Assembly: GCA_965207225.1 (NCBI GenBank)
Contig: CBDBLV010000004.1
Coordinates: forward strand, 544,001-608,000
Source of the DNA: Dehalococcoidia bacterium
GTDB taxonomy: Bacteria; Chloroflexota; Dehalococcoidia; Plut-88900
Length of the DNA stretch: 64,000 bases
Direction of reading: 5' to 3'
Positions 1-64,000 of the stretch are shown here, in pieces. Under the pieces are notes generated by a model, which was not told the DNA's origin, searched no databases, and worked only from the letters and a program-made list of their open reading frames with translations. Every line of letters starts with the position of its first letter. Positions within the stretch are counted from its first letter, which is position 1. The position numbers were made by a program, and so were the translations under genes.

Positions 1-2
1 CC

Positions 3-1043
3 TTATAGCGGCAACGACACTGCTTTCCGAAGCTGCGCGCTCCGGGTCACCGCCTCGGTGAATTCCATGTACTTTACTCCGTCCTGAAACGAAGTCAGTT
101 TTATCTGCTCCTCACCCCTGATTGCCCCGATGAACTCTTCTTCCACCCTCCAACCCCCTCTCTTTTCAGGTGCAATCTCTATCTCCTCCAGACCCAAGTC
201 CCCCTTCTGACCCCCCATCAGCTTCTGCCCCGACTCGCCAATGAACAGGCTCCCATCCGTACCGTTTATCCAGATCCCCGACTCTTGCCCCATCCCGATA
301 ACCGTGCTTATCCTAATCCTGGCCTGCGCCCCGATTGCCATACGGCAGAGCACATCAATGTGGTCCGGCACGTCTGTATGAACAAGATTCCCATCGTCGT
401 CCCTGCGAATGGGCACGTTAACCGAAGTCATAGCCATCACCTCGGAAGCCGGGCCCACCCACCGCATTAAAGCCTCATACCAGATCCCCATGTGCATAAT
501 GTTCAGTCCACTCAGCGCCCTGTCCTGCCGCCACGACATAGGCGCTTCCCGCTCCAGGAACTGGTCGCCGTTCACGTTCACGTCGATTGCAAGAACATCC
601 CCAAGATAACCGTCAAGGACCATCGACCGCACGGCCTCGTCTACTGCGAATGTAAAGGGAGACGGGACTATCTGGGTGACCAGGCCTGGGTGCTCCCTGG
701 ATGCATCGAGCATGATGTGGGCCTCGTCGGCGTTCATAGCCATCCGGGCCTCAGTCATCACGTGTTTCTCGTTTTCCAGCGCCGCCAGCGTCATGGTGCA
801 GTGCAGGTACGGCCAGGTCCCGATGCACACTGCATCAATTTCATCGTCCTCCACCACGTCCCACCAGTCTTCAAATACCTTCGGGATACCGAACTGGTCG
901 GCCACCCTCTGGCTAGACTCCCGGGACCTGTTACACACGCTTACCACCTCTACACCCTCGATGGCCTGAAATCCCGGAATATGCCGGTCCCGAGTGTTTT
1001 TGCCCGCTCCGATCAAGCCGATTCTGACTGATTCTGCTCCCAT
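3..1043 (-). CDS. Gfo/Idh/MocA family oxidoreductase
   Basis: Rossmann start RIGLIGAG, DAVCIGTWPYLH, KHVMTEARMA (EKP-like motif). Confidence 0.9.
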   Translation of the reverse strand: MGAESVRIGLIGAGKNTRDRHIPGFQAIEGVEVVSVCNRSRESSQRVADQFGIPKVFEDWWDVVEDDEIDAVCIGTWPYLHCTMTLAALENEKHVMTEARMAMNADEAHIMLDASREHPGLVTQIVPSPFTFAVDEAVRSMVLDGYLGDVLAIDVNVNGDQFLEREAPMSWRQDRALSGLNIMHMGIWYEALMRWVGPASEVMAMTSVNVPIRRDDDGNLVHTDVPDHIDVLCRMAIGAQARIRISTVIGMGQESGIWINGTDGSLFIGESGQKLMGGQKGDLGLEEIEIAPEKRGGWRVEEEFIGAIRGEEQIKLTSFQDGVKYMEFTEAVTRSAQLRKAVSLPL

Positions 1044-1235
1044 ATCAACTTCCTCCAGGGGTCTTTTCTAAGGGGTTTGCCCGCTTACACGAGCCTGGCG
1101 ATTATAGCACGCACCCCTCCCCACCCCGACCCTTTTCCAGTGCCCCTTGAGATGATTCATCACTTCCCGCTTGTTAGACTATGTTGCTTCCCAGCCAACG
1201 GTTAGGACAACTAGAAGAAGGAGCAGATCCCAAAA

Positions 1236-1697
1236 ATGGACATTGAATTCTCGACCACTCAGGTGGAATCCCAGCCCGTCCTGGGCATAAGGACCCAGGC
1301 AAAGATGCAAGACTTGCCAAAAATAATGGGCGACCTCTTTGGAGAAGTCTTCGGATACGTCAGTCAGGGCGGACAACAGCCCGCCGGAATGCCTTTCTCC
1401 CGATACCACTCCATGGACGACGAATCCGTGGATATGGAGTGCGGGTTGCCCGTAACCTCCCCCAGAGACGGCACCGCCCGCATCAAGGCGGGCGAGCTTC
1501 CCGGTGGAACGGTCGCCACGGTCATCCACGAGGGCCCCTACGAAGGTCTTCCCCAAACGTGGGCTGCGCTTTTTGAGTGGATTAATAGACAAGGTCTTGA
1601 GCCAGCAGGCGCTCCGTGGGAGGTCTACCTCACCGACCCCGGCGCGGAACCCGACCAATCAAAATGGCGCACTCAGATCTTCTTCCCCGTCCAATGA
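1236..1697 (+). CDS. GyrI-like small-molecule-binding domain protein
   Basis: ATVIHEGPYEGL and PWEVYLTDP motifs; AAGGAG RBS upstream. Confidence 0.85.
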   Translation: MDIEFSTTQVESQPVLGIRTQAKMQDLPKIMGDLFGEVFGYVSQGGQQPAGMPFSRYHSMDDESVDMECGLPVTSPRDGTARIKAGELPGGTVATVIHEGPYEGLPQTWAALFEWINRQGLEPAGAPWEVYLTDPGAEPDQSKWRTQIFFPVQ

Positions 1698-1738
1698 CTT
1701 GCGTCTGCCCTGGTTAACTGTCCACTAACCCACCCGCC

Positions 1739-1939
1739 ATGTACATCACCCGAGGCGCTATTGCACTCCTGGTCTTTTTCCTGACCTCGATTATCTGTGG
1801 CATCGTAGGGACCATCGGCGTGCTGGTGGTACTCTACGGCGACCTCTGGTGGGGCATAGGCTATCTGGTCGGGACACTCTTGATCGCCGTGGTGGGCTCA
1901 TTCTGGGCCTACAGGATAAACAAGGGTCCCAGCCCCTGA
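1739..1939 (+). CDS. small two-TM membrane protein, hypothetical
   Basis: 66 aa with two hydrophobic stretches; fills the intergenic gap. Confidence 0.55.
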   Translation: MYITRGAIALLVFFLTSIICGIVGTIGVLVVLYGDLWWGIGYLVGTLLIAVVGSFWAYRINKGPSP

Positions 1940-2040
1940 TTTCATTCAGGCCGCTAGGAAGACGTGCAATGGCCTTGCTACGTACGCCTATTGCGTTAAC
2001 ATTTAGGTAGAGGCCCCGGCCAACAGGAAGGAGCGAACCC

Positions 2041-2163
2041 ATGGCAAACATCGAATGCGCAGCCTGCAAACGGAAATTCGAGACCCAGCTTCTCCAGCTC
2101 AACAACAAGCTCTACTGCGTAGACTGTTTCAACGTCGTGAAGGCCAAGGAGCAGTCCCAATAG
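2041..2163 (+). CDS. 40-aa CxxC...CxxC zinc-finger microprotein (not in ORF track)
   Basis: MANIECAACKRKFETQLLQLNNKLYCVDCFNVVKAKEQSQ; AAGGAG RBS upstream; hairpin downstream. Confidence 0.65.
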   Translation: MANIECAACKRKFETQLLQLNNKLYCVDCFNVVKAKEQSQ

Positions 2164-2210
2164 CGCTCACATAACAGACTTCTGCTTTTCTGTAGGAGCA
2201 GGCTCTCCAT

Positions 2211-2250
2211 AGGCCGCCCGGGCTAAGGGCCGCGGGCGGCCTTCTCTTCT
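2211..2250 (+). terminator. probable intrinsic terminator
   Basis: AGGCCGCCCG...CGGGCGGCCT inverted repeat followed by a pyrimidine tract. Confidence 0.5.
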
Positions 2251-2289
2251 CCACGACTTCCTCCATTTCTGCCGCTCTCCGGCCACTTA

Positions 2290-2317
2290 TTGACAAATTT
2301 TGAACAAATCCTAAAAT
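2290..2317 (+). promoter_or_regulatory. sigma70-type promoter
   Basis: TTGACA-16 nt-TAAAAT upstream of the GHKL gene. Confidence 0.55.
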
Positions 2318-2363
2318 TGTCATAAGGTTTCGTATAGCTACCCGTTCCGAAAGGGGGTTTACA

Positions 2364-3848
2364 TTGGAAAAGATAGTAGATGTCGAACTCAACAAGGCCA
2401 ATGCCCTCATCACCCTCGGCTCCATGTACCGAAGTGCCGCCGACGCCATCAAGGAGTACGTCAGCAACGCCCTTGACGAATGGGCCATGGCCCGCTCCCG
2501 AGGCGCCGCCATCCAGCAGTGCCAGGTCACCTTCACCCTCGAAAAGAAGGCTATTACCATCGGCTACAATGCTCCAGGCATGGATGCCGACTCCTTCGAA
2601 ACTGCTCTGCGTCACGTCGTTGACTCCGCTAAGCGGGACTCCGCCGTACCCCAGATTGGACGTCTTGGAATCGGGCTCTGGGCTTTCAACCAGGTCGGTA
2701 CCCAAGCGACATTCCTCAGCAAACGCTCCCCAGACTCCCCCACCCTCAAGGTCATCCTCTCTCGGGAATCCGCAGAGGCCCGCTTCTTCACCCCCAACCC
2801 CTCCGAGGAGCGCTCTACGCCCGGCATGACCATCAAGATCACCGGTCTATTCCAGGACCCCACCCGACGCTATGGCCCTCTTTCCCAGGCCCGGCTCAAA
2901 CACGTCCTCGCTGACAGGTTTGACACGTATCTCAGGACGGACCAGTTGAAGATCAGCATCAAGTCAGGCAGCAGCGAGACCGAGGTCGTTCCCGTCCAAC
3001 TTGACCTCCCGGAGATCGGGGCCCGCTTCCAGAAATCTCACATCCCAAGCGATTCCGCGAAGACCTTCACCACCCGGTTCTGGTTTGATCCTTCCGGGCA
3101 AGGCCGCGTCTCCATGCGACATACGGGCGTCGTAGTAATCGAAGATATTCGCGAACTGTTCGACTTCGAGCTCTCCGGCAGCATCCTCATCAGCGGCCTT
3201 ATCAAGGGCTACGTCGACGCCGACTTCCTTTCCCCCCTCCCCGCCCGGAGCCAGTTTCTCGAAGACGACAACCTCGCCAAGCTCCTGGACGCCCTAAAGA
3301 CCACCGGCGAAGAGCTCGACTCCGAGATTACCGGCTTCCGCGACGAAGCCGAAAACGAGCGACTTCAGGCCCTCTTCCGCCGCGCAACCAAAGTCGCCCG
3401 GGAGATTTTGAGCCAGGATGAGTTCATGGACCTGGAGCTTATCGACGGATTGCGCCGAGTCAGCAGGGCCAACGGCGACGCCCAGGTCGCCAACGGCGCC
3501 AAGACCAACGGACATGAAGTCAACGGACACGAGACCAACGGACACCGACGGATTGGAGGGAACGGACACCACACCCGCCCCACCCGACGCCCCGTCATCC
3601 GCCGTTCAGACTTCGGAGGCGACGTTCGACACCGCAGCCGCCTCAACGACGGCGCCATCGAAATCAACATCAACAGCCCCGACTTCCTCGCCCTCTCCCG
3701 TGTCCCCCGCTCCCACCAGGTCGCCTACGTCGCCATGCTCCTCGGCAAGGAGATAATCGCCTACAACGACTCCAGCCGCGCCAGCGATGAGGCACTCGAA
3801 AAGATGGCCGCCTACGGCACCAGGGTCCTTTCCAACGTCCTGCGCTAG
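2364..3848 (+). CDS. GHKL (HSP90/MORC-like) ATPase domain protein
   Basis: N-box AIKEYVSNALD, G2 box IGRLGIG, PGMTIKI motif; TTG start; low-complexity NGH repeats. Confidence 0.75.
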   Translation: MEKIVDVELNKANALITLGSMYRSAADAIKEYVSNALDEWAMARSRGAAIQQCQVTFTLEKKAITIGYNAPGMDADSFETALRHVVDSAKRDSAVPQIGRLGIGLWAFNQVGTQATFLSKRSPDSPTLKVILSRESAEARFFTPNPSEERSTPGMTIKITGLFQDPTRRYGPLSQARLKHVLADRFDTYLRTDQLKISIKSGSSETEVVPVQLDLPEIGARFQKSHIPSDSAKTFTTRFWFDPSGQGRVSMRHTGVVVIEDIRELFDFELSGSILISGLIKGYVDADFLSPLPARSQFLEDDNLAKLLDALKTTGEELDSEITGFRDEAENERLQALFRRATKVAREILSQDEFMDLELIDGLRRVSRANGDAQVANGAKTNGHEVNGHETNGHRRIGGNGHHTRPTRRPVIRRSDFGGDVRHRSRLNDGAIEININSPDFLALSRVPRSHQVAYVAMLLGKEIIAYNDSSRASDEALEKMAAYGTRVLSNVLR

Positions 3849-3874
3849 CTGTTTTCTAGCGCTTTAAGACAATC

Positions 3875-3907
3875 AACAGGCCGGTCGGCAAGACCGACCG
3901 GCCTGTT
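3875..3907. terminator. hairpin/bidirectional terminator between convergent genes
   Basis: AACAGGCCGGTCGG-CAAGA-CCGACCGGCCTGTT, perfect 14-bp stem. Confidence 0.7.
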
Positions 3908-3936
3908 CCATTCGGGGTGCGGGAATCCGACCCTAG

Positions 3937-4365
3937 CTACTTCCCCTTAGTCTGCGAAAGGCTTGAGGCCCAGGACTCCACCTGTTCGAGCCGCGCCTGC
4001 ACCAGGTCATGGTCCAGCCCTCTGGCCACGTCCGCGTGTCCTGCCCTTACCAGCATCGGCACTATCCGGCGCCGCAGCTTGTCCAGGGCCCATGGTATCG
4101 GCGCCCCGTTGGTTGTGCAGTCCAGGAATAGTCGTTCGTCTTTGCCGTCTGGGCCGTAATGATAGTGTGGGGCGTCATCAAAGCAGTCGAACCTCAGTAG
4201 CTCCGTTTCTTTCCCCTCCAGGTCCGCATAGACATGAATAGCCACACCTTGGTCCCCACCGAAGTGCCGGTAGTCCAGCCCAAAGTTGATGTTCCCGGCG
4301 TCTATCTTCTCCATCTCTCCCACAACTATCTCGTGGTTCATGTGGTCGTGAGCTTCTTCTGCCAT
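3937..4365 (-). CDS. hypothetical protein
   Basis: 142-aa ORF with GGAGAAGG RBS and protein-like composition (LLRFDCF, PHYHY). Confidence 0.7.
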   Translation of the reverse strand: MAEEAHDHMNHEIVVGEMEKIDAGNINFGLDYRHFGGDQGVAIHVYADLEGKETELLRFDCFDDAPHYHYGPDGKDERLFLDCTTNGAPIPWALDKLRRRIVPMLVRAGHADVARGLDHDLVQARLEQVESWASSLSQTKGK

Positions 4366-4452
4366 TTGTCCTTCCTCCCAAGTCTTGTTACTGCCCGATA
4401 TCTGTAACCCGAATAATCCACAAACCCCTTTTCCCAGTCAAGCACCCGACCC

Positions 4453-5427
4453 CTAGTACCCCTTCCGCTTGTCGATCACCCCCGTCAACTGTCTCCCGTC
4501 CAGGTACCGCCTGAGATTGTCGCAAAACACGTCCACTATCCGAGCCACCCTAACCGGAGACCCGCCAGCCGTGTGCGGTGTCACCACCACGTTCTCCATA
4601 TTCCACAGTGGATGGTCATCCTCCAGAGGCTCTCCCGGCGATGTATCCAGCCCCGCCCCACCGATCTCCCCAGATTTCAACGCCTCCAAAAGCGCCGGCC
4701 CGTCGACAATATCCCCACGGGTCACGTTTATCAGCAGCGCATGCTCCCGCATGTGCCTGAAAGCCTTCGCATCGAAAATACCCCTCGTGTCATCCGTAAG
4801 CGGCAGGCAGATCACCACTACGTCCGACTCCTCCAGCAAGTCGTAGAATCTATCGGGCGCCCACACCTCCTCCACGAAGGGCGGTTTTTTCACGTCCTCG
4901 GTGTCCAGCGCCAGCGTCCGCATCCCGAACCCTTGCGCCCGACGCGCCACCTCCACCCCCGTCCCCCCCAGCCCAAACACCCCCAATGTCATCCCCGCTA
5001 ATTCCCACGACCTCGCCCTTATCGGCATCCGCACCCGCCAGTTCTTCTCTCTTAAGGCCGTGTGAATCCCCCGGGTCAAGGCCAGAAGCAGTGCCCACGC
5101 GTGGTCGGCTAAATGAGTTCCGACCGTTCCTTTCGCACTTGTCAGTATCACGTCACTCTCCACGAATTCATCGAACAGCACCCCGTCAATCCCCGACCCT
5201 ATCGACTGCACCCACTTCAACTTCCCAGCCGCGTCAAACATCTCCCGGGAGAAGTCCCCGAATACCACTTCCGTGTCCCTCATCGCAGCCTGGGTCTCCT
5301 CCACCGACTGTGGCACCACAATGTCCACTTCCTCCGAAATCGCCTGGATCTTGTTGAGGTATTCCTGCGTGAATCCTTCCGTGACGACAACATTCTCCTC
5401 TAGACGCACATTGATCATTAGCTTCAT
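4453..5427 (-). CDS. D-2-hydroxyacid dehydrogenase
   Basis: GLGGTG, LINVTRG, LDTSPGEPL, VTPHTAG motifs. Confidence 0.9.
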   Translation of the reverse strand: MKLMINVRLEENVVVTEGFTQEYLNKIQAISEEVDIVVPQSVEETQAAMRDTEVVFGDFSREMFDAAGKLKWVQSIGSGIDGVLFDEFVESDVILTSAKGTVGTHLADHAWALLLALTRGIHTALREKNWRVRMPIRARSWELAGMTLGVFGLGGTGVEVARRAQGFGMRTLALDTEDVKKPPFVEEVWAPDRFYDLLEESDVVVICLPLTDDTRGIFDAKAFRHMREHALLINVTRGDIVDGPALLEALKSGEIGGAGLDTSPGEPLEDDHPLWNMENVVVTPHTAGGSPVRVARIVDVFCDNLRRYLDGRQLTGVIDKRKGY

Positions 5428-5466
5428 AGTCGTTCCTCAGTCAAGAGCTACCGACCGCCCGACACC

Positions 5467-6648
5467 CTAGAAGAGCGCTGCCAGTTTGGATATCCCCTCC
5501 CGTATCGTCTCCTCGTCTTGGTGGGCAAAAGCCAGCCTCAAGTAATTATTCCCTTTTCCTGACGGCGAGAAAATCGGCCCCGCCCCGAACCGAATCCCCT
5601 GCTCCTTCGCCTTTTCCAGCACGGGCATCACGTCGGTCCCTTTCGGGAACCGCAGCCACAGGAACATCCCACCTGGGGGATTGGAGCACTCCACCCCTGG
5701 CCCGAAACTTTCTCTTATCGCCGCCAGCATCACATCCTTTCGGGACTTGTAAAGCTCGATCACTTCAGAAACGTGCTGGTCTCGGTGTTTTTTCAGGTAG
5801 TTGTACGCCGCCAGTATCGAAAACTGGCTCGGCGTTGCTCCCTGCTGCAGCATACCTACCCTCTCAGTAATCTCCGGCGGCGCCACTATCCAACCCAGCC
5901 GCATCCCCGGCCCGATTATCTTCGAAGACGACCCGCAGTACATCACCGAACCCGTATCGTCCATCGAGTGTATTGCCGGCTTCATTTCCCCCTCGAACCT
6001 GAGGTCAGCGTAACAGTCGTCCTCGAATATCGGGGTCCCGTACTTCCTCCCGACCGCAAGTATCGCAGCGCGCCTCTCCGTGCCTACATCCAGCCCGGTC
6101 GGATTCTGGAACGTGGGTACCGTGTAGATGTACTTGACCCGTTCGCCTGCTGCCTTCAGTTCAAGAATCTTCTCTTCCAGTTTGTCCGGGCGCATCGCTT
6201 CGTCGTCGCCCTCCACCTCCACTATGTTTGCCTGGAACCGACGCATCACCCTGATCGTCCCGTTGTATATGAACTCGTCTGTCAGCACCGTGTCCCCGGG
6301 GTCGACGAACAGCTCAGTCAGCAATACCAGGGCCTGCATCGATCCCGCCGTGAGCGTCACGTCGTCTCCCGAGACCCTCATCCCCCTGTTTCGCCCCAAA
6401 TTATCCGCCACTAACTCCCGCATCCCCGGATGTCCCTGTGGGTGTGGGTATACCGCCAGCTTCTCGCCCTCCTCCTCCACCCCCGACTGCAATGCCTCAA
6501 CCAGGTGGTCCCCTGGAAACGTCTCCCCGTCTGCAAACGCTATCGCAAAATCATAAGGAAATTGCTGTGCTAGTGGGTTCACGGCGTCCGGCTTAGGTGG
6601 CGTGGTGGAAGCAAATAAGGCCTCATAATCAAGCTGGGAAGCGGTCAT
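5467..6648 (-). CDS. PLP-dependent aminotransferase class I/II (2-aminoadipate transaminase-like)
   Basis: PTFQNPTG, EDDCY, SSSKIIGPGMRLGW; start moved to ATG 6648 behind AAGGAG. Confidence 0.88.
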   Translation of the reverse strand: MTASQLDYEALFASTTPPKPDAVNPLAQQFPYDFAIAFADGETFPGDHLVEALQSGVEEEGEKLAVYPHPQGHPGMRELVADNLGRNRGMRVSGDDVTLTAGSMQALVLLTELFVDPGDTVLTDEFIYNGTIRVMRRFQANIVEVEGDDEAMRPDKLEEKILELKAAGERVKYIYTVPTFQNPTGLDVGTERRAAILAVGRKYGTPIFEDDCYADLRFEGEMKPAIHSMDDTGSVMYCGSSSKIIGPGMRLGWIVAPPEITERVGMLQQGATPSQFSILAAYNYLKKHRDQHVSEVIELYKSRKDVMLAAIRESFGPGVECSNPPGGMFLWLRFPKGTDVMPVLEKAKEQGIRFGAGPIFSPSGKGNNYLRLAFAHQDEETIREGISKLAALF

Positions 6649-6770
6649 CTGATGCTCCTTACAGAACAGGTGGGACCCGGCACTATAGTACCACCTATTC
6701 CCCTGGTGCTCTTCGCTCGATTGACAACCGATACTGCTAGCCATAGACTTTCTACAAAGAGAAAGCCGAA

Positions 6771-6862
6771 TAAGGGGAGCTTGGCGAGCCAGGCTGAGAG
6801 GGCGGCCCAACCGATGCCGCCGACCCCTAGCACCTGAACTGGGTAATGCCAGCGGAGGGACA
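6771..6862 (+). promoter_or_regulatory. TPP riboswitch aptamer
   Basis: GGGGAGC...GGCTGAGAG...GACCC...ACCTGAACTGGGTAATGCCAGCGGAGGGA fits the THI-box consensus; directly upstream of thiG. Confidence 0.92.
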
Positions 6863-6874
6863 GCGTTCCGAGTT

Positions 6875-6905
6875 GAAGCCGCCTCCGTCAGGCGGTTCTT
6901 TTGTT
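6875..6905 (+). terminator. riboswitch expression-platform terminator
   Basis: GCCGCCT-CCGTC-AGGCGGT hairpin followed by TCTTTTGTT. Confidence 0.7.
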
Positions 6906-6943
6906 ATTGCACCTTGCCTGCTCAAGGATGGGAGGTTTCGGAA

Positions 6944-7723
6944 GTGAAAATGGACGACACCCTGACCATCGGCAACCGGACATTCAAGTCTCGGCTTATC
7001 CTCGGCACCGGAAAATACCGTAGCTACGAGGAGATGAACGCCTCCTTCGAGGCCTCCGGCGCGGAGATGATTACCGTCGCCCTGCGTAGACTCGACCTTG
7101 ATGACCCATCCAAGCGCACTCTCCTCGACTACATCGACTGGAACAAGTACGTCATTCTCCCCAACACCGCCGGCGCCCGGACCGCCGGGGAAGCAATAAG
7201 GACCGCCCGGCTTGCAAGAGCCATGGGCCTTTCCGACCTCGTTAAGCTGGAAGTCATCCCCGACTCAAAATATCTTCTCCCAGACCCCATCGGCACCCTT
7301 GAAGCCGCCCGCACCCTGGTCGATGAGGGGTTTGTTGTCCTGCCCTACATCAACGCCGATCCCGCCCTTGCCATGCGACTTCAGGAAATAGGCACAGCTA
7401 CCGTGATGCCCCTCGCCTCACCCATTGGCTCGGGGCAGGGGATGGTCTCCTTTGAGCAGATCAAGATAATCATCGAACAAGCCACGGTACCCGTAGTAGT
7501 CGACGCCGGAATAGGCGCACCTTCCGATGCCGCCCTCGCCATGGAGATCGGCGCCGACGCCTGCCTCATCAACACCGCCGTCGCCCAGGCCGGCAACCCT
7601 GCCATGATGGCCGATGCCATGGCCCAGGCCGTCAGGGCAGGCCGCAGTGCATTCCTTGCTGGCCGCATCCCCAGGAAGTCCTACGCATCCGCCAGCAGTC
7701 CCCTGGAAGGCGTCGTGCGTTAG
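6944..7723 (+). CDS. thiG: thiazole synthase
   Basis: SRLILGTGKY, LPNTAG, VKLEVI, VMPLASPIGSGQG, VDAGIG; GTG start after GGAGG. Confidence 0.97.
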   Translation: MKMDDTLTIGNRTFKSRLILGTGKYRSYEEMNASFEASGAEMITVALRRLDLDDPSKRTLLDYIDWNKYVILPNTAGARTAGEAIRTARLARAMGLSDLVKLEVIPDSKYLLPDPIGTLEAARTLVDEGFVVLPYINADPALAMRLQEIGTATVMPLASPIGSGQGMVSFEQIKIIIEQATVPVVVDAGIGAPSDAALAMEIGADACLINTAVAQAGNPAMMADAMAQAVRAGRSAFLAGRIPRKSYASASSPLEGVVR

Positions 7724-7802
7724 CGCTTCACCTAAAGTGCTATCATAGCCCGGCATACCACCACCAGGCCCCGTGCCCCGACGTTTCCCCAGGGAGGTTC
7801 CC

Positions 7803-8954
7803 GTGCCCAATTCATCCGACGTTCTCATAGCCGGCGGCGGCATTATCGGCTGCTCCATCGCCTATCACCTTGCACAGCTTGGCATCAAGAGCACCATCAT
7901 CGAACGGGAGTCCGTGGGAAGCCAGGCATCGGGGGCTGCGACAGGCCTCCTGGTCGCGCTGAAAGAGAGCGGGGCCCCCGAGTACTTCACCCAACTTGTT
8001 GAGGAGAGTTGCAAGCGCCACAAAGAGATAGTCCCGGCGGTTGAAGAGCTATCAAAGATAGACGCTCGATACGGCGAATTCGCATGGACGGAACTTGCCT
8101 GCTCTGATGAGGAAGATTCCGGGCTGAAAGAGGCTTTCGCCGAGGTTCTGGCCTCACCTACTGCCCATTGGCTCTCGGAACCCGACCTCCGGGAGATGGA
8201 GCCCCGAGTTACCCAGGAAGCAATTGGCGGGGCCTACATCGGCGGGCAGGCTCAGGTAGACGCTTACCGCTTAACCTTGGCCTTCGCCCAGGCCGCCGAG
8301 GCTCTCGGCTGCACAATCCGTTACGCCGAGGTCACGGGTCTTCGAACCGAAGCAGGCCGCGTTACTGGCCTCAACACATCCCTCGGCCCCATGGATTCCG
8401 ACACAGTGGTTCTGTCCATCGGATCCTGGAGCAAGCGTATAGAGGAATGGATAGGCATGGACGTACCGGTTGAGCCCCTCAAGGGCCAGACCATCCACGT
8501 CGAGATCCCGGGCCCCGACCTACCCTGTATGATCCACCACGTCGATAGGTACGTTGCCCCTAAGATCGGCGGCACGGTCATAACCGGCACCTACGACGGA
8601 TTCATGGGATTTGACACCTCTATTCACGACCAGGGTGTTGCCAAGATATCCGAAGGCGTCCAAAGCCTCTGCCCCGGTATTCTCGAAAGTAAGGTCGTCA
8701 GCCATGTCACCGGCCTCCGGCCCGCTTCCGCCGATTGGCTCCCGATACTGGGCGCCGTGCCCTCGATTCAGGGCGCATACGTCGCCACGGGCCACCAGCG
8801 CTTGGGCATTACCCTCAGCGCCATCACCGGAGAACTCATGTCCCAGCTGATCAGTGGCGCAACCCCGAGGTTGGACCTCCACCCCTTCCGCCTGGACCGC
8901 TTCGAAGGAGCCACCGTGCAAATGGTGAGAGACCGCTTCGGCGCCGTCCACTGA
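7803..8954 (+). CDS. thiO: glycine oxidase ThiO-like FAD oxidoreductase (copy 1)
   Basis: GGGIIG FAD motif, PLKGQ, GLRP, GHQRLGI; thi cluster context. Confidence 0.75.
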   Translation: MPNSSDVLIAGGGIIGCSIAYHLAQLGIKSTIIERESVGSQASGAATGLLVALKESGAPEYFTQLVEESCKRHKEIVPAVEELSKIDARYGEFAWTELACSDEEDSGLKEAFAEVLASPTAHWLSEPDLREMEPRVTQEAIGGAYIGGQAQVDAYRLTLAFAQAAEALGCTIRYAEVTGLRTEAGRVTGLNTSLGPMDSDTVVLSIGSWSKRIEEWIGMDVPVEPLKGQTIHVEIPGPDLPCMIHHVDRYVAPKIGGTVITGTYDGFMGFDTSIHDQGVAKISEGVQSLCPGILESKVVSHVTGLRPASADWLPILGAVPSIQGAYVATGHQRLGITLSAITGELMSQLISGATPRLDLHPFRLDRFEGATVQMVRDRFGAVH

Positions 8955-8965
8955 GAATCCATCCC

Positions 8966-9184
8966 ATGGCCACCCTCCTCGTAAACGGTAAACGCCGCGA
9001 AGTCGAGACCCCCGTTGCCCTACTCGGCTATCTTGCGTCCCACAAGATTGAGCCACGCCTCATCGCCATTGAATACAACGGCGAAATAGTGAAGCGGGAC
9101 CGGTGGGAAGGCATCACCCTCCAGGACGGCGACAAGCTCGAAATAGTCCACATGGTCTCCGGCGGAGCCCCGATACCCCAATGA
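8966..9184 (+). CDS. thiS: sulfur carrier protein ThiS with 5-aa extension after GG
   Basis: MATLLVNG...IAIEYNGEIV...GDKLEIVHMVSGG-APIPQ. Confidence 0.88.
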   Translation: MATLLVNGKRREVETPVALLGYLASHKIEPRLIAIEYNGEIVKRDRWEGITLQDGDKLEIVHMVSGGAPIPQ

Positions 9185-10314
9185 TCTCCTCCCCTGACGT
9201 AGTTATAGTCGGCGGCGGGATAATGGGCGGCTCCGTCGCCTATCATCTGGCCAAACTTGGCATAAGGCCCTTAATCCTCGAGCGGGAGTCCATAGGCTGC
9301 GAGGCGTCGGGCGTCGCAACAGGCATGATCTCCGTCATGTCCATCGACTCCCCGGGGCCCTACCTCGACCTCGCCAAGCTCTCCTTCGAGAAGTACAAGA
9401 CCCTCATCCCTGAGATGGAAGAGGCCTCCGGCGTCAACACTTTCTACGGCAACATCACCTGGCTTGACCTGGCCTTCGATGAAAACGACGAGGCGGACAA
9501 CCGCCATGCCATGGAGTGGCGCAAGACTCTCATGCCAAGGGTCTCCTGGGTTCAGCCCGACGACCTTATCCACATCGATTCCCGCATAACCCCTGAGGCC
9601 ATCAGCGGCCTCTACTTCGAAGACCTCAACCAGGCCGACGCCTACCGCCTCACCCTCGCCTACATCGGCGCCGCCGAATCCCTTGGAGTGGAAGTCCGGT
9701 ACACTGACGTCACTGGTCTGCAGAAGGACAGAGATAGGATCACCGGGGTATGTACTGCGGATGGCGTTATCCCCTGCGATGCCGTTGTCCTTGCAATGGG
9801 GGCCTGGACTGCAAACGCCTCCGACTGGATCGGGATCCCCATCCCCGTTCGCCCCTACAAGGGTCAGATGCTGGAGCTCCAGGCCCCCGGCCCGCCCCTC
9901 GGTGCCAACATCCACCACGGCCGCTCCTACGTCACCTCAAAGCTCAACGGCACTATCCTTTCCGGCAGCTACGACGGCTTCCAGGGCTACGACAAGTCCG
10001 TGTCCCAGGATGGTATCCAGCACGTGCTGGAAGGAGCACTAAAGGTCTGCCCGGCCATGGAGGAAGCCCACATTACCTGGCCCATCACGGGACTCCGACC
10101 CGCCACCCCCGACGAAGTACCAATCATCGGCCCGGTCCCGGGACTGGATGGCGCTTACATCTCCGCCGGCCACCAGCGCAAGGGTATCACTATGGCCGCC
10201 ATGACCGGAGAGATGATTGCCGACCTAGTGGCCGGCAACGATACCCGAATACCCGTGGAGCCCTTCTCCATCGCCCGCTTCGACGACATCCCGGACCCCT
10301 GGGCCGACTCCTAG
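9181..10314 (+). CDS. glycine oxidase ThiO-like FAD oxidoreductase (copy 2)
   Basis: GGGIMG, PYKGQ, GLRP, GHQRKGI; ATGA overlap with thiS stop. Confidence 0.8.
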   Translation: MISSPDVVIVGGGIMGGSVAYHLAKLGIRPLILERESIGCEASGVATGMISVMSIDSPGPYLDLAKLSFEKYKTLIPEMEEASGVNTFYGNITWLDLAFDENDEADNRHAMEWRKTLMPRVSWVQPDDLIHIDSRITPEAISGLYFEDLNQADAYRLTLAYIGAAESLGVEVRYTDVTGLQKDRDRITGVCTADGVIPCDAVVLAMGAWTANASDWIGIPIPVRPYKGQMLELQAPGPPLGANIHHGRSYVTSKLNGTILSGSYDGFQGYDKSVSQDGIQHVLEGALKVCPAMEEAHITWPITGLRPATPDEVPIIGPVPGLDGAYISAGHQRKGITMAAMTGEMIADLVAGNDTRIPVEPFSIARFDDIPDPWADS

Positions 10315-10363
10315 CCCTCCACTCCTGTACAATACCCCGACACCCTACCGGAGGCCCTCCACC

Positions 10364-11296
10364 ATGCTTATTGCGGGCAAAAAGACCAGGGTAGGCATCG
10401 CCGTACCCCAGATGTTTCCATACGGACCTGTCGACATGAATCTCGTTGCCGAGCACCTGGCTCTAGTCGAGTCTCTCGGATATGACAGCGTGTGGACGCA
10501 AGACTCGGTCCTCGGCACCATGGACACTCTCGATCCTTTTACACTACTCGCTTACGCTTCCACCGTCACCGAAAGGGTTGGGCTCGGTATCTCCGTCCTG
10601 GTTACACCCTTCCAGAACCCCATCCATCTCGCCAAGATTTCCGCCAGCCTCGACCAGCTGTCCAGGGGCCGGCTCATCCTCGGCGTAGGCATCGGTGGCC
10701 ACGAGGAGAAATACCCTGCCTTCGGCTTTGATGCCCGGCACCGGGTCACCCGCTTCGAACACACTCTTGAGCTTGTGAAACGCCTCTGGACCGAGACCTC
10801 CGTCACCTTCAAAGACCGATTCTGGAACCTCCGGAACGTCAGCATCAACCCTAAGCCTCTCCAGTCTCCCCGACCCCCCATCTGGTTTGGCGCTCACGCC
10901 GAGCCCGCATTGGAACGGGCCGTAAGAGTCGGCGACGGCTGGATGGGCGCCGGTTCTTCCTCGACCAATGCTTTCAAGCGCGCCATCGGACACATCCGCT
11001 CCTACATGGCGGAGGTGGGTCGGGATCCGACCACCTTCCCCCTCGGTAAGCGCGTTTACGTTGCAATTGACAACGACAAAGAAAGGGCCGCCCGACGCCT
11101 GGAAGAATGGTTCGACGGCTACTACCACGACGCTGAACGAGCCCGTGAGGTTGCAGTCTTCGGTTCCGAGGAAGAGGTGATTGACGGCCTGGGCCGGATC
11201 ATGGAGGAAGACCCCGACATGATTATGTTCAATCCCGTCTTTGACCTCATGGATCACGCCAAGCGTATCGCCGCCGACATTGTGCCCAAGCTTTAA
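10364..11296 (+). CDS. LLM-class flavin (possibly F420)-dependent oxidoreductase
   Basis: GYDSVW, ASLDQLSRGRLILGVGIG, PKPLQSPRPPIWFG. Confidence 0.9.
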   Translation: MLIAGKKTRVGIAVPQMFPYGPVDMNLVAEHLALVESLGYDSVWTQDSVLGTMDTLDPFTLLAYASTVTERVGLGISVLVTPFQNPIHLAKISASLDQLSRGRLILGVGIGGHEEKYPAFGFDARHRVTRFEHTLELVKRLWTETSVTFKDRFWNLRNVSINPKPLQSPRPPIWFGAHAEPALERAVRVGDGWMGAGSSSTNAFKRAIGHIRSYMAEVGRDPTTFPLGKRVYVAIDNDKERAARRLEEWFDGYYHDAERAREVAVFGSEEEVIDGLGRIMEEDPDMIMFNPVFDLMDHAKRIAADIVPKL

Positions 11297-11304
11297 GCCG
11301 ATTC

Positions 11305-12342
11305 ATGCGCATCATCGACTTCCGCAGCGACACTGTAACCCACCCCACCCCCGAGATGTACCAGGCCATGCTCAACGCCGAGCTTGGTGATGATGAATAC
11401 GGCGACGACCCCACCGTAAACCGACTTGAATCCCTCGCCGCCGAAAAGCTCGGCAAGGAGGCTGCCCTTTTCACTGTCTCCGGCACCATGAGCAACCTCG
11501 TCGCCATCCTCACCCACTGCCGCAGGGGTGACGAGCTTCTCGTCGGCGACAAGTCCCACATATTCCTGGAGGAAGGAGGTGGAGCTTCCGCCCTGGGCGG
11601 CGTCCATCTCCAGACCCTCTCCAACGACGACCACGGTATGCTCGACCCCCAACTTGTCCAGGAAGCCATCCGCCCCGACGACCCCCACGACCCCCGCACC
11701 GGCCTCATTGCCCTGGAAAACACCCATACTTTCTGCGGAGGATCGGTCCTTACACAGGACGACATAGCCTCTGTGTCGTCCGTCGCCCACGAGCACGACC
11801 TCCCTCTACACGTAGACGGGGCCCGCATCTTCAATGCCGCCGTCTATCTGGAGACCCCAGTTTCGGAACTCGTCAAGGACGCCGACTCGGTGAGCTTCTG
11901 CCTCTCCAAGGGCCTCAGCTGTCCCATAGGCTCCATGCTCTGCGGCTCCGCCGACTTCATCAACCGCGCACGCTACTGGCGCGAGACTGTAGGCGGTGGC
12001 CTCAGGCAGGTCGGGATCATAGCTGCCGCGGGTATCGTGGGTCTGGAGAGCATGGTGGACCGCCTCGCCGAGGACCACGCCAACGCCCGACGCCTCGCCC
12101 TCGGCCTCAGCCAGATCCCCGGCATCGAAATCGAACCTGACCGCTACCCCACCAACCAGGTCTACTTCGACGTCACCGCCGGCCCTCCTGCCGACATTGC
12201 AGCCAAACTAGACAGCTCGGGCATCAAGGGCGGCACCGGTGACAAGAACTGGAGATTCGTCACTCACTACGGCCTCGGCTCCGAGGATATTGACTACGCT
12301 CTGGACATAGTCGAATCCCTCTTCCGGGAATACGCTTCCTAA
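11305..12342 (+). CDS. ltaE: low-specificity L-threonine aldolase
   Basis: IDFRSDTVT, HVDGARIFNA, FCLSKGL. Confidence 0.92.
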   Translation: MRIIDFRSDTVTHPTPEMYQAMLNAELGDDEYGDDPTVNRLESLAAEKLGKEAALFTVSGTMSNLVAILTHCRRGDELLVGDKSHIFLEEGGGASALGGVHLQTLSNDDHGMLDPQLVQEAIRPDDPHDPRTGLIALENTHTFCGGSVLTQDDIASVSSVAHEHDLPLHVDGARIFNAAVYLETPVSELVKDADSVSFCLSKGLSCPIGSMLCGSADFINRARYWRETVGGGLRQVGIIAAAGIVGLESMVDRLAEDHANARRLALGLSQIPGIEIEPDRYPTNQVYFDVTAGPPADIAAKLDSSGIKGGTGDKNWRFVTHYGLGSEDIDYALDIVESLFREYAS

Positions 12343-12701
12343 CCCTGCAATAAACAAAGTTCGTTGCCGTCCGGGTCCTCCACGACCGTCCAGCCCTCCC
12401 CGTCCTCTAGGAATGCCGCCAGCCTTCTGCCTCCCAACTCCTCCACCCGCGCCAGCGACCATTCCATATCCTTCACCGTCACATCCAGGTGCACCCTGGT
12501 CTTGCTCGTCTTCTCCTCCGGCACTTTTTGCAGATACACGGTCAACTCGCCCGGTAAGGGTTCGAAGTTCAGGTAGTTGTCATGTGCAGCGAAGCGCTTG
12601 ACCCCCAGCAACGCTGAATAGAAAGCCTCCGCCCTACCCAGGTCTGATACATCTATCCCCACCTGCGTCAAGATTCCTATCGCCTGGCTCTGTTCTGTCA
12701 T
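12339..12701 (-). CDS. VOC/glyoxalase family protein
   Basis: KTRVHLD, DPDGNELC. Confidence 0.85.
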   Translation of the reverse strand: MTEQSQAIGILTQVGIDVSDLGRAEAFYSALLGVKRFAAHDNYLNFEPLPGELTVYLQKVPEEKTSKTRVHLDVTVKDMEWSLARVEELGGRRLAAFLEDGEGWTVVEDPDGNELCLLQG

Positions 12702-12738
12702 CGGTTCAACTCCTGGTGATTCTGCACTTTTGAAGGTT

Positions 12739-13131
12739 TTAGCAGTTTACTGGCACGGCATCCAGGTCAAAGTTCAGCAGGCAGAATTCGTTCCCGTCAG
12801 GATCGGCAAACACGGCGAGCCCGTCGGTCGGTTCTCCGTATTCTTCGACCAGCAACCTGGCACCGAGCGCCTGGACCTTTGGCACCGTCGCCTTGACGTC
12901 GGATACCGTCAGGTCTACATGCACCCGAGTCTTGCTCGTCTTCTTATCCGGCACCTGCTGCAGAAAGACGATCATTCCGTTAGGAAGCGGCTCCAAGGCT
13001 ACATATTCGTCCCACGCCCTATACCTCTTGACTCCCAGCAACGCTGAATAAAACTCCTCCGCCCGGCCCAAGTCCGAAACGTCTATCCCCACGTGCGTGA
13101 GCGCCGCAATTGCCTCAGCTTGCTCCGCCAT
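12739..13131 (-). CDS. VOC/glyoxalase family protein (paralog of neighbour)
   Basis: KTRVHVD, DPDGNEFC; start aligned to paralog. Confidence 0.85.
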   Translation of the reverse strand: MAEQAEAIAALTHVGIDVSDLGRAEEFYSALLGVKRYRAWDEYVALEPLPNGMIVFLQQVPDKKTSKTRVHVDLTVSDVKATVPKVQALGARLLVEEYGEPTDGLAVFADPDGNEFCLLNFDLDAVPVNC

Positions 13132-13257
13132 AGCCAATACTCCAAACGTCAAATTCGAATTGGTCATTCCGCGCAGGGGCGACCCATTGTTAGTTGCCCA
13201 GGCCGGTTCGATAGTTGGCGATCCTATGCAACCACCGGGCGCATAAGCGTTGCTTTC

Positions 13258-13968
13258 CTAGTACGCCGCCATAATCAGCTGCATCCCTGGCCGCAGCCGT
13301 ACCCTCCACTTCCTCTCCAGATCATCACTCCACTCTGGATCCAGCTTGCTCGCCGCTTCGCAGATGCTATCCAGCCACAGCTCGTACAGCCTCGGGTGTA
13401 TGTCTCTCCACGCCCGACTGTGTATCCGACCCAAGTTGTTCATCATGTCCCGCATCCCCGGGTCTGTCACGTCGTTAGCCACCATCATGTAGACCGACTG
13501 CCGAAGCACTTTCCTCTGCCTCTCGAAGTTGGTCGCAGAGAAATACGGGGCGATCTCCGGCGAAGAGTTCAGGAAAATTCCATAGAACGTCTCCGCAAAG
13601 TTGCCGTTCTCCTCGCACCTGTCGAAGCTACTTCTGACATCCTCATCCGCAAACCCACCCGGCGCCGCTCCAGACTCCCCCACTCCCTTTTCGCGGAAAA
13701 GGTCTAGCCGACAGCTCACCGGCCCATCTGCGGCCACCCGATGCGGTACTTCCGGGTGAATCGTAACTAGTTCCGGCGCCTCGATTGTCCGCTCTTCCCC
13801 ACTCGCAATATCAACAAATTTCAAGCTGCCCTCAAAAACGTGCAGAACGCCCCAGTGCCCCGACGCCAGCTTATGCTCCTTCTTGAGCGCTTCCGGTATC
13901 ATGTCCTGCGTGAATACGTGCGAGCCACTGCTCGGGATAAGGTCTGTGGGTATGCGGTCAACGGCCAT
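13258..13968 (-). CDS. YeaR/TehB-type cupin (DUF1971-like) fused to a single-domain globin
   Basis: N-term FTQDMIPEAL..H...GHWGVLHVFEGSL...PHRV; C-term FAETFY..F...F..Q...LGRIHS globin pattern. Confidence 0.75.
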   Translation of the reverse strand: MAVDRIPTDLIPSSGSHVFTQDMIPEALKKEHKLASGHWGVLHVFEGSLKFVDIASGEERTIEAPELVTIHPEVPHRVAADGPVSCRLDLFREKGVGESGAAPGGFADEDVRSSFDRCEENGNFAETFYGIFLNSSPEIAPYFSATNFERQRKVLRQSVYMMVANDVTDPGMRDMMNNLGRIHSRAWRDIHPRLYELWLDSICEAASKLDPEWSDDLERKWRVRLRPGMQLIMAAY

Positions 13969-14158
13969 TCAAACTCTCCTTAAGGGCGCAATGCGTGGCC
14001 CCGATTATAGGTGCGACACATCCCTTCTTCAACCGCAATACCTCCTTCAGTACCTTGGACACGACACAATGCACTCCCTCGCTTGCGCCCTTGACCTTCC
14101 GGTGGGAAACTTAATATTCGGCGATGGTTTCCTGCTACGTCGCCTATACCCGATCTGT

Positions 14159-14243
14159 GCGGAAGTGTCGGAACCGGTAGACGAGCATGACTTAGGATCA
14201 TGTGCCTTCGGGCGTGTGGGTTCGAGTCCCACCTTCCGCACCA
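14159..14243 (+). tRNA. tRNA-Leu (anticodon TAG)
   Basis: acceptor GCGGAAG/CTTCCGC, anticodon arm CATGA-CTTAGGA-TCATG, long variable arm, GGTTCGAGTCC T-arm, encoded CCA. Confidence 0.96.
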
Positions 14244-14251
14244 CCCCAACT

Positions 14252-14731
14252 ATGCCCCGTCGACGAAACACCCAAACACAAGAACTGGACCTCCACGGCC
14301 TCTCCTGGCCCGAGGCCCGAAGGCAGTTCATCGACTTCTATAACAACGCCTTAGCTTCTGGCAAGAGACGAACCCGGCTGGAGATTATTCACGGATGGGG
14401 AGCGTCTGGGCAGGGTGGCGTCCTGCGCAATCGGTTGAGACGATTCCTGGTCGGCTGCCGAGACAGCCTTGAATTCACCCCCGGTGAAGACGCCGACGGC
14501 AACAGAGGCTGCACCTACGTCACCCCCCTCGAACCTCTCCCGGACGCCAATAACACCCTCGCCGAAGCGATCTGGGACTTCTGTCGGCGCCCCCGCGCCA
14601 TGAGCAAGGTAGCCGGCCAGTTCCGCCGCCACGGCGATCCCCAGGTGTTGGCCGCAGTCCGTTACCTCAAGAAACAGGGCCGTCTCATTGAGACCCAAAA
14701 AGGCAGCGCAGCTCTCCTCGAAGCGCGCTAA
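14252..14731 (+). CDS. Smr/MutS2-type nuclease domain protein with C-terminal extension
   Basis: LDLHG, IIHGWG, GVLR, NRGCT motifs; start placed after the tRNA. Confidence 0.8.
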   Translation: MPRRRNTQTQELDLHGLSWPEARRQFIDFYNNALASGKRRTRLEIIHGWGASGQGGVLRNRLRRFLVGCRDSLEFTPGEDADGNRGCTYVTPLEPLPDANNTLAEAIWDFCRRPRAMSKVAGQFRRHGDPQVLAAVRYLKKQGRLIETQKGSAALLEAR

Positions 14732-14742
14732 CCCTTTCGGAT

Positions 14743-15150
14743 CTATCTTAACTTGCTGACGGCATCCGCCGGGCTGACGGCTGGTATGGGAGACTGCTTG
14801 TAGTCCTTCAGGTTCCTTGTGACTATCATCGTTGCTCCGCACGCCCGGGCTGCTGCGACCTGCAGGGCATCTTCGAAATCCCTCATTGGGAGCGAGGCGG
14901 CGTACCTGACTCCTTCAGTATCAGTCTTGGCAACATCTACTATGTGGGTCAGGTCCACAATGAAGTCCAGGATGCTGAAACCTTTATGTCTTGAGGAGAC
15001 TAGGTAGTACAGGCTGGAAACGCTGTGCCAGGCTATGGAGGCCCTTTCATAGCCCAGCTCCACAAGGTCCAGAACTTTGGCGGATGCTTCTGCGAAGGGC
15101 TGCTGGTCCAGGGCCACATCGACCAATACGTCGGTATCTATGAGGATCAT
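14743..15150 (-). CDS. PIN-domain (VapC-like) toxin
   Basis: ILIDTDVLVD, DFEDALQ, IVTRNLKDY. Confidence 0.9.
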   Translation of the reverse strand: MILIDTDVLVDVALDQQPFAEASAKVLDLVELGYERASIAWHSVSSLYYLVSSRHKGFSILDFIVDLTHIVDVAKTDTEGVRYAASLPMRDFEDALQVAAARACGATMIVTRNLKDYKQSPIPAVSPADAVSKLR

Positions 15151-15371
15151 TTAAGGTATTTTCGGGCCAGGGCCTCATATCGCGGGTCGTCGCCTTCGGC
15201 TGGCCTGAACCGCCCTCTCCACTTCGATGACAATGTCGGCTCGTATTTGACGGCGGCTTCCCTCAATTTCCTCTCTACGAGGGAGGATAGGGATTCCCCT
15301 TTGGAGTAGGCGAATTTCTTGGCCTTCGGTATTAGTTCTTCGTCAACTGTTATTGTGAGTTTCTTTTTCAT
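15147..15371 (-). CDS. RHH-type antitoxin (DUF6364-like)
   Basis: MKKKLTITVDEELI..AK..A...G.SLS.LVE; 4-nt overlap with the PIN gene. Confidence 0.82.
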   Translation of the reverse strand: MKKKLTITVDEELIPKAKKFAYSKGESLSSLVERKLREAAVKYEPTLSSKWRGRFRPAEGDDPRYEALARKYLK

Positions 15372-15465
15372 GGCTCGCATTCCTTACGTGTGCCGTATAC
15401 GTGTATTATATTACCGTATACTCCCCTTTTCAACCCCTCGTCCGTTTTCGTTTTCCCCCGAGCCT

Positions 15466-16299
15466 TTACCCGTCCTTTTTCACCCGTATGCCGCCAAATC
15501 TTTCTGCTCTCCACTCCAGGGCAGCTCTTAGCCCTTTCTCATCAATCATGTCAAGAAATTCCCGCACTTGGGGAGCGAGGTGCGTGAAGGCAGAGTTCTC
15601 TGTCGCCAGCCTCTGTGAGGCAGCGTACCCCATGTTGTCCAGCACTTTGTTGACCAGCGATTTGTTCGGCTCCAGCAGATCAAGTGGTTGCAGCGCCAGC
15701 TTCTGTGCCAGTTTGTCCACTTCGGCCTCAAGGTCTTCCTCCGGCACTGACTTGAACGTGAGCCCAATCCTCTCCGCCGTTTTCCCATCAATGTTATCCC
15801 CCGTCAACAAGACGTACTTCGCCCATTGCGGCCCGACCAGATATGTCCACGCGTGCCTGAGCACGCTCTGCATGCCCTTGACATCCGGACACCCTATCTG
15901 CGCGTCCTCTGCCGCTATGATGAAGTCGCATGTCAGGAACAAGTCCGTGGCCCCGGCCAGGAAATAGCCATGCACCTGCACAATCGTAGGTTTGCTTATC
16001 CCTCGAATCATGTCGGCGGTCTCAGTCCAGATTTTGGTTACTTTCTTGTAATCGTAGGCATTCTTGGCATCTCCGGAACGATCTGTCTGGTCGGGTGCTA
16101 GGTCTGCCCCCGCCGTGAAGGCCCTTCCATTCCCTTTTATCACAATCACCGTCACATCGCGGGCATCGTCCATGTCCTTCAGCGCATCGAAAATCTCCCT
16201 GACGAACGGCTTGTTTAGCGCGTTCAGTTTCTTGGGACGGTTCAATATTAGGTACCCTATGTTGCCTTTCCTTTCGGTCAGCACGTATTCGTAAGCCAC
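15466..16299 (-). CDS. enoyl-CoA hydratase/isomerase family protein
   Basis: LNRPKKLNAL, GRAFTAGADL, KPTIVQVHG. Confidence 0.9.
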   Translation of the reverse strand: MAYEYVLTERKGNIGYLILNRPKKLNALNKPFVREIFDALKDMDDARDVTVIVIKGNGRAFTAGADLAPDQTDRSGDAKNAYDYKKVTKIWTETADMIRGISKPTIVQVHGYFLAGATDLFLTCDFIIAAEDAQIGCPDVKGMQSVLRHAWTYLVGPQWAKYVLLTGDNIDGKTAERIGLTFKSVPEEDLEAEVDKLAQKLALQPLDLLEPNKSLVNKVLDNMGYAASQRLATENSAFTHLAPQVREFLDMIDEKGLRAALEWRAERFGGIRVKKDG

Positions 16300-16350
16300 G
16301 TTTTCCTCCGTTGCCTGTTTTCACCTGCGCCTGACTATGTCCGACGTCTA

Positions 16351-17502
16351 CTATTGGCCATTCTCTTTCCGGAATCTCGGCACGACCTCCGTGCCGAACA
16401 ATTCGATACTTTCCATGTACTGGTCGAATTCAATGAACGGTATGCTAGGAAATATCTGGAAATGCTGGAAGTTGATCTCCCTGTTCAACCTGTCCAGCTG
16501 CTCTGCGAGATGGTCCGGCGTCCCGATCATGATGACGTTGTGTTTCCACAGGAAGTCAAACCAGTCGCAGTTCAGATCGTCATTAGTGAGTTCTTCGTTG
16601 GACCCCAGCAGGCCCTGCCGCACCCGACCCATGTGCGCCTCTATGTTTCCATAAAGATCATTGATGCCCGGCCTCGCTACTTCAAACGCCTCTTCCATGG
16701 TCTTCGCGCAGAACGTCATATACTGGATGGATGTCTTCTCACCCAGTGGCAGACCCTTGCAAGCACTTTCGGTGCCCCTCTTGTACGCTTCGAAGCCCTC
16801 CCTGACCCCTTCCAAGGACCTGGCCGACCCCATGCCAAAGAGCCCCCTGGCCCCGGCCACTTCCCACGAACGGTTGCTGGTCACCATCTGAGTGATTGGA
16901 GGATGGGGCTTCTGGTACGGCTTCGGCAACACCGATACTTTGACCAACTCCCCGTCAGGCGTATAGTGTGGCGGCTCCAGGGGTACGCCGGGATCCGTCT
17001 CCATCCAGCCCGGTAGGGGGATTGTATAAAACCTTCCTTTATGGCTGAAAGCGTCCTCAGTCCATGCCTTGATAATGATGTCCAGGGACTCCGTGAACAA
17101 GGCATAGTTCTTCTCGTTGTCCCGGCGGTCAGCCTCCGGGTTCAACTGAGCGCCCCATCGGCTATTGAACCCTCTCCCTATGCCGAACTCCGCCCTACCC
17201 TTCGTCATATGGTCCAGGGTGGCGATGTCCTCCGCCACCCTGATCGGGTGCCAATCACATATGGATGTAGGGCTCTGTCCAACTTTCAATGTCTTGGTAT
17301 GAAGGGCAATGTCCAGTCCCGTCATAATCGGATTCGTTGCGGTGGAGAAGAACCCATCGTGCCAAAGGTGGTGCTCCGCCACCCACGCGGTTTCAAACCC
17401 GAGAGCCTCCAGCGCCCGACCGTATTCCCGATATTCGTCTACCTGGATATGCCATGGAATCACCTTCTTGGTATGCCAGTAAATTGAGCTGTCGAATCTC
17501 AT
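16351..17502 (-). CDS. LLM-class flavin-dependent oxidoreductase
   Basis: WVAEHH, PIRVAEDIATLDHMTKGR, PKPYQKPHPPI. Confidence 0.9.
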   Translation of the reverse strand: MRFDSSIYWHTKKVIPWHIQVDEYREYGRALEALGFETAWVAEHHLWHDGFFSTATNPIMTGLDIALHTKTLKVGQSPTSICDWHPIRVAEDIATLDHMTKGRAEFGIGRGFNSRWGAQLNPEADRRDNEKNYALFTESLDIIIKAWTEDAFSHKGRFYTIPLPGWMETDPGVPLEPPHYTPDGELVKVSVLPKPYQKPHPPITQMVTSNRSWEVAGARGLFGMGSARSLEGVREGFEAYKRGTESACKGLPLGEKTSIQYMTFCAKTMEEAFEVARPGINDLYGNIEAHMGRVRQGLLGSNEELTNDDLNCDWFDFLWKHNVIMIGTPDHLAEQLDRLNREINFQHFQIFPSIPFIEFDQYMESIELFGTEVVPRFRKENGQ

Positions 17503-17562
17503 CCGGGTCCTCTTCTTTGAATCTCTTAAGTGCCCACCGAAGGCTCAGGTGCGTCAGTGGAT

Positions 17563-18639
17563 TTACAAATCAGCTGCCGCTGGCTCCGCAAATGTTAACG
17601 CGCGTTTCGGGTTGTCTACCAGTATCCTCTGGATATCTTCTTCCTTAAATCCCTTGGCCCGCATCCTGGGGACCATGTATTCAAGAAAATAACAGTATCC
17701 TTGGCCCCCGTACTTTACCAGTTGGCTCTTCCTTGCTATGTCATGGGAGACCAAAAGCTGACCCCCGTGCCCCTCGCCTGTCAGCCACAACATCATGCTC
17801 AGCCGGTGAGCATCATTCATTATGTCTATATGAGGTGCCGACGGAAAATACGATGCCTCCTCTCCAAAGAAGTCGTACTCCAAGAAACATCCTGTCTCCG
17901 CCAGTTTCTTCAGTATCCTCTTGTCGAATACAGTCCGATCCAGGTGACCGATGATCACCCGAAAAAGGTTTGCCTCGGCTTCCTGAAGCACTTCCATGAT
18001 CTCTCCCGGAGCATTCTGATCTCTTCCTGGGTGTATCAAGATCGACGCTCCCGTAACCCTCTGCGCCCGAGCCGTAGCCCTTAACACCTTCCGTTCATTA
18101 GGCAGCAATGGCCAGGAACACCCGACCTCTCCCATTATCCCAGCCTTTACGCCCGTCCTGCCCACCCCTCTCATCACATCCCCGGCTATCTGCTCGGCGA
18201 GCGAGTCTTCACTCCTGTCATCCATATCGGGGGGATGCGTAGCACCGACATAGAAGGAGGAACCCATGATCACGTGCACCCCAGTGGCCCGGGAAATACG
18301 AGCCAGACCAACCGGGTCCCGACCGATACCAATGTTCGTAGCATCCACCAACGTCGAGCCGCCATACTGCTTGTACAACCCCACCTCAGCGATGATCGTC
18401 GATATGTCATCTAGCTTGGAATTGTCCTTGTTGTCTCCCTGCCCGTGATAAAGCCGACCCAGATCCTCCATGCTCACAGGAGCTTCGTATAGCCACCTCA
18501 GGCTTGCTCCCTGTGGCTCTTGTGATACCCCATCGAAAGACGACAACAGATGCTCATGGGTCATGGTCACCCCCAGCTCTTCCGGCTCTATCGGCCCGAG
18601 CACCGTCTGAACCTTTCCTGCGAGGCTCACTCCGTTCAT
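17563..18639 (-). CDS. phosphotriesterase-related (PTER-like) amidohydrolase
   Basis: THEH, GEVGCS, IHPGR, GHLDR, SHDI metal-ligand motifs. Confidence 0.9.
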   Translation of the reverse strand: MNGVSLAGKVQTVLGPIEPEELGVTMTHEHLLSSFDGVSQEPQGASLRWLYEAPVSMEDLGRLYHGQGDNKDNSKLDDISTIIAEVGLYKQYGGSTLVDATNIGIGRDPVGLARISRATGVHVIMGSSFYVGATHPPDMDDRSEDSLAEQIAGDVMRGVGRTGVKAGIMGEVGCSWPLLPNERKVLRATARAQRVTGASILIHPGRDQNAPGEIMEVLQEAEANLFRVIIGHLDRTVFDKRILKKLAETGCFLEYDFFGEEASYFPSAPHIDIMNDAHRLSMMLWLTGEGHGGQLLVSHDIARKSQLVKYGGQGYCYFLEYMVPRMRAKGFKEEDIQRILVDNPKRALTFAEPAAADL

Positions 18640-19700
18640 CCAGGCTCCGCAAATGTCAGCGCTCGCTTCGGGTTCTCCACCAGAATGCGCTGGATGTCGT
18701 CCTCCCGAAACCCTTTGATCCGCATCCTGGGTACCATGTATTCCAGGAAATACCCGTATCCGTGACCGCCGTATTTCACGAGGTGAGCCTTCTGGGCTAT
18801 GTCATGTCCCACCACTATCTGGCCCCCGTGCCCCTCGCTTATCAGCCACTCGATCACATTCAGACGCTGTGCGTCATTCATGATGTCTATATGAGGCGCC
18901 GGTGGATAATAGCTGACCTCCTGCCCAAAGACGTCGTACTCTAGGAAGCACCCCGTCTCAGCCAGCTCCTTTATCAGCCTTCTGTCGAATAGTGTCCTGT
19001 CCAGATGTCCGACTATCACCCGCGTTAGGTCAGCTCCTGCTTCCTTCAGAATCTCCATTATCTCCGCAGGGCACGACTGGTCCCGACCCGGGTGAATCAA
19101 TATCGGCGCCCCCGTCTCCCTCTGCGCCCGAGCCGTGGCTCTCAACACCTTCCTCTCGTTGGGATGTAGCGGGAAGGAACACCCCACCTCCCCCAGCACC
19201 CCCGACCGAACACCCGTGATACCCACACCATTCCTTACGTCTCTCACCATCTGACCCGTCAATGAATCCTCGGTCCTTTCGTCCATGTCCGCGGGATGCC
19301 GTGAAGCTACGTAAAAGGATGACCCCATGATGATGTGCACCCCTGTACCCCGGGAAATGCGAGCCAGCCCTACCGGGTCACGTCCGATGCCTATGTTCGT
19401 GGCATCCACCAGCGCAGAACCGCCGAATTGCTTGTATAGCTCTACCTCCTCGATGAGGGTCGAGATATCATCCAGCTTGGCGTTGTCGCTGTTAGGCCAT
19501 CGACCGTGATGAATCCAGCCTAGTATGCCCAGGCTGAACGGAGCTTCATATCTCCCCCTGTAGCTGGCCTCCTCGGGCACTGGAAACACGCCGTCAAAGG
19601 ATCCCAGGATGTGCTCGTGGGTCATGGTCGGCCCCAGGTCCCCAGGGTTTATCGGCCCGAGAACCGTCTGCACTCTACCGGCCTGGCTGACGCCCTTCAT
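18636..19700 (-). CDS. phosphotriesterase-related (PTER-like) amidohydrolase
   Basis: same motifs; tandem paralog. Confidence 0.9.
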   Translation of the reverse strand: MKGVSQAGRVQTVLGPINPGDLGPTMTHEHILGSFDGVFPVPEEASYRGRYEAPFSLGILGWIHHGRWPNSDNAKLDDISTLIEEVELYKQFGGSALVDATNIGIGRDPVGLARISRGTGVHIIMGSSFYVASRHPADMDERTEDSLTGQMVRDVRNGVGITGVRSGVLGEVGCSFPLHPNERKVLRATARAQRETGAPILIHPGRDQSCPAEIMEILKEAGADLTRVIVGHLDRTLFDRRLIKELAETGCFLEYDVFGQEVSYYPPAPHIDIMNDAQRLNVIEWLISEGHGGQIVVGHDIAQKAHLVKYGGHGYGYFLEYMVPRMRIKGFREDDIQRILVENPKRALTFAEPG

Positions 19701-19789
19701 GACCGCGTCCCCATGTTCGCTAGCTTGTATATATCAGAAGCTGACTGAACAGTCTTTCCTCAACCGGAGGAGACAAGCTGAAAGCCTTC

Positions 19790-20860
19790 TCATTCCTCCA
19801 CCGGCTCCACGAACGCCAGCGCCCGCTTCGGGTTGTCTATCAATATCCGCCAGATGTCCCTTTCATCAAATCCCTTGATACGCATCCTCGGCACCATGTA
19901 TTCCAGGAAGTAGCAATACCCGTGGCCCCCGTACTTCACCAGCCGGTTCTTCCGGGCTATGTCGTGCGAGACAAGCAGCTGACCCCCGTGCCCCTCGCTG
20001 ATGAGCCAGGCCAGCATGTTTAGCCTTTGTCCATCGTTGGGCATGTCGATGTGCGGCGCGGCCGGATAGAGCGAAGTCTCCTGCCCGAAGACGTCGTACT
20101 CCAGGAAGCATCCGGTCTCCGCAAGGTCTTTGAGTAGTTTCTTGTCGAAGATGGTCCTGTCCAGGTGGCCAACAATCACCCGCTTGGGGTCAGCCCCTGC
20201 TTCCAGCAGGATGGACATTATTTCCGCCGGGCTTGACTGGTCCCGACCCGGGTGTATCAGGATCGGAGCACCCGTTATCCTCTGGGCCCGGGCCGTGGCC
20301 CTCAGCACTTTCTGCTCGTTCGGGCGTAAGGGCCACGTGCACCCCACCTCCCCCATCACCCCCGACTTGATTCCCGTATTTCCCACACCTGTTAGGACAT
20401 CACTTACTATCTGATCGATGAGCGACTCCTCGCTTCTGTCATCCATGTCCGCGGGATGCGTCACCCCGACGTAGAACGACGACCCCATGATGATGTTCAC
20501 CCCCGTGGCCCGGGATATTCGCGTCAGGCCTATCGGGTCCCGACCCAGTCCCATGCTTGTGGCATCTACCAGCGCCGTGCCGCCGAACTGCTTGTAGAGG
20601 TTCACCTCTTCAATGATCGTAGGGATGTGGTCCAGCTTGGAGTTGTCTTTGTTTATCCCTCGACCGTGAAGCAGCCATCCTAGGATCTCGATGCTGAATG
20701 GGGCTTCCCACCTTGCCCTCTCACTCGCCTCCGTCGGCTCCTTGTACACCCCCACCGTCGAGACTAGCAGGTGTTCGTGGGTCATGGTGACCCCGAGATC
20801 ATCCGGGTCTATAGGCCCGAGTACCGTCTGCACCTTCCCGGCTAGGCTTTCACTATTCAT
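19790..20860 (-). CDS. phosphotriesterase-related (PTER-like) amidohydrolase
   Basis: same motifs; tandem paralog. Confidence 0.9.
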   Translation of the reverse strand: MNSESLAGKVQTVLGPIDPDDLGVTMTHEHLLVSTVGVYKEPTEASERARWEAPFSIEILGWLLHGRGINKDNSKLDHIPTIIEEVNLYKQFGGTALVDATSMGLGRDPIGLTRISRATGVNIIMGSSFYVGVTHPADMDDRSEESLIDQIVSDVLTGVGNTGIKSGVMGEVGCTWPLRPNEQKVLRATARAQRITGAPILIHPGRDQSSPAEIMSILLEAGADPKRVIVGHLDRTIFDKKLLKDLAETGCFLEYDVFGQETSLYPAAPHIDMPNDGQRLNMLAWLISEGHGGQLLVSHDIARKNRLVKYGGHGYCYFLEYMVPRMRIKGFDERDIWRILIDNPKRALAFVEPVEE

Positions 20861-20890
20861 GGATTGCCCTCAACGCGTACGCAATCGGCC

Positions 20891-21604
20891 CTAGTCCCTG
20901 ATGTTGAAGCCGCGATAGACCTCTGCGTATTTCAGACCCCTCGGCTTTCCGTTTTCGCTGCGCCATAGCCTCATGTATTTTTCGGCGTCCTCTGGCCTGA
21001 CCTGGCTTCTGTGTTGCTTCAGGGCCTCGATAGCCGTTTCAATGGTGTCCGATACATCAATGACTGTGTTGGCGTCGTCTCCCCGGTCCAACACCAGCAA
21101 CGTGGCAACCTTGTGTGGTTCGAATCCTTCATCCAGGAGCTCCGGGAACGTGAGCCGGTCCCGCGCCGCTGGGTACACCGCCGACAACGTCGCTTCTCCC
21201 ACCGCTATGTGGTCCGGATGCCCAATGTAGTCCCCGTGATCGAAGCTGCGTATCGGGCAGGGAGCGATCAGGATGTCGGGCCTGTGCCTTCTGATCTCCC
21301 TGGAAATGTCCTTTCGCAACTCAAGGGATGGGGTAAGCATCGCATCTTCATAGTCCAGGAAGATAACGTCTCGGACTCCGAGCACGACCGCTGCGTCCCT
21401 TTGCTCCTGCCTTCGCATTTCGGCAAGTTGCTGGTTGTTTATCTCCGGTACGTCGGTACCCTTGTTTCCGTTCGTGCATATCACGTAGACCACATCCATC
21501 CCCTCCCGACACCACTTCGCCACCGTCCCCGAGCATCCCCACTCCGCATCGTCGGGATGGGCCACTATCACCATCCCGCGCTGAGGCTTGATATCGTCTT
21601 CCAT
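20891..21604 (-). CDS. PIG-L family deacetylase
   Basis: AHPDD, HPDH, HRSQ motifs. Confidence 0.9.
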   Translation of the reverse strand: MEDDIKPQRGMVIVAHPDDAEWGCSGTVAKWCREGMDVVYVICTNGNKGTDVPEINNQQLAEMRRQEQRDAAVVLGVRDVIFLDYEDAMLTPSLELRKDISREIRRHRPDILIAPCPIRSFDHGDYIGHPDHIAVGEATLSAVYPAARDRLTFPELLDEGFEPHKVATLLVLDRGDDANTVIDVSDTIETAIEALKQHRSQVRPEDAEKYMRLWRSENGKPRGLKYAEVYRGFNIRD

Positions 21605-21655
21605 GCTCCTTGTACCTCTGTGTTCGATTAGTTGATTTGAAAGTAGGCCTTGACG

Positions 21656-22405
21656 TCAGCCGTACCGGTCTATCAGTTCACGGGTCAGGAGAGTCAGGCC
21701 GGAGATGATTATGACCGCAACCACCGCAAACCTCAACATCGACTCCCGCATCTTCCCCACCAACCGGGAAGCCACCCAGAACCCGACCAGCGTCGCCGGC
21801 AGCAGCATCAGGTTGAGCAGCCATCTCTCTCCCGTGTACACACCGAATATCACGTACAGCACGATCGCAAAGACCGCAACTGTCGAGTAGTAGACCGCTA
21901 TCGTCACCCGGATAGTCCGTGGCCCGTGACCCTGGTTGAAAAGGTGCCACGCCACAATCGGGATTCCGACCCCCAGTCCCGTTACCAGCGCCGCCCCGCT
22001 GAACCCGAAAACCGCATCCGAGATCTTGGACTTTGGTATCGGGACTCTCCTTCTCGCAAGGCTCACCACGGCCAACACTACTATCACCGCCCCAATGAGT
22101 ATCTTTAGGGCATCGGGTGCAAGGGTCTCCAGGACCAACAGACCCAGGGGTACCCCGCACAGCCCTGCGATCACCAGCGGCCGGGCCGTCTCCCCGGACA
22201 CCTCCTTCCTGTTGCGCACCCCGATCATCGCCAGCCCCACAAATGACAGGCTGTTGACTGCCAGTACTACCGGCTGCGGCTCCAGCACCAACAGAAGTAG
22301 CGGTGACAGCATCATCCCCATACCGAACCCCACCAGCCCCGCCACCACCGAGCTTGCAAACACCGCCGCCAGGGCGAAAGCAAGCTCTCCACCGGAAAGA
22401 AGCAT
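21656..22405 (-). CDS. TauE/SafE family sulfite/sulfonate exporter
   Basis: GLVGFGMG motif, about 8 TM segments, 249 aa. Confidence 0.8.
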   Translation of the reverse strand: MLLSGGELAFALAAVFASSVVAGLVGFGMGMMLSPLLLLVLEPQPVVLAVNSLSFVGLAMIGVRNRKEVSGETARPLVIAGLCGVPLGLLVLETLAPDALKILIGAVIVVLAVVSLARRRVPIPKSKISDAVFGFSGAALVTGLGVGIPIVAWHLFNQGHGPRTIRVTIAVYYSTVAVFAIVLYVIFGVYTGERWLLNLMLLPATLVGFWVASRLVGKMRESMLRFAVVAVIIISGLTLLTRELIDRYG

Positions 22406-22480
22406 TATCCGGTGCTCTCCATCCCGACCGCTGGTTCTTCAGTTCCCACCCGACCCTCGTTCAGGTAGAATCCAACTACC

Positions 22481-23851
22481 ATGTCTATCCTTCTGACCGA
22501 AGCCACAATAGTCACCTCCAACCCAGACAGCGAAGTCCTGTACGACTCCTCCCTCGCGGTGGACAAGGGCCGCATCGCCGCCCTCGGCTCCACCACAGAT
22601 CTCCTCTCTCAATTCCCTGACGCAGAGCAAGTCAATTGTCGGGGCAAGACCATATTTCCAGGGCTGATAAACGCCCACACTCACCTCATGCGCACCGTGG
22701 GTCGGGGCATCCTGGAAGATACGGGTTACCCTAGCACTCTGCAACATCCTGAGGACATCCGGGACATCCTCACCCCCGACGAGACCCTGGCCATGACCAC
22801 CCTCGGGGCCCTGGAGTCTATCAAGAGCGGGGCCACCGCCGTGCTGGAAATAGGTCGGAACGTCGCATCCTATGCCCGCGCCCTTTCCAGCACGGGTCTG
22901 CGTCTGGTCCTCTCCGAAGTCATCGATGACCTGGACCCCGGGCCCGCCCGTCTGGGTAACTACGAGTATTCCGAAGAAAAAAGAGAATCCCGACTCGAAG
23001 TCGCCGAGGACCTGGTCAAGGAGTGGCACGGCGCCGCTTACGGACGAGTCACCTGTTTCCTCGCCCCCGGCACCCCCGAGTCCTGCTCCCCCCAAATGCT
23101 CCGCTCCGTAAGGGAGATGGCCGAGCGCTACCACATCGGCTACACCATCCACCTCTGCCAGAGCATGGTCGAGATGAATTCAATTTACCGCATCCACGGC
23201 ACCCGCCCTACCCACTACCTCTTTGCCAACGAGTTCCTCTCCCCCCGACTCCTCACAGCCCACAACCGCTACGTAGACCACTCCGAAATCGCAATGCTCG
23301 GCTGGGGCAAAGTGAACATCTCCAACAACCCGGCCATCGCCGCCCGACGCGGCACTGCCGCTCCCGTTCTCGAACTGGAAGCAGCGGGGTGCAACATCGC
23401 CATGGGCTCCGACAACATGACCCATGACATGGTCGAGGTCCTCCGTTCCGGCGTTTTCTACGAGAGGGTGCGGCGCAACTCCCAGATGCACCCCATCCCC
23501 GAGGACGTCCTCCAATGGGCAACCATGGGCTCGGCCCGTGCTCTCCGCATCGACGACAAGGTCGGGTCCCTGGAGCCGGGCAAGCACGCCGACCTCTTCA
23601 TCATCAACTCCTCCCGCGCCCATCTCGTCCCCAACCTCCGAATCGTCTCAGCCTTCGTCCATAACGGCCAGGCTGGCGACGTTGAGTCGGTCATGATAGA
23701 CGGCAAGTGGGTCATGCGCGACAGAGAAGTCCTCACCATCGACGAGCCTAGAGTCGTGGAAGCCGCCCAGGAAGTCGGGACCCGAGCCTGGCAAAAGCTC
23801 CTCGAACACTACCCCAACGTCCCCTTCCCCTTCACCCTCACCCCAAGCTAG
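22481..23851 (+). CDS. metal-dependent amidohydrolase (MTA/SAH deaminase-like)
   Basis: PGLINAHTH, IHLCQ, MGSD, GSLEPGKHADL. Confidence 0.88.
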   Translation: MSILLTEATIVTSNPDSEVLYDSSLAVDKGRIAALGSTTDLLSQFPDAEQVNCRGKTIFPGLINAHTHLMRTVGRGILEDTGYPSTLQHPEDIRDILTPDETLAMTTLGALESIKSGATAVLEIGRNVASYARALSSTGLRLVLSEVIDDLDPGPARLGNYEYSEEKRESRLEVAEDLVKEWHGAAYGRVTCFLAPGTPESCSPQMLRSVREMAERYHIGYTIHLCQSMVEMNSIYRIHGTRPTHYLFANEFLSPRLLTAHNRYVDHSEIAMLGWGKVNISNNPAIAARRGTAAPVLELEAAGCNIAMGSDNMTHDMVEVLRSGVFYERVRRNSQMHPIPEDVLQWATMGSARALRIDDKVGSLEPGKHADLFIINSSRAHLVPNLRIVSAFVHNGQAGDVESVMIDGKWVMRDREVLTIDEPRVVEAAQEVGTRAWQKLLEHYPNVPFPFTLTPS

Positions 23852-23891
23852 CGCTCAATTCTATGTTTGTCCCAAAGGGGGAAGGGGCATT

Positions 23892-23918
23892 CCGCTCGCC
23901 CTGAGCGAAGTCGAAGGG
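23892..23918 (+). repeat. REP-like repeat family R1 (CCTGAGC..GTCGAAGG)
   Basis: CCGCTCGCCCTGAGCGAAGTCGAAGGG; related copies near 37852, 44950, 54590, 55146. Confidence 0.7.
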
Positions 23919-24014
23919 TCTCAAGAGCGGCGTAGGGTAGGTGGGGCAGGGCGCAATCACACGCTATAATGCCTCCACCGCGAGCCCTCTCACCCGACCA
24001 AAAAGGAGGCCCTC

Positions 24015-25544
24015 ATGCGCGTAAGACCCCCGTCCCTCGACACCCTGGCCGCCATCGCCGAATCCTTCGGCATGGAACTCTCCGAGGAGGATCTGGATTC
24101 CTTTCACGGCCTGATCGCACCCATAATGGCCTCCTATGAACGGCTCGACCAGCTCCCCGAGCCTTCTCTCCCCGTCAAGTACCCCAGGACCCCCGGCCAC
24201 CGCCCCGCCGCCGAGGACAATCCCCTCAACGCCTGGTACTGGCGCAGCGAGATCAAGGGTGCATCAGAAGGCCCATTGGCCGGCAAGACCATTGCCATCA
24301 AGGACAACGTTTCCGTCGCCGGTGTTCCCATGATGAACGGCACTGCCATCCTGGAAGGCTACGTTCCCGACTCCGACGCCACAATCGTCACCCGAATCCT
24401 TGATGCCGGTGGCACTATTCTCGGCAAGGCCGTCTGTGAAAGTCTGTGCATATCCGGCGGAAGCCACACTTCGGACACCGGTCCCGTCCGCAACCCCTAC
24501 GACCCCACCCGCAGCGCCGGGGGCTCGTCCAGCGGCAGTGCTGCCCTGGTCGGTGCGGGCGATGTCGACATGGCCATTGGCGGTGACCAGGGAGGTTCCA
24601 TCCGCATCCCCGGCTGCTGGTGCGGGATCTACGGCCTCAAGCCCACCTACGGACTGGTCCCATACACCGGCATATTCCCTATTGAGATCACCCTTGACCA
24701 CACCGGCACTATGGCCCGCTCCGCTGCCGACTGTGCCCTCCTTCTGGAAGCCATCGCCGGCCCCGACGGCCTGGACCCCCGCCAGAATGCCAACCTCCAG
24801 CCCCAAGCCTACGCCCAGGCCCTTACTGGTGACATCTCGGGCCTACGCATCGGGGTGCTGGAGGAGGGTTTTGGAATAGACGGCCTTTCAGAAGAAGACG
24901 TCGATGAGTCGAACCGGGAGGCCGCCGCAGCCTTCGAAAAGCTAGGCGCGAGCGTCACCAGCGTTTCCGTACCCTGGCACAAGGACGGCGTCCATGTATG
25001 GAATGGTATCGGCATCGAGGGCTTGACCCTCCTCATGATCGCCGACAACGGCATGGGCACAAACTGGAAGGGCCACTACTCCACCTCCCTCCTCGACGCC
25101 TTCGCCCGAGGCCGCCGCACCCGCGCCAACGACTTTTCGGAAACCGTCAAGATGGTCATCCTCCTCGGCCAGTATCTCCACGACGACTATCACGGGCGCT
25201 ACTACGCCAAGGCCCAGAATTTAGGCCGTAGCCTGAAGGCCGCCTACGACCAGGCCTTTGAGGACGTTGACCTCCTGTTAATGCCCACCCTCCCACTCAA
25301 GGCCACCAGGATCCCGGGCCCCGACGCCTCCCGCGAAGAGTATGTCGCTAGAGCCTTGGAGATGATCCCCAACACCGCCCCCTTCGATATCACAGGGCAC
25401 CCTGCCATGACCGTACCCTGCGGCATGTCGGAGGGGCTGCCTGTGGGATTGATGCTGGTCGGGCGCACGGGAGAGGATGCCACTGTCTTACGCGCGGCCG
25501 ACGCCTTCCAGCGCAACATCTACTCCCCCGACTACCCATCCTGA
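24015..25544 (+). CDS. amidase (amidase-signature family)
   Basis: IKDN, GGSSSGS, GDQGGSIRIP catalytic triad motifs. Confidence 0.93.
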   Translation: MRVRPPSLDTLAAIAESFGMELSEEDLDSFHGLIAPIMASYERLDQLPEPSLPVKYPRTPGHRPAAEDNPLNAWYWRSEIKGASEGPLAGKTIAIKDNVSVAGVPMMNGTAILEGYVPDSDATIVTRILDAGGTILGKAVCESLCISGGSHTSDTGPVRNPYDPTRSAGGSSSGSAALVGAGDVDMAIGGDQGGSIRIPGCWCGIYGLKPTYGLVPYTGIFPIEITLDHTGTMARSAADCALLLEAIAGPDGLDPRQNANLQPQAYAQALTGDISGLRIGVLEEGFGIDGLSEEDVDESNREAAAAFEKLGASVTSVSVPWHKDGVHVWNGIGIEGLTLLMIADNGMGTNWKGHYSTSLLDAFARGRRTRANDFSETVKMVILLGQYLHDDYHGRYYAKAQNLGRSLKAAYDQAFEDVDLLLMPTLPLKATRIPGPDASREEYVARALEMIPNTAPFDITGHPAMTVPCGMSEGLPVGLMLVGRTGEDATVLRAADAFQRNIYSPDYPS

Positions 25545-25586
25545 TACGGCCTCGTTTGCAGGCACACATGGCAAAGGAGCGGACCA

Positions 25587-26222
25587 GTGGAGATGAACGA
25601 AAGCCGCCGTCGACTCGCTGCAGCCTACGCCTTGGAGAGCGAGAGTCAGCTCCTGGAGCAATATGATTCCTGGGCCGACGTCTACGACGCCGATCTCGCA
25701 TCCTACGGATACCGCATGCCCCCGGTTGTTACCGGTCTGATAGTGAGACACATACCCGACACAAGCAGCCCAATATTGGATGCAGGGTCCGGTACAGGCA
25801 TTCTCGGGGAGGGTCTGCATGTCCTCGGCTACTCCAATGTCACCGCCCTGGACATATCCGAAGGCATGCTAAGGGTGGCCGCAAACAAGGGTATCTACCG
25901 CGCCACCCGGCAAATGGCCCTCGGCGAACACTTGGACTTCTCCGACGATTACTTTGCCTGTATCGCCGCAATGGGCGTTCTCACCGTCGGCCACGCGCCG
26001 CCCTCGTCCCTGGATGAGTTCGTGAGGGTTACCAGGCCCGGAGGCGTCATCATCTTCAGCATGCTCCACCAGGAACCGGTCGAGTCCGACTTTAGACGCA
26101 AACAGGACGACCTTGAGCACCGAGGCCTATGGCGGCTCGCCGAAGATACTTCTTACTTCCAAAGCCTCCCCTACGGCGAACCCGACGTCTCCCACAAAGT
26201 CTACGTCTACCGAGTCCTCTAG
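25587..26222 (+). CDS. class I SAM-dependent methyltransferase
   Basis: YDSWADVYD, ILDAGSGTG, LDISEGML. Confidence 0.85.
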   Translation: MEMNESRRRLAAAYALESESQLLEQYDSWADVYDADLASYGYRMPPVVTGLIVRHIPDTSSPILDAGSGTGILGEGLHVLGYSNVTALDISEGMLRVAANKGIYRATRQMALGEHLDFSDDYFACIAAMGVLTVGHAPPSSLDEFVRVTRPGGVIIFSMLHQEPVESDFRRKQDDLEHRGLWRLAEDTSYFQSLPYGEPDVSHKVYVYRVL

Positions 26223-26231
26223 GAGGGGCCT

Positions 26232-27224
26232 TCACCCCCCAAACACCGCATTCGCAAACCTCTCGATAATCTCCTCAAATGTTGGGTAAGGGCCCCCCGC
26301 CCCGGGCAGTGTAATCACAACCTCGCTGATCTCCGGCATCTCAGCTAGCGCAGCAACTTTCTCTCTGACCTCTCCGGCATCTCCTGCAACCGCAAACCTA
26401 TCTATGAATGAGCCGAGCCCTGGCACAGGAGGCATTTCTGCTCCTCCAAGGCTCGCAAAGTTGTAGTCCCTCCTGAACACTTCTATCGCCCGTTTGTCCT
26501 CCTCGCTGAACCGACTCTTGTCCACCATGTTCAGCATAGTCAGCACCCGACCCTGCACATGCGAACGCGCCACCGCCCCGTCCTTCGCCACCGACGTTAT
26601 CACCCACGCCGCTCTCTTCACCACACCCGACTCCCTCCCTGCCTCCGACTCCCCCTCGCTCACTAGATCCATACCGTCCTTCACCTGTGACGGCACCGCT
26701 CCGTAGTGAAGCAAAACGCCATCCGCCACCCGCCCCGCCGACTTCGTAATCCTCGGCCCGGACACCGCAAAATAAATCGGTATCCCTGTAGGCTTATCCA
26801 AGTACGAGATGCCACTGCTGACCCCCCTCCCGAACTCCACCTCCCCACCCGACAGCAGACCCCTCACCTTCCCCGTGTACGCCTCCAGCGATGCAATGGT
26901 TGACCTCTTAGCCCCGATGCTATTCACCAGCGTGTTCCCGACACTCATCCCCAGTATCAACCTGCCCTGAGCAATGTCATTCAGCGAAGCGAACGCCCCC
27001 GCCGTCACGCTGGCATGTCTTGTCCGGGGTGCCGTGACCCCTGCCGCCAATTTGATCCGGGACGTAGCCAGGGCGCAGGCCGTAAGCGTTACGTAAAGCT
27101 CCCGACACGTTAGCTGTGAGTCGATCATCCACGCGCTTTCGTAGCCCAGGTCTTCAGCCAGCTTCACCTGTTCCACCACCCGGGGCACGGGCAAATTACT
27201 CACGATGCCAACGCCGTATTTCAT
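26232..27224 (-). CDS. LLM-class (Mer-like, probably F420-dependent) oxidoreductase
   Basis: AEDLGYESAW, GRLILGMSVG, IPIYFAVSGP, GRVADG. Confidence 0.85.
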   Translation of the reverse strand: MKYGVGIVSNLPVPRVVEQVKLAEDLGYESAWMIDSQLTCRELYVTLTACALATSRIKLAAGVTAPRTRHASVTAGAFASLNDIAQGRLILGMSVGNTLVNSIGAKRSTIASLEAYTGKVRGLLSGGEVEFGRGVSSGISYLDKPTGIPIYFAVSGPRITKSAGRVADGVLLHYGAVPSQVKDGMDLVSEGESEAGRESGVVKRAAWVITSVAKDGAVARSHVQGRVLTMLNMVDKSRFSEEDKRAIEVFRRDYNFASLGGAEMPPVPGLGSFIDRFAVAGDAGEVREKVAALAEMPEISEVVITLPGAGGPYPTFEEIIERFANAVFGG

Positions 27225-27332
27225 ATCGCTTCGTCCTGATTCCAGAGTTCAACCAAATGGGCGCGTTGATGTAAGGTGATGATTATAGTGGGTCTATGCC
27301 TAAACGGCCGGGAGTTGGCGAACGGCCCGGAG

Positions 27333-28445
27333 CTACATGTCCCGGTAGATCGCCAGCCCTTCCGTAAGCCTGTCGGTCCGGTCCAGCCCGACGTAACGCG
27401 CATTACCCAGATACGTCCGCACGAAGTCCCCCAGCAGGTTCCCGACCCGCCTCATCCCCGTCCTCACCCCCTCCACCCCGTGGCCCATGATCACACCCAG
27501 CGACTCCGGCAGCACCGGGTCTTTCAGGTCCCTAACCATCTGGGTCTCCGCAATGTCCAGGACTCTATGGAACACCCTCTCTTTCTTTGGCTGCTCCGAC
27601 AGCGAGTACTTGACGTGGGCCAGGCTGTAGGTCAGGTGTCTGGCCTTATCCTGAAGGCATCGCGCGAATATCGCCTTCTCTGCAGGATTGTGCGCAAACA
27701 TCTCTCCGTATCTGTAAAGCGTCTGCGTGAACGACCCCCTGAGAACGTGCAGGAACAGGCATGTCGAGGTCCAGTCGTTGTTGCTTTGCAGTATCACCCT
27801 GTCCACTTCAGCCCGGCTCTCGAGTCCCAGGCCCCCGCCGTTGCTCAGCGCCCGCTTCCTGAACGCGTCGAAGTGTCGGGCCGCATCGAAAACTTCTGAG
27901 GCTAGGAACACCTTCACCTCGTGGAAGCCGTAGGACATCTGCTGTATCCAGCCTGCCACGGTCTCGTATTCCACGTTGGCCTGCTGGCACAGCTCCGTGC
28001 ACAGCTGGCACATGGCGCGCTCAACGTCGTCCGGCAGCGGTTCAATAGTGTCCCAGGGAATGTCGGTAGCCGGCACCCATCGTTTCTGAATGGTCTCCTC
28101 GTACAGGTCGGCGGCGTTGTCAGCCCACAGTTCCCGCTTGTGCCTCAGGTTGATGTTGGCGATGAATGGGCGCTCTGCACTGGGATAGGCCCCGCGCAAA
28201 GCCCGAGTCCGGTCTTCGTGGTATTCCGGGATCTCGCCGTAGATCCCTACGTTCAGAGACCCGATCGTCATGCCCTTCTTGCCGGGCTTTACCCTTACTC
28301 CCCACTCCAGGTTGTGCTCCATCCAGTCAAGCGACAGTTGGGGAGTCTCGGACTCTTCTTCCTCCACTATCTCCTGCAGGATACGCTGGTGCCTCTTAAC
28401 ACCAGCTTTCTGTTGACCCTCGGTTCTTTCTTCGGATTTGGGCAT
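27333..28445 (-). CDS. ferritin-like protein lacking the Glu iron ligands (putative structural subunit)
   Basis: paralog of 28526..29620 (LYEE..Q..W..ATDIPW, RKRALSNGGGL) but with DAARH and DKARH. Confidence 0.75.
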   Translation of the reverse strand: MPKSEERTEGQQKAGVKRHQRILQEIVEEEESETPQLSLDWMEHNLEWGVRVKPGKKGMTIGSLNVGIYGEIPEYHEDRTRALRGAYPSAERPFIANINLRHKRELWADNAADLYEETIQKRWVPATDIPWDTIEPLPDDVERAMCQLCTELCQQANVEYETVAGWIQQMSYGFHEVKVFLASEVFDAARHFDAFRKRALSNGGGLGLESRAEVDRVILQSNNDWTSTCLFLHVLRGSFTQTLYRYGEMFAHNPAEKAIFARCLQDKARHLTYSLAHVKYSLSEQPKKERVFHRVLDIAETQMVRDLKDPVLPESLGVIMGHGVEGVRTGMRRVGNLLGDFVRTYLGNARYVGLDRTDRLTEGLAIYRDM

Positions 28446-28525
28446 GTTTAGACAACCTGTGGTCTAGTTTGTGTCGCAGGTGCGGAGCGCCTGGCGCCCG
28501 ATTAGGACACCCGCGCCCGACGCTA

Positions 28526-29620
28526 TCAGTTGCGGAGCAGCTTCAGGACCTCGGGGTGCGCCCGGCCGTTCGTGAATCGCTCCTCGAACCCCGCCGACTT
28601 CACCCTCTGCACCCATTCCCTCATCTGGCGCCTGTTGATTGCCATCAGCAGACGCCATCCTTCGTCGATCTTGTCCTTGCCACCGCCCAAGAGTACCGCC
28701 ATCGAAGCCGTGCTCGACCTGTCCGTCCCCGCAGACCCGACCGCTGAGCCCGAGAACAGGTACTCTTCTCCCTCGTCCAGGTAGGTCTGGATCTCCTCCC
28801 GGCGCTCCGGCTCGGTCTGTCCAATGTAGCGCATGTGCATGATGCCAAAAGCCACGTGTCGGGACTCGTCCTGTGCCGCCAACCGGTATATCCGTTTTTC
28901 GGCTTCATTCTTGGCCAGCAGCTCACCGGTCCGGAAGATGGTCAGCACGGGCGACTCGCCTATGACGTGCACCCGGGCGGACATCTCCGAAAAGTCCCGT
29001 GCCATGTCGATGCTTACCACCCCGCCACCCATAGTATCCTCGGAGGAGCGCATCAGTCCGCCGCCGTTGGATAGTGCCCGCTTGCGGAACACGTCCAGGT
29101 GTCGGGCCTCATCCATCATCTGGGTCATCAGGAACATCCGGGTTTCCAGGTAGTCGGGGCTGATGGTGGCGACCCACCGTCCCGGGATGTCCGCGGCAAC
29201 GAACTCAATGTCGCTGAGGAAAGTCGTAAACTGGCATGCCGCCCGCTCGATGTCATCGGGAAGGGGTTCGATTGTCTCCCATGGAATGTCGGTAGCCGAG
29301 CTCCACTGCCTTTGCAGGGCCTCTTCGTACAGGCCGCCGGCGTTCCTCAGCCAGACGTCTTGCTTGGAGTTGACGTAGTAGGCGCCGCTCCGGTAGTTCC
29401 ACTCCCGCGCCGCCGACCCCCGCTGCCGCCCCGACCTTATGGAGCTGCTTTCGGGGGCATCTCCGTAGGACTCCATCTGGATATCTTCAAGGGTCAGCCC
29501 GTGCTTGCCCGGTTCGGCCTTCATTCCCCACTGACCCTTGGAGTCCATCCAGTCCAATGTGGGTTCGTAATGCTCGTCGTAAGCTACGCCCGGACCCGCA
29601 GAGATGGTGGTGTTCGGCAT
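28526..29620 (-). CDS. ferritin-like di-iron carboxylate protein (putative catalytic subunit)
   Basis: complete E...DEARH...E...DESRH ligand set. Confidence 0.8.
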   Translation of the reverse strand: MPNTTISAGPGVAYDEHYEPTLDWMDSKGQWGMKAEPGKHGLTLEDIQMESYGDAPESSSIRSGRQRGSAAREWNYRSGAYYVNSKQDVWLRNAGGLYEEALQRQWSSATDIPWETIEPLPDDIERAACQFTTFLSDIEFVAADIPGRWVATISPDYLETRMFLMTQMMDEARHLDVFRKRALSNGGGLMRSSEDTMGGGVVSIDMARDFSEMSARVHVIGESPVLTIFRTGELLAKNEAEKRIYRLAAQDESRHVAFGIMHMRYIGQTEPERREEIQTYLDEGEEYLFSGSAVGSAGTDRSSTASMAVLLGGGKDKIDEGWRLLMAINRRQMREWVQRVKSAGFEERFTNGRAHPEVLKLLRN

Positions 29621-29803
29621 GTCTTTACTCCCTGAATTCCACTACCCTATCCGAGACCAATGTACCACGCTCAATATACTTGCTGGCCTGAACTCGTGTC
29701 AAACCCGACGTTAGGCTCGATAAGCCTTTCATCCCCTCATGGTACAATCCACCCCTCCATCCCCTCTCGCCAAACCTGTGGATATGAAAGAGGAACCCGT
29801 GGC

Positions 29804-32629
29804 ATGACAACTACCTCCCCAATTTCCCTCAACGTCAATGGTTCGACCCATACCATCGACGCCCCGCCCGACAGCACTCTCCTCGAAGTCCTTAGAAACG
29901 ACCTCGATCTTATAGGCGCAAAGCAGGCCTGCGACGTTGGCGAGTGCGGCAGCTGCATAGTCATGTTCGGCGGCAAGGGCGTCATGTCTTGCCTTCTGCC
30001 CGCTCGTCGGGCACAAAACAAGCCCATCGTCACCATTGAGGGCCTCGCTGAATGGCACGCTGAATCCACTGAGACCTCAGACCCCCAGCCCGACTCCCTT
30101 CATCCACTTCAGCAGGCCTTCATAGACCTTGGCGCTTCCCAGTGCGGCTACTGCATACCGGGCATAATCATGGAGGCTTCGGCCCTTCTCGCGAAGAATC
30201 CCAACCCTACCCGTGAGGACGTGGTCAAGCGGCTGTCCCGGAACATCTGCCGGTGCACGGGCTACGTAAAAGTTGTCGAGGCAGTCCTCGGGGCTGCAGA
30301 AGCCATCCGTGATGGTACCCTGACCGCTAGAGAATTGACCAATGGCGGCTCCACTGTCGGCGCCAGCATCACCCGGCTCGACGATAGAGACAAGGTTACC
30401 GGCGTCGCCCGCTACGCCGCCGACCTCAAGATGCCCGGCGTCCTGTACGCAAAGGTCCTCCGCAGCAAGGTCCACCATGCCAACATCATTTCCATCGATA
30501 CCAGTGCCGCCGAGGCAGTCCCGGGCGTCGAGGCCATCGTCACCGCCAGGGATATTCCGGGAAGCCCCGTAATGATCAATGCCAAGCCCCAGAGATTCCT
30601 GTTCCCCAGCGACAAAATCAGGTTCATGGGCGAGGCCCTTGGCGCGGTAGCCGCTGACTCCGAAGAAGCCGCCGAAGAAGCCCTGTCGAAGATAGTAGTC
30701 GAATACGAGGAGCTTCCCCCAATACTCGATTTCCGCAAGGCCGATGACCCCGATGCACCGCTCATCAATCCCCCCGAACCCAACACGATATTCTCCAGAA
30801 GAGTGATTTCGGGAGACGCCAGTGCGGCCATGGAAAAGGCCGACGTTGTGGTGCGAAACACCTTCTCCAGCCCAAGATGGGAACACTTCTACATGGAGCC
30901 CGAGGCTGGTCTCGGCTATATCGATGAAGATGGCCGTATCTTCCTCAACTTCCCATCCCACGAGCCCTTTGAAGGACACGCCTTCATCGCCAGCCTTCTC
31001 GGCATCGACGAGGACCGCATCAGGATAGTCTGCCCGACCATGGGCGGAAACTTCGGAGGTCGGGAGGACTACGTCACGGCCGGAGTTATGGCCGTCCTCG
31101 TGCACAAGACTCGCAAGCCCGTGAGGGTGGTGTTGAGCCGGGAGGAGTCGTTGTTCGGTTCTTCCAAGTGGTTTGGCTTCCAAGTGGACTGCACCACCGG
31201 CGCAACCAGGGACGGAAAACTCGTCGCTGTTGACACCCAGGTCCTGGTCGACGGCGGCAACTGGAGCCACGAGCCCGGCCAAGAGATCAACGACTGCGTG
31301 GGCCGAAACTCCTACTTCCTCACCGGCCCCTACCTCGTCCCCGACGTCAAAATCGAGGTGATGGAGGCCTGCACCAACAGCGCCCGGGCCATCCCCATAC
31401 GCGGCATTACCAGCATCAACTCCGCCCTGGTCCACGAGACTCAGATGGACCTCCTCGCCGAGAAGCTGGGCATGGACAAGCTGGACTTCAGGATCAAAAA
31501 CGCCTTGGTGGCAGGCGACACCCTCCACACCGGCATGCTCCTTGAAGAGAGCGTGGAGGTAAAGGCCACCCTGGAGCAGTCCAGGAGGCCCTACGCCGAA
31601 GCCCGTGCCCGCACAGAGTCCGACCCACCTCCCGCACCATGGAAGCGGGGCATTGGCATCGGCACCGGATGGAGGGCCGTGGGTGTTGGGGGAAGGTACT
31701 TCTCTGCGGCGGAGCTGTTGGAATCGGGCAAGGTAAAGGTGTATCTCGGTGCGGTTGAAAAGGGCCAGGGGAGCAAGACTGCCATGGCCCAGATTGCCGC
31801 CGGAGAACTCGGGCTGCCACTGGACGCCATCGAGGTAGTGATGGGCGACACCATCGCCGCACCCTACCATCACATAACCGCATCCCAGGGCACTATAACC
31901 ATGGTCGGCGGGGCGCTCCACCAGGCCACGATAGCACTAAAGAAGGCGCTGGTAGAGGCCGCTTCGGAGATTCTTGAGGACTCTGCTGACAACATCGAAT
32001 GCTCAGGCGGGAAGGTCTTCTCCACCCGGGCCCCGGCTGAAGTCCTCACCTTCACCCAACTGGCCCGGCACCTGCATGAAAACGACCTCCCGACCAAGTA
32101 CGAAGGCTCCTTCGCCTACAAGTTCGCCAAGACCTACAGCGAAAAGTCCAAGCAGCAAGCCTTCGACCCGGTGACCGGTCAGGGCTCCAACTGTGACGTG
32201 TTCGCCTACGCAACCTGTCTTGCAGAGCTGGACGTGAATACGGAGACCGGGCAGGTGAAAGTCCACCGCGTCACCTACGTCGCCGACTCCGGCAAGATCA
32301 TCCACCCCCTCAGCTTCGAGGGCCAGTGCCAGGGAGGGGTTGTGTATGGCCTCGGGCTTGCGCTCAGCGAACAGTACATCCCCGGCGAGACCCGCACCAT
32401 CAAGGACTACGGCCTCACATCCATCAAGGAAGCTCCCGTGGACATTGATGTCATTACGGTAGAAGGCAGCTACTCCCAGGGGCCCTTTGGGGCCAAGGGC
32501 GGCGGCGAGATGAGCGATGTTCCCATCGTCGGGGCCATCATCAACGGCATCGCCGACGCCACCGGCGCCCGGGTCTTCGACCTCCCCGCCACCCCCGAAA
32601 GGGTCCTCGAAGCCCTGGCACGGCGTTAG
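29804..32629 (+). CDS. xanthine dehydrogenase/aldehyde oxidoreductase family, 2x[2Fe-2S] fused to Mo-cofactor domain
   Basis: CDVGECGSC, QCGYC, CRCTGY, GGNFGGR, AKGGGE; start moved to ATG 29804. Confidence 0.9.
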   Translation: MTTTSPISLNVNGSTHTIDAPPDSTLLEVLRNDLDLIGAKQACDVGECGSCIVMFGGKGVMSCLLPARRAQNKPIVTIEGLAEWHAESTETSDPQPDSLHPLQQAFIDLGASQCGYCIPGIIMEASALLAKNPNPTREDVVKRLSRNICRCTGYVKVVEAVLGAAEAIRDGTLTARELTNGGSTVGASITRLDDRDKVTGVARYAADLKMPGVLYAKVLRSKVHHANIISIDTSAAEAVPGVEAIVTARDIPGSPVMINAKPQRFLFPSDKIRFMGEALGAVAADSEEAAEEALSKIVVEYEELPPILDFRKADDPDAPLINPPEPNTIFSRRVISGDASAAMEKADVVVRNTFSSPRWEHFYMEPEAGLGYIDEDGRIFLNFPSHEPFEGHAFIASLLGIDEDRIRIVCPTMGGNFGGREDYVTAGVMAVLVHKTRKPVRVVLSREESLFGSSKWFGFQVDCTTGATRDGKLVAVDTQVLVDGGNWSHEPGQEINDCVGRNSYFLTGPYLVPDVKIEVMEACTNSARAIPIRGITSINSALVHETQMDLLAEKLGMDKLDFRIKNALVAGDTLHTGMLLEESVEVKATLEQSRRPYAEARARTESDPPPAPWKRGIGIGTGWRAVGVGGRYFSAAELLESGKVKVYLGAVEKGQGSKTAMAQIAAGELGLPLDAIEVVMGDTIAAPYHHITASQGTITMVGGALHQATIALKKALVEAASEILEDSADNIECSGGKVFSTRAPAEVLTFTQLARHLHENDLPTKYEGSFAYKFAKTYSEKSKQQAFDPVTGQGSNCDVFAYATCLAELDVNTETGQVKVHRVTYVADSGKIIHPLSFEGQCQGGVVYGLGLALSEQYIPGETRTIKDYGLTSIKEAPVDIDVITVEGSYSQGPFGAKGGGEMSDVPIVGAIINGIADATGARVFDLPATPERVLEALARR

Positions 32630-32651
32630 TTTCAAGCCTTTCGGCAATGCG

Positions 32652-33884
32652 TTGAACACCATCCTGGCGATCCGGGAGAAGCGGGCTTACGGCTGGGCCG
32701 TCCTGGTCTCCTTTACCGTCAACTACGCCTTCGTCGTTGTGGTGTTCATGACCCTCGGCCTCCTCCTGCCTGACATACGGGAAGACCTCGGCATCGACGT
32801 GCGGGGCGCCGGGTGGCTGGCGTCATCTCTACTCATCGCTAACCTTTTCCTCGAAATCCCCCTGAACTGGACCCTGTCAAAGTTTCGTCCGTGGCGGGTG
32901 TCCGTTGTCGCGTTTTTTGGCACCCTCGCCATGGTCCTGCTTCATGCCTTCTCACCCACTTTTGCCGTTCTGATCGTTGCAAGGGTTGGACTGGGCATCT
33001 TCTACCTGTCATCTCAGCCTCCCAGGACCCTCCTGATCCTCATGTGGATCCCAAAGAAGAACGTAGGGTTGGCCAACGGCGTACTTTTCGGCATCATGGC
33101 CGTTTTCGAAGGCCTGGGCTTTGTCCTGATTCCTCGGATCAATGACTGGACCGGAGACTGGCGGGAAACTCTCCTGGTCTGGGCAATCCTGTGCGCCGTG
33201 GGCACTCTCGTCTGGACCATCATCGGCGTCGATCGAAAGTCCATGCAGCTCGAACCCAGCCCCGAGCCCCCTCCCGCAAACCAGACCCCGCTCAGGGCGC
33301 TGGTAAAGTACAAGGAGCCTTGGGTACTGGGATTTGGCATCGCTGCAACGATTGCCGGCAGGCTCACCTTCGACACCTGGTGGCCTACCTTCATCACCGA
33401 GACCTATGGTATTGAGAAAACGACCGCCGGACTCATTCTCGCCGTAATTTCTGTTTCCGGGTTCCCGTCGTCCCTCGGCCTCTCCGCTATTCCCTTCCTC
33501 GTCCGCTACCCGGGGATCACGATGATCGGTGGGGGAATCGTCCTTGCGGCCACCTACATGGGCATGCTTTTCACGGGGTCGCTGCCGCTATTATTCCTGC
33601 TAGGGCTGGGGAACGGTTTGGGCTTTGGATTCTTCGCCATAATGATGGCTTCCTTCTACACATTGCGCGGGATACAACCCAGGGACCTGGCAATAGTCGT
33701 GGCCGTTTTCTACACCATCATGTGGGGTGGAGCAGCCATAGGACCTGTCCTTGCGGGCTTCATCGCCGGAGAGGACGAGAACCTCAGGCTCGGCCTCTTT
33801 GTTCTCTGCTTGGCGCCACTTGGCCTCTCCGTCGTCGGTTTGTGGCATCTGCTCCGCCGACGCCCTCCCATACCCGACTCTTAG
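32652..33884 (+). CDS. MFS transporter
   Basis: about 12 hydrophobic segments; start uncertain (TTG). Confidence 0.82.
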   Translation: MNTILAIREKRAYGWAVLVSFTVNYAFVVVVFMTLGLLLPDIREDLGIDVRGAGWLASSLLIANLFLEIPLNWTLSKFRPWRVSVVAFFGTLAMVLLHAFSPTFAVLIVARVGLGIFYLSSQPPRTLLILMWIPKKNVGLANGVLFGIMAVFEGLGFVLIPRINDWTGDWRETLLVWAILCAVGTLVWTIIGVDRKSMQLEPSPEPPPANQTPLRALVKYKEPWVLGFGIAATIAGRLTFDTWWPTFITETYGIEKTTAGLILAVISVSGFPSSLGLSAIPFLVRYPGITMIGGGIVLAATYMGMLFTGSLPLLFLLGLGNGLGFGFFAIMMASFYTLRGIQPRDLAIVVAVFYTIMWGGAAIGPVLAGFIAGEDENLRLGLFVLCLAPLGLSVVGLWHLLRRRPPIPDS

Positions 33885-33913
33885 CATGACAACCTGGATT
33901 ACCATTTAAACCT

Positions 33914-35158
33914 ATGGCCTCCCAACCCGAATACATAGGTCCCTACCGCTGGGTAATCGTCAGTTCCGTCACCGCTCTGACCGGGGCACATCTGGCACTT
34001 ATCTACATCATTGGCCTGCTGCTCCCGGACATAGTCGATGACCTCGGCCTCTCCCCAACCGAGCAGGGCTGGCTCGGCTCTTCCGTACTGCTGGCCAACC
34101 TCGTTCTTGCCATCCCCCTTAACACGCTGATATCCAGGTACAGGCCCTGGCGCGTGATAGCCATAATGTCCCTGGCCGCCGCCTGCTTCGGGCTCCTTCA
34201 AGGCTGGTCTCCAATACTGGCCGCCCTGATCATCGGCAGGGTAGGCGTGGGGTTGTGCTTTGCCGCCACCATGGCCCCCCGAGCCCTGATGCTCCAGCAA
34301 TGGTCCACCCAGCAGCGCATTGCCCTTACCAACGGCGCCTGGGTCTCCGGCGTCGACGTCGTGATGGGTATAGGGTTCCTGGTCACGCCTTTCATCCTGG
34401 ACTGGGTCGGAAACTGGCAGGGCGTGTACTACTTCTGGGGGTTCTTCAGCCTCGGCCTGGCCGTAGTCTGGCTCGTGTTCGGGAGAGAACGGTCCACCGG
34501 CGAGTACCGACAAAGGATGGAGTCCCAGCTCGAAAGTCCACTGACCGTCTTCCGCAGGTATCCCGAGCTTTGGATCATCGGCATTGGCATGTTCGGAGGC
34601 ATGACCGCCAACACCGGCTTCCAGACCTTCTGGCCCCGACTCGCCGACGAGCAGCTGCTCATAGACCCGAAGATTGTCGCCTTGACCCTCGCCCTACAGG
34701 CCATTGCCACGGCCCCTCTCGGCTTCCTGGTCAATGCCGTCCCCCGATTCGTCGGGAGGCAGACCCTCATCCTTGCCGTTGGCGGGGTGGCGGTTTCTGC
34801 TTCCTACATCGCCCTGCTGTTCGCCACCTCCACGCCTCTTGTCCTTCTGCTCGGAGTGGCGGAGGGCCTGTCCCGAGCCTACTTCCCCGTCCTGATGACG
34901 ATGGTATTCCTCCTCCCGAGGGTCAAGCCCCGGGAGGCGGGTATTGGCCTGGCCTTCATCGAGACCTGCATCTGGGGAGGCGGGGCGCTCGGGCCCGTGA
35001 TAGTCGGGTTCGTGGAAGAGGCTACCGGCGACCTCCGGACCGCCATCATGGTTATCTGTTTCGCACCCCTGGTCCTCGTCCCCGCATCCCTGCTTCTCGT
35101 CTTCCGACGCTGGGACCCCTTCGCCAACTTCACTACAGCCCGTGCCGCCGAGTCCTAA
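33914..35158 (+). CDS. MFS transporter
   Basis: about 12 TM segments; paralog of neighbour. Confidence 0.85.
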   Translation: MASQPEYIGPYRWVIVSSVTALTGAHLALIYIIGLLLPDIVDDLGLSPTEQGWLGSSVLLANLVLAIPLNTLISRYRPWRVIAIMSLAAACFGLLQGWSPILAALIIGRVGVGLCFAATMAPRALMLQQWSTQQRIALTNGAWVSGVDVVMGIGFLVTPFILDWVGNWQGVYYFWGFFSLGLAVVWLVFGRERSTGEYRQRMESQLESPLTVFRRYPELWIIGIGMFGGMTANTGFQTFWPRLADEQLLIDPKIVALTLALQAIATAPLGFLVNAVPRFVGRQTLILAVGGVAVSASYIALLFATSTPLVLLLGVAEGLSRAYFPVLMTMVFLLPRVKPREAGIGLAFIETCIWGGGALGPVIVGFVEEATGDLRTAIMVICFAPLVLVPASLLLVFRRWDPFANFTTARAAES

Positions 35159-36399
35159 CCCACGAATCTCCAGTCGAAGGGCGCCTGGGATATCACCTCT
35201 GGGCCGTTGCTGGTGATGATAACCTGCTCTTCCAGCTTCACCTGCTCCAGCCCATTCTCCCGACCCCAGCTGGACTCCACCGAAATTACCATGTTCTCTT
35301 CCAGGTGGCCGGGATAGTTCCCCAGCCCCGTGTCGCTCCTGTCCGGGAAGAAGATCGCCGGATATTCGTCGGACATCCCGTCCCCGTGAGCGAGAATCGT
35401 GTACCGGTTGGCCTTGTACTCGTCGGGCACCTCCGGGGACTTCTCCGCAATCTCCTGGAAGCTCGCTCCGGCCCGGTATAGCGGCAGACACCGCTGCAGG
35501 AACTCGTAGGCTCGCTTGTAGGCATCGTCTTGCTCCTCGCTGGGGGTGCCGTCTCCACACAGATACGTGCGGGAAATGTCGGCGAAGTAGCCGAGCGGTC
35601 CGGCCATGTCCGTGTCTATGGTTATAAGGTTGCCCGGAAGCACCAGCCTGTCCGACGCCTCTCTCTTCAGCCACGGGTTCGTGTTGCCTCCCGCGCAAAG
35701 CAGCTTGGAGTCAGTTCTCTCTCCCCCGAATCTCAGGTTGGTAGCGGCCAGAACTGCGTACAGATCGTTCTCGGTTACGCCCGGTTCGATGGCACCCTGA
35801 ACGTTGGCCAGGGCCACGTCCCCTATGGCACTCGCCTGCCTGATGAGTACCAGCTCGTCCTCGGTTTTCACTGCCCGTGCCCTGTCCATAGGCAAAAGCC
35901 CGTCTTCTAATACAACCCCCTGCTCCTCCAGGGCACGTATGGTCGCCATATCACCCTTATCTAGTCCTATCGGCTCACCGACGATATGTAGCTCCGTCAA
36001 CAGGTCCTTGAACTCCACTGCCCACCGTCTGGTTGCATCCCACATGAACTCCGCCGTCCTCCACGACGCCATGTTGAACACCGGCCGACCTATCACGTCG
36101 TCCCCCAGCACCGGGGCCTCCGTGATCGATGGCATGAACAGCACCGGCTTACCTTCCCGAGGCACCAATGCGTGCCGACCCTTCAAATGTAGAAAGAAGG
36201 TCTCGAAATTCCGGGTTCCAGTAGCGTAGCGCACGTTTATCGGGTCGAAGAGAAGCAGCCCTCCCAGGTCGGCCCGGGCCAACTCTGCCTGTATCCGCCC
36301 TATCCTTTCCAGCCGCAGCCTCCGCACGTCCACCCGCTCCTCGAAATCGACCACCTGGGTCCCGACAACATCCCTTTCGTGCAACTGTTTGGCACACAC
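35155..36399 (-). CDS. M24B peptidase-fold protein, DddP-like
   Basis: LFDPINVRYAT, TNPW, DTDMAG...DISRT, HGDGMSDEYP, VKLEEQV. Confidence 0.82.
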   Translation of the reverse strand: MCAKQLHERDVVGTQVVDFEERVDVRRLRLERIGRIQAELARADLGGLLLFDPINVRYATGTRNFETFFLHLKGRHALVPREGKPVLFMPSITEAPVLGDDVIGRPVFNMASWRTAEFMWDATRRWAVEFKDLLTELHIVGEPIGLDKGDMATIRALEEQGVVLEDGLLPMDRARAVKTEDELVLIRQASAIGDVALANVQGAIEPGVTENDLYAVLAATNLRFGGERTDSKLLCAGGNTNPWLKREASDRLVLPGNLITIDTDMAGPLGYFADISRTYLCGDGTPSEEQDDAYKRAYEFLQRCLPLYRAGASFQEIAEKSPEVPDEYKANRYTILAHGDGMSDEYPAIFFPDRSDTGLGNYPGHLEENMVISVESSWGRENGLEQVKLEEQVIITSNGPEVISQAPFDWRFVG

Positions 36400-36576
36400 T
36401 TTGCTAGCCCTCGATTCTTGTTTGTTGGGACCATATCCGCCGGTGCGATTCTAGGAGTGGGGTAGCGTGTGGTCAATGAACCATGGTTTGCCATTGCCTC
36501 TCAGCATTGCGGCCTGTAGGATTGTGCAATCCGCCCTGACGGGCTCGAAAATAAGGTAACAACAAGGGAACACAAC

Positions 36577-37740
36577 ATGCAGCAGAAAGTCGTGTCCGCC
36601 GACTGTCACATTGACCTTAGCTGGCTGCCCGAGGACCTGTTCACCACCCGGGCCCCGGCCCACCTGCAGTCCTCGATGCCCACGGTCCAGGAGACTGACG
36701 ACGGACGCTGGTGGAAGATTGACGACGCTGTCATCTCCCGGGTTGCCGGCTCGGGCTTCAGCGGGACCGCCGAAAAATACGTCCCGGGCGCATCCCTGCA
36801 CCTTGACCGGATGGAGCAGGAAGGCTTCTTCTCCGATGCAGCCAGGGGCCTCTACCACCCCACCACCCCCGAGCTCCGGCTCCGCGACCAGGACATCGAC
36901 GGCATTAGCGGCGAGGTGATCTACGGCATTCTCGGGGTTGCCAGCGGCTTTGCAGCAGGCGGAGACGCCGTACGCAACTCCGAGGTCCTGGCAACCGTTT
37001 ACGACATCTACAACCAGTGGGCCTCCGAGTTCTGTTCCACCAACCCCGAACGCTTCATAGGACTGGCCTGCCTCTCCAGCCACGACCCCCAGGTCGCCGC
37101 CCAACAGCTGTCCAGGGCCGCAGATCTCGGCCTACGCGGCGCCGAGTTCAACGTTTCCAGTGCATCCTCCCCCATCTACCAGCCGGAATGGGACGCCCTG
37201 TGGACCGTCTCAGCTGAGCGAAACATGCCCATCTCCTTCCACACCGTGGGCCTTCCATACCGAAAGCCCGACCCAGGCGCCCCCGAATACTGCGGCTACG
37301 TCGCTATGGGCATCAACTTCACCTTGTTCCAGCTCTCAGGCGCGGAGTTCTTGACCAGCATCATCCTCTCGGGCGCATGCTCCAACCACACCGACTTCAA
37401 ATTCGTGCTTGGGGAGTGTGGAGTGGGGTGGATTCCCTACGTCCTCCACAGGCTCGACCAGGAGTACAAGGACCGGCTTTTCCACCTGGAGCTGGAGATG
37501 GAGCCCAGCGACTACTGGCGTCGGCAGGGATACTCCACCTTCCAGGACGAGGTGATCACCCAGGAAGTCGTAGACCTCGTCGGCGAGTCCAACATCATGT
37601 GGGGCTCCGACTACCCTCACCCCGACGGCATCTGGCCCGAGTCCCGGCAGCTCCTCGAAACCAACCTCGCCAACCTCGACGAGGAGACCCGCACCAACAT
37701 AACCTACCGCAACGCCGCCGAACTCTACCGCTTCAACTAA
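36577..37740 (+). CDS. amidohydrolase_2 family protein
   Basis: SADCH, ISFH, GECGVGW, MWGSDYPH. Confidence 0.9.
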   Translation: MQQKVVSADCHIDLSWLPEDLFTTRAPAHLQSSMPTVQETDDGRWWKIDDAVISRVAGSGFSGTAEKYVPGASLHLDRMEQEGFFSDAARGLYHPTTPELRLRDQDIDGISGEVIYGILGVASGFAAGGDAVRNSEVLATVYDIYNQWASEFCSTNPERFIGLACLSSHDPQVAAQQLSRAADLGLRGAEFNVSSASSPIYQPEWDALWTVSAERNMPISFHTVGLPYRKPDPGAPEYCGYVAMGINFTLFQLSGAEFLTSIILSGACSNHTDFKFVLGECGVGWIPYVLHRLDQEYKDRLFHLELEMEPSDYWRRQGYSTFQDEVITQEVVDLVGESNIMWGSDYPHPDGIWPESRQLLETNLANLDEETRTNITYRNAAELYRFN

Positions 37741-37811
37741 CCCCTCTCCATCATCGCCCCCACCCTCAAGTTGGAATCGATCCCTTGGGGTCTGGGGCAG
37801 CCCCATCCCTC

Positions 37812-37899
37812 GTAGGGGCAGGTTTCATGCCTGCCCTCCCCGGTGGCGGGGCCGCTCACCCTGAGCGCAGTCGAAGGGTCGAGCGGGGGGAGGCTCGCG
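37812..37899 (+). repeat. REP cluster: GTAG-type REP plus R1 copy
   Basis: GTAGGGGCAGGTTTCATGCCTGCCCT hairpin, then CCGCTCACCCTGAGCGCAGTCGAAGGG. Confidence 0.65.
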
Positions 37900-38038
37900 C
37901 CCGCTAATCCGTAACGTTCTATCAGCAGACCGGGACGCCTACGCTTTCATCCCATAACCCCGCGAGGGATATCTCACGCCTGCCCTTAAGACCCACCTAT
38001 ATTCAACTACCCTCCCCACGCGGTATATTCCCCTCCGC

Positions 38039-39268
38039 ATGAGCGCACAGCCCACCCACCCCGACGCGCCCCAGTCATCCAACTACCGGTTTGTCGTAAT
38101 AGCCGCATGGATGATTCCCCACGTATTCGGCTTCATTTTGCTGGAAAGCCTGGGCCTCATGCTGCCCAGCATCAACAGGGAGTTCAACCTCACCGCTACG
38201 GAGGAGGGCATTCTCGGCTCCGCCCCGAGGGTCGGAATGATGCTCCTGGCGCTACCCGCCGGATGGTGGCTGTCCAAGTGGAACGCCAAGCGTACAACCA
38301 CGATAACCTTTGTCGTAGGGGCGCTGCTCGTGGTGCTCCAAGGCTGGTCGCGCTCCTTCTACCTCCTGGTCCTCGCGCGGGCCATGTACGGCATCACCAT
38401 GGTCGTGCGGGAGCCGGTCAGGGCCATGCTGGTGCGCCAGTGGGCCCTGCCCAGAGAGGTCGTCATCGTCAACGCCATGTCCAACATGCTCTGGGGAGTC
38501 ACCGCACTCGGTTTCATCCTCGTGCCCGTCCTCCTCGAAGTCCTTGACGACGACTGGCGCACTACCTTCTACATCTTCGCCCTAGGCACCCTCGGCCTCA
38601 CAATCATCTGGCAGGTCTTGGGCAAGGAACGTACCTCACCCCAGTATCTCGCCGAGATGCGAGACCAGACCTGCAGCCCCCTGTCCTCCATAGTCCGTTA
38701 CAAGGAGATATGGTTCCTGGCCTTGGGCCTCATAGGTAACTCCATGGCTTGGTCTGCCTTCGCCGTTTTCTGGCCGACCCTGATGCTGGAGCAGTATGGA
38801 GTCAAAGAGCTTACATCCGGCATCATCATTGCTATTGGCGGTGGAGTGTCTTCTTTCGCAGGAATCGGTGTTGGGCTCCTTACCAACAGAATCGGCAAGA
38901 AACGCGTCATACTATGGTGGTGCGGGGTGGGGATGGCGGCTACACAGGTCGGGTTCCTGTGGACCGGGTCCTTTGGGTGGCTGGTGCTTCTCACCGCCGT
39001 GAACGGCGTAGCCTGGACCTACTTCCCCATCACCCTCTCCATCCCCTTCCAGCTACCCGGAATCAAGCCCCGGGAGATAGCCACTGCGATAGGTTTCCTG
39101 GAAACGGCCGTATGGGGCGGCGCATTGATCGGCCCTCTGCTGACCGGTGTGCTGGAAGACTACGCCCTGGAGCCCCGCCTCGCGCTCATGGTGGCATCCT
39201 CCATGCCTATCAGCCTGTCCATTTGCGCGATGCTGCTGCCCAAGAAGTGGGACGAGATCAGGTACTAG
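38039..39268 (+). CDS. MFS transporter
   Basis: about 12 TM; shares the LP.IKPRE-like motif with the 32652 and 33914 paralogs. Confidence 0.85.
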   Translation: MSAQPTHPDAPQSSNYRFVVIAAWMIPHVFGFILLESLGLMLPSINREFNLTATEEGILGSAPRVGMMLLALPAGWWLSKWNAKRTTTITFVVGALLVVLQGWSRSFYLLVLARAMYGITMVVREPVRAMLVRQWALPREVVIVNAMSNMLWGVTALGFILVPVLLEVLDDDWRTTFYIFALGTLGLTIIWQVLGKERTSPQYLAEMRDQTCSPLSSIVRYKEIWFLALGLIGNSMAWSAFAVFWPTLMLEQYGVKELTSGIIIAIGGGVSSFAGIGVGLLTNRIGKKRVILWWCGVGMAATQVGFLWTGSFGWLVLLTAVNGVAWTYFPITLSIPFQLPGIKPREIATAIGFLETAVWGGALIGPLLTGVLEDYALEPRLALMVASSMPISLSICAMLLPKKWDEIRY

Positions 39269-39281
39269 CGGCGCCGGCGGG

Positions 39282-40409
39282 CTAGTTGCTGTTCAGCTTC
39301 ATGTCGAAGAGGCGGATGGCATTGTCCCGGGTGATCTTCTTCTTGATCTCGTCGGACACCCCTTCAAAGTTCCGGGCAATGTATTCGTGGGACTTGGGCC
39401 ACGTGCTCTCCCAGTGGGGGTAATCATTGGCCCAGATGTAGTTGTCTGCCCCGATGATGTCCGTGTTCTTCACCCCGACCGGGTCGTCCATGAAACAGGC
39501 ATAGATGTTGCGCTTGAAGTAGTCGCTCGGGGCCATGTCCGGTACCTCCACCCGAGAGTCCTGCCGCATCCGGTATTTGTCGTCGGCCAGCCAGAGGTAG
39601 TGGGGAATCCATCCTATGTCCATTTCGGCCAAAACGACCTTCAACCCCGGGTACCGGTCGAAGACGCCCCAGTAAATCAGGTGAGACAGAGACCTTTGCC
39701 CCGGGTGGTGGAGGCAGGTCTGGCTGATCCGGTCCTGGCCCAGCTGGTCCTCCGGCCCGAAACCCGTGAAAGCGTGCAGGCTTATTGGAATGCCTGCTTC
39801 CTGGGCCGCGGCCCAAAGCGGCTCGTACATAGGTTTTTCATAGGTGTATTCGGGCTCCGGCCACGAGTTTATAAGCGCACCCCGAAGACCCATGGCAGCA
39901 CAACGCTCCAACTCCGCTACGGCCTGGTCCACATCGTATATCGAAATCAGCCCGATCCCCAGCAGTACATCCGGCGCGTGGGAGCAGAACTCGGCCAGCC
40001 AGTCGTTGTAGACGGAGAACAGCGCCCGCTGGAAGGGCGGGTCCTGTAGCCGGTACAGTGTGAGGGCATAGGAGGGGTATAGCACCTCGGCCTCCGTCCC
40101 ATCTATCTTCATGTCCTCCAACCGAGCCGCGGGGTCGTATCCCCCGGCCCGCCCGTCCCGATACGAGACTTCCTCAATGTGTGACTCAAACTCCGAGTAG
40201 CTCTCCCGACTCGCCCCCGCAAAAAAGGCCATGGACGCTGTTACAGTCGGCAGGTCCTCGCATACCCACCTATCCCCCTTCTCTCCGGGCGGGTCCTTGA
40301 CGATTCTCGGGGCCCGGTCCCTGAACTCCAGCGGCAACCGCTCAGTCCACAGGTCCGCAGGGTCGGTGACGTGGGAGTCTCCCGAAATGATCTTGTAGTC
40401 GGCCATCAT
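39282..40409 (-). CDS. amidohydrolase_2 family protein
   Basis: SGDSH, ISLH, AEMDIGW, WANDYPH. Confidence 0.9.
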   Translation of the reverse strand: MMADYKIISGDSHVTDPADLWTERLPLEFRDRAPRIVKDPPGEKGDRWVCEDLPTVTASMAFFAGASRESYSEFESHIEEVSYRDGRAGGYDPAARLEDMKIDGTEAEVLYPSYALTLYRLQDPPFQRALFSVYNDWLAEFCSHAPDVLLGIGLISIYDVDQAVAELERCAAMGLRGALINSWPEPEYTYEKPMYEPLWAAAQEAGIPISLHAFTGFGPEDQLGQDRISQTCLHHPGQRSLSHLIYWGVFDRYPGLKVVLAEMDIGWIPHYLWLADDKYRMRQDSRVEVPDMAPSDYFKRNIYACFMDDPVGVKNTDIIGADNYIWANDYPHWESTWPKSHEYIARNFEGVSDEIKKKITRDNAIRLFDMKLNSN

Positions 40410-40427
40410 CGCTCTCCTCAGCCCCGA

Positions 40428-40478
40428 GTCCCCTCTTATCCCCTCTCCCTTGATGGGAAGGGGTTAGGGTGAGGGTGG
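40428..40478 (-). repeat. CCCTCACCC/CCCTCTCCC-type palindromic repeat
   Basis: CCCCTCTCCCTTGATGGGAAGGGGTTAGGGTGAGGG, related to the purine-rich hairpin of element E. Confidence 0.55.
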
Positions 40479-40533
40479 TCCTATTCTGGGCTTCTTATTG
40501 TTGGATTATAGTCCCGACCCCCAGGTCGGGCCA

Positions 40534-41283
40534 CTAGGTGTTCACCCGACCCCCGTCTATTGGCAGCTCCACCCCCGTCACGTAAGAAGATTCATCCGAC
40601 GCCAGGTAAAGCGCCCCATACGCAATCTCCTCCGGCGTCCCGATGCGTCCCATCGGAATGTTCCCAATAGCGTCGCCTTGTTCGGCCATCTCTCGGGTCT
40701 GGGCGTGGAGCATGGGCGTGTCTATGGGGCCCGGGTGGATGGAGTTGGCCCGGATCCCTTCTCTGGCGTACTGGTGGGCCGTCGTCTTGGTCAGAATCCT
40801 GATCGCGCCTTTGGCCGGGCCGTAGGCCGTCCCGTCGGCATTACCCACTATCCCCGCACCCGACGACATGTTCACAATCGATCCCCCACCCGACCTCTTC
40901 ATCTCCGGTATAGCATGCTTGCTCCCGAGAAACGTCCCTGTAGCGTTCACCGCCATTATCCGCTCCCAGGTCTCCAGAGGGGTGTCGGCGACCAACTCAG
41001 GGCTGTAGGCCCCTGCATTGTTCACCAGCACGTTCAGCCCCCCGAACCGCTCCACCGTTGTCGCAACGGCCCGCTCCCAGTCCTCTTCTTTGGTGACATC
41101 CAGGTCTATGTAGATGGCTTCACCACCCGACCCCGTGATCTCCGTCACCACCCCCTCCCCCCGCCCCGAGTCCACGTCCGCCACTACAACCTTCGCCCCT
41201 TCTGACGTAAACAGCCGGCAAATCGCCGACCCTATTCCCCCCGCCCCACCCGTCACCAGCGCTATCTTCCCTTCCATCCTCAT
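40534..41283 (-). CDS. short-chain dehydrogenase/reductase
   Basis: TGGAGGIG, NNAG, YGPAK, IHPGPIDT. Confidence 0.93.
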   Translation of the reverse strand: MRMEGKIALVTGGAGGIGSAICRLFTSEGAKVVVADVDSGRGEGVVTEITGSGGEAIYIDLDVTKEEDWERAVATTVERFGGLNVLVNNAGAYSPELVADTPLETWERIMAVNATGTFLGSKHAIPEMKRSGGGSIVNMSSGAGIVGNADGTAYGPAKGAIRILTKTTAHQYAREGIRANSIHPGPIDTPMLHAQTREMAEQGDAIGNIPMGRIGTPEEIAYGALYLASDESSYVTGVELPIDGGRVNT

Positions 41284-41328
41284 GGCTTGACTAACGCCCG
41301 AATGCCAAAAGACCTTACTCTTGATCGG

Positions 41329-41571
41329 CTAACGTAAATGCTTCCTGAAATCATCCGCCGTAATCTCCAGGTCGGTAAGCACTGACTTCAAAATCCGCTT
41401 TGGAACCTCTTTTCTCCCTAAGACAATCGTCGATGTCACCTTACGACTACCCACGTAACGATAAACGAATTGATGGCTGCCCCTGCTTGACCTGTTCATT
41501 TCGCATCCCAGCTGTAGGAGACAGGCCAGAATGCTTTTGCCCAAACATAGCGGAAGGTCAGTGTATTTCAC
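41329..41571 (-). CDS. hicA: HicA-like toxin
   Basis: 80 aa, basic, RGSH motif, adjacent to HicB-like gene. Confidence 0.7.
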   Translation of the reverse strand: MKYTDLPLCLGKSILACLLQLGCEMNRSSRGSHQFVYRYVGSRKVTSTIVLGRKEVPKRILKSVLTDLEITADDFRKHLR

Positions 41572-41573
41572 CT

Positions 41574-41900
41574 CTAAACGGGCACGGCCAATTTATACGT
41601 GTTGAGTTGCTTTGACCGACCCACGTGCTCGAAGGTGGAAAGTGATAAAGGCTTGTCGACATCTGCGGAATAATCCGATTCTCGCTCTATCCTGACACCC
41701 TTCTCCCCGAACACCTTGTCCCGCTCCCCAATCTCCTCCAGCCCCTCGATATAGACTTCCAGAGCATCAAGGAGATTCGCCTTTGCCTCCTTTATCGTGT
41801 CTCCGCAAGTGATGGTTCCCAACTCCTTGCAGTAAGCCAGGTACACATCCCCTTCCTTTTCGATGATTACCGTCAAACGAATGAAGACGGCATCGCTCAT
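41574..41900 (-). CDS. hicB: HicB-like antitoxin
   Basis: YLAYCKELGTITCGDTIKEAKANLLDAL. Confidence 0.8.
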   Translation of the reverse strand: MSDAVFIRLTVIIEKEGDVYLAYCKELGTITCGDTIKEAKANLLDALEVYIEGLEEIGERDKVFGEKGVRIERESDYSADVDKPLSLSTFEHVGRSKQLNTYKLAVPV

Positions 41901-41955
41901 CCTTCAACCTCCGTCAGGATTTTGCTCATGTCTTGCCCCATCATACCTTGTAAGG

Positions 41956-43038
41956 CTACCCCTGCTCCGTCATCACCTTCCGGCAGAACGTCGCAGCATT
42001 CACCAGGTCCGGTATCACCACGAACTCCCTGACAGTGTGCATCTCGTTTGTCGCCATCCCGACCACTATGCACTCTATCCCCTTCTGCCTCATCACGTTG
42101 GCATCCGTCCCTCCCCCCGAGGGCTCCAGCCTCAACGGCAGCCCCATCGAGTCCAGTGTGCGCCTCGCCATCTCCAGCATCTTCTCGCCAGGCTTCACAG
42201 TGTAGGTGTTGAACTCCACGGTGAACCCGTCCTCGATAATCGCTTCTTTGTACCGGTCACGCACCTGGTCGAAGATGCCCCGGGCCTGGAGCTGCAGCAG
42301 GTCCAGGGTCTCCAGGTTCACGCTTCGGAACTCGCCCGTGAAGGTCGCCTGCTCCGGGACGGCGTTCCGGACGCTTCCCCCCGAGATAGTCCCCACGTTA
42401 AACGTCGTCTCCTCGTCCAGCCGACCCTGCGGGAGCTCGCTGATGATCTCCGCAGCTATCTTGATGGCGGATAGGCCCTTCTCAGGCTCGACACCCGCGT
42501 GCGCCGACCTCCCGATAACCTTCACCTCGAAGCTCACGTAGGTCGGGCTGGACGCCGTGAGCTTGTTGACCGGGCCATTCCCGTCAAAGACCACAGCCTC
42601 GTTGGAAGTAATCATGGAGTAGTCCATGTTCCGGGCCCCGACCAGCCCGATCTCCTCGCCCCTGGTGAAAGCAAGCTGAATGTTCCGCCGGGGTAGATCG
42701 TCCTCAATGGCTGATTCCAGGCCCTCCAATATGGCTGCCACCCCGGCCTTGGCGTCGCCCCCGAGTATCGTAGTCCCATCGGAAACGATACGATCGCCCT
42801 CCACCCTCGGCTTGATCCCCCGGCCCGGCTCTACGGTATCCATGTGCGCCGAAAGCAGGAGTGGGTTCTCTCCCTCCTCCCGTGCGATCAGGTTCCCGTG
42901 GGCGTCCCTCAGCACCTCGAATCCCAGCTCCGACAGCCTTCGCGTTAGGTCTTGCGCAACTTCCTCTTCCTCGTCCGACGGGCTGTCTATCTGCACAAGG
43001 TCGCAGAAGGTCTTCACCAGGCGGTCTTCTTTGATCAT
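41956..43038 (-). CDS. M20 family peptidase T-like protein
   Basis: SAHMDTV, GGDAKAG, GEEIGL, AHAGVEPEKG, GGGTDAN. Confidence 0.9.
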   Translation of the reverse strand: MIKEDRLVKTFCDLVQIDSPSDEEEEVAQDLTRRLSELGFEVLRDAHGNLIAREEGENPLLLSAHMDTVEPGRGIKPRVEGDRIVSDGTTILGGDAKAGVAAILEGLESAIEDDLPRRNIQLAFTRGEEIGLVGARNMDYSMITSNEAVVFDGNGPVNKLTASSPTYVSFEVKVIGRSAHAGVEPEKGLSAIKIAAEIISELPQGRLDEETTFNVGTISGGSVRNAVPEQATFTGEFRSVNLETLDLLQLQARGIFDQVRDRYKEAIIEDGFTVEFNTYTVKPGEKMLEMARRTLDSMGLPLRLEPSGGGTDANVMRQKGIECIVVGMATNEMHTVREFVVIPDLVNAATFCRKVMTEQG

Positions 43039-43051
43039 CGTTGCTCCTCGG

Positions 43052-44236
43052 CTATTTGCGAAACTCGTTTATGCGGGACATGCGGTTCCGGACTATCTCC
43101 AGGGTTTCCAGTTTCTTGGGAAAGGCGAAGCGCACGAACTGCTTGCCATGCTCCGGACTGCGGTAGAACGCCCGACCCGGCACAGGCGTCACGCCTATGG
43201 TCTCGGCCATGAACATGGCGAAGGCCAGGTCGTCGTCATAGCCGCAGTCCGGGTATTCGGTCATAACGTAGTAGGCCCCCTGGGGCGTGACGTAGTCGAA
43301 TCCCGACTCCCTCAATATTTCCAGCGTCACGTCCCGTCGTGCCTGGTATTCGGCTGCCAGTCCCTCGAAGTAGCTCATTGAAAAGCTCATACCCTTGGCA
43401 GCAGCCATCTGCAAGGGGTGCGCCGCCCCGACCGTCAGGAAATCGTGCGCCCGACGTATCGCCGTGCACAGCGTCGCATCCATCACTATCGCCCACCCGA
43501 TGCGCCAGCCCGTAACGCTGTACGTCTTGGACACGCTGTTGACAGTCACGGTCCGCTCCGCCATCCCCGGCAGCGACGCAATGCTCCGGTGCTTCAGCCC
43601 GTCGAAGATGATGTGCTCGTAGGGTTCGTCGGAGAAGACCAGGGCGTCGAATTCCTGGCAGAGCTCGGCAATGACGCCTAGTTCCTCGTCTGAGAACACC
43701 TTGCCGCACGGGTTGTGAGGGGTGGTGATTACCATCGCCTTCGTCTTGGATGAAAAAGCTTTTCGGAGCTCATCGGGGTCGAACCTGAACTCGTCTCCCA
43801 CCCGACGCAGCGGCACGTACACAGGCTTCCCGCCTGATATCAGTGTGTCCGGCCCGTAGTTCTCGTAGAACGGCTCGAAGATGATGATCTCATCGCCCGG
43901 GTCCACCAGCCCGAGCATCGTGGCCATCATCGCCTCGGTGCCGCCGCAGGTAACCGTCACGTGGGCGTCGGGCTCGGGTGTCAGGCCGTTATACCACCCG
44001 AACTTCTCCGCAATCGCCTCCCGCAGAGGCCCGGCCCCCCACGTGTTGGCGTACTGGTGGAAGTCGCCCCTCAGGGCCCCCTCTGCAGCCTCCACCAGAG
44101 CTGTGGGTGGCGGAAAGTCGGGAAACCCCTGCGCCATGTTCACCCCGCCCAGGTTGTTGTTTATCCGAGTCATGTCCCGGATTATCGACTCGGTAAAATG
44201 CTGGACCCGGTCCGCCGTGTGTCTTTCGCTGGACAA
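43052..44236 (-). CDS. PLP-dependent aminotransferase class I/II
   Basis: NMAQGFPD, PHNPCG, SDEPY, SKTYSVTGWRIG. Confidence 0.92.
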   Translation of the reverse strand: MSSERHTADRVQHFTESIIRDMTRINNNLGGVNMAQGFPDFPPPTALVEAAEGALRGDFHQYANTWGAGPLREAIAEKFGWYNGLTPEPDAHVTVTCGGTEAMMATMLGLVDPGDEIIIFEPFYENYGPDTLISGGKPVYVPLRRVGDEFRFDPDELRKAFSSKTKAMVITTPHNPCGKVFSDEELGVIAELCQEFDALVFSDEPYEHIIFDGLKHRSIASLPGMAERTVTVNSVSKTYSVTGWRIGWAIVMDATLCTAIRRAHDFLTVGAAHPLQMAAAKGMSFSMSYFEGLAAEYQARRDVTLEILRESGFDYVTPQGAYYVMTEYPDCGYDDDLAFAMFMAETIGVTPVPGRAFYRSPEHGKQFVRFAFPKKLETLEIVRNRMSRINEFRK

Positions 44237-44422
44237 AACAACCCCAAACTTCTAGCCCGTGAAATCGGCCCATTCTAACACGTACCCTCCTTCATCCCCG
44301 ACACCAACCCGTAAACCCATCCCCGGATCAAGGCCGCCCATGCTGGGATCTGCATCAATGGGAATATGATGAGGGTGAACCTTGAGCTAATTGGTGTACA
44401 ATGGACGAATAGGTGAGCAGCA

Positions 44423-44623
44423 ATGACTAGTCTGGCCGAAATCAAGGAAGCCATCCAAAACTTGCCCCCCGCCGACTTCGCTGAAATAGCCCAGTGGTTC
44501 AATGACCTGCAAGAGGACTTGTGGGACCAGCAAATCGAAGCCGATGCAGATGCCGGCCGTCTTGACTTCTTCAAAGAACAAGTCGAGCAGGCCCTGGCAG
44601 CCGGCACTGTGAGAGACCTGTAG
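44423..44623 (+). CDS. small acidic protein, putative antitoxin
   Basis: EIKEAIQNLP...WDQQIEADADAGRLD pattern; directly precedes a ParE-like frame. Confidence 0.7.
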   Translation: MTSLAEIKEAIQNLPPADFAEIAQWFNDLQEDLWDQQIEADADAGRLDFFKEQVEQALAAGTVRDL

Positions 44624-44877
44624 CGCACCGTACCATACCCCAGTTTTGGGAACACCTCGCCTCCCTGCCCGAGCCGATTCAGCAGGTCGCCCACCGTAAC
44701 TTTCAACGCCTCAAGGAAGACCCTGCCTACCCATCCCTCCGCTTCAAGAAAGTCGGAGACTACTGGGTAGCTCGCGTCGGACCTAATTGTCGTGCCCTCG
44801 CCGTGACCAGGGGGGCAGACCTGTTTTGGGTCTGGATCGGCCCTCATGACGCCTACGAACGAATAATCAGTTCCTGA
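44620..44877 (+). pseudogene. ParE/RelE-like toxin reading frame with no canonical start codon
   Basis: frame reads (GTA)AHRTIPQFWEHLASLPEPIQQVAHRNFQRLKEDPAYPSLRFKKVGDYWVARVG...WIGPHDAYERIISS*; in-frame TGA at 44563 and no ATG/GTG/TTG before the domain. Confidence 0.65.
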
Positions 44878-44901
44878 TTCCCCCATCCCCGTCTCCCCAT
44901 C

Positions 44902-45105
44902 CCGTCATCCCCGCCACAGAGAGTCGGAATCCATCCCCGGGCGGTGAGGCCGCTCATGCTGAGAGGCCCTCTTAAGCATGCCCCGAGTCCCTCGAGGGGT
45001 ATGAGCGGGGGGGAGGCTCGCGTACAGTCCACCCGTCGCGCCCTTCCACATCCACTCCCCTCTCTGTCATCCCGAGGCCCCGCGAGGGATCTAGGACTTG
45101 CCCAC
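44902..45105 (+). repeat. ordered REP-like cluster R3-R1-R2
   Basis: GTCATCCCCG..GGAATCCA (44902), CCGCTCATGCTGAG..TATGAGCGG (44950), GTCATCCCGAGGCCCCGCGAGGGATCT (45064). Confidence 0.75.
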
Positions 45106-45159
45106 CTACATCTTTCCATGTCATACCTTCCCTTCTCCCCCGACCCCACCTCCCACCTA

Positions 45160-45194
45160 TTGATTTTGTAAATGTATGTGCTATACTTATGTTC
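45160..45194 (+). promoter_or_regulatory. sigma70 promoter with extended -10
   Basis: TTGATT-16 nt-TATACT with a TGn extension, in an AT-rich island. Confidence 0.6.
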
Positions 45195-45379
45195 GTGGCA
45201 CCGGCCTCGTTACCCGGGCCACCAAACCAGGAAAGGACTAAAGGAGTCCCATGAGCCGCATAGGCCTCACATGGCCCCGTCGCACCCGGTCGGTATGGGA
45301 CCGACCCTCTGCCGACACGCACCTCCTCCCCACTACCTTTCCGCCTACCGTGTCCCTCAGCCCTTCACCCTTCCCCCGT

Positions 45380-45808
45380 GGAAGTTCAAAGCCCAGCGCC
45401 CCCTCTCGACCACTGTCGTCCGGCGTCACTAAGGAGCCGCAACTTACCTTGCTGCCCCACCCGGACGTGGATGCCCGCGGTTTTCCGCGGAAGGACCCCA
45501 CCTGCGCCCATAGCGGCGTACGGATGGATGCCTGCTTTCACTCGCTGCAGATGTTCCCACGGCTAACCCCCGCGAGTGCCCCCCTCCGCCGTGGATGCCT
45601 GCCCAGGCTCGCCGCAGATGTATTTCCCACAGCTAACCCTTTGCGAGCTTTCCCCTCCGCTGTGGATGCCCGCGCCTTTGCGCGGAGGTACGCCCGCAAC
45701 GCCCTACCCGGCCTTGCGAAGATTGCCCGGGCCAACGCCCAGGCGATTGCCCACGTTCCAACCCCCGACGCCCCGGCTTACGCCGCAGAGGGGGCGCTGG
45801 CAACTTCC
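45380..45808 (+). ncRNA. candidate structured ncRNA domain (cassette 1)
   Basis: closing helices 45380-86/45802-08 and 45393-406/45787-800; tandem modules with covarying pairs. Confidence 0.5.
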
Positions 45809-45853
45809 TCATTTAGTTCCTCTTCCTCCTACGCCATCCCCTCCCTTATTCCT

Positions 45854-45970
45854 AGTACTGAACTAGAGGCAAGCGCCTGCGCCATGGCGCAGGCGCTTGC
45901 CTCTGTTTTTTCCTCCCCCTCTCCCTTGAAGGCCCTAAGGGAGAGGGGGATCAAGGGGGTAAGGGTTCCC
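45854..45970 (+). repeat. element E copy A
   Basis: AGTACTGAACT + perfect 40-bp palindrome 45865-45904 + CCCCCTCTCCC/GGGAGAGGGGG hairpin; homologous to 53789-53905 and 54905-55044. Confidence 0.85.
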
Positions 45971-46175
45971 CTCCCCGCCCCTTAAACAATCAAACCCATG
46001 CCTGAAACCCCAATTCAATCAAAACCTCCCTAGAATCCGGGAGTCCCTTCCCCCACAATTGAATGCCCCGGCCACCGTCCGACCCCCGGCCGCTTGACCT
46101 GAACGCCCATAGGCGTAACAATGGCGCCCACAGGCCGGTCTTTACCCAATCGACTAGACGCAGGGGGTGAACGGG

Positions 46176-47276
46176 ATGGGATACCGGATTATTTCAGCGG
46201 ACAGCCACCTCGATCTGCAGTGGCTTCCCCACGACGCCTTTACTTCCAGGGCCCCGGCTGAGTGGAAGGACAAGGTCCCGTACGTCGAGGCCCGCCCCGA
46301 CGGCAACTACTGGATGGTCGAAGGCCGCACCATGACCCGCGCCGGCTGGTATGGCCCGGGCGTCAACGGCGGCAAGCGCGGCGAGATGCTCGAAAGGGAG
46401 GGCTTCACCGTCGGCGACCTCCGCTGCTCCGACTACCAGCTCAGAAAGGCCGACCAGGAACGCGACGGCGTCGACGCCGAGGTCATCTACGGCATCCTCA
46501 CCACCGACCGCAGCTTCGACGACAAGGAAGCCCTCGCCGCCACCTACCGCGCCTACAACGACTACATCTCCGAATGGCAGCAATACGACCCCGACTGGCT
46601 CGTGCCCCTCGGCGAGATCCCCAACCATGACGGCAAGGCCGCCGGCGGTGAGCTCTCCCGCCTGGCCGAGATCGGTGTCCGCGGCGCTGAGTTCGCCCCG
46701 GCAACCATGACTCACCCCTTCTGGAGCGACGAGTGGGAGCCCCTCTGGGATGCCGGCGAAGAGACTCAGCTTCCCGTCTCATTCCACGCCTTCAACATCT
46801 CGACCACCTTCTCCGACAAGGACCACCCCTCCGCCGCCGCCGTCAGCCTCTGTCTCGCCCCATCACGCGCCGACGAAGTCCTCTGCGCCCTCATCTTCTC
46901 CGGCGTCCTCGAACGCCACCCGAGACTCAACGCCATCCTCGGCGAGAGCGGCATCGGCTGGCTGCCCTTCATGCTGGAGCGCATGGACTACTCTTACGAC
47001 CGCCGCCTCACCGACCTCGAACTCCCCCTCCTCCCCTCCGAGTACTTCAAGCGGCAGGTCTACGCCAGCTTCATCATCGACTACTGGGGCACAAAGGCCA
47101 TGTGGGAGCTCGGCTACCTAAAGAACATCATGTGGTCCACCGACTACCCCCACCGCGATGGCTCCTGGCCCGACTCCCAGGAGATCATCGACCGCACCTT
47201 CAAGGACCTCCCTGAGGACGTCAAGAAGGCCTGCGTCCACGACAACGTCGTCCGCCTCTTCAACCTCAACGACTGA
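46176..47276 (+). CDS. amidohydrolase_2 family protein
   Basis: SADSH, VSFH, GESGIGW, MWSTDYPH. Confidence 0.9.
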   Translation: MGYRIISADSHLDLQWLPHDAFTSRAPAEWKDKVPYVEARPDGNYWMVEGRTMTRAGWYGPGVNGGKRGEMLEREGFTVGDLRCSDYQLRKADQERDGVDAEVIYGILTTDRSFDDKEALAATYRAYNDYISEWQQYDPDWLVPLGEIPNHDGKAAGGELSRLAEIGVRGAEFAPATMTHPFWSDEWEPLWDAGEETQLPVSFHAFNISTTFSDKDHPSAAAVSLCLAPSRADEVLCALIFSGVLERHPRLNAILGESGIGWLPFMLERMDYSYDRRLTDLELPLLPSEYFKRQVYASFIIDYWGTKAMWELGYLKNIMWSTDYPHRDGSWPDSQEIIDRTFKDLPEDVKKACVHDNVVRLFNLND

Positions 47277-47299
47277 CCTCTACATTCCCACCAACGACA

Positions 47300-47331
47300 A
47301 ATCGGCGGGTGCGATATCGCACCCGCCGATT
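47300..47331. terminator. palindromic hairpin between convergent genes
   Basis: perfect 32-bp palindrome AATCGGCGGGTGCGATATCGCACCCGCCGATT. Confidence 0.65.
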
Positions 47332-47359
47332 CATTTGTTGAACTTATCGAAGCTTAGGG

Positions 47360-48274
47360 CTATCCGATTGCCGGCGCGGCCTCTCGGGCCAGGACGCCCA
47401 AGTCGCTCATCAGACCTTCCAGCCTCGATTCCTGCTCCGCGGTCAGGGGCCTGAACGGGGAGCGCGGAATGCCGATGTCCACGCCAGCCATTGCCGTGGC
47501 GGCCTTTGCGGTAGCGGCGTATCCCTCGGTCTCGAAGAAGTGGTTCAGGCGGTACAGCGGTCTCCACAGTTCGCGGGCGGCGTGCCAGTCCTTGCGCTCA
47601 ACCACCAGCTCGAAGAGCTCCACACAGCGCCCGGGAGTCGCATTGGCTACGCCCCACACGCAGCCCTTGGCCCCGTGCAGCAGCCCGGCCAGAGAACCGG
47701 TGTCCGAGCCGTTGAAGATGATCAGGTCTTCAGACCTCTCCTCCAGCACCCGTTGGAACTGGACTAGGTCCCCGGTGGAGTCCTTGATCATCTGGACGTT
47801 GGGTATTTCCACCAACCGGGCCAGGACCTCGGGGGTGAGATTGACCTTCGAGTGGGCGGGGATGTTGTAGACCATGATTGGCAGGGGGACCGCATCGTTG
47901 ACGGCCTGGTAGTGGTCGACCAGCTCCTGGGTGGTGGGCACCTCGTAGAAGGGCGGCACGATCATCAGGGCGTCGCAGCCTGCGGCCTCGGCGTGCTTGC
48001 TCAGCTCTATCACTTCCCAGGTGCTGCATGCGCCCGTGTGGGCCATGACCGGCACCCGACCCGCCACCTGGTCTACGGTCATCTCGGTGACCCGCTTCCG
48101 CTCCTCGAAGCTCAGGCTTGCGAACTCGCCGGTGCCGCCGCATGGGATGATCCCGTGGACACCGTTCTCCAGCTGGAACTCGATGAGCCTTCTCAAGCTC
48201 CCCTCATCGATGCTCTGGTCTCCCCGGGAGAAGGGGGTACAGATAGGGGTATAGATACCTCTGAATTTGCTCAC
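47360..48274 (-). CDS. dihydrodipicolinate synthase/N-acetylneuraminate lyase family protein
   Basis: GGTGEF, MVYNIP, IKDSTGD; GTG start behind AAGGAGG. Confidence 0.88.
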   Translation of the reverse strand: MSKFRGIYTPICTPFSRGDQSIDEGSLRRLIEFQLENGVHGIIPCGGTGEFASLSFEERKRVTEMTVDQVAGRVPVMAHTGACSTWEVIELSKHAEAAGCDALMIVPPFYEVPTTQELVDHYQAVNDAVPLPIMVYNIPAHSKVNLTPEVLARLVEIPNVQMIKDSTGDLVQFQRVLEERSEDLIIFNGSDTGSLAGLLHGAKGCVWGVANATPGRCVELFELVVERKDWHAARELWRPLYRLNHFFETEGYAATAKAATAMAGVDIGIPRSPFRPLTAEQESRLEGLMSDLGVLAREAAPAIG

Positions 48275-48431
48275 ATTACTCCTCCTTATTGGTGCAGTCC
48301 CGTTGGACTGCCCTTGCGGTCTCAGTGGTTGAATGCTAGCAAAGCCCGACACCCCTGACAACTCCGCAATAGGCCGTGCTAGAATCCTCCCGAATGGCCC
48401 GAAGACTATACCCACCTTTTGGAGGAATAAC

Positions 48432-48884
48432 GTGCAGGTAGAACAGAAGCTGCAAGAACTGGGCATAACCTTGCCCGAGGTCCGGGACCCGGTCGGCAAC
48501 TACGTCCCGACCGTCCGAACCGGGAACCTTCTCTACGTCTCAGGCCACATAGGAGACCTGACCGACGCCCTCGGCCAGCTGGGCACGGATCTCACGGTGG
48601 AGGAGGGGTACGAAGCCGCCCGAAAGACGGCAATTGCACTCCTTGGTTCAGTGAAGGGCGCCATCGGTGACCTGGACAAGGTTAAGAGGGTGGTCAAGCT
48701 GCTGTGTATGGTCAATGCGGCAGTCGGGTTCACGCAGCACCCCTCGGTTGCCAACGGATGCTCGGACTTGCTGGTGGAGGTATTCGGGGAAAAGGGTCGG
48801 CATGCCAGATCAGCCATAGGCTTCTCCGGCCTTCCCGGCAACGGCTGCATCGAGATAGAGATGATCCTCGAAATCGAGGATTAA
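48432..48884 (+). CDS. RidA/YjgF family protein
   Basis: GNYVP, VANGCSDLL, GRHARSA; GGAGG RBS. Confidence 0.88.
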   Translation: MQVEQKLQELGITLPEVRDPVGNYVPTVRTGNLLYVSGHIGDLTDALGQLGTDLTVEEGYEAARKTAIALLGSVKGAIGDLDKVKRVVKLLCMVNAAVGFTQHPSVANGCSDLLVEVFGEKGRHARSAIGFSGLPGNGCIEIEMILEIED

Positions 48885-48908
48885 GGAGTGCCTTCCTAGG
48901 GAGCCGGC

Positions 48909-49208
48909 ATGGATATCAGTGCCCCGATACATCCCAGAGAACATTTGGCCGAAATCATAGAAGAGTTGGATATAAGCCAATATCGCCTTGCCGTCACTAT
49001 TGGAGTGCCGCCCAGACGAATCAACGAGATTGTGCATGGCAGGCGCTCCATAACTGCCGACACAGCACTCCGAATTGGCAAGGCCCTTGACATGACTCCC
49101 GAGTTTTGGCTCAACCTCCAGCGGATGTTTGATCTGGATGTCGCTAGTGCGACAACGGATGTCTCCGGGATTGATACGCTCGTCCCGAGTCCGAAAGGCT
49201 CCCCGTGA
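48909..49208 (+). CDS. higA: HigA-family HTH antitoxin (orphan)
   Basis: PIHPRE.L, RINEIVHGRRSITADTALR, FWLNLQ. Confidence 0.88.
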   Translation: MDISAPIHPREHLAEIIEELDISQYRLAVTIGVPPRRINEIVHGRRSITADTALRIGKALDMTPEFWLNLQRMFDLDVASATTDVSGIDTLVPSPKGSP

Positions 49209-49231
49209 AAGCAGGTCTTCCTCGATTTGCG

Positions 49232-51916
<2,685 letters not shown>

Positions 51917-51998
51917 TGGTCTCTCGTTTACGAAGTTTGTGGAAAGGCATCGGCGGGACGGCTCACGGGTGGGAGTATATCACGCAGCACCGAGCAGA

Positions 51999-53372
51999 TT
52001 AGGCGAGCTCTCGTTCCACATCCGAGAGCACCTTGTCCACCTGCCCGACCACGTAGTCGATCTCGTCTCGGGTGACGATGAGCGGGGGAATCAGGAATAT
52101 GATGTCGCCCCTCTGTCGGGCGAGGAGGCCGTGGCGGAGGAAGGCTGCGGTAATCTTTTGGCCGAGAGCTGCGTCTGCCGGGAAGCGCTCGCGGGTGTTC
52201 CTGTCCTTGACCAGCTCAATGCCGCAGAGGAGTCCCAGGCCGCCACGTATGTCTCCGACTATGGGGTGTTCGTAGAGGGTCTGTAGCTGGTCGAAGAGGT
52301 AGGCGCCCATCCTGGCGGAGTTCTCGACCAGGCCTTCGCGGTCGAGGATGTCCAGGTTGGCAAGCGCTGCGGCACAGGCGGCCGGGTGTCCGCCGAAAGT
52401 GAAGATGTGACGGAACATCTCGCGGTCGCCGCCAATGAAGGTGTCGGCGACTTTCCTGGTGGCGATGGCGGCGCCGATGGGCTGGTACCCGCTGGACAGG
52501 CCCTTGGCCCCGACCAGGATGTCGGGCACGAGGTCCCAGTGGTCGGAGGCGAACATCTTGCCCGTGCGACCAAAGCCTGTGACCACTTCATCGGCGATGA
52601 TGAGGACGCCGTAGCGGTCGCAGATGGAGCGGACGGTGGGCCAGTAGTCGGGGTGGGGGACGGTACAGGTGGCGGCGGAAAGGGGTTCGGCGACGAAGGC
52701 GGCGACAAGCTCGGGACCCTCGTCGAGGATGGCCCTCTCCACGTCCTGGCCGCACTGCAGGGTGCATTCGCCCATCTGGCTGCAATAGAGGCAGCGGTAG
52801 GGGTTGGGCATGGAGACGTGAACGTTGCCCGGCATCAGGGGTCCGAAGTCCTTGTCACCAGCGCCGGCCCCTCCGCCGAGGCTGATGGTGGCGAGGGTGC
52901 CGCCGTGGTATGAGCCGATCCTGCTTATGACCTTGTAGCGGCCCGGTTCGCCGCGGAGCTTGTGGTATTTCTTGGCCATTTTGAGGGCGGTCTCAATGCC
53001 CTCGGAGCCGCCGCTGACCAGGAAGACCCGGGACTCCTTGTCGGGGGCGAGGGAGGCGAGCTTTTCGACGAGGCGCAGTGCTGGCTCGTTGGTGGTGTGT
53101 TCCGGGGAGTAGTTGATCTTCACCAGCTGGTCTGCCACTGCGTCTGCGATCTCCCGACGGCCGTAGCCTACATTCTGCAGCTGCATCCCGGAGATGAGGT
53201 CGAAATAGCGGTTGCCGTGGATGTCCTCGACCCAACAGCCCTCTCCCCTTTCGACGATGTTGAGGCCGCCGGGCTGGGATAGCTCCGCGACCTGTTGGGA
53301 ATGAGGCCAGAAGTGGTCGGCGGCGATCTGCTGGAGCCGGTCGAAGCGTTCAGATGGGGTCGGGGATATCAC
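51999..53372 (-). CDS. aminotransferase class III (omega-amino acid/taurine:pyruvate-like)
   Basis: SGGSEG, SYHG, DEVVTGFGRTG, AKGLSSGY; start uncertain. Confidence 0.88.
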   Translation of the reverse strand: MISPTPSERFDRLQQIAADHFWPHSQQVAELSQPGGLNIVERGEGCWVEDIHGNRYFDLISGMQLQNVGYGRREIADAVADQLVKINYSPEHTTNEPALRLVEKLASLAPDKESRVFLVSGGSEGIETALKMAKKYHKLRGEPGRYKVISRIGSYHGGTLATISLGGGAGAGDKDFGPLMPGNVHVSMPNPYRCLYCSQMGECTLQCGQDVERAILDEGPELVAAFVAEPLSAATCTVPHPDYWPTVRSICDRYGVLIIADEVVTGFGRTGKMFASDHWDLVPDILVGAKGLSSGYQPIGAAIATRKVADTFIGGDREMFRHIFTFGGHPAACAAALANLDILDREGLVENSARMGAYLFDQLQTLYEHPIVGDIRGGLGLLCGIELVKDRNTRERFPADAALGQKITAAFLRHGLLARQRGDIIFLIPPLIVTRDEIDYVVGQVDKVLSDVERELA

Positions 53373-53451
53373 AACAGCAACCCTAAGATGCCGGTTTCCT
53401 GAGGAACGTTCGGAAAGGAGGGCAAGAAGCAGACTCAAAGAAAAAAGGCAC

Positions 53452-53567
53452 CCGGCGGCGACCTATTTTCCGCGGAGAGTTGCCCCTCTAGTATCGTCGG
53501 CGCAGAGGTGTTTCACTTCCGTGTTCGGAATGAGAACGGGTGGGCCCACCTCGCTATAGCCACCGCA
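53452..53567 (-). rRNA. rrf: 5S rRNA (stand-alone)
   Basis: GCGGUGGCUAUAGCG...CACCCGUUCUCAUUCCGAACACGGAAGUGAA...AAUAGGUCGCCGCC, canonical 5S motifs. Confidence 0.95.
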
Positions 53568-53587
53568 GTGCCTTTATTCAGGGACGA

Positions 53588-53616
53588 ATTCTACTATGAC
53601 ACCGATGTCGGCGCAA
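53588..53616 (-). promoter_or_regulatory. sigma70 promoter of the 5S gene
   Basis: TTGCGC-17 nt-TAGAAT on minus strand, about 20 nt upstream of 5S. Confidence 0.6.
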
Positions 53617-53788
53617 GGGCTTGTGTTCGTTCCGGAGGTTGGCGACATGCTAAGTCTCTATTCAGTTGTGGGGGGTGGGGTTTTGGTTGAACGTTGATTG
53701 AACTCGTAGCTGGTTTGATTGAATGACGCCTAAAGGGATTGCTGAGAATTTCGCGTGGTGCGGGGAGGGGATGCCTCCAGCCCCGCGG

Positions 53789-53905
53789 GGGAACCCTCAC
53801 CCCCTTGGTCCCCCTCTCCCTTGGGGCCTTAAAGGGAGAGGGGGAGAGAAGAACAGAGGAAGAGGTTGGCGCTGCAGCGCCAACCTCTTCCTCTAGTTCA
53901 GTACT
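53789..53905 (-). repeat. element E copy B
   Basis: perfect 40-bp palindrome 53855-53894 within conserved flanks. Confidence 0.85.
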
Positions 53906-54036
53906 GGTAAGAGGGGAGGGTATGACGCATAAGGAAGCGCAGGGCGTGGATTCCCGCTTGGGGGCCGGAATAGCGGGATTGGAAGTTATTCAGTTTGGGG
54001 GCACGTTGTCGGTTCTGTCTGTTGGGGTTTAGGGTC

Positions 54037-54495
54037 GGCGATGGAAGACGCACCTGGAGCGGTGACCCCGCAGGGTGTCGCTGGCCCGGCCGTACGGGGT
54101 CGGTCAGTCCGGTCCCGCCTCACTGGACGGTCGGACTGCGGCCGGCAGAAGCCCCTTTCTTTAGTGTCGGCTTGGAGGCGTCCCAGGGCTGGGGACGTGT
54201 CTCCGCCGCTGCCTAGATCTGGCTGTGTAGGCGGACATACGGGTCCGTCATCCGTCACAGGTTCCAATAAACGGGTTAGCTGCGCTGTAAGTGAATACAG
54301 GAAGGGGAATGTCCAGAGTCATGTCCCCACGCAGGAGTACGGGGTTTCCAGTTCGCCGCCTGTATCCAGGAACCCGGAGTGGCGGTCTGCCCAGTTTCAT
54401 TTGCTGAAGCGGACGGAGAGCCGAGCGGTCCTCGGCTACGGGCGACCCCGTTCCGCTCCTTAGGTCGGGTTGCTCCAGGGCGTCTTTCCATCGCC
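54037..54495 (-). ncRNA. candidate large structured ncRNA domain (cassette 2)
   Basis: 24-nt bulged closing helix 54472-95/54037-60; many internal helices with G-U pairs on the minus strand. Confidence 0.55.
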
Positions 54496-54534
54496 TGGGG
54501 GGACAGGGGAATGTGATGGGTCGGGACGATGTGG

Positions 54535-54771
54535 AGGAGATGGCGCCTTTCGCTTGTGCCGCAGGCCTCTCTTTTATCCGTTCTTAATACCCTTCGACAA
54601 GCTCAGGGCGAACGGAACGGAGAAGGCCGTTGGGATGGGCCAGGACGTTGAGTCCTCCGGGCGCCGGGATAGGAGATGGCGTCTGTCGCTTGTGCCGCAA
54701 CCTGTCCGCCTCACAAGGGAGGGGAGAGGCATTGGGATGGGCTTGGGCGTTGAGTCCTCTCGGGCGCCGGG
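54535..54771 (-). repeat. imperfect tandem duplication in cassette-2 leader
   Basis: AGGAGATGGCG..TCGCTTGTGCCGCA at 54535/54671; TTGGGATGGGC..CGTTGAGTCCTC..GGGCGCCGGG at 54630/54732. Confidence 0.8.
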
Positions 54772-54825
54772 GTTGTTCCCCTTGGGTTTTCGGGTTCCTC
54801 CTTAAGGTGGTGTCGGGTCTAGACT

Positions 54826-54861
54826 TAGAACAAATATAAAGCTCAAGTGTTTGCATGTCAA
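54826..54861 (-). promoter_or_regulatory. near-consensus sigma70 promoter
   Basis: TTGACA (54861-56)-17 nt-TATATT (54838-33); no credible CDS downstream. Confidence 0.7.
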
Positions 54862-54904
54862 GGGGTATGTTACGTTTATGGAGGGAATATCCCCCGGTCC
54901 CCCA

Positions 54905-55044
54905 GGAAACCCTCACCCCCTTGATCCCCCTCTCCCCCTCGAGGGACTCGGGGCAGGCTCTTAGGGCCTTTAAGGGAGAGGGGGAAAGAAGAACAGAGAC
55001 AGACGTGGGTGCGTTGCACCCACGTCTGTCTTTAGTTCAGTACT
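54905..55044 (-). repeat. element E copy C (with 24-nt insertion)
   Basis: 39-nt hairpin 54995-55033 within conserved flanks; insertion at 54937-54960. Confidence 0.85.
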
Positions 55045-55065
55045 GAGGGGACAGAACCCCGCCCC

Positions 55066-55357
55066 AGATTCCTCGCGGGGCATCGGAATGACAGTGAGGG
55101 GTGTGATTGGCTATGGAGGGATGCGACGGGTCGGCAGGATGTGGGCCTCGCCCCGCTCATACTTCGAGGGCCTCAGCACGAGCGGCCCCACCCCAGGGCA
55201 ATCCTTTGTGATTGCCGCTACGCGGGAGGGGATACCCCCAGCTCCACGGGATGGATTCCCGATCGGAGTCGGGAATGACGGATGTGAGGAGGGATGCCAG
55301 GGGTGAGGGACGTGAGTGGGCAAGTCCTAGATTCCTCGCGGGGCATCGGAATGACAG
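55066..55357 (-). repeat. ordered REP-like cluster R2-R3-R1-R2
   Basis: reverse-complement copies of the 44902-45105 repeats at 55316-57, 55248-81, 55146-85, 55066-94. Confidence 0.75.
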
Positions 55358-55479
55358 GGGAGAAGGGGGCGGGGCGATGGGGAAGGCGGTAGTGATCCAG
55401 GCAGAACATGGATTGTTCCCGTAGCTGTATGATTGTTTTCGAGAAAACTCTCTATGAGATTAGGAGAAGGGGGTTTGGA

Positions 55480-56274
55480 GTGTCGGGTAGAGATGAGTGT
55501 CGGGAGGGAATCCTGGACTCGGCGGAGTTTCCCCGTTCGGCGAAGTATGATCCTGAATGGGTCCTGGAGAACATGATGGGGCCGAACGCCCTGTGGTTGA
55601 CGGAGTCCCTGGCAGGGTGCATGAATTTCGAACCGAATATGCGGGTCCTGGACATGGGCTGCGGCAAGGGGCTCAGCTCCATATTCCTGGCGAAGGAGTA
55701 CGGGGTGGAGGTCTGGGCGACGGACTTATGGGTAGATGCGAGCGATAACTTTCAGCGCTTTTGTGCGGCAGGTGTTGAAGACAGGGTGTACCCCATACAT
55801 GCGGAAGCGCACGCACTGCCATACGCCGACGGCTTCTTCAACGCCATTGTGAGCGTGGACGCCTATCACTATTTCGGGACGGATGACCTCTACCTACAGA
55901 CCCACATGGCGAGGCTTATCAAGCCCGGTGGCCAAATGGGGATTGTGGTCCCCGGGTTGGTGGAAGAGCTGACAGCGAACGAGCCCCCGGAACACCTAGA
56001 GAACTATTGGGAGCCCGCCTTGTTCAGCCTGCACAGCCCGACCTGGTGGAGGCGTCACTGGGAACGAAGCGGCCTCGTGACAGTCGAACTTGCCGATTTG
56101 ATCCCGGATGGATGGAAGCTCTGGATGGTGTCGGACCGGGCCTGGTCTGAGCGGCTGGGCAAGCCCAGCGAAGAGGCCGATATGCTGGCCCTGGATGGGG
56201 GTCGTGCCCTGGGGTTCACACGCATGGTTGCCCGCAGGAACGAAAGGCCGGCGGCGCGGCTGGATGCGCTGTAG
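55480..56274 (+). CDS. class I SAM-dependent methyltransferase
   Basis: MGPNALWL, VLDMGCGKG, AEAHALP; start uncertain. Confidence 0.85.
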   Translation: MSGRDECREGILDSAEFPRSAKYDPEWVLENMMGPNALWLTESLAGCMNFEPNMRVLDMGCGKGLSSIFLAKEYGVEVWATDLWVDASDNFQRFCAAGVEDRVYPIHAEAHALPYADGFFNAIVSVDAYHYFGTDDLYLQTHMARLIKPGGQMGIVVPGLVEELTANEPPEHLENYWEPALFSLHSPTWWRRHWERSGLVTVELADLIPDGWKLWMVSDRAWSERLGKPSEEADMLALDGGRALGFTRMVARRNERPAARLDAL

Positions 56275-56415
56275 CAGGGAAGGGATCAAGTCGGGCAGGG
56301 TTCGCGGGCCAATAGGGGATTGCGTGGAGGCGTTGTCGAGAGCAGGCAATGGGGAAGGGGTTGGGCCCGGACTACTAAGTGCTGGGCCAGCAGGCTTCGG
56401 TAAGCGGGGCCGTCA

Positions 56416-56706
56416 CTACATCTTTTCAATCAGCTCTACGGCCTGGGACTTGGGGAAGGCTTTTAGGGTAGTGAAGCGGATGTTGCCTTCTTTGCCGGTG
56501 CCCATGGAGAAGGTGAGCATTGTCTCGTCGTCGGGGAATTCGAAGATGCCTACGAAGTCGTGGGCGCCGAGGGTGAAGTAGATGGCTTCGATCCTGCCGC
56601 CCAGCTTTTCGACCCTGGCAGCAGCGCTAGCCATCCTGTCGGGCGCTGCCTTGACAGCCTGAATGCCCTTGTCGGTGTAGTTTCCAAGTACCACGTAATA
56701 CGGCAT
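56416..56706 (-). CDS. GYD domain protein
   Basis: YTDKGI, YFTLGAHD, IRFTTLKAF; AAGGAG RBS. Confidence 0.85.
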   Translation of the reverse strand: MPYYVVLGNYTDKGIQAVKAAPDRMASAAARVEKLGGRIEAIYFTLGAHDFVGIFEFPDDETMLTFSMGTGKEGNIRFTTLKAFPKSQAVELIEKM

Positions 56707-56757
56707 GTTTTGCTCCTTATGTTCAGCGCGCCGAAAGTTCAGTCGGGTATAGGCCCA

Positions 56758-57819
56758 CTATCCGGGACTCGTGAAGGCCAGGGCCCGGGCGGGGTTCCCC
56801 ACCAGAATCTGATCGATCTCCTCTGCGAGGAAACCTTTGCGTCGCATGATGGGCATGACATTCTCGATGATATGGGCGTAGCCGTGGCCACCGTACTGAG
56901 TTAGACGGTGCTTGTTACAGATATCGTGGGCCATGAGGGCCTGCCCTAACCGGCCCGTGTCCCGAAGGTGCAGGAAGTAGTCCAGCCTCTTGCCGTCGTT
57001 GGGCATGTCGATGGGGGAGAAGGGATAGAAAGTAGTCTCGGAGCCGAATAGGTCGAACTCGATGAAGCAGCCGGTTTCGGCGAGCTTATCGAGGGTGTCG
57101 TTATCAAAGATGGTGCGGTCGACGTGGCTCATTATTGAGCGGGTCGGGTCTCCGCCCGACTCCCGGACAATCTCCATGATCTCGAGGGGTGCCTGGGGGT
57201 TGCGGCCGGGGTGGATGAGGAGGGGGGCGCCGGTGATGGTCTGGGCCCGGGCGGCGGCGCGCAGGCTCTTGCGTTCGTTGTCGTGGAGGGGCCACGTACA
57301 CCCGACCTCGCCAATGACACCCGACTTGATTCCCGTGTCCCCAACGCCTTCGGTGATGTCGCGCACTATTTCCTCGACTATCTCGTCCTCGGACTTATCG
57401 TTAATGCTGGCCGGCTGGTATTCGTGGACGTAGTAGCCGGAACCCATTATGACGTTGAGGTCGGTGGCCCGGGCTATACGGGCCAGGCCGAGGGGGTCGC
57501 GCTTGATCCCGACGCTGGTGGCATCGACGATGGTCCGGCCACCGGACCTCCTGAAGCGGGCTGCTTCCGTTACGGCAGTGTCTTCGTCCAAAAGCTCCAT
57601 GTTGTCCTTGTTGCCACCATAGTTGTAGCGGACCCACCAGAGGTTATCCATGGTAACGGGCTGGTAGGCGAAGGAGTAGCTGGAGGCATCGTCGGGGGGT
57701 TGGAAGGTGGAGCCGAGGTCGACCAGCAGGTGTTCGTGGGTGAGGGAGATCCCGAGCTCGTCCGCGGCTACGGGACCCAGGACGGTCTGAGCTTTTCCGG
57801 CGAGTCCTGAATCAGGCAT
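56758..57819 (-). CDS. phosphotriesterase-related (PTER-like) amidohydrolase, fourth paralog
   Basis: THEH, GEVGCT, IHPGR, SHVDR, AHDI. Confidence 0.9.
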   Translation of the reverse strand: MPDSGLAGKAQTVLGPVAADELGISLTHEHLLVDLGSTFQPPDDASSYSFAYQPVTMDNLWWVRYNYGGNKDNMELLDEDTAVTEAARFRRSGGRTIVDATSVGIKRDPLGLARIARATDLNVIMGSGYYVHEYQPASINDKSEDEIVEEIVRDITEGVGDTGIKSGVIGEVGCTWPLHDNERKSLRAAARAQTITGAPLLIHPGRNPQAPLEIMEIVRESGGDPTRSIMSHVDRTIFDNDTLDKLAETGCFIEFDLFGSETTFYPFSPIDMPNDGKRLDYFLHLRDTGRLGQALMAHDICNKHRLTQYGGHGYAHIIENVMPIMRRKGFLAEEIDQILVGNPARALAFTSPG

Positions 57820-57923
57820 GGTCAAGCCTCGATTCCCTTATAGCGACCGTAGTGGACGGCCGCGACTGCATGCGACACCAATTGCGAGCTGGCCCCACTA
57901 AGCTCCAAGTTGTACGGTGGGAT

Positions 57924-59219
57924 TTAGCCTCGGGCCTGGTCGAGGGCGTAGTCCATGGCCTCGATGGTCTTGGCGATGTCGTCGTCGGAGTGGGCGCTGG
58001 CGGTGTAGAACTTGGAGTCGCCCTTGAGAACCCCGGACTCCAGCATGGCGTGGTTGAAGCGGCCCATCATCGAGCTGTCGGCCTTGAGGGTGTCACGGTA
58101 GTTCTCCACTTCATCAACGCCGAAATAGACATCGAAGCAGGGGGCTTCACCTACGACGGTACCGTGGATCTCCTTCTCTTTTAGCATCCTGTCCATCTCG
58201 GCCATCAGCTTGTTGCCAGTGGACCAGAGCCGGTCGACTCCACCTTCCTTGAGGATCTTGAGGGTCGCCAGGCCAGCGGTTGCTGCAACCGGGTTGCCGC
58301 TCAGGGTTCCGACGCCGGGGACGAAGGTGCCGTCCTCCTTGGAAACGGGGTCGAAGACACGCATGATCTCTTCACGGCCTGCGACCGCGGAGAGGGGGTA
58401 ACCGCCGCCCACTGCTTTGCCGAAGGTAGCCATGTCGGGGGTGACGCCGTAGTACTGCTGGGCGCCGCCGTAGGACCAGCGGAATCCGGTTACGACCTCG
58501 TCGAAGATCAAGGGGATCTGGTAGTGGCTGGTGATCTCGCGGAGGCCCTGGAGGAAGCCGGGTTTGGGCGGGATGATGCGCTGGCAGCACTCGGTGATGA
58601 CTGCGCCGAGCTCATCGTGGTGCTTTTCGATGACTGCCTGGGTGGTTTCGAGATCATTGAAGGGGCAGATGAGGACCTCGTTCTCCAATACCGCGGGGAT
58701 GCCGGCGGAATTGCGGCTGGGTCGGGGGAAGTCGCGCATTTCGGTCGGGGTTACGCTCATGAGGGCGTAGTCGTTGGTGCCGTGATAGCCGCCTTCGAAC
58801 TTGAGGATCTTGTCCCGGCCCCGGAAGGCCCGAGCTGCTTTCATGGCGAAGTAAGTGGCCTCGGAGCCGCTTGAGAGGAATTTCACCTGCTCGGCGCAGG
58901 GAATGGCGTTGACCATTTCCTCGGCGAGGTTGACGGCTGCGCCGCCGGTGGCGAAATAGGTGCTTCCCTTGCCAATAACTTCGGAAACGGCGGCAACGAC
59001 GTCCGGGTGGGAGTGACCAACGAGCATGGGGCCGGAGCCCAGCAGGTAGTCTATGTACTCGTTGCCGCTGTAGTCCCAGACCTTGGAGCCCAGGGATTCT
59101 TTGATAATCAGCGCATCTTCAGGTTTGAAAAAGATGTTGCCGGTCGAGCCTCCGGGGAGGTACTTGGCGGCCTTGGCCATCATGGCTTCTTCTTCGGGTG
59201 TCCTCTGCTGTCTCGACAT
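57924..59219 (-). CDS. glutamate-1-semialdehyde aminomutase-like class III aminotransferase
   Basis: SSGSEA, KFEGGYHG, FDEVVTGFR, FGKAVGGG, GTLSGNP. Confidence 0.88.
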   Translation of the reverse strand: MSRQQRTPEEEAMMAKAAKYLPGGSTGNIFFKPEDALIIKESLGSKVWDYSGNEYIDYLLGSGPMLVGHSHPDVVAAVSEVIGKGSTYFATGGAAVNLAEEMVNAIPCAEQVKFLSSGSEATYFAMKAARAFRGRDKILKFEGGYHGTNDYALMSVTPTEMRDFPRPSRNSAGIPAVLENEVLICPFNDLETTQAVIEKHHDELGAVITECCQRIIPPKPGFLQGLREITSHYQIPLIFDEVVTGFRWSYGGAQQYYGVTPDMATFGKAVGGGYPLSAVAGREEIMRVFDPVSKEDGTFVPGVGTLSGNPVAATAGLATLKILKEGGVDRLWSTGNKLMAEMDRMLKEKEIHGTVVGEAPCFDVYFGVDEVENYRDTLKADSSMMGRFNHAMLESGVLKGDSKFYTASAHSDDDIAKTIEAMDYALDQARG

Positions 59220-59356
59220 GGCTTCTCCCTCGGGGCTGGATTTGCCCATAGAATATCACGGGGGGAGTCGGTAAGGAACCGATGGGCAGACTTGACACTG
59301 TATTCCCCCTTTACCTATGTTTAGCGATGCACTCGGGCAGTAAGAGGAGGTCCAAA

Positions 59357-59809
59357 ATGCTAAAGGCCGGAGACCAGGCCCCCGATTTCGAGGCGGTGCT
59401 GGACAATGGAGAGAAAGTATCGCTCAGTCAGTTCAAGGGCAAGAACGTGGTCCTATACTTCTATCCTAAAGACAACACGTCAGGTTGAACCAGGGAAGCA
59501 TGCGACTTCCGGGACAATATCTCGTCCCTGGAAGACAAGAACGCCGTGGTTCTCGGCGTCAGCCCCGACAGTGTGAAGTCTCACCAGAAGTTCAAGGACA
59601 AATTCGACCTGCCATTCCCGCTCATTAGCGACGAGGCCAAGGACGTAGCGCAGGCCTATGGTGTGTGGCGAGAGAAGAAGATGTACGGGAAAACGCGCAT
59701 GGGGATCGTGCGTTCGACCTTCATTATTGATGGCGATGGCATGATTGCCAAGGCCTACGATTCAGTGAAGGTTGCCGGACACGCAGATGACGTGATAGCG
59801 AGCATCTAG
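59357..59809 (+). CDS. bcp: BCP/PrxQ peroxiredoxin with in-frame UGA (probable selenocysteine)
   Basis: [13 protein letters not shown](59486-88)-TREACDFRD continues in frame; joins the two split ORFs of the track. Confidence 0.85.
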
Positions 59810-59839
59810 CCTTCAGATTGCCTACCGCCGGAGGACACT

Positions 59840-60631
59840 ATGAGGCCGAACAAGATTAAACAGCTCTGGAGAGAAGGCAAGCCTGCGGCGATAGCGTGGG
59901 TCGGGAGTGCGGACCCTTACATGGCCGAAGTGCTGGCCAACGTGGGCCTCGATGCGCTGGTGCTGGACATGCAGCACGGCATGGGCATCGGGCCCGACAG
60001 AGCCGCGCAGTGGTTCCAGGCAGTCAGTACGACGGGCACCGTACCGATGGCCCGGGTCCCGTGGAACGATCCGGTCTGGTTCCAGTGGGTGCTGGACGCG
60101 GGAGCGTACGGGGTCATCGTGCCCCTGGTGAACGACGGTGAAGAGGCGGCGAAGGCGGGCATGTCCTGTCGATATCCGCCCATCGGGTTCAGGAGCATCG
60201 GGCCGAACAGGGCCACGCTGTACGCAGGCTCCGACTACCTGGCGCAGGCTAATGAAGAGATCATCTGCCTAGTGATGGTAGAGAACATCAACACGATCCC
60301 TAACCTGGAGGAGATGGCAAAGGTCCCGGGAATCGACGGGTTCTACATCGGGCCGGCGGATTTGGCTATTTCTATGGGGGTCAATCCGCGGGACTACCGG
60401 TCGAGTAAAGAGCACGCGGAGGCTTCTCAAAAGGTGCTGGACGTGGCTCGGGCGAACGGGATCGTTGCAGGAACGCATTGCGGAAGCCCTGAGGAAGCGA
60501 AGGAGCGGTTCGAGCAGGGATTCGTGATGTGCCCTGTGCTTTCGGATGCGGGGTTGCTGGCGTCGGCGGCTCGGAATGCGCTGGAGAGAGCTAAGACCCC
60601 GGAGGTCGACGCGGCGAAGCCGTTCTACTAG
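59840..60631 (+). CDS. HpcH/HpaI aldolase family protein
   Basis: DMQHG, RYPPIGFRS, MVE, IGPADL. Confidence 0.9.
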   Translation: MRPNKIKQLWREGKPAAIAWVGSADPYMAEVLANVGLDALVLDMQHGMGIGPDRAAQWFQAVSTTGTVPMARVPWNDPVWFQWVLDAGAYGVIVPLVNDGEEAAKAGMSCRYPPIGFRSIGPNRATLYAGSDYLAQANEEIICLVMVENINTIPNLEEMAKVPGIDGFYIGPADLAISMGVNPRDYRSSKEHAEASQKVLDVARANGIVAGTHCGSPEEAKERFEQGFVMCPVLSDAGLLASAARNALERAKTPEVDAAKPFY

Positions 60632-60635
60632 GCCA

Positions 60636-61889
60636 TTAAGGCATTCGGTTCTTCGGTCGTTGGAAAGGCACGCCCCTGGAAGCGATGGCGAAGGGGGCTG
60701 CGACGATCGTCGCAATCCCGAAGGCTACGAACACCCAGGTGTATTCCCCCATACGGTCAAAGGTCAGGCCTGCGAGGTAGGGGCCCAGGATTGCCCCAAT
60801 GGCATAGGGCGCCGATAGCATTCCTTGAATTGCGCCGATGTGCCTGTGGCCGAATTCGTCGGCCAGGAGAGGGTAGAGGACCGACCCGTAAGACTGCGCC
60901 GACAAACCGAAAATGCCTATGAACAAGGCAAGGGTCCAAGTGCTTTCCACGTTGGCGAGGGCCAATATGCCCAGCCCTTGTAGCAGATATGAGGCCGCCA
61001 GTACGATTCGCTTGTTCAACACGTCTCCCAGCCAGCCAAAACCCATCTTGGGCACAAGCCCGAGCACAGTGTAAGACGCGACTACCCAACCGCCCGTAGT
61101 GGTGGAAAGGCCCTCGGCTTCCAGGTGGGGCAAAACGTGGACGTAGACGGCGGCCAGCCCGAATATGGCCAGGAGCTGCCCTATGCCGAGGGCCCAGAAG
61201 GTCCACGTTTTCAGGGCTTCCGCAAGGGTGTAGTCTTGACCCTCGCCGCGGGTGAGGGCCGGTGCGACCGGAGGGGGACGGTCCAGGCCGTCCGGGTGGT
61301 AGCCGTACTGCTCGGGTTTGTGGCGGAGGGCCGCGGAGGTCGGGATTCCGACTATGACGAGGCCAATGGCAGCGGCCACGGAGGCCGTCCTCCAGCTGTA
61401 GGCGTCGATTATCCAGACAAGAAGCGGGGCAAGGAGGCCCCCGACATTCGATCCGCCCAGCAGTACACCATTGGCCTTGCCCCGGTGCTTGCGGAACCAA
61501 ATCGCCGCCAAAGCCGGGCCGATGCCAGCGAAGAAGATGGTCCAGCCGACGGAGAGGATGGCAAAGTCGAGGTAGAAGCTCCATGCGGAGTCGCTAACGG
61601 CTAGAAGCAGCAATGCTCCCGCGCCCAGGGCCGTGGCGATGAACATGAGGAGTCGGCCCCCGATACGGTCGAAGAGCAGGCCGACAACCACAGACCCGAC
61701 TCCCGCCATACCCTGTTGCATGGAAAAGGCAAGGGAAGTGGCTGCGCTGGAAAGTCCGAAGGTCTCCTTCCAAGGGTTGAAGAATGCCGTGAACCCGGAC
61801 CCCATCACGCCCGACCAGTAGAAGTTGATAAAGAAGAAGGAGATGGCTATCCACCATCCGTAGAAGATGCGGGGTCGGCGGTCCGGCAT
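60636..61889 (-). CDS. MFS transporter (OFA/monocarboxylate-like)
   Basis: IFYGWWI, DRIGGR, WFRKHRGKA; about 12 TM. Confidence 0.87.
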   Translation of the reverse strand: MPDRRPRIFYGWWIAISFFFINFYWSGVMGSGFTAFFNPWKETFGLSSAATSLAFSMQQGMAGVGSVVVGLLFDRIGGRLLMFIATALGAGALLLLAVSDSAWSFYLDFAILSVGWTIFFAGIGPALAAIWFRKHRGKANGVLLGGSNVGGLLAPLLVWIIDAYSWRTASVAAAIGLVIVGIPTSAALRHKPEQYGYHPDGLDRPPPVAPALTRGEGQDYTLAEALKTWTFWALGIGQLLAIFGLAAVYVHVLPHLEAEGLSTTTGGWVVASYTVLGLVPKMGFGWLGDVLNKRIVLAASYLLQGLGILALANVESTWTLALFIGIFGLSAQSYGSVLYPLLADEFGHRHIGAIQGMLSAPYAIGAILGPYLAGLTFDRMGEYTWVFVAFGIATIVAAPFAIASRGVPFQRPKNRMP

Positions 61890-62003
61890 AGGGGTGTTTC
61901 TCCTGAGGGACACTCAGGGCCGCGTGCGGGTCACGGGCATGATAGACACAAGGCCAGTCGGCAACAAGGGGAAGGGAGGCGTTGGGGAAGAAGGAATGGG
62001 GGG

Positions 62004-63302
62004 TTAAGTCGGGGCGGGGGCGGGGTTGCCGGTCCAGTAGATGCGGCGCATGGTGGGCCCTACTCCACTGACAAGGACCACCGCAAGGAATGCCAAGCCA
62101 CCGACGGCAAGGAGCCAGAAGGGATCGAACAGCTCGGCCAGGGCCCCATTGCCGAAGTTGGCGAAAGACATGATGCCGCCTGCGTGGATGATGTAGATGC
62201 TGGATATGCGGCCGCGTACGGCGTCGGGGACCATGGACTGCATCATGGTGAGGGTAATGACCATGTAAGCGGTCTGGGTGGCGCCCATGGCGCTGGCAGC
62301 AAGCATTCCGATGGCCATATTGGGGGCGAAGGCGAGCGCCAGGGGTGCAAAAGCGCTGAGGACTCCGGTGGTCAGAAGCAGTTTGCCTCTCAACCTGTCC
62401 GACCGTATTCCAGCCAGGTAGATGGACGAGACCATTGCCCCAGCCCCGACGGCCATCATCAGGTAACCCACACCGCTGCCTCCCCACCCGAACCGTTCGT
62501 CGGAGAGGACAGGCAGGAGGGCCTCGAAGGACATGGTGAGTCCGCAGTGGAAGGTTATCAGCAGGACTATCATCGTCAGCGGCGGTCTTTGATATACGTA
62601 TTTGAACCCGGCGACGAGGTTGAACAGGAACCCTTTTGTCTTCTCCATGACGCCGGATGACACCGTGCGGATGTTGAATACCAGCAGCAAGCTGAGTACA
62701 AATGGAGCGTTGCATGCGGCGAAAACCCAGCCGGGTTCCACGGTCGCCAACAGGGGAGCAATCAGTCCCGCACCGACAAGCCTGGATGCGTGGAATGTCG
62801 CCGAATTCAAAGCGTAGGCGTTGACCATCAAGTCCCTGGGGACCAGGTTTGGGACCAGGGAGAAGGCGGTTGGAGTCTGAACGGCCCGCGCTGAGCCGTT
62901 GACAAATGACAGGAACACGAGGTGCCAGAGCTCCAGGGCCCCGACGAGCGCGAGCCAGGTCAATGCGACACTTTGGGCCAGGGCCAGGACGAAGGTAAAG
63001 GCGAGGACGTGTTTTCTCACGAAGCGGTCGGCGAGATAGCCAGCGATGGGCGGGACAAGGATGAAAGGGATCATTCCGGCGAAGACGACGACGCCCACCC
63101 ACAGGTCGCCCAGCTCGTCCGCTATGTCACGGGCCACGACGGCCCGGGCGGTCATCAGGGCCCAGGTGCCCGAATCTGAAGCGAGAATGGCCGTCCAGAG
63201 GAGACGAAAGTCCCGGTGGCCGAGCGCCGGGAAGTAGCGACGGCCAACCCCACGGCTAATGTTGTCTAAAGAAGTCAATCGCCCCGGGCCTGCCTCGGGC
63301 AT
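62004..63302 (-). CDS. MFS transporter (EntS/MFS_3-like)
   Basis: ALGHRDFRLLW, GYLADRF, VPDAVRGRI. Confidence 0.87.
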   Translation of the reverse strand: MPEAGPGRLTSLDNISRGVGRRYFPALGHRDFRLLWTAILASDSGTWALMTARAVVARDIADELGDLWVGVVVFAGMIPFILVPPIAGYLADRFVRKHVLAFTFVLALAQSVALTWLALVGALELWHLVFLSFVNGSARAVQTPTAFSLVPNLVPRDLMVNAYALNSATFHASRLVGAGLIAPLLATVEPGWVFAACNAPFVLSLLLVFNIRTVSSGVMEKTKGFLFNLVAGFKYVYQRPPLTMIVLLITFHCGLTMSFEALLPVLSDERFGWGGSGVGYLMMAVGAGAMVSSIYLAGIRSDRLRGKLLLTTGVLSAFAPLALAFAPNMAIGMLAASAMGATQTAYMVITLTMMQSMVPDAVRGRISSIYIIHAGGIMSFANFGNGALAELFDPFWLLAVGGLAFLAVVLVSGVGPTMRRIYWTGNPAPAPT

Positions 63303-63315
63303 TCAGGGTTGATGT

Positions 63316-63816
63316 CTATTGTTTCCCCCAGCCGGGATTGTCGCCCCGCATTCGATTCAGCCAGTCGTCTCTTTTCTCGGGGGTGAAGATCTGTGCGGAG
63401 GCGTCGGCCATTACACCTTCTGTTAAGTCTATACGCTTGTCGGCCCCGGCCAATGAGAGGAGGCCAGGAACCGAGTATTTGCCGTAGGCACGATGCTCCC
63501 CCTCGAACCGGCCGCCGATTATGAGGGTGTCAATGCCCGAGTTCATGATGGCCCCGCAGCACATGGGGCAGCATTCGAAGGTGATGTACATGGTGCAACC
63601 GGCCAGGTAGGGGGAGCCGATGTTGGCGGCTGCATTGCGGATGGCGAGGAGCTCGGCGTGGGCGGTGGGGTCGGAGTCAACCATGACGCGGGGCTCGCTC
63701 TGTCCGATTATTTCACCGTCCTTCAGGATGATTGCAGCGACGGGGACGTCACCGTGGGACTCGGCTGTCTTGGCCAGGTCCAGGGCTTTCTGCATTATTT
63801 TTTGGTCGATTGCCAT
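63316..63816 (-). CDS. TadA-like nucleoside deaminase
   Basis: DPTAHAE and ECCPMC zinc motifs. Confidence 0.85.
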   Translation of the reverse strand: MAIDQKIMQKALDLAKTAESHGDVPVAAIILKDGEIIGQSEPRVMVDSDPTAHAELLAIRNAAANIGSPYLAGCTMYITFECCPMCCGAIMNSGIDTLIIGGRFEGEHRAYGKYSVPGLLSLAGADKRIDLTEGVMADASAQIFTPEKRDDWLNRMRGDNPGWGKQ

Positions 63817-63825
63817 GATTGCCTC

Positions 63826-63999
63826 CTATTGCCAAAACCGGTTGCAATACTCCTGTAGGGAGTCCCTGGTACTAGGAAATGCCAGGTCGTCCCAAGGGAT
63901 TTCGTCTCGGTTGAAGAATTCTATGCCAATGGACTCGTCCAAAGCTCGGGGTTCTCCACCTACAATCTCCCCCGCATATACGATGATCACTACGGGAGA
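63826..63999 (-). CDS. NUDIX hydrolase C-terminus (truncated by window edge)
   Basis: VIIVYAGEIVGGEPRALDES...EIPWDDLAFPST. Confidence 0.7.
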   Translation of the reverse strand, partial: SPVVIIVYAGEIVGGEPRALDESIGIEFFNRDEIPWDDLAFPSTRDSLQEYCNRFWQ

Positions 64000-64000
64000 G

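Follow-up and report, generated by a model that had tools for sequence, protein, structure and literature searches.

Two intergenic cassettes in a Dehalococcoidia genome probably belong to one modular family of self-transcribed, protein-less elements

Results

Two cassettes among 48 related loci

On balance we favour the reading that the two cassettes flagged in the window (the whole 64,000-nucleotide stretch that was analysed) belong to a single modular family of intergenic elements, protein-less and self-transcribed. The window's genome holds 48 related loci, both cassettes included, so that what had been presented as a pair is two members among many. A unit measures 0.6–1 kb and runs from its own sigma-70 promoter through a 5' module and a structured body of 0.3–0.55 kb, closed by a long-range helix, to a terminator. 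In class T, to which cassette 1 belongs, a 5' hairpin precedes an SD and AUG from which a frame stays open across the whole folded RNA, and the unit usually ends in an intrinsic terminator. In class N, to which cassette 2 belongs, the SD is perfect (AAGGAGG) but lacks a start codon, stops interrupt every frame, and the usual end is an unstructured, C/A-rich tail. The genome contains 37 domains with GGCGATGGA/TCCATCGCC arms, whose leaders are of class N in 26 cases and class T in seven, with none found for four; a further 11 class-T loci lack these arms.

The family is genus-restricted among the genomes searched. BLAST gave 24–37 matches per genome in all eight sister-species genomes of the same genus, each of which also carries the class-T leader, and none of the family in 32 genomes from other genera; at nine of nine loci examined outside the genus the match was a nested 28-nt REP alone (about 54616–54589 in the cassette 2 leader, the sole part of it with such a match).

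Table 1. Positions of cassette features within the window
Feature	Position	Strand	Remarks
REP-like array R3-R1-R2, upstream of cassette 1	44902–45105	+	read in sequence
Cassette 1 promoter P1, TTGATT-16-TATACT, TG extension	45160–45187	+	start inferred near 45194
5'-terminal hairpin	45195–45222	+	helix 1 of alignment A2; 4/5 pairs with changes on both sides
Class-T leader, SD AAGGAG (45241–45246) and ATG (45251)	45241–45253	+	conserved in copies
244-codon frame, extends past terminator	45251–45985	+	open without amino-acid constraint; no Pfam family
Helix-closed body, A type	45393–45800	+	arms 45393–45406 and 45787–45800
Element E: intrinsic terminator, then second hairpin	45864–45965	+	19-pair stem 45864–45905 plus T run
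Tail-like motif CACAATTGAATG, then amidohydrolase promoter (46094–46122)	46054–46122	+	read in sequence
REP-like repeats R2, R3, R1, R2 and E element, upstream of cassette 2	54912–55357	-	terminator 55031–54997
Cassette 2 promoter P1, TTGACA-17-TATATT	54833–54861	-	start inferred near 54826
Class-N leader	54496–54826	-	AAGGAGG without start codon at 54803–54797
Helix-closed 459-nt body	54037–54495	-	arms 54495–54472 and 54060–54037, family-wide type GGCGATGGAA/TTCCATCGCC
C/A-rich tail, ends with AAACTGAATAAC	53985–54036	-	read in sequence
Element E: intrinsic terminator and second hairpin	53800–53895	-	19-pair stem 53895–53854
Second tail motif CACAACTGAATAG, promoter-like site, 5S rRNA gene	53450–53672	-	5S at 53567–53450

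Relation of the two cassettes

The original prediction described two homologous non-coding cassettes with one architecture, and most of its elements were recovered. Both cassettes have a sigma70 promoter and, downstream, element E with its 19-pair terminator stem (Table 1). The REP order R3-R1-R2 occurs upstream of both, and at five loci genome-wide as against 0–2 for each of the five other orders, and CTAAGGAGC (45429; 54463) and CAGCTAACCC (45630; 54282) lie where they had been placed. The closing helix of the 459-nt domain was confirmed, whereas the domain given as 429 nt spans 408 nt in cassette 1. No Rfam family reached its gathering score in either cassette, and both folded better than their shuffled sequences (z = -5.41 for cassette 1 and -2.31 for cassette 2; 20 shuffles each). 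The proposal of a diverged, promoter-driven family is supported, and the RNA folds of its elements are conserved.

The homology itself was not supported, as the bodies are not detectably homologous and profile HMMs of either miss the other cassette. In k-mer simulations the sharing of motifs lies at chance level: eight nine-mers are common to both transcripts where 5.4 are expected (116 of 500 simulations reach eight), two ten-mers where 1.6 are expected (214 of 500), and CTAAGGAGC is present in just two of 15 A-type copies. The link between the two bodies runs via intermediate types with a leader or closing arms in common. The description 'non-coding' fits cassette 2 alone, whose body has 4, 4 and 3 stop codons in the three frames. 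Cassette 1, with an SD-ATG and a 244-codon frame kept in relatives, is not simply non-coding, because the start is conserved in its class and the frame is kept open.

Promoters, leaders and ends

Other species' copies of cassette 1 differ in sequence at P1 and yet retain consensus-like -35 and -10 boxes at the same position, while P1 of cassette 2 matches at 11 of 12 positions and is the top site within 44800–55500; a P1-like site lies upstream of all 26 class-N domains. In the class-T leader GAGTCCCATGAG is kept in 14 of 15 A-type copies, with GAAGT in the remaining copy, and the conserved start across the own-genome class-T loci is ATG in 16 of 17 and ACG in one, with variant SD sequences. 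The SD-ATG of cassette 1 is predicted to pair with CCUCCUCC at 45322–45329 (helices 2 and 3, which show no variation). Its body contains GGATGCC-hairpin modules at 45467, 45526, 45591 and 45662 and C(A/G)GCTAACCC at 45560 and 45630. The class-N leader of cassette 2 carries the GGACTCAACG motif twice, at 54757 and 54655, and GCGGCACAAGCGA...CCATCTCCTCC, ending at 54533.

At the 3' end, tail and intrinsic terminator tend toward mutual exclusion, a tail occurring without a terminator 22 times and with one three times. Of the 26 class-N domains 21 have the tail motif, and in 21 of 26 an intrinsic terminator is absent within 330 nt; such transcripts may simply read through into the next gene. Among class-T domains the counts are five of seven for a terminator and none of seven for a tail. 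Element E is itself abundant in the genome (~110–130 BLAST hits per 20-nt bin; 76 by regular expression). The genome encodes RNase J and Rho, with scores of 561.7 and 596.4 bits respectively.

An open frame without protein conservation

The class-T frame stays open without amino-acid constraint. In the window's genome 15 of 17 class-T loci have no stop within 450 nt in the ATG frame, and among armed domains a stop-free frame occurs in seven of seven of class T versus none of 30 others; in A-type copies from five species the ATG frame is open in 14 of 15, although the copies share kinship and counts such as 14/15 or 7/7 therefore suggest more independent events than there were. Under mononucleotide shuffling the A-type frame remains open with P of about 0.03, and the two other frames of these copies contain 1–5 and 2–8 stops. 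A-type copies are 553, 556, 559, 565, 568 and 619 nt long, in steps that are multiples of 3, with one exception of 567, and the first ~30 class-T codons are free of indels across subfamilies. Substitutions are nonetheless spread evenly over the codon positions, 102:107:100 in the A type and 16:16:16 in the first 90 nt, giving no codon periodicity. Local frame switches are compensated, and one arm sequence falls in two reading frames among B-type copies. Frame length ranges over 190–320 codons of drifting sequence with no match to a Pfam family, and the stop codon of cassette 1 lies ~70 nt past the terminator T run.

A conserved RNA fold

The RNA fold is conserved, with covariation. Over 15 copies the A-type fold comprises 138 pairs with 97.2% of cells paired, and compensatory change on both sides is seen in 18 pairs as against 11.0 +/- 1.9 in shuffles, none of 500 of which reach 18; when partners are slid, 2–5 pairs are changed on both sides. 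The 14-pair closing helix is invariant across the 15 copies. The body type of cassette 2 is so conserved that its covariation is nearly uninformative (compensatory change in four of 96 pairs, from one or two events; covariation term -2.33). In silico, antisense strands fold as well or better (A2: antisense -190.5 versus sense -161.7), and strand was therefore assigned from promoters, SD, frame and terminators.

Genomic sites and mobility

The elements are insertion-polymorphic, with different bodies at one site across species. Orthologous sites are filled in four of nine genomes at nusA, eight of nine at leuS and three of nine at folD; at these three sites the element ends at a conserved resident -35 box, and where a species has no element its resident promoter is still intact and conserved. 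The leuS site holds at least five body types across species, and upstream of 5S (Rfam 5S_rRNA, 87.8 bits) an element is found in five of nine genus genomes, again with differing bodies. Class-N elements lie 50–300 nt upstream of same-strand genes, which include nusA, leuS, folD, ribF, uvrA, def and moaA (names read from translations) and 5S rRNA. Cassette 1, which precedes an Amidohydro_2 (Pfam) gene at 46167–47276, has copies at the orthologous site of two sister genomes; these are 92% and 84% identical to it, and their coding flanks 95–96% and 87–89%. The family behaves as the suggested non-autonomous cassette and is insertion-polymorphic, but the HUH enzyme proposed for its spread was not found: the window's genome (92.3% complete) has no HUH/Y1 transposase with PF01797, and neither terminal inverted repeats nor a target-site duplication nor a mobilising enzyme could be identified. 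Four reverse-transcriptase (RVT_1) genes are present.

Origin from a terminase-like gene

The family derives from an internal piece, approximately residues 194–375, of a terminase-large-subunit-like gene. In tblastn the D-type peptide, which reads terminase-like sequence in frame, matched full-length genes with identities of 74% and 66%, C-type bodies at ~1e-15, B-type bodies at 8e-4 to 0.04 and class-N type-iii bodies at 5e-5 to 6e-3, and the codons for GPSI are the counterpart of the right arm. The parent, with 1–5 full-length copies per genome in the genus, matches PHROG terminase-large-subunit families (E 7.5e-5 to 7.8e-4) and adjoins an SPP1-type portal gene (E 2.7e-17). Fragment-type matches to residues ~194–375 number 8–29 per genus genome versus 1–4 per genome elsewhere, and are confined to the genus among the genomes searched. 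A decayed gene had been named as a possible counter-explanation; a gene-fragment origin was indeed found, yet the copies are not simply decaying.

Discussion

Several known systems resemble the family in part. MITEs, mobile insertion cassettes and Correia-type repeats are intergenic, non-autonomous and supply promoters or terminators. Like them, the present units are multi-copy, protein-less, intergenic and insertion-polymorphic between close relatives, and carry regulatory signals and inverted repeats able to fold in the transcript. Unlike them, units of 0.6–1 kb each bring a full set of promoter, leader and terminator, a long inverted repeat that is internal rather than terminal, an origin in a phage gene fragment and, in one class, an open frame; neither a target-site duplication nor a parent transposase was found for them. 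The 'ornate' ncRNAs (OLE, GOLLD, ROOL, HEARO/omega RNA, raiA) are several hundred nt long with many conserved helices and their own promoter, are often linked to mobile or phage DNA, and are of unknown function. The family shares with these its length, many helices, own promoter, tie to mobile or phage DNA and unknown function; their Rfam models gave no match in either cassette, and the family differs in its dozens of copies per genome, its exchangeable bodies, its presence in one genus among the genomes searched and a class predicted to be translated end to end. The mRNAs of hok/sok-type type I toxins are compact, with long-range 5'-3' pairing and an SD sequestered in structure. The present elements are likewise multi-copy, intergenic and closed at long range with the SD in predicted structure, but have a frame of 190–320 codons in place of a short hydrophobic toxin frame, and no antisense RNA gene was seen for them.

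STAB-SD was reportedly described in Bacillus by Agaisse and Lereclus in 1996 (cited in PMC7509114), and ribosome-mediated 5' protection is treated in PMC5737220. In the cases known, the stabilised mRNAs belong to real genes. Class N similarly has a strong SD near the 5' end without a start codon in a genome that encodes RNase J, and class T has a predicted initiating ribosome at a strong SD; unlike those mRNAs, the putatively protected RNA here has no conserved protein product. Putative mobile promoters ('Promoter reuse in prokaryotes', PMC3575422) are highly similar promoter-bearing sequences found repeatedly upstream of unrelated genes in a genome. Our family also places promoter-bearing repeats before unrelated genes within one genome, but its promoter would drive its own structured RNA and the neighbour gene keeps its own conserved promoter.

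The family looks like a selfish repeat in having dozens of copies and several body types, which one would not expect of an RNA gene that acts in trans. Among the alternatives, a selfish element at the DNA level, mobile and non-autonomous in the manner of a MITE or mobile insertion cassette, is unlikely but deserves the most serious hearing. Its helices would be DNA inverted repeats or by-products, its promoter and fold would serve its own spread alone, and that spread might use an RNA intermediate and one of the four genomic reverse transcriptases; presence or absence at orthologous sites, module swapping at a single site and good in silico folding of both strands all suit it. The closing helices, however, lie within the unit and not at its ends, target-site duplications were not seen, and orthologous copies diverge about as slowly as their coding flanks. 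A DNA transposon has no need of a promoter kept despite sequence turnover, nor of an SD-ATG, an open frame and covariation in a 5' hairpin, and a retro-copy would lack the promoter upstream of its own transcription start. We give less credence to a cis-acting upstream module, in which an added promoter and long structured leader tune the adjacent housekeeping gene; the leader might include ACAACYGAAUA, an antitermination motif resembling boxA. The position of class N before same-strand genes, its end at the resident -35 box, the 21 of 26 domains without an intrinsic terminator and a similar motif, TTAACAAC(T/C)GAATAG, in the 16S and 23S leaders point that way, but the resident promoter is conserved where the element is missing, the same gene occurs with or without an element in close relatives, bodies differ, downstream genes have no common function, and strong intrinsic terminators close both flagged cassettes before the next gene.

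The remaining alternatives concern the coding history of the bodies. That class-T units are true genes for proline-/arginine-rich disordered proteins with a conserved arginine-rich N-terminus, their RNA structure being secondary, is improbable: the conserved SD-ATG, the maintained frame with net length changes in multiples of 3, the indel-free first ~30 codons and the in-frame terminase-like sequence of D-type copies are offset by the missing third-position excess, in the first 90 nt or elsewhere, by compensated frame switches and nucleotides read in two frames, by the absence of a Pfam match and by the position of the cassette 1 stop beyond its terminator. Least credible of all, and very improbable, is that recombination has scattered inert pieces of prophage terminase genes, which are now decaying as pseudogenes. 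The terminase-like parent persists in full length in every genus genome, but the bodies all cover the same ~180-residue part of it, have gained a promoter, leader, closing helix and terminator, keep stops out of one frame, show compensatory change and include large invariant blocks common to 28 copies in seven genomes.

We return, with moderate confidence, to stand-alone units, mobile or exchangeable, each of which would produce a structured RNA that is stabilised. The product that matters would be an abundant structured RNA, which in class T translating ribosomes would shield from RNase J-type decay and from Rho, and which in class N would be shielded from the same decay and Rho by ribosomes merely bound at the start-less SD. 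The C/A-rich tail may act as a Rho-dependent terminator, and copies would spread and swap modules via recombination or an enzyme acting in trans.

A multicopy family of intergenic elements

The original prediction treated the plus-strand element at 44902-45970 (cassette 1) and the minus-strand element at 55357-53789 (cassette 2) as a pair, and they prove instead to be 2 among 48 loci of one family in this genome. BLAST against the organism's own genome found the core of cassette 1 in three copies (100%, 99% and 92% identity) and that of cassette 2 in two, the second at 95% identity, while the cassette 1 leader was found at 17 loci and the cassette 2 leader, arms and tail at ~25. Two classes can be told apart by their leaders: class T, to which cassette 1 belongs, has a Shine-Dalgarno (SD) sequence and an ATG, and class N, to which cassette 2 belongs, has AAGGAGG and no start codon. 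A pattern search for armed domains, i.e. bodies closed by GGCGATGGA...TCCATCGCC and accompanied by a leader or tail motif, returned 37, of which 26 carry a class-N leader and 7 a class-T leader, with the leader not found in 4; 11 more class-T loci with other bodies complete the 48. The family is present in 8/8 same-genus genomes (24-37 matches per genome, the class-T leader in every one) and was not found in 32 genomes of other genera, where the sole match, at 9/9 loci examined, was a 28-nt REP inside the cassette 2 leader. This nested repeat, CCGTTCGCCCTGAGCTTGTCGAAGGGT, was matched at extracted loci L120-L128, which come from genomes of the class outside the genus, other families among them. 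The organism resembles Dehalococcoidia, on the weak ground that the aconitase of the window has its best identity, 62%, to a Dehalococcoidia MAG. The sequencing runs matched to 45100-55000 were of DNA and include some labelled sponge, coral or marine metagenome with small shares (0.11-0.32), a weak hint of habitat at most.

The positions of the main features are collected in the table. As had been predicted, REP-like repeats precede both cassettes in the order R3-R1-R2 (3 further loci share it; the other five orders occur 0-2 times each), each cassette has a sigma-70-type promoter, and element E, a terminator hairpin plus a second hairpin, lies downstream of both. The long-range closing helix was likewise recovered in both cassettes with the expected 459-nt domain in cassette 2, but the domain of cassette 1 measures 408 nt and not 429. 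In a scan with the Rfam 15 covariance models, which included RNase P, tmRNA, 6S, SRP, introns, OLE, GOLLD, ROOL, HEARO and raiA, no family reached its curated gathering score in either cassette, in agreement with the first reading; the only passes within the window were 5S rRNA and one tRNA, and permissive thresholds gave only chance-level miRNA-type matches on the element E hairpins (the best at 28.9 bits, where the gathering score is 95.5).

Several other repeats accompany the family. Element E is itself a repeated composite, in which a strong intrinsic terminator (variable stem of 16-19 pairs, then a T run) is joined to a second, conserved hairpin, CCCCCTCTCCCTT...GGGAGAGGGGG; it is found at ~75-130 places across the genome and is in effect a mobile terminator. 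In both cassettes, and at other loci too, the stretch from element E to the next promoter contains an A/C-rich repeat, CCTTAAACAATCAAA...CAATTCAATCAAAAC.... The GGATGCC-hairpin modules of the cassette 1 body form short tandem arrays elsewhere, as a small repeat family in its own right. A 203-codon ORF without a Pfam family directly precedes cassette 1 and is absent along with the cassette from one sister genome.

Positions of features of the two cassettes and of associated genes and repeats (window coordinates, unless a contig of the window's own genome, G000:C, or an extracted locus, L, is named)
Feature	Position	Strand	Remark
Cassette 1 promoter, TTGATT-16-(TG)TATACT	45160-45187	+	
Cassette 1 5' hairpin		+	between promoter and AAGGAG
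Cassette 1 AAGGAG; ATG	45241; 45251	+	
Cassette 1 closing arms	45393-45406 / 45787-45800	+	enclose 408-nt domain
Cassette 1 terminator	45864-45905	+	19 pairs and T run; within element E
203-codon ORF	44275-44886	-	
Cassette 2 promoter, TTGACA-17-TATATT	54861-54833	-	11/12 positions match
Cassette 2 AAGGAGG	54803-54797	-	start codon absent after it
Cassette 2 leader		-	3' of AAGGAGG; partly duplicated
Nested 28-nt repeat	~54589-54616	-	
Cassette 2 closing arms	54495-54472 / 54060-54037	-	24 nt each; enclose 459-nt domain
Cassette 2 C/A-rich tail		-	between right arm and terminator
Cassette 2 terminator	53895-53854	-	19 pairs
5S rRNA gene	53567-53450	-	3' of cassette 2, after a promoter-like site
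Element E in the window	45864-45965; 53800-53895; 54912-55031		
A/C-rich repeat	45966-46050		
A/C-rich repeat	53650-53790	-	
Other rRNA genes	G000:C4:510741-512337	+	
Other rRNA genes	G000:C5:49658-52796	-	
Parent terminase-like gene	L233 2188-3576; G000:C1 ~233.7-235.1 kb	+	
Parent terminase-like gene	L234 3270-4664; G000:C5 ~241.3-242.7 kb	-	
RVT_1 genes	G000:C2:158087-158773; C5:1548409-1549095; C5:1553608-1554405; C5:1671488-1672288		
MQTQTPQPNN-type tails	G000:C5:911761; C4:237486; C5:105362		examples
GGATGCC-hairpin arrays	G000:C5:1098976-1099230; C5:1804575-1804785; C5:1273179-1273289; C4:180567-180919; C2:367425-367768		

Relation between the two cassettes

The two cassettes had been taken as homologous, but homology of their bodies is not detectable: in nhmmer searches, HMMs built from 15 bodies of the cassette 1 type (A type) and 28 of the cassette 2 type each missed the other's cassette, and direct body homology is rejected at that sensitivity. 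Nor do the motifs thought to be shared exceed chance level (common 9-mers 8 against 5.4 expected, 10-mers 2 against 1.6), and CTAAGGAGC occurs in just 2/15 A-type copies. B-type loci, which have another of the class-T bodies, join a class-T leader to GGCGATGGAAGG arms, with a body clearly alignable with a class-N body type. Judged from these alignments, cassettes 1 and 2 are linked modularly, via intermediates such as the B type.

Conservation of the RNA fold

As anticipated, both predicted transcripts outdo their dinucleotide shuffles in folding (20 shuffles each; z = -5.41 in cassette 1, -2.31 in cassette 2). For the A type the RNAalifold consensus comprises 138 pairs with 97.2% of cells paired, and the covariation that had been proposed as a test is present: 18 pairs are changed on both sides, compared with 11.0 +/- 1.9 after shuffling (0/500 reach 18) and 2-5 with slid partners. 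Three structures hold most of the covariation, namely the 5' hairpin, another hairpin (alignment columns 613-640) and a long-range helix; no variation occurs in the 14-pair closing helix or in the helices of SD/AUG with CCUCCUCC. A-type promoters vary in sequence by species and retain consensus -35 and -10 boxes. For the cassette 2 body type (28 copies, 7 genomes) the same test yielded little, with compensatory change in 4/96 pairs from one or two events; most core columns are invariant, and a type so conserved offers little covariation. Comparison of sense and antisense alignment folding and of G-U with A-C counts did not discriminate the strands; since the antisense folds equally well in silico, the strand call rests on promoters, SD, frame and terminators. 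For the short leaders of class N the RNAalifold consensus was no more than weak (-17.9), and their conservation in sequence exceeds that in structure.

Translation and termination signals

Both cassettes had been described as non-coding. The description fits only cassette 2; in class T no protein sequence is conserved, but the ATG frame is kept open. The copies are relatives and frame counts therefore overstate independent events, yet the frame is stop-free over 450 nt in 15 of the 17 own-genome class-T loci (the exceptions are one frameshifted copy and one ACG start), in 7/7 class-T armed domains compared with 0/30 that are class-N or leaderless, and in 14/15 A-type copies (five species), where the other two frames hold 1-5 and 2-8 stops. 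ATG-to-right-arm lengths in the A type (553, 556, 559, 565, 568 and 619) change in multiples of three; the sole off-length copy, 567, is the one with the lost frame, and indels of +2/+1 and -1/+1 offset each other nearby.

An open frame from a conserved start is what a true protein family would present. Purifying selection on amino acids is, however, not seen: A-type substitutions are spread over the codon positions as 102:107:100 overall and 16:16:16 over the first 90 nt, frame shifts are compensated, and identical arm nucleotides are read in two frames among different copies. Pfam searches of the cassette 1 and D-type frames (D type being a further class-T body) returned zero families. Selection in class T acts to keep the frame open and not on the protein. 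The cassette 1 frame reaches its stop codon (45983) only past the terminator, and its message may therefore lack an in-frame stop.

In class N the AAGGAGG lies ~24-30 nt past the predicted transcription start, is not followed by ATG, GTG or TTG, and is kept in 30/30 leaders aligned, these being the leaders <200 nt among 58 distinct ones extracted. Such a start-less, strong SD near the 5' end resembles a STAB-SD. A C/A-rich tail ending ACAACYGAATA follows 21/26 class-N and 0/7 class-T domains, and an E-type intrinsic terminator is found within 330 nt of 5/26 class-N and 5/7 class-T domains; 22 domains have the tail without a terminator and 3 have both. The genome encodes Rho and RNase J. Several class-N tails read ATG CAA ACC CAA ACC CCA CAA CCG AAC AAC (MQTQTPQPNN...) ~22 nt past the right arm, probably a chance frame in C/A-rich sequence.

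Origin of the bodies

In their ATG frame, two D-type loci read a sequence with 74% and 66% identity to a pair of full-length genes (~460-490 codons) at other places in the genome, and the D-type peptide also matches the other bodies: C type, a further class-T body, at ~1e-15, B type at 8e-4 to 0.04, and type iii, a class-N body, at 5e-5 to 6e-3. The right closing arm coincides with the GPSI codons. Pfam did not recognize the parent gene, which has weak matches to PHROG terminase-large-subunit families (E 7.5e-5 to 7.8e-4) and is followed by an SPP1-type portal gene in one of the two loci. Of the 41 genomes of the class that were searched it is present in 33, mostly once in those of other genera and as 1-5 full-length copies within the genus; fragment-type matches are confined to the window's genus and all map to residues ~194-375. 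On these comparisons the family bodies derive from a fragment of the terminase-like gene. The conserved gene, with the portal gene following in one locus, may represent a domesticated packaging or gene-transfer module.

Genomic sites and alternative explanations

The orthologous site of cassette 1 is filled by it in two sister genomes (92% and 84% identity; coding flanks 95-96% and 87-89%), holds a different class-T type in one genome and is empty in another. An element lies upstream of the 5S rRNA gene in 5/9 genus genomes, and its body type differs among them; among the nine genomes the nusA site is filled in 4, leuS in 8 (at least five body types) and folD in 3. In all three the resident promoter is conserved whether the site is filled or empty, and the element's conserved 3' segment stops at the -35 box. 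A cis-acting promoter or leader module, or a riboswitch, could be supposed from this position and from the promoter that each cassette carries, and is made unlikely by the diverse downstream genes (named by eye from translations), the patchy presence at nusA, folD and leuS, and the differing bodies. A processed rRNA-operon relic was considered as well, since cassette 2 lies before 5S and a further copy sits 1.7 kb upstream of 16S, and was rejected: the rRNA genes are served by promoters of their own, that element is separated from 16S by a PrpD-like gene, and 4/9 genus genomes are element-free within 330 nt upstream of 5S. The three rRNA genes are unlinked and single-copy, and the 16S and 23S leaders contain TTAACAAC(T/C)GAATAG, with similarity to a boxA and to the tail motif of the elements.

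A purely selfish DNA element, of the MITE or mobile insertion cassette kind, is consistent with many copies that lack a transposase gene (48 loci, no conserved protein). The long inverted repeat is internal to the unit. Comparison of filled and empty sites at folD and nusA showed neither a clean left junction nor a duplication, the left junctions being blurred because REP and E elements have co-inserted. The suggestion that an HUH enzyme encoded elsewhere spreads the cassettes found no support, as a PF01797 (Y1/HUH) search of this genome (92.3% complete) gave no match. REP/BIME units with a RAYT, which are 20-40-nt palindromes, were rejected since the present units are 0.6-1 kb, R1-R3 merely accompany them and Y1_Tnp was not found. 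Four genes for reverse transcriptases (RVT_1) are present in the genome; two score identically and have 586-codon open frames. Inert pseudogenes would agree with bodies derived from a gene fragment; the A-type covariation and the selection for an open frame in class T argue for elements that are maintained.

Discussion

We conclude that these elements are self-contained transcription units with a conserved RNA fold, and that they form a modular family that spans the genus and is insertion-polymorphic. The RNA would be the product, protected in class T by ribosomes translating through it and in class N, by analogy with the STAB-SD, by ribosomes sitting on the start-less SD. Where no ribosome follows, the unstructured C-rich tail may allow Rho-dependent termination, and modules would be swapped via recombination among copies. 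The literature search did not find a description of such elements, the nearest concept found being promoter reuse (PMC3575422).

A bolder reading, which we regard as unlikely, is that a packaging-gene fragment has become a genetic element of a new sort, an RNA-centered, promoter-seeking cassette with exchangeable payload bodies. Ribosomes would keep its transcripts for their own sake, by purposeless translation or a start-less landing pad, and the element would move via RNA or cooperate with the terminase/portal module; in the latter variant its RNA might serve DNA packaging or gene transfer as a cofactor, decoy or marker.

Should the main conclusion above hold, part of a protein gene can be reused as a large structured RNA with the intermediates surviving in the same genomes, the D type reading protein sequence, the C and B types keeping frame but not sequence, and class N having lost the frame. 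Translatability alone would then be selectable, and the family would offer a natural test of ribosome protection against Rho and RNases in a little-studied phylum, with dozens of natural variants for structure probing. It would also show a repeat family populating the DNA immediately 5' of the promoters of housekeeping genes in a compact genome, and would explain ~50 loci per genome that gene callers would label hypothetical proteins or leave blank.

What the first reader, a model, noticed from the sequence alone, without database searches (positions are those of the whole stretch)
45380..45808. Closed RNA domain with tandem pseudoknot modules showing compensatory changes
Seen: CCAGCGCCCCCTCT (45393) pairs perfectly with AGAGGGGGCGCTGG (45787), GGAAGTT pairs with AACTTCC, and CGGCGT..AGCCG pairs with CGGCT.ACGCCG. 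TGGATGCC recurs at 45468, 45525, 45592 and 45663. The two middle units (67 and 71 nt) each form a CUGC/GCAG stem whose loop can pair with sequence after GCUAACCC: CACUCGC/GCGAGUG in unit 1 and GGCUCGC/GCGAGCU in unit 2, i.e. two positions changed with pairing kept. The outer units carry CCGCGG/CCGCGG and CCGCGC/GCGCGG hairpins, also covarying. Inference: repeated H-type pseudoknot or alternative-fold modules, possibly aptamers, protein-binding sites or ribozymes.
Basis: partly seen in the sequence, partly recalled or inferred. Interest (0 to 1): 0.75.

Follow-up and report, generated by a model that had tools for sequence, protein, structure and literature searches.

The report
Structured RNA domain inside odd ORF
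The flagged stretch is a real, conserved array of RNA hairpins closed by a long stem, and it belongs to a multi-copy element, found only in one genus of sponge-associated Dehalococcoidia, that keeps a reading frame open without behaving like a normal protein gene.

Summary
The 14-bp closing stem, the four TGGATGCC copies, the hairpins and the loop-to-downstream complementarities are at the stated coordinates. The closing stem and the hairpins show compensatory changes in 24 homologous domains from 9 genomes of one genus.

TGGATGCC is a helix junction: GG ends one hairpin (Hx), AT is the junction, GCC starts the next (Ha). The "pseudoknots" are loop-loop contacts between neighbouring hairpins. 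They are conserved, but rest on only one compensatory difference.

Context changes the reading:
- The domain sits in a unit of about 0.6 kb with its own promoter, a Shine-Dalgarno site and an ATG.
- A 27-codon Arg-rich peptide at the start shows coding-like variation.
- The frame stays open through the domain, and 23 of 24 domain lengths are multiples of 3.
- Substitutions show no codon periodicity, and AlphaFold2 finds no fold.
- The element is one of 17 loci in this genome (subfamilies A, B, C) that share the 5' module. Subfamily B carries an in-frame fragment of a terminase large-subunit gene.
- No Rfam or Pfam family matches.

Best reading: a new lineage-specific structured RNA that is also translated. 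Its function is unknown; a multivalent binding platform is my inference.

The parts
45160..45187 (+). Promoter-like site: TTGATT, 16 nt, TATACT, with TG before the -10 hexamer
   Evidence: The TGCTATACT-type -10 is conserved in all 17 loci of the family in this genome.
45197..45220 (+). 5' terminal hairpin of the shared 5' module
   Evidence: columns 17-21 pair with 29-33, with double changes (C-G 14 / T-A 2; C-G 10 / G-C 4).
45230..45250 (+). Purine run with a Shine-Dalgarno-like AAGGAG (45241-45246), 4 nt before the ATG
   Evidence: GGAGTCCCATGAG is invariant in the 16 aligned copies.
45251..45331 (+). Start codon and conserved 27-codon Arg-rich peptide (MSR..., with Arg invariant at codons 3, 13 and 18)
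   Evidence: 37 copies with no indel. Codon 13 is CGG, CGA, CGT or AGG, all Arg. Mean entropy by codon position is 0.54 / 0.56 / 0.74.
45251..45985 (+). Open frame of 244 codons. It runs through the whole structured domain and through the terminator hairpin.
   Evidence: No Pfam family. AlphaFold2 mean pLDDT 50.8. No codon periodicity of substitutions.
45393..45406 (+). P1, 5' strand of the 14-bp closing stem
   Evidence: Compensated C-G to T-A change in the 9 A2 copies.
45787..45800 (+). P1, 3' strand. Family-wide similarity stops about here, although some copies share a further 3' module after variable palindrome insertions.
45461..45470 (+). P3, 5' strand (CCGGACGTGG). Its GTGG is the first 'TGG' of the repeated motif.
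   Evidence: 78.9% of cells paired, no compensatory change. Inferred, not proven.
45751..45761 (+). P3, 3' strand (CCACGTTCCAA; CCACG(T/C)TCCGG in most homologs)
45475..45490 (+). Ha0 hairpin, CCGCGG / CCGCGG
   Evidence: fifth pair is G-C in 8 rows and C-G in 5.
45498..45527 (+). Hx0 hairpin. In G007b-d a different hairpin takes its place; in G001 the stem is CGGAC / GTCCG.
45532..45550 (+). Ha1 hairpin, CTGC / GCAG, with an 11-nt loop that carries CACTCGC
   Evidence: T-A to C-G in one row, C-G to T-G in three.
45557..45594 (+). Hx1 hairpin, CCACGGC / GCCGTGG. Its loop carries GCGAGTG (45572-45578), which is complementary to the Ha1 loop (45539-45545).
45599..45617 (+). Ha2 hairpin, CTGC / GCAG, with a loop that carries GGCTCGC. 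An alternative GCCT / AGGC hairpin is possible.
45627..45665 (+). Hx2 hairpin, CCACAGC / GCTGTGG. Its loop carries GCGAGCT (45643-45649), which is complementary to the Ha2 loop (45606-45612).
   Evidence: intact in all 15 A1 copies. Also.
45670..45685 (+). Ha3 hairpin, CCGCGC / GCGCGG
45695..45718 (+). Hx3 hairpin, CGCAA / TTGCG around GCC / GGC. The register differs in homologs (CCGCT / AGCGG).
   Evidence: 78.1% of cells paired.
45722..45747 (+). Ha4 hairpin, ATTGCC / GGCGAT, around a degenerate fifth 'GATTGCC' unit
   Evidence: helix 16: 3 pairs with changes on both sides.
45864..45911 (+). Terminator-like hairpin of 19 pairs plus a T run. It is a multi-copy palindrome, not specific to this element.
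   Evidence: Among the aligned A copies it is present after G000a and G008a, and a related palindrome follows G007a.

Best explanation
The region is the 3' two-thirds of a transcription unit of about 0.6 kb. That unit is one of a genus-restricted, multi-copy family: 17 loci in this genome, in subfamilies A, B and C.

Each member has two parts:
- A shared 5' module: a sigma-70-like promoter, a 5' hairpin, a Shine-Dalgarno site, an ATG and a 27-codon Arg-rich peptide.
- A C-rich body. In subfamilies A and C the body is closed by a long stem.

In this copy the body folds on the + strand. A 14-bp stem (P1), and probably a second stem (P3), enclose nine hairpins of two alternating kinds, Ha and Hx. 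The repeated TGGATGCC is the Hx-end / junction / Ha-start. Two Ha loops can pair with the loops of the following Hx hairpins.

Shown here:
- The structure exists and is conserved.
- The element is under nucleotide-level constraint.
- The frame that starts at the conserved ATG is kept open, while the encoded sequence is not conserved as protein.

Inferred:
- The RNA, not the polypeptide, is the functional product.
- The hairpin array is a multivalent binding platform for an unknown partner. Unit number varies the way it does in sponge RNAs.
- Translation from the strong start is retained mainly to shield a C-rich, G-poor transcript from Rho and from decay.

The family descends from a fusion of the 5' module to a terminase large-subunit gene fragment. 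That fragment is still visible in subfamily B.
For: Structure:
- Folding z-score is -5.49 for the + strand, with 0 of 100 shuffles as good.
- On 16 aligned copies my model has 89.4% of cells paired, against 34-44% when partners are slid. There are 27 cells changed on both sides; 0 of 500 shuffles reach that.
- Hx helices, with the 5' strand anchored by motif rather than by complement search: 84 of 87 units form at least 4 of 5 pairs. The mean is 4.45 against 3.59 +/- 0.16 with shuffled partners; the maximum over 1000 shuffles is 4.15.
- Hx pair classes include CCACGGC/GCCGTGG, CCACAGC/GCTGTGG, CCGCT/AGCGG, CCGTC/GACGG and CGGAC/GTCCG.
- G-T cells outnumber A-C cells 73 to 35, which favours the + strand.
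- Loop-loop motifs co-occur: of 88 units, 39 have both, 43 have neither and 6 have only one.

Constraint:
- At the syntenic locus in G007, the element is 84.9% identical (closed domain 86.5%). Third codon positions of the two flanking genes are 68.7% and 77.1% identical.

Frame kept open:
- The ATG frame is open to the end of the element in 15 of 16 copies.
- 23 of 24 closed-domain lengths are multiples of 3, across 8 distinct lengths, and one domain-relative frame is stop-free in 23 of 24.
- In B and C copies, frame 0 is stop-free for about 800-2370 nt in 12 of the 13 copies for which a start was found. The other frames hold many stops.

Not protein-like:
- The variable fraction by codon position is 0.435 / 0.443 / 0.421.
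- Summed B and C pair substitutions are 251 / 270 / 299.
- One invariant block is read in two different frames in G000 and G001.
- Third-position A+T is 30-36%, against 11-19% in neighbouring genes.
- AlphaFold2 gives pLDDT 50.8 and pTM 0.12. There is no Pfam or PHROG family.

Promoter, terminator and factors:
- A promoter-like site and a terminator-like hairpin are found.
- A Rho gene is present.
- Metatranscriptome contigs from two sponge studies cover 45263-45678 and 45512-45759.

Family architecture:
- 6 of 7 C copies have a 13-16-bp closing stem. The C closed domain folds with z = -8.08.

Origin:
- Residues 33-212 of the B1 ORF align with residues 238-417 of this genome's own terminase-like protein.
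- B1 is 71% identical to that gene at the DNA level over 526 nt.
- A 499-aa relative carries Terminase_6C.
Against: - No binding partner is known. CsrA and Hfq were not found, although the genome is only 92% complete.
- Most helices are invariant across the close relatives, so they say nothing either way. RNAalifold's covariation term is only -1.67.
- P3 and the loop-loop contacts lack compensatory changes within orthologs.
- The - strand also folds well, with z = -4.49.
- The open frame, the multiple-of-3 unit lengths (57, 60, 69, 72, 126) and the coding-like N-terminal peptide fit a translated product just as well.
- Two A2 copies (L051, L052) have the ATG frame closed.
- Transcription is only hinted at. 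The evidence is contigs from RNA libraries, which may hold DNA, with no strand or ends.
- The Rho-shield idea is untested.
Confidence: 0.5

Rival explanations
1. It is a protein-coding gene. A conserved Arg-rich N-terminal peptide is followed by a fast-evolving, disordered repeat region of 19-24 residues per unit. The product could be a secreted or effector-like protein, or a multi-core peptide precursor. The hairpins would then be a by-product of palindromic repeat DNA.
For: - A conserved Shine-Dalgarno site and ATG.
- Coding-like variation in codons 1-27.
- The frame is open in 15 of 16 copies.
- Unit and domain lengths are multiples of 3.
- In G001 all units are read in one frame as a V-D-A-C/R-type repeat.
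- B and C frames are stop-free for about 1 kb or more.
- Subfamily B descends from a real protein gene, in frame.
Against: - There is no codon periodicity of substitutions, either between orthologs (0.825 / 0.88 / 0.842) or across the family.
- Long blocks are invariant at all three codon positions.
- The same block is read in two frames in different species.
- Coordinated double changes keep the hairpins while changing two or three residues.
- Positional composition is unlike the neighbouring genes.
- AlphaFold2 finds no fold. The Atlas recognition score is in the range of shuffled proteins.
- No shared neighbouring gene (such as a maturase) was seen next to the 17 loci in ORF listings; most neighbours were named from their first residues only, by my recall.
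Confidence: 0.17
2. It is a decaying, selfish repeat family. It would be a terminase-gene fragment with a portable promoter module that has been copied around the genome. The hairpin arrays would be expansions of REP-like DNA palindromes with no RNA function.
For: - There are 17 loci per genome, restricted to one genus: 9 of 9 genus genomes, and 0 of 292 other genomes of the class.
- G008a lies at a different locus from G000a.
- Subfamily B is a truncated, diverged terminase fragment with an internal 162-nt duplication.
- The intergenic regions of this genome are full of palindromic repeats, and these insert into the elements.
- The P1 arms resemble half of a common palindrome. This is my reading and was not tested.
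Against: - The orthologous copy is conserved well above third-codon-position identity.
- Variation concentrates in loops and linkers while the helices covary.
- Frame and length modulo 3 are maintained.
- G-T pairs exceed A-C pairs by 73 to 35, which points to RNA rather than duplex DNA.
Confidence: 0.15
3. It is a cis-acting leader for the downstream gene: tandem aptamers, or a translation- or Rho-dependent attenuator.
For: - By my rough reading of ORF tables, about 12-13 of the 17 loci have a co-oriented gene downstream.
- Four A copies sit upstream of the same CoA-transferase-like gene.
- The transcript is C-rich and a Rho gene is present.
Against: - This copy and G008a end in a strong terminator-like hairpin, and a second promoter-like site precedes the amidohydrolase gene.
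- The downstream genes are unrelated to one another.
- Unit number varies.
- No riboswitch family matches.
Confidence: 0.06
4. The closed domain is a rolling-circle or circular template. P1 brings its ends together, its length is a multiple of 3 and one frame has no stop. Circularisation, or repeated copying by a reverse transcriptase, would then give an endless ORF.
For: - 23 of 24 domain lengths are multiples of 3, and the same domain-relative frame is stop-free in 23 of 24. That includes the two copies whose ATG frame is closed.
- P1 is a perfect 14-bp stem at the exact domain ends.
- Four reverse-transcriptase genes are in the genome.
Against: - No reverse transcriptase is adjacent to this locus; the matches lie on contigs C2 and C5, this locus on C4.
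- No read-level junction evidence was obtained. Only contigs could be laid.
- The same numbers follow from an ordinary linear ORF.
Confidence: 0.05

Closest known systems
CsrB/RsmZ-type protein-sponge RNAs
   Same: - A tandem array of short hairpins with a recurring GGA-containing motif. GGA occurs 15 times against 6.5 expected, and GGATG 5 times against 0.3.
- Unit number varies between homologs.
- It has its own promoter and terminator.
   Different: - No CsrA gene was found and no Rfam match.
- The GGA lies at a helix junction, not in hairpin loops.
- The array is closed by a 14-bp stem.
- It lies inside an open frame.
tmRNA
   Same: The ends are paired in a closing stem, there are several pseudoknot-like modules in tandem, and a translated frame lies within a structured RNA.
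   Different: - ARAGORN finds no tmRNA or tRNA-like domain, and Rfam gives no match.
- The genome has a canonical tmRNA elsewhere.
- This element is multi-copy, and the frame starts at a Shine-Dalgarno site and an ATG.
Dual-function RNAs such as Staphylococcus RNAIII (recalled, not tested)
   Same: A small ORF in the 5' part of a long, many-hairpin, C-rich RNA that is transcribed from its own promoter.
   Different: Here the frame does not stop after the small peptide. It runs through the whole structured body. There is no sequence or family relation.
Large ornate bacterial RNAs in Rfam (OLE, ROOL, GOLLD, HEARO, raiA)
   Same: A size of several hundred nucleotides, many conserved helices, a narrow lineage and unknown biochemistry.
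   Different: - None of the 4227 Rfam models matches this copy or 10 other family loci.
- Those RNAs are not translated and are not derived from a terminase gene.
Terminase large subunit (Terminase_6C nuclease domain)
   Same: The sister subfamily B carries, in frame behind the same 5' module, a fragment that aligns to residues 238-417 of the genome's own terminase-like protein.
   Different: The A copy in the window has no detectable similarity to the terminase gene. The B fragment is truncated and evolves without codon periodicity.

Membership tests
tmRNA (RF00023) | A tRNA-like domain formed by the 5' and 3' ends, and a match to the family model | tested here: not met
   ARAGORN finds 0 genes in 45000-46100. 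No Rfam hit at the gathering score or at E<=10 inside 45190-45780. A canonical tmRNA lies at C1:198772-199125.
CsrB/Rsm sponge RNAs | A cognate CsrA/RsmA protein in the genome | tested here: not met
   PF02599 gives 0 matches in the own genome, which is 92.3% complete. Controls ring in 3 genomes.
CsrB/Rsm sponge RNAs | Many GGA motifs exposed in hairpin loops or linkers | tested here: inconclusive
   GGA is enriched, 15 against 6.5. In my model it sits at the Hx/Ha junction. Its accessibility is unknown.
   The core CTCGC/GCGAG is invariant and the two motifs co-occur: 39 units have both and 43 have neither, of 88. There is only one compensated position, and it is between paralogous units. The outer pair holds in 4 of 16 rows. 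The downstream strand lies in the loop of hairpin Hx.
Riboswitch, aptamer or ribozyme families of Rfam | A match to a curated covariance model | tested here: not met
   no match in this copy or in 10 other loci of the family.
Ordinary protein-coding gene | An open frame behind a ribosome-binding site | tested here: met
Ordinary protein-coding gene | An excess of third-position substitutions, and positional base composition like other genes of the genome | tested here: not met
   Identity by codon position is 0.825 / 0.88 / 0.842, against 0.97 / 0.99 / 0.77 in the flanking gene. The exception is codons 1-27.
Ordinary protein-coding gene | A known domain or a predicted fold | tested here: not met
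   Pfam gives none. AlphaFold2 gives pLDDT 50.8 and no secondary structure. The Atlas gives no hit at 0.9 or above.
Reverse-transcriptase-templated endless-ORF systems (recalled from the literature, not read here) | A reverse-transcriptase gene next to the structured RNA | tested here: not met
   The RVT_1 matches lie at C2:158 kb and at C5:1548, 1553 and 1671 kb. None is near C4:589 kb.
MITE- or REP-type repeats | Terminal inverted repeats at both ends of the repeated unit | tested here: not met
   The 5' arm of the 14-bp repeat is internal. About 240 nt of conserved promoter and 5' module lie upstream of it.

The most novel reading that the evidence does not exclude
The closed domain is built to be read round and round. 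A 14-bp stem joins its ends, its length is a multiple of 3 in 23 of 24 homologs, and one frame has no stop in 23 of 24. A circular RNA, or a concatemeric copy made by one of the genome's reverse transcriptases, would therefore carry an endless ORF seeded by the ATG in each GGATGCC junction.
Probability: 0.05. Interest if true: 0.9.

Novelty: new variant of a known kind. Interest (0 to 1): 0.6.

Why it matters
If the RNA is the functional product, this is a new family of large structured bacterial RNAs from an uncultured sponge-symbiont lineage. Three features set it apart:
- It is multi-copy, with interchangeable bodies behind one shared promoter and translation-start module.
- It keeps a reading frame open without selecting the protein sequence.
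- It can be traced to a phage terminase gene fragment.

That would be a documented case of a coding sequence being turned into a structured RNA. It would also offer a test bed for the idea that translation is kept only to protect a C-rich transcript. If the element turns out to be a repeat family or a disordered protein instead, it still explains a class of "hypothetical proteins" that gene callers predict in these genomes (48 unnamed database entries).

Tried and rejected
Searches that found nothing or did not help:
- Rfam at gathering score and at E<=10. The only matches near the region are chance microRNA-type hits on the palindromes at 45781-45997.
- A metagenome scan with a 16-nt pattern of the closing stem. 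It returned 120 stretches, and none had the partner strand or the repeat units.
- One literature search (Chloroflexi, sponge, structured RNA, noncoding). I saw only the listing and abstract starts. Nothing relevant appeared and no paper was read, so I make no claim that the element is absent from print beyond this one search.

Ideas considered and dropped:
- The CsrA-sponge idea: no CsrA gene.
- tmRNA: rejected.
- My first impression that homology ends sharply at P1 is only partly right. Many copies share a further 3' module after variable palindrome insertions.
- My recalled impression that subfamily B looks terminase-like got no Pfam or PHROG support directly. It was then confirmed through the representative search and alignments.
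- A terminase origin for the A body itself was not detectable. For subfamily C it rests on an 85-nt match at E = 0.003.

Limits of the evidence:
- RNA runs X1 and X2 hold only small shares as contigs. They show no strand, ends or level.
- MAFFT misaligned helix Hx2 by one column, which lowers the paired percentage. The unit table shows it intact in all 15 A1 copies.
- Supplementary files of papers were not consulted.
Full report
**What is in the sequence**

- The 14-nt arms 45393-45406 and 45787-45800 are perfectly complementary.
- TGGATGCC occurs four times within 200 nt on the + strand. The whole 64-kb window has seven matches on both strands, where 3.2 are expected.
- The + strand of 45393-45800 folds at -182 kcal/mol, z = -5.49, and no shuffle of 100 does as well. 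The - strand gives z = -4.49.
- No Rfam model matches the region at gathering score or at E<=10. The weak hits all lie on palindromes at 45781-45997.

**Surroundings**

The domain lies in a 1.28-kb gap between an upstream ORF that ends at 44886 (no Pfam family; an aminotransferase gene lies beyond it) and an amidohydrolase gene.
- A promoter-like site (TTGATT, 16 nt, TG-TATACT) sits at 45160-45187. A 19-pair terminator-like hairpin with a T run sits at 45864-45911.
- Between them, an AAGGAG site 4 nt before an ATG (45251) opens a 244-codon frame. It crosses the whole domain and the terminator.
- The strand is C-rich, with GC skew of -0.17 to -0.32.

**A family, not a single locus**

- The own genome (a Dehalococcoidia MAG by the titles of close relatives; found in sponge metagenomes) holds three near-identical copies of the whole element.
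- It holds 17 loci that share the promoter and the first ~170 nt.
- These fall into subfamily A (3 loci, including this one), B (7) and C (7).
- By BLASTN the 5' module is in 9 of 9 genomes of the genus. It is in none of 292 other genomes of the class, which span 191 other genera.
- None of 10 family loci matches Rfam.

**Structure by comparison**

I collected 15 A1 domains (G000 x3, G008 x3, G007 x4, G005 x3, G001 x2). I also collected 9 A2 domains from G001, G002, G003, G004 and G006.

Closing stem:
- P1 is invariant in A1.
- It carries one compensated C-G to T-A change in G003a and in the 8 other A2 copies.

Inside the stem, the array is made of two alternating hairpins.
- Ha starts at the GCC of the motif. 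Its stems include CCGCGG/CCGCGG, CCGCGC/GCGCGG, CTGC/GCAG and CTGCGGC/GCCGCGG. One pair flips G-C (8 rows) to C-G (5 rows), and one goes T-A to C-G.
- Hx ends at the GG of the next motif.

Test of the Hx helices:
- I fixed the Hx 5' strand by a motif anchor rather than by searching for a complement.
- 84 of 87 units then form at least 4 of 5 pairs.
- The 20 distinct strand pairs average 4.45 pairs, against 3.59 +/- 0.16 when partners are shuffled (maximum 4.15 in 1000).
- Pair classes include CCACGGC/GCCGTGG, CCACAGC/GCTGTGG, CCGCT/AGCGG, CCGTC/GACGG and CGGAC/GTCCG.

So TGGATGCC is a structural junction.

Whole model on the 16-row alignment:
- 89.4% of cells are paired, against 34-44% for slid partners.
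- 27 cells have changes on both sides; 0 of 500 shuffles reach that.
- G-T cells outnumber A-C cells 73 to 35, which points to the + strand RNA.

Weaker parts of the model:
- P3 has no compensation.
- RNAalifold's covariation term is small, at -1.67, because most pairs never vary.

- The downstream partner of each loop lies in the loop of the next Hx hairpin, so the contact is loop-loop.
- The CTCGC/GCGAG core is invariant.
- The two motifs co-occur. Of 88 units, 39 have both, 43 have neither and 6 have one only.
- The one compensated position (A-T in unit 1, G-C in unit 2) is between paralogs.
- The outer pair of unit 1 holds in 4 of 16 rows. A2 units pair over 5 bp with a mismatch beside them.
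- The contact is plausible and conserved, but it is not demonstrated.

- GGAAGTT/AACTTCC pairs fully in 2 of 15 A1 copies.
- AGCCG/CGGCT changes on one side only.

**Coding or not**

For translation:
- The Shine-Dalgarno site and ATG are invariant.
- The first 27 codons have no indel in 37 copies and vary in a coding-like way. Codon 13 is always Arg through CGG, CGA, CGT or AGG. Entropy by codon position is 0.54 / 0.56 / 0.74.
- The ATG frame is open to the element's end in 15 of 16 copies.
- Closed-domain lengths are multiples of 3 in 23 of 24, across 8 distinct lengths. One domain-relative frame is stop-free in 23 of 24.
- Unit lengths are 57, 60, 69, 72 and 126; the exceptions, 67 and 71, add up to 138.
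- In 12 of the 13 B and C copies for which a start was found, frame 0 has no stop for about 800-2370 nt, while the other frames hold many.

Against a selected protein:
- The variable fraction by codon position is 0.435 / 0.443 / 0.421.
- Ten paralog pairs sum to 251 / 270 / 299 substitutions.
- One invariant nucleotide block is read in different frames in G000 and G001.
- Positional base composition is unlike real genes of the window.
- There is no Pfam or PHROG family.
- The Atlas recognition score is in the shuffled range.
- AlphaFold2 with 19 sequences gives pLDDT 50.8, pTM 0.12 and no secondary structure.
- Only 48 unnamed metagenome proteins resemble the ORF among 5.8 billion.

**Constraint**

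G007a is the positional ortholog of this copy, since both flanking genes match.
- Identity by codon position is 0.97 / 0.99 / 0.77 for the amidohydrolase gene.
- It is 0.965 / 0.986 / 0.687 for the aminotransferase gene.
- It is 0.825 / 0.88 / 0.842 for the element, and 0.865 overall for the closed domain.

The element therefore changes less than near-neutral sites and shows no coding pattern. This is selection at the nucleotide level.

**Origin**

- A profile-free search of 1.84 billion representatives with the B1 ORF gave 513 hits. Many are ~500-aa proteins matched at about residues 235-400.
- One of these proteins carries Terminase_6C.
- B1 residues 33-212 align with residues 238-417 of this genome's own terminase-like protein.
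- B1 is 71% identical to that gene at the DNA level over 526 nt, and it is in frame with the module's ATG.
- Subfamily C keeps a short, weak trace of the gene (E = 0.003).
- Subfamily A keeps none that I could detect.
- C copies also have a 13-16-bp closing stem right after the module (6 of 7 copies), and their closed domain folds with z = -8.08.

The family thus looks like a portable promoter and start module fused to a terminase fragment. The body of that fusion has since been replaced by closed, structured RNA domains.

**Mechanism (inference)**

- Variable unit number, conserved single-stranded junctions and enrichment of GGA and GGATG fit a multivalent binding platform. No partner is known; CsrA and Hfq were not found.
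- A Rho gene is present and the transcript is C-rich and G-poor. A frame kept open from a strong start could protect the transcript, which would explain selection against stops without selection on residues.
- Expression is only hinted at by two metatranscriptome contigs.

**Verdict**

This is a real, conserved, structured RNA domain of a new, genus-restricted family that is also an open reading frame.

Noticed in passing
window 45864-45905 and 45914-45950: Two palindromic repeat families follow the element. The first is a terminator-like hairpin, present in dozens of copies in the own genome and in every genome of the genus. The second (TCCCCCTCTCCCTT ... AAGGGAGAGGGGGA) reaches summed contig depths of 1917-5739 in two metagenome runs, against about 20 for the element.
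   Followed up: partly
window 53450-53567 (-): A 5S rRNA gene (87.8 bits) with no 23S or 16S match anywhere in the 64-kb window. The 5S gene appears to be unlinked from the other rRNA genes.
   Followed up: no
G000:C1:233552-235072 and G000:C5:241272-242744: Two full-length terminase-large-subunit-like genes, 44-45% identical to a 499-aa relative that carries Terminase_6C. They are the likely source lineage of the fragment carried by subfamily B.
   Followed up: partly
L044 (G007d), alignment A1 columns 164-214: A 51-nt palindromic insertion sits between the 5' module and the closed domain. It keeps the reading frame.
   Followed up: no
L041, L043, L053, L054, L056, L057 (5' leaders): Some copies carry an extra hairpin (GTGGAACATCCGCC ... 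GGCGGAAC) between the purine run and the Shine-Dalgarno site. The same motif also occurs in some 3' flanks.
   Followed up: no
window 45985-46030; also the 3' flanks of L045 and L046: Short runs of a CAATCAA-type motif (for example TTCAATCAA) recur upstream of genes in this genus.
   Followed up: no
3' flanks of L003, L039, L042, L043, L047, L048, L050-L052, L056: A shared 3' module lies 40 to more than 200 nt after P1. It has an AGGAG-type purine box, then a C-rich stretch, then CACAACTGAATA. Variable palindrome insertions separate it from P1. The window copy lacks it.
   Followed up: partly
G000:C2:158087-158773; G000:C5:1548409-1549095, 1553608-1554405 and 1671488-1672288: Four reverse-transcriptase genes are in the genome, two of them identical 586-aa frames. 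None is next to a family locus that I examined.
   Followed up: no
L018, L020, L022 (subfamily B2): An internal tandem duplication of a 162-nt (54-codon) piece of the terminase-derived segment. Copy number varies between loci.
   Followed up: partly

Follow-up and report, generated by a model that had tools for sequence, protein, structure and literature searches.

A ~135-base intergenic repeat of Dehalococcoidia with a terminator-like hairpin whose shape is kept while its sequence changes

The window analysed here, a 64-kb stretch of Dehalococcoidia DNA, contains three copies (A, B and C) of an intergenic element. The earlier note placed them, correctly in both position and sequence, at 45854-45970 (forward strand), 53905-53789 and 55044-54905 (both reverse strand), and profile matching extends them to 45836-45972 (E 7.9e-38), 53923-53787 (E 1.9e-39) and 55054-54903 (E 9.6e-35), respectively. 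Copy A consists of a C/T-rich lead (45836-45853), an AGTACT junction (45854-45859), a basal stem GAAC (45860-45863), a bulged T (45864), a 40-nt hairpin 1 that is a perfect 40-bp palindrome (45865-45904), a GTTTTTTCC run (45905-45913), hairpin 2 (45914-45950) and a tail beginning TCAAGGGGGTAAGGGTT (45951-45972). Copy B shows AGTACT (53905-53900), GAAC (53899-53896), the bulged T (53895), another perfect 40-bp palindrome as its 40-nt hairpin 1 (53894-53855), GTTC (53854-53851) and then a U-rich run, hairpin 2 (53845-53809) and a tail ending at 53787. Copy C carries AGTACTGAACT (55044-55034), a 39-nt hairpin 1 (55033-54995) with one A-C mismatch and the loop AAC, its perfect 16-nt arms enclosing a 3-nt centre, GTTC (54994-54991), hairpin 2 (54985-54925) and a tail ending at 54903; the loop of its hairpin 2 holds a 24-nt insertion, itself a repeat that is present again at 44975-44999. 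The base GAAC-T-AGAG/CTCT-GTTC with a single bulged T, previously described for all three copies, was found in B and C, while copy A has G-T as its outermost pair. Copy A is moreover chimeric, joining a left flank of the TGAACT subfamily to a core and right flank (GTTTT) like those of the CAAACT subfamily. Folded as RNA, copies A and B reach -86.7 kcal/mol (z -8.11) and -84.8 kcal/mol (z -8.48).

The window has only five perfect hairpins whose arms measure 11 nt or more and whose loops do not exceed 7 nt, and copies A, B and C account for three of them. A further long palindrome lies at 47300-47331, between convergent genes. AGTACTGAACT occurs three times, each an exact match, a count that proves nothing by itself, since shuffled sequences contain a mean of 7.06 matches at up to two mismatches. 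By contrast, CCCCCTCTCCC (up to one mismatch) is present 16 times versus 6.4 expected, a number matched in 0 of 100 shuffles; its six exact matches are the arms of hairpin 2.

Copies B and C are direct repeats on either side of ~1 kb of non-coding DNA, the unit previously named cassette 2. Copy C is immediately followed, on its own strand, by a predicted sigma-70-like promoter (TTGACA-17-TATATT, 11/12; 54833-54861), and between this promoter and copy B stretches cassette 2 itself (53924-54832, reverse strand), a member of a non-coding family, X, with a conserved leader (start ..AAGGAGGAACC..; profile match at 54806-54721). Cassette 1 (45160-45835, forward strand) comprises a promoter-like site (45160-45187) and a conserved, non-coding unit of ~620 nt belonging to family Y, five members of which align at 79–92% identity with 1- and 2-nt indels after ATG. 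Neither cassette matched an Rfam family, and no consistent ORF was found in the copies of family X. Copy A stands at the end of cassette 1 and copy B at the end of cassette 2; copy B is followed in turn, ~220 nt further along its strand, by a 5S rRNA gene (53450-53567; RF00001, 87.8 bits), and the window contains no 16S or 23S gene.

A pattern scan of genome contigs, as the earlier note had proposed, yielded 77 further distinct copies at 76 loci in nine Dehalococcoidia MAGs, and the core length proved narrow: the gap between anchors was 47–52 nt although 30–60 nt was allowed. Searching the retrieved loci and the window with a profile gave 96 distinct full-length copies. The three window copies are members of a ~135-base intergenic repeat family of a small Dehalococcoidia group, dispersed singly over whole chromosomes. 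From 5' to 3', the core comprises a C/T-rich lead, AGTAC(T/C), hairpin 1, a U-rich run reading either GTTCTTCTCT or GTTTTTTCC, hairpin 2, in whose stem CCCCCTCTCCC/GGGAGAGGGGG is conserved, and the tail AYCAAGGGGGTGAGGGTT; its single-stranded junctions AGUACU, UCUCU and AYCAA are conserved. Besides the TGAACT subfamily there is a second, CAAACT...GTTTT.

Hairpin 1 has 22–23 bp: above a base of 4 bp come a single bulged T, which is conserved, an 18–19-bp stem and a 3–4-nt loop. The stem has 17–19 pairs in 79 of 80 copies and the loop 3 or 4 nt in 78, and the pairs of these 80 copies divide into 1407 Watson-Crick, 15 G-T, 15 A-C and 3 others. Among 65 aligned copies, both sides have changed in 19 of the 23 pairs while 98.7% of cells are paired (basal helix included), and pairs of the basal helix vary between GC (48) and AU (14). 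The observed covariation was reached by none of 500 shuffles, and sliding the partner strand left 42–63% of cells paired versus 96.7%. This strong covariation, together with the fixed length, bears out the proposal of a structure-defined site. The core had, however, been called fully variable, which overstates the case, as AGAGG at positions 1–5 is conserved and so is the tip, G.GC. Perfect palindromy, likewise, holds for copies A and B but does not characterise the family: among 35 even-length loops, self-complementarity is seen in only 3, two of them those of A and B, and the perfect 40-mers are thus due to chance.

The 96 copies contain 67 distinct left arms. Eleven arm groups have more than one loop, and in five of these a loop occurs together with its exact reverse complement; in two orthologous pairs (L015/L073 and L020/L060), whose flanks are ~87–96% identical, a flipped loop is the sole difference. 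Because loops flip to their reverse complement and G-T and A-C mismatches are equally rare, we infer template switching in which one arm is copied onto the other, a mechanism the earlier note had already considered. Template switching is reported to homogenise the arms of inverted repeats and to invert their spacers (PMC8604942, PMC8794818). Copy A and its orthologue at L045 have 90% identical flanks and different cores, and the core of copy A is found again at L013:13292 and L045:17119.

The family also has a pronounced strand polarity, a point absent from the earlier note, as were the second subfamily and the promoter downstream of half the copies. By local GC skew, scored in coding DNA only, the C-rich strand carries 89 of the 96 copies and the G-rich strand 6, the remaining one falling in flat sequence (p 4.7e-20), whereas gene strands are unbiased (623 vs 562). 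Downstream genes, gyrB among them, are co-oriented with the element in 55 of 79 cases and upstream genes in 39 of 80; convergent genes flank 15 of 80 copies. In 39 of 80 copies a co-oriented sigma-70-like site is predicted no more than 360 nt downstream, as compared to 0 downstream on the opposite strand, 2 upstream on the same strand and 7 upstream on the opposite strand. Some copies of family X have the promoter and lack the element, indicating that the promoter is a separate neighbouring module. Comparison of filled and empty sites (L071 versus L011, a clean 255-nt difference; L049 and L035 versus L042) revealed no evident target duplication.

We tentatively favour, with a probability of about 0.45, a lineage-specific mosaic intergenic repeat, like REP/BIME or Correia elements, that acts as a terminator or insulator. 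Copies A, B and C are each picked up by a consensus terminator scan, their stems of 19, 19 and 16 pairs leading into a T-rich tail, in keeping with an earlier suggestion; judged by sequence, hairpin 1 and the U-rich run look like a terminator, at which transcription may end. As in intrinsic (Rho-independent) terminators with an A-tract/U-tract extension, a G+C-rich hairpin precedes a U-rich run and upstream GAAC/AAAC pairs with GUUC/GUUU. Unlike in these, the stem is of fixed length and about twice as long as usual, the U-run is broken by a C, and the whole forms part of a conserved 135-nt repeat that has another hairpin. Several observations count against termination as the sole role: firstly, about half of the copies lack a co-oriented upstream gene and thus an obvious transcript to stop; secondly, the fixed 22–23-bp stem is far longer than termination needs; thirdly, conservation extends to hairpin 2, the AGTAC junction and the tail, to none of which the model assigns a role. 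Equal numbers of G-T and A-C mismatches give no sign of selection on RNA pairing, and in the helix between lead and tail, which closes a three-way junction in the predicted folds, none of the 10 pairs shows a compensatory change (65 aligned copies). Finally, polarity to skew exceeds co-orientation with downstream genes and coexists with unbiased genes, which a purely transcriptional role does not predict; strand-specific spreading or replication-tied selection fits better.

Strand-specific spreading would be expected of a non-autonomous single-strand DNA element, like those of REP/RAYT or the palindrome-associated derivatives of IS200/IS605, an account that we consider rather unlikely. Here, the bulged T at the base of hairpin 1, together with the tip and length of the hairpin, would mark it out for an HUH/Y1 enzyme cutting near AGTAC; movement on the strand exposed at the fork would fix orientation, and any terminator activity would be a side effect. 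Such movement is consistent with the 89 of 96 copies locked to one strand among unbiased genes (strands being assigned by composition, not as leading or lagging), with the same polarity in other small repeats (the GTCATTCC..GGAATC hairpin, 91 vs 8), with the clean-edged filled and empty sites, and with pairing that is Watson-Crick without G-T preference, as suits a DNA hairpin. IS200/IS605 ends and their ORF-less derivatives similarly have an unpaired T in their subterminal hairpins, do not duplicate the target and show a strong replication-related orientation bias, and the left end of IS200 places a terminator hairpin ahead of its own promoter. Our hairpin, however, is much longer and variable in sequence, whereas known Y1 enzymes read hairpin sequence, the 16S and 5S genes lie on the C-rich strand, and no pair of left and right ends, tnpA, tnpB or conserved target tetranucleotide was found in the DNA sampled. 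More generally, no integrase, transposase, HUH protein, recombinase or resolvase is present among the 54 ORFs of the window or the 38 scanned representatives of 101 neighbour clusters (at least three members) around the 76 loci, and a crude screen of ~1.6 Mb (~20 kb around each copy) for HUH...Y(I/V)xx(N/Q)P had no match in 1216 predicted proteins or in six-frame translations of all loci. The earlier proposal of a substrate for such enzymes was not borne out in the DNA sampled.

The comparison with REP/BIME (REPIN) sequences of Proteobacteria bears on both of these readings. The sources describe short, multicopy, extragenic palindromic repeats in which a conserved tetranucleotide immediately precedes, on the 5' side, a sometimes bulged hairpin; these repeats form mosaics with other small motifs and subfamilies inside one genome, lie downstream of genes or between convergent ones, have been proposed to function in termination and mRNA stability, and are hot spots of IS insertion (PMC6006769, PMC3733652); all of these are likenesses. 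One of the sources also reports that the lagging-strand template is where Y1 transposases act, and the conserved GTAC 1 nt 5' of a bulged hairpin follows the general REP layout given there (PMC6006769). Yet our tag is GTAC rather than GTAG or GTGG, and the basal stem has 4 bp versus 7–20 bp in the REP definition (PMC6006769), a short base below an 18–19-bp upper stem being the reverse of the REP 'long hairpin'. The stem is mostly free to vary between copies, the copies are single with ~93% polarity instead of inverted doublets, and no RAYT gene was found in the sampled DNA.

We regard as improbable a signal for RNA processing or stability, in which the 22–23-bp helix would be cut by an RNase III-type enzyme or would stop 3' exonucleases and would define the ends of flanking non-coding RNAs, leaders and the 5S rRNA precursor. 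The fixed helix length of about two turns, the conserved single-stranded junctions, the stable three-way-junction folds (z -8.1 and -8.5), and the position of copies A and B at cassette ends, the latter 220 nt upstream of the 5S gene, are consistent with such a signal, but the opposite strand folds about equally (z -8.1 and -6.6), G-U tolerance is not seen, the lead-tail helix does not covary and half of the copies are without a co-oriented upstream gene. Quite improbable, too, is a double-stranded DNA role, in which cruciform extrusion or protein binding might set local supercoiling or insulate the adjacent promoter, as in the gyrase- and IHF-binding classes of BIMEs. Strict Watson-Crick symmetry around 3–4-nt centres, a fixed position upstream of promoters and gyrB as a downstream gene point this way; however, the G+C-rich centre (GCGC-loop-GCGC) disfavours extrusion, the bulged T and asymmetric flanks are superfluous for a symmetric site, and we know of no partner protein. 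Integron attC sites, whose function is strand-specific, share the AAC...GTT base, the extrahelical base and structure conserved over variable sequence, and copies B and C do flank a 1-kb unit as direct repeats, but this reading is close to refuted: R' is GTTCTTC or GTTTTTT, not GTTRRRY, R'' is ACTGAAC, not RYYYAAC, the base pairs over only 4 bp with a single bulged base, the 'cassettes' are non-coding and have their own promoters, the copies are scattered singly over whole chromosomes, and the window ORFs and scanned neighbours include no tyrosine recombinase.

The mosaic repeat with a terminator-like hairpin has a further parallel in the Correia (NEMIS) elements of Neisseria and modular repeats such as BOX, which are intergenic, ~100–150 nt long, built of modules, form long hairpins when transcribed and can give neighbouring genes promoters or terminators. 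Our family is comparable to them, but the terminal inverted repeats and TA target duplication of Correia elements are not seen, and here the promoter is a neighbouring module of its own. On this model, when its strand is transcribed, hairpin 1 and the U-rich run would end the transcript, so that the element would close the upstream unit and shield the promoter that often lies ~90–170 nt downstream. The stem would be free to vary, constraint falling only on geometry, base and tip; template switching during replication would copy one arm onto the other, keeping the arms Watson-Crick complementary and at times inverting the loop, while recombination between copies would swap cores. Gain or loss would involve a whole block, made up of the element and the small hairpin modules beside it.

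The element, an intergenic repeat of ~135 nt, occurs in the window where the earlier note had placed it, in three copies: A (45854-45970, + strand), B (53789-53905, - strand) and C (54905-55044, - strand). B and C are direct repeats, as had also been claimed, and A is inverted relative to both. On the element strand, each copy runs from a C/T-rich lead through AGTACTGAACT into a 39-40-nt hairpin (hairpin 1, a long palindrome with a bulged T), then through GTT(T/C)TT and further pyrimidines into a second hairpin (TCCCCCTCTCCC-loop-GGGAGAGGGGGA, hairpin 2) and the tail (T/C)CAAGGGGGT(A/G)AGGGTT. The description of hairpin 1 as a perfect 40-bp palindrome holds for copies A and B; in copy C the perfect arms measure 16 nt and are separated by 3 nt. 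The whole 64 kb contains just five perfect hairpins whose arms reach 11 nt or more, and three of them are copies A, B and C. The hairpin-2 loop of copy C holds a 24-nt insertion that is itself repeated at 44975-44999. Copy A is chimeric, its left flank belonging to a TGAACT subfamily and its core and right flank to a CAAACT subfamily; this core recurs at two of the loci fetched from related genomes (L013:13292 and L045:17119). RNA folds of window copies reached -86.7 and -84.8 kcal/mol (z -8.1 and -8.5), with nearly equal values for the opposite strands. At Rfam gathering thresholds only a 5S rRNA and a tRNA passed in the window, and neither there nor in four related loci did the element or the adjoining non-coding cassettes fall into a family; with E relaxed up to 5, the element matched microRNA models only, at 21-29 bits against thresholds of 55-297.

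Scanning genome contigs with the pattern AGTACTGAACT-N(30-60)-CCCCCTCTCCC, a search of the kind that the earlier note had proposed, yielded 77 distinct copies at 76 loci in nine Dehalococcoidia MAG assemblies, the window itself not being among the matches. Although gaps of 30-60 nt were permitted, all 77 copies have an inter-anchor gap of 47-52 nt, and in 61 of them it is 49 or 50 nt. A profile built from 40 uninterrupted copies and run on the fetched loci gave 262 matches (overlapping loci counted twice), 116 of them outside the exact-pattern copies, and the resulting set comprises 96 distinct full-length copies. Two main subfamilies are apparent, TGAACT...GTTCT with 59 copies (~63 with four that read GTTCA) and CAAACT...GTTT(T/A) with 15, alongside decayed copies in which the palindrome is broken (L004) or one arm is deleted (several, including L013:13172-13298 and L063:9149-9101). 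A distant-mode search of a plasmid collection returned nothing similar, and we found no prior description of the family in the literature by title or abstract. The element is a lineage-restricted mosaic repeat family, known from the nine MAGs and the window.

Hairpin 1 is constrained in its structure. Taking the 77 pattern copies together with the three window copies, 79 of 80 have 17-19 stem pairs above the bulge, and the loop is 3 nt in 44 and 4 nt in 34. When pairs were counted against a hand-written structure in a 65-copy alignment, 19 of the 23 pairs of hairpin 1 had changed on both sides with 98.7% of cells paired, as compared to 1 of 15 pairs in hairpin 2 (97.9% paired) and 0 of 10 in a helix between lead and tail (90.3% paired). 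Even the 4-bp base of hairpin 1 covaries (one pair is GC in 48 copies and AU in 14, another CG in 59 and UA in 4), and the bulged T shows no variation in the 65 aligned copies. None of 500 shuffles matched the observed values for the whole structure, and sliding the partners cut pairing to 42-63%. The core had been called fully variable, which overstates the case: the base AGAGG/CCTCT and the tip G.GC-loop-GC.C are conserved, and it is the ten middle pairs that are free to vary, with 67 distinct left arms among the 96 copies. The lead-tail helix, which would close a three-way junction, was predicted in 40 of 40 single folds and in the RNA folds of window copies; with compensatory change in 0 of its 10 pairs we leave it unproven, since it rests on C/U against G.

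The way in which the arms stay complementary points to events in DNA. Across the 80 copies, we counted 1407 Watson-Crick pairs, 15 G-T, 15 A-C and 3 others; selection at the RNA level would tolerate G-U, and such tolerance was not seen. Of 35 loops of even length only 3 are palindromic, yet identical stems carry loops that are reverse complements of one another (TTCT/AGAA, AGAC/GTCT, ACA/TGT and TCT/AGA), such pairs being present in 5 of the 11 arm groups that have two or more loops. At the orthologous sites L015/L073 and L020/L060, whose flanks are ~87-96% identical, the flipped loop is the sole difference. Orthologous sites can also differ in the stem, by 4 of 18 arm positions between L003 and both L015 and L073, and by a quite different stem between window copy A and L045; in part these differences are replacement from other copies, as in the chimeric copy A. 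A process acting on DNA thus flips loops and keeps arms identical. Template switching between short inverted-repeat arms is reported to homogenise the arms and invert the spacer (PMC8604942, PMC8794818). By copying arm onto arm and flipping the loop, it would account for the mismatch, flip and replacement results alike. The loop flips and the symmetric rare mismatches support the arm-copying mechanism that the earlier note had offered as one option, with template switching as its probable cause. In this family a single long hairpin has been replicated naturally about 100 times, its arms remaining complementary as the sequence drifts and the loop flips, which makes it a clean case for the study of palindrome upkeep by template switching and a test of whether compensatory change needs selection.

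The element is also polar with respect to GC skew. Measured over ±5 kb, 73 of 80 copies lie on the C-rich strand, 5 on the G-rich strand and 2 in flat sequence; omitting 600 nt on each side gave 72, 6 and 2. In the profile set of 96 copies the counts were 89, 6 and 1, and they were the same when only coding DNA within 8 kb was considered (p 4.7e-20). On one chromosome, OZ241876.1, all 29 copies are on the C-rich strand. By contrast, and despite the strong skew, predicted genes are unbiased (623 on the C-rich strand vs 562 on the G-rich strand), and the skew within genes is independent of the coding strand. Other modules share the polarity of the element: the leader family X described below (37 C-rich, 3 G-rich, 2 flat) and a GTCATTCC..GGAATC hairpin (91 vs 8). 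The 16S genes of two genomes and the window 5S gene are likewise on the C-rich strand, and tRNA genes are split 15 vs 8. An orientation bias of ~93% against GC skew, with genes unbiased, is unusual for intergenic repeats and points to strand-specific spreading or to selection tied to replication.

Within the window, the skew changes sign at ~47.3-48.5 kb, from ~-0.15 to ~+0.1, which separates copy A from copies B and C. Adjoining this flip, between convergent genes, is a perfect palindrome of 32 bp (47300-47331), extended by ACAAAT/ATTTGT with one bulged C. We rejected a replication origin here: DnaA boxes with at most one mismatch number 8 vs 7.4 expected, and none lies near 47-49 kb. Going by strand, the copies on OZ241876.1 point to at least eight skew blocks, and the skew of that chromosome therefore departs from a simple two-replichore pattern. 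The rRNA genes lie apart from one another, 5S standing alone in the window (53450-53567, - strand; 220 nt downstream of copy B and on its strand, 16S and 23S being absent nearby) and 16S standing alone at L066 (6042-7638, -) and L065 (6545-8141, -); their place on the C-rich strand is unexpected if the leading strand is the G-rich one.

Comparison of filled and empty sites gave a view of gain and loss. At L071, a 255-nt block comprises two accessory hairpins, the element and a third hairpin, and in the empty counterpart L011 the flanks abut cleanly; similarly, L049 and L035 have both the element and a GTCATTCC..GGAATCC hairpin, and L042 has neither. We found no convincing target duplication or terminal inverted repeat at L071/L011 or L049/L042. 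These differences reflect either insertion or precise loss. The same intergenic regions hold a mosaic of small hairpin repeats at all loci (GTCATTCC..GGAATCC and CTCGCC..GGCGAG; in the window at 45064-45112, 55063-55105 and 55309-55357), and TCGAAGATG tandem units occur inside hairpin-2 loops. In at least five separate copies (L008 8740-10001, L013 10931-12192, L028 7407-8757, L046 7880-9227 and L063 1625-2850, with variants in L041 and L048), the hairpin-2 loop is interrupted by an insertion sequence of IS481-like type, which has rve, rve_3 and HTH_32 domains and ends TGTATAGACCGGGGAGA.... Given at least five such separate insertions, with AGGCC on either side, this loop seems to be a favoured target.

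The element is linked to promoters. In 39 of 80 copies a sigma-70-like promoter is present on the element strand, 83-341 nt beyond the second anchor and mostly at 83-170 nt; on the opposite strand there is one in 0 of 80. In the window, a strong promoter-like TTGACA-17-TATATT directly follows copy C (54861-54833, - strand), and a second such site (45160-45187, + strand) precedes the DNA that ends at copy A; each window cassette therein reads from promoter through 0.6-0.9 kb of non-coding DNA to an element, so that copies A and B close non-coding cassettes. A (T)CAATCAA-rich module follows the element in at least six copies (L001, L039, L046, L065 and, in the window, 45973-46060, between copy A and an amidohydrolase gene, and 53650-53760, between copy B and the 5S gene).

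The predicted promoters downstream of the element drive three families of conserved non-coding units, or leaders, which we call X, Y and Z. Family X is ~700 nt long with its own TTGACA promoter and has 42 distinct copies (window 53924-54832, -; L066 9226-9848; L058 10219-10905; and ~40 other places), of which 32 have an element within 600 nt upstream and 10 have none. The element-free copies retain the promoter and the CCCCCAAAA-GTGACA motif upstream of it; the promoter is therefore part of X and not of the element. X begins ..AAGGAGGAACCAAAAACCCAGGGAAGCCC.. and is closed by a long-range helix, GGCGATGGAAGG / CCTTCCATCGCC, in which window 54472-54495 pairs with 54037-54060. It has no Rfam match, and we rejected the view that it is a decayed gene, its copies having no common ORF. 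A co-oriented gene follows in 34 of 40 copies, mostly 550-950 nt on, and these genes are unrelated, among them a GlnRS/GluRS-type synthetase, FAD synthetase (ribF), gyrB, deformylase (def), FolD, MoaA, CofD, sulfite reductase and amidohydrolases. One motif, ACAACTGAATA, appears both close to the 3' part of X and upstream of the window 5S gene.

Family Y (~620 nt; window 45160-45835, +; L045 9291-10000; L072 6533-7205, -; L047 10303-10883; L053 10222-10808) is likewise conserved and non-coding, with its own promoter and internal repeats of a GTGGATGCC-hairpin module. Its window member, cassette 1, is multi-copy and 79-92% identical to four loci in related genomes. An ORF at 45251-45985, with AAGGAG before its ATG, made cassette 1 a candidate protein gene; it has no Pfam match and crosses the hairpin, and the 1- and 2-nt indels by which its paralogues and orthologues differ exclude a coding frame. 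In L003, L015, L073, L031 and L061, the element is followed by family Z. The element thus marks the borders of three unannotated families of long non-coding leaders ahead of core genes; the leaders are probably a larger open question than the element and may deserve more attention.

What the element does is most likely to end or insulate transcription. We favor this reading of its sequence because of four clues: firstly, it has the anatomy of an intrinsic terminator, a G+C-rich stem-loop and a U-rich tract, with GTTCTTCTCT or GTTTTTTCC directly 3' of the stem across the family; secondly, a consensus scan flagged all three window copies; thirdly, some copies sit at the ends of putative units or between convergent genes (15 of 80); fourthly, they stand just ahead of promoters. 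Flanking genes, called over the 80 copies with our own rough gene caller and oriented relative to the element, were opposite upstream and co-oriented downstream in 31, co-oriented on both sides in 24, co-oriented upstream and opposite downstream in 15 and opposite on both sides in 9, the downstream gene of the last copy not being called; co-orientation thus holds for 55 of 79 downstream genes and for 39 of 80 upstream genes. Against a role as terminator or insulator, the stem is of fixed length and longer than termination needs, further conserved parts have no assigned role, and the skew polarity is stronger than gene co-orientation.

Spreading of the element as single-stranded DNA, by an HUH-type enzyme, would fit the strand polarity, the clean block boundaries and the restriction to Watson-Crick pairs; we regard it as less likely but plausible. 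No enzyme came to light in the ~1.6 Mb examined. The HUH/Y1 transposase or recombinase partner envisaged in the earlier note was not found: the 54 window ORFs are all ordinary metabolic or transport genes, with no integrase, transposase or nuclease, and a Pfam scan of the neighbouring genes (1216 predicted proteins, 660 of them in clusters of one or two members; the scan covered 38 representatives of the 101 clusters with at least three members) gave no candidate. A regular expression for RAYT/HUH motifs had 0 matches in the 1216 proteins and 0 in six-frame translations of the ~1.6 Mb, which span ~20 kb around each copy. The only multi-member family close to the element, the IS481-like rve transposase (7 members), was rejected, being inserted in the element and not serving it. 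The loci also hold large paralogue families, among them Amidohydro_2 (38), luciferase-like monooxygenases (35) and CoA-transferase III (29), as well as PTE and MFS.

Nearest to the element among known kinds are REP/BIME and Correia-type mosaic repeats, together with intrinsic terminators. In the definition quoted from PMC6006769, a REP has a GTAG or GTGG tetranucleotide 0-2 nt 5' of a hairpin whose basal stem is 7-20 fully paired nt with a 2-5-nt loop, optionally extended by a bulge of 1-3 nt and another stem of 1-10 nt. By contrast, the element carries GTAC (in AGTACT/AGTACC, at least 90% conserved in 65 copies) 1 nt before the basal stem, its hairpin consists of a 4-bp base, a 1-nt bulge, an 18-19-bp upper stem and a 3-4-nt loop, so that it falls outside the definition in both tag and stem layout. 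A tnpA-REP (Y1 HUH) gene, which REPs usually flank in their genome, was not seen in the ORFs, representatives and motif screen just described. IS200/IS605-type elements and their ORF-less derivatives have left and right ends with related subterminal hairpins, a conserved target or cleavage tetranucleotide and a tnpA gene in the genome. The orientation bias fits this type; neither paired ends nor a constant flanking tetranucleotide was seen at the two filled/empty sites, and no tnpA was found in the sampled DNA. Unlike a MITE, it shows no clear target duplication at these sites, and its lead and tail are complementary only as C/T-rich and G-rich runs, with compensatory change in 0 of 10 pairs. 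We rejected an integron origin: attC sites have R'' RYYYAAC and R' GTTRRRY pairing over 7 bp and L boxes with extrahelical bases, and integrons have a tyrosine recombinase and attI beside an array of promoterless cassettes, whereas the element reads ACTGAAC and GTTCTTC (or GTTTTTT) with 4 bp paired and one bulged T, no recombinase is present in the window, the units are non-coding with their own promoters, and the copies are dispersed over chromosomes.

For the annotation of these uncultured genomes, the element and its partner modules are useful landmarks of intergenic DNA, of inversion break-points and of the ends of transcription units. A bolder proposal, to which we give roughly a one-in-five chance, is that the hairpin is locked to the replication strand and read by shape alone. 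A putative enzyme would recognise the bulged-T base, the fixed length of 22-23 bp and the G.GC tip and would move the element as single-stranded DNA, and the flip-flop of the loop would be a trace of hairpin intermediates. If this is true, the element, promoter and ~700-nt leader modules (X, Y and Z) would together constitute a portable, strand-oriented expression system, placed before unrelated housekeeping genes (gyrB, glnS, def, folD and ribF) in this Dehalococcoidia lineage.
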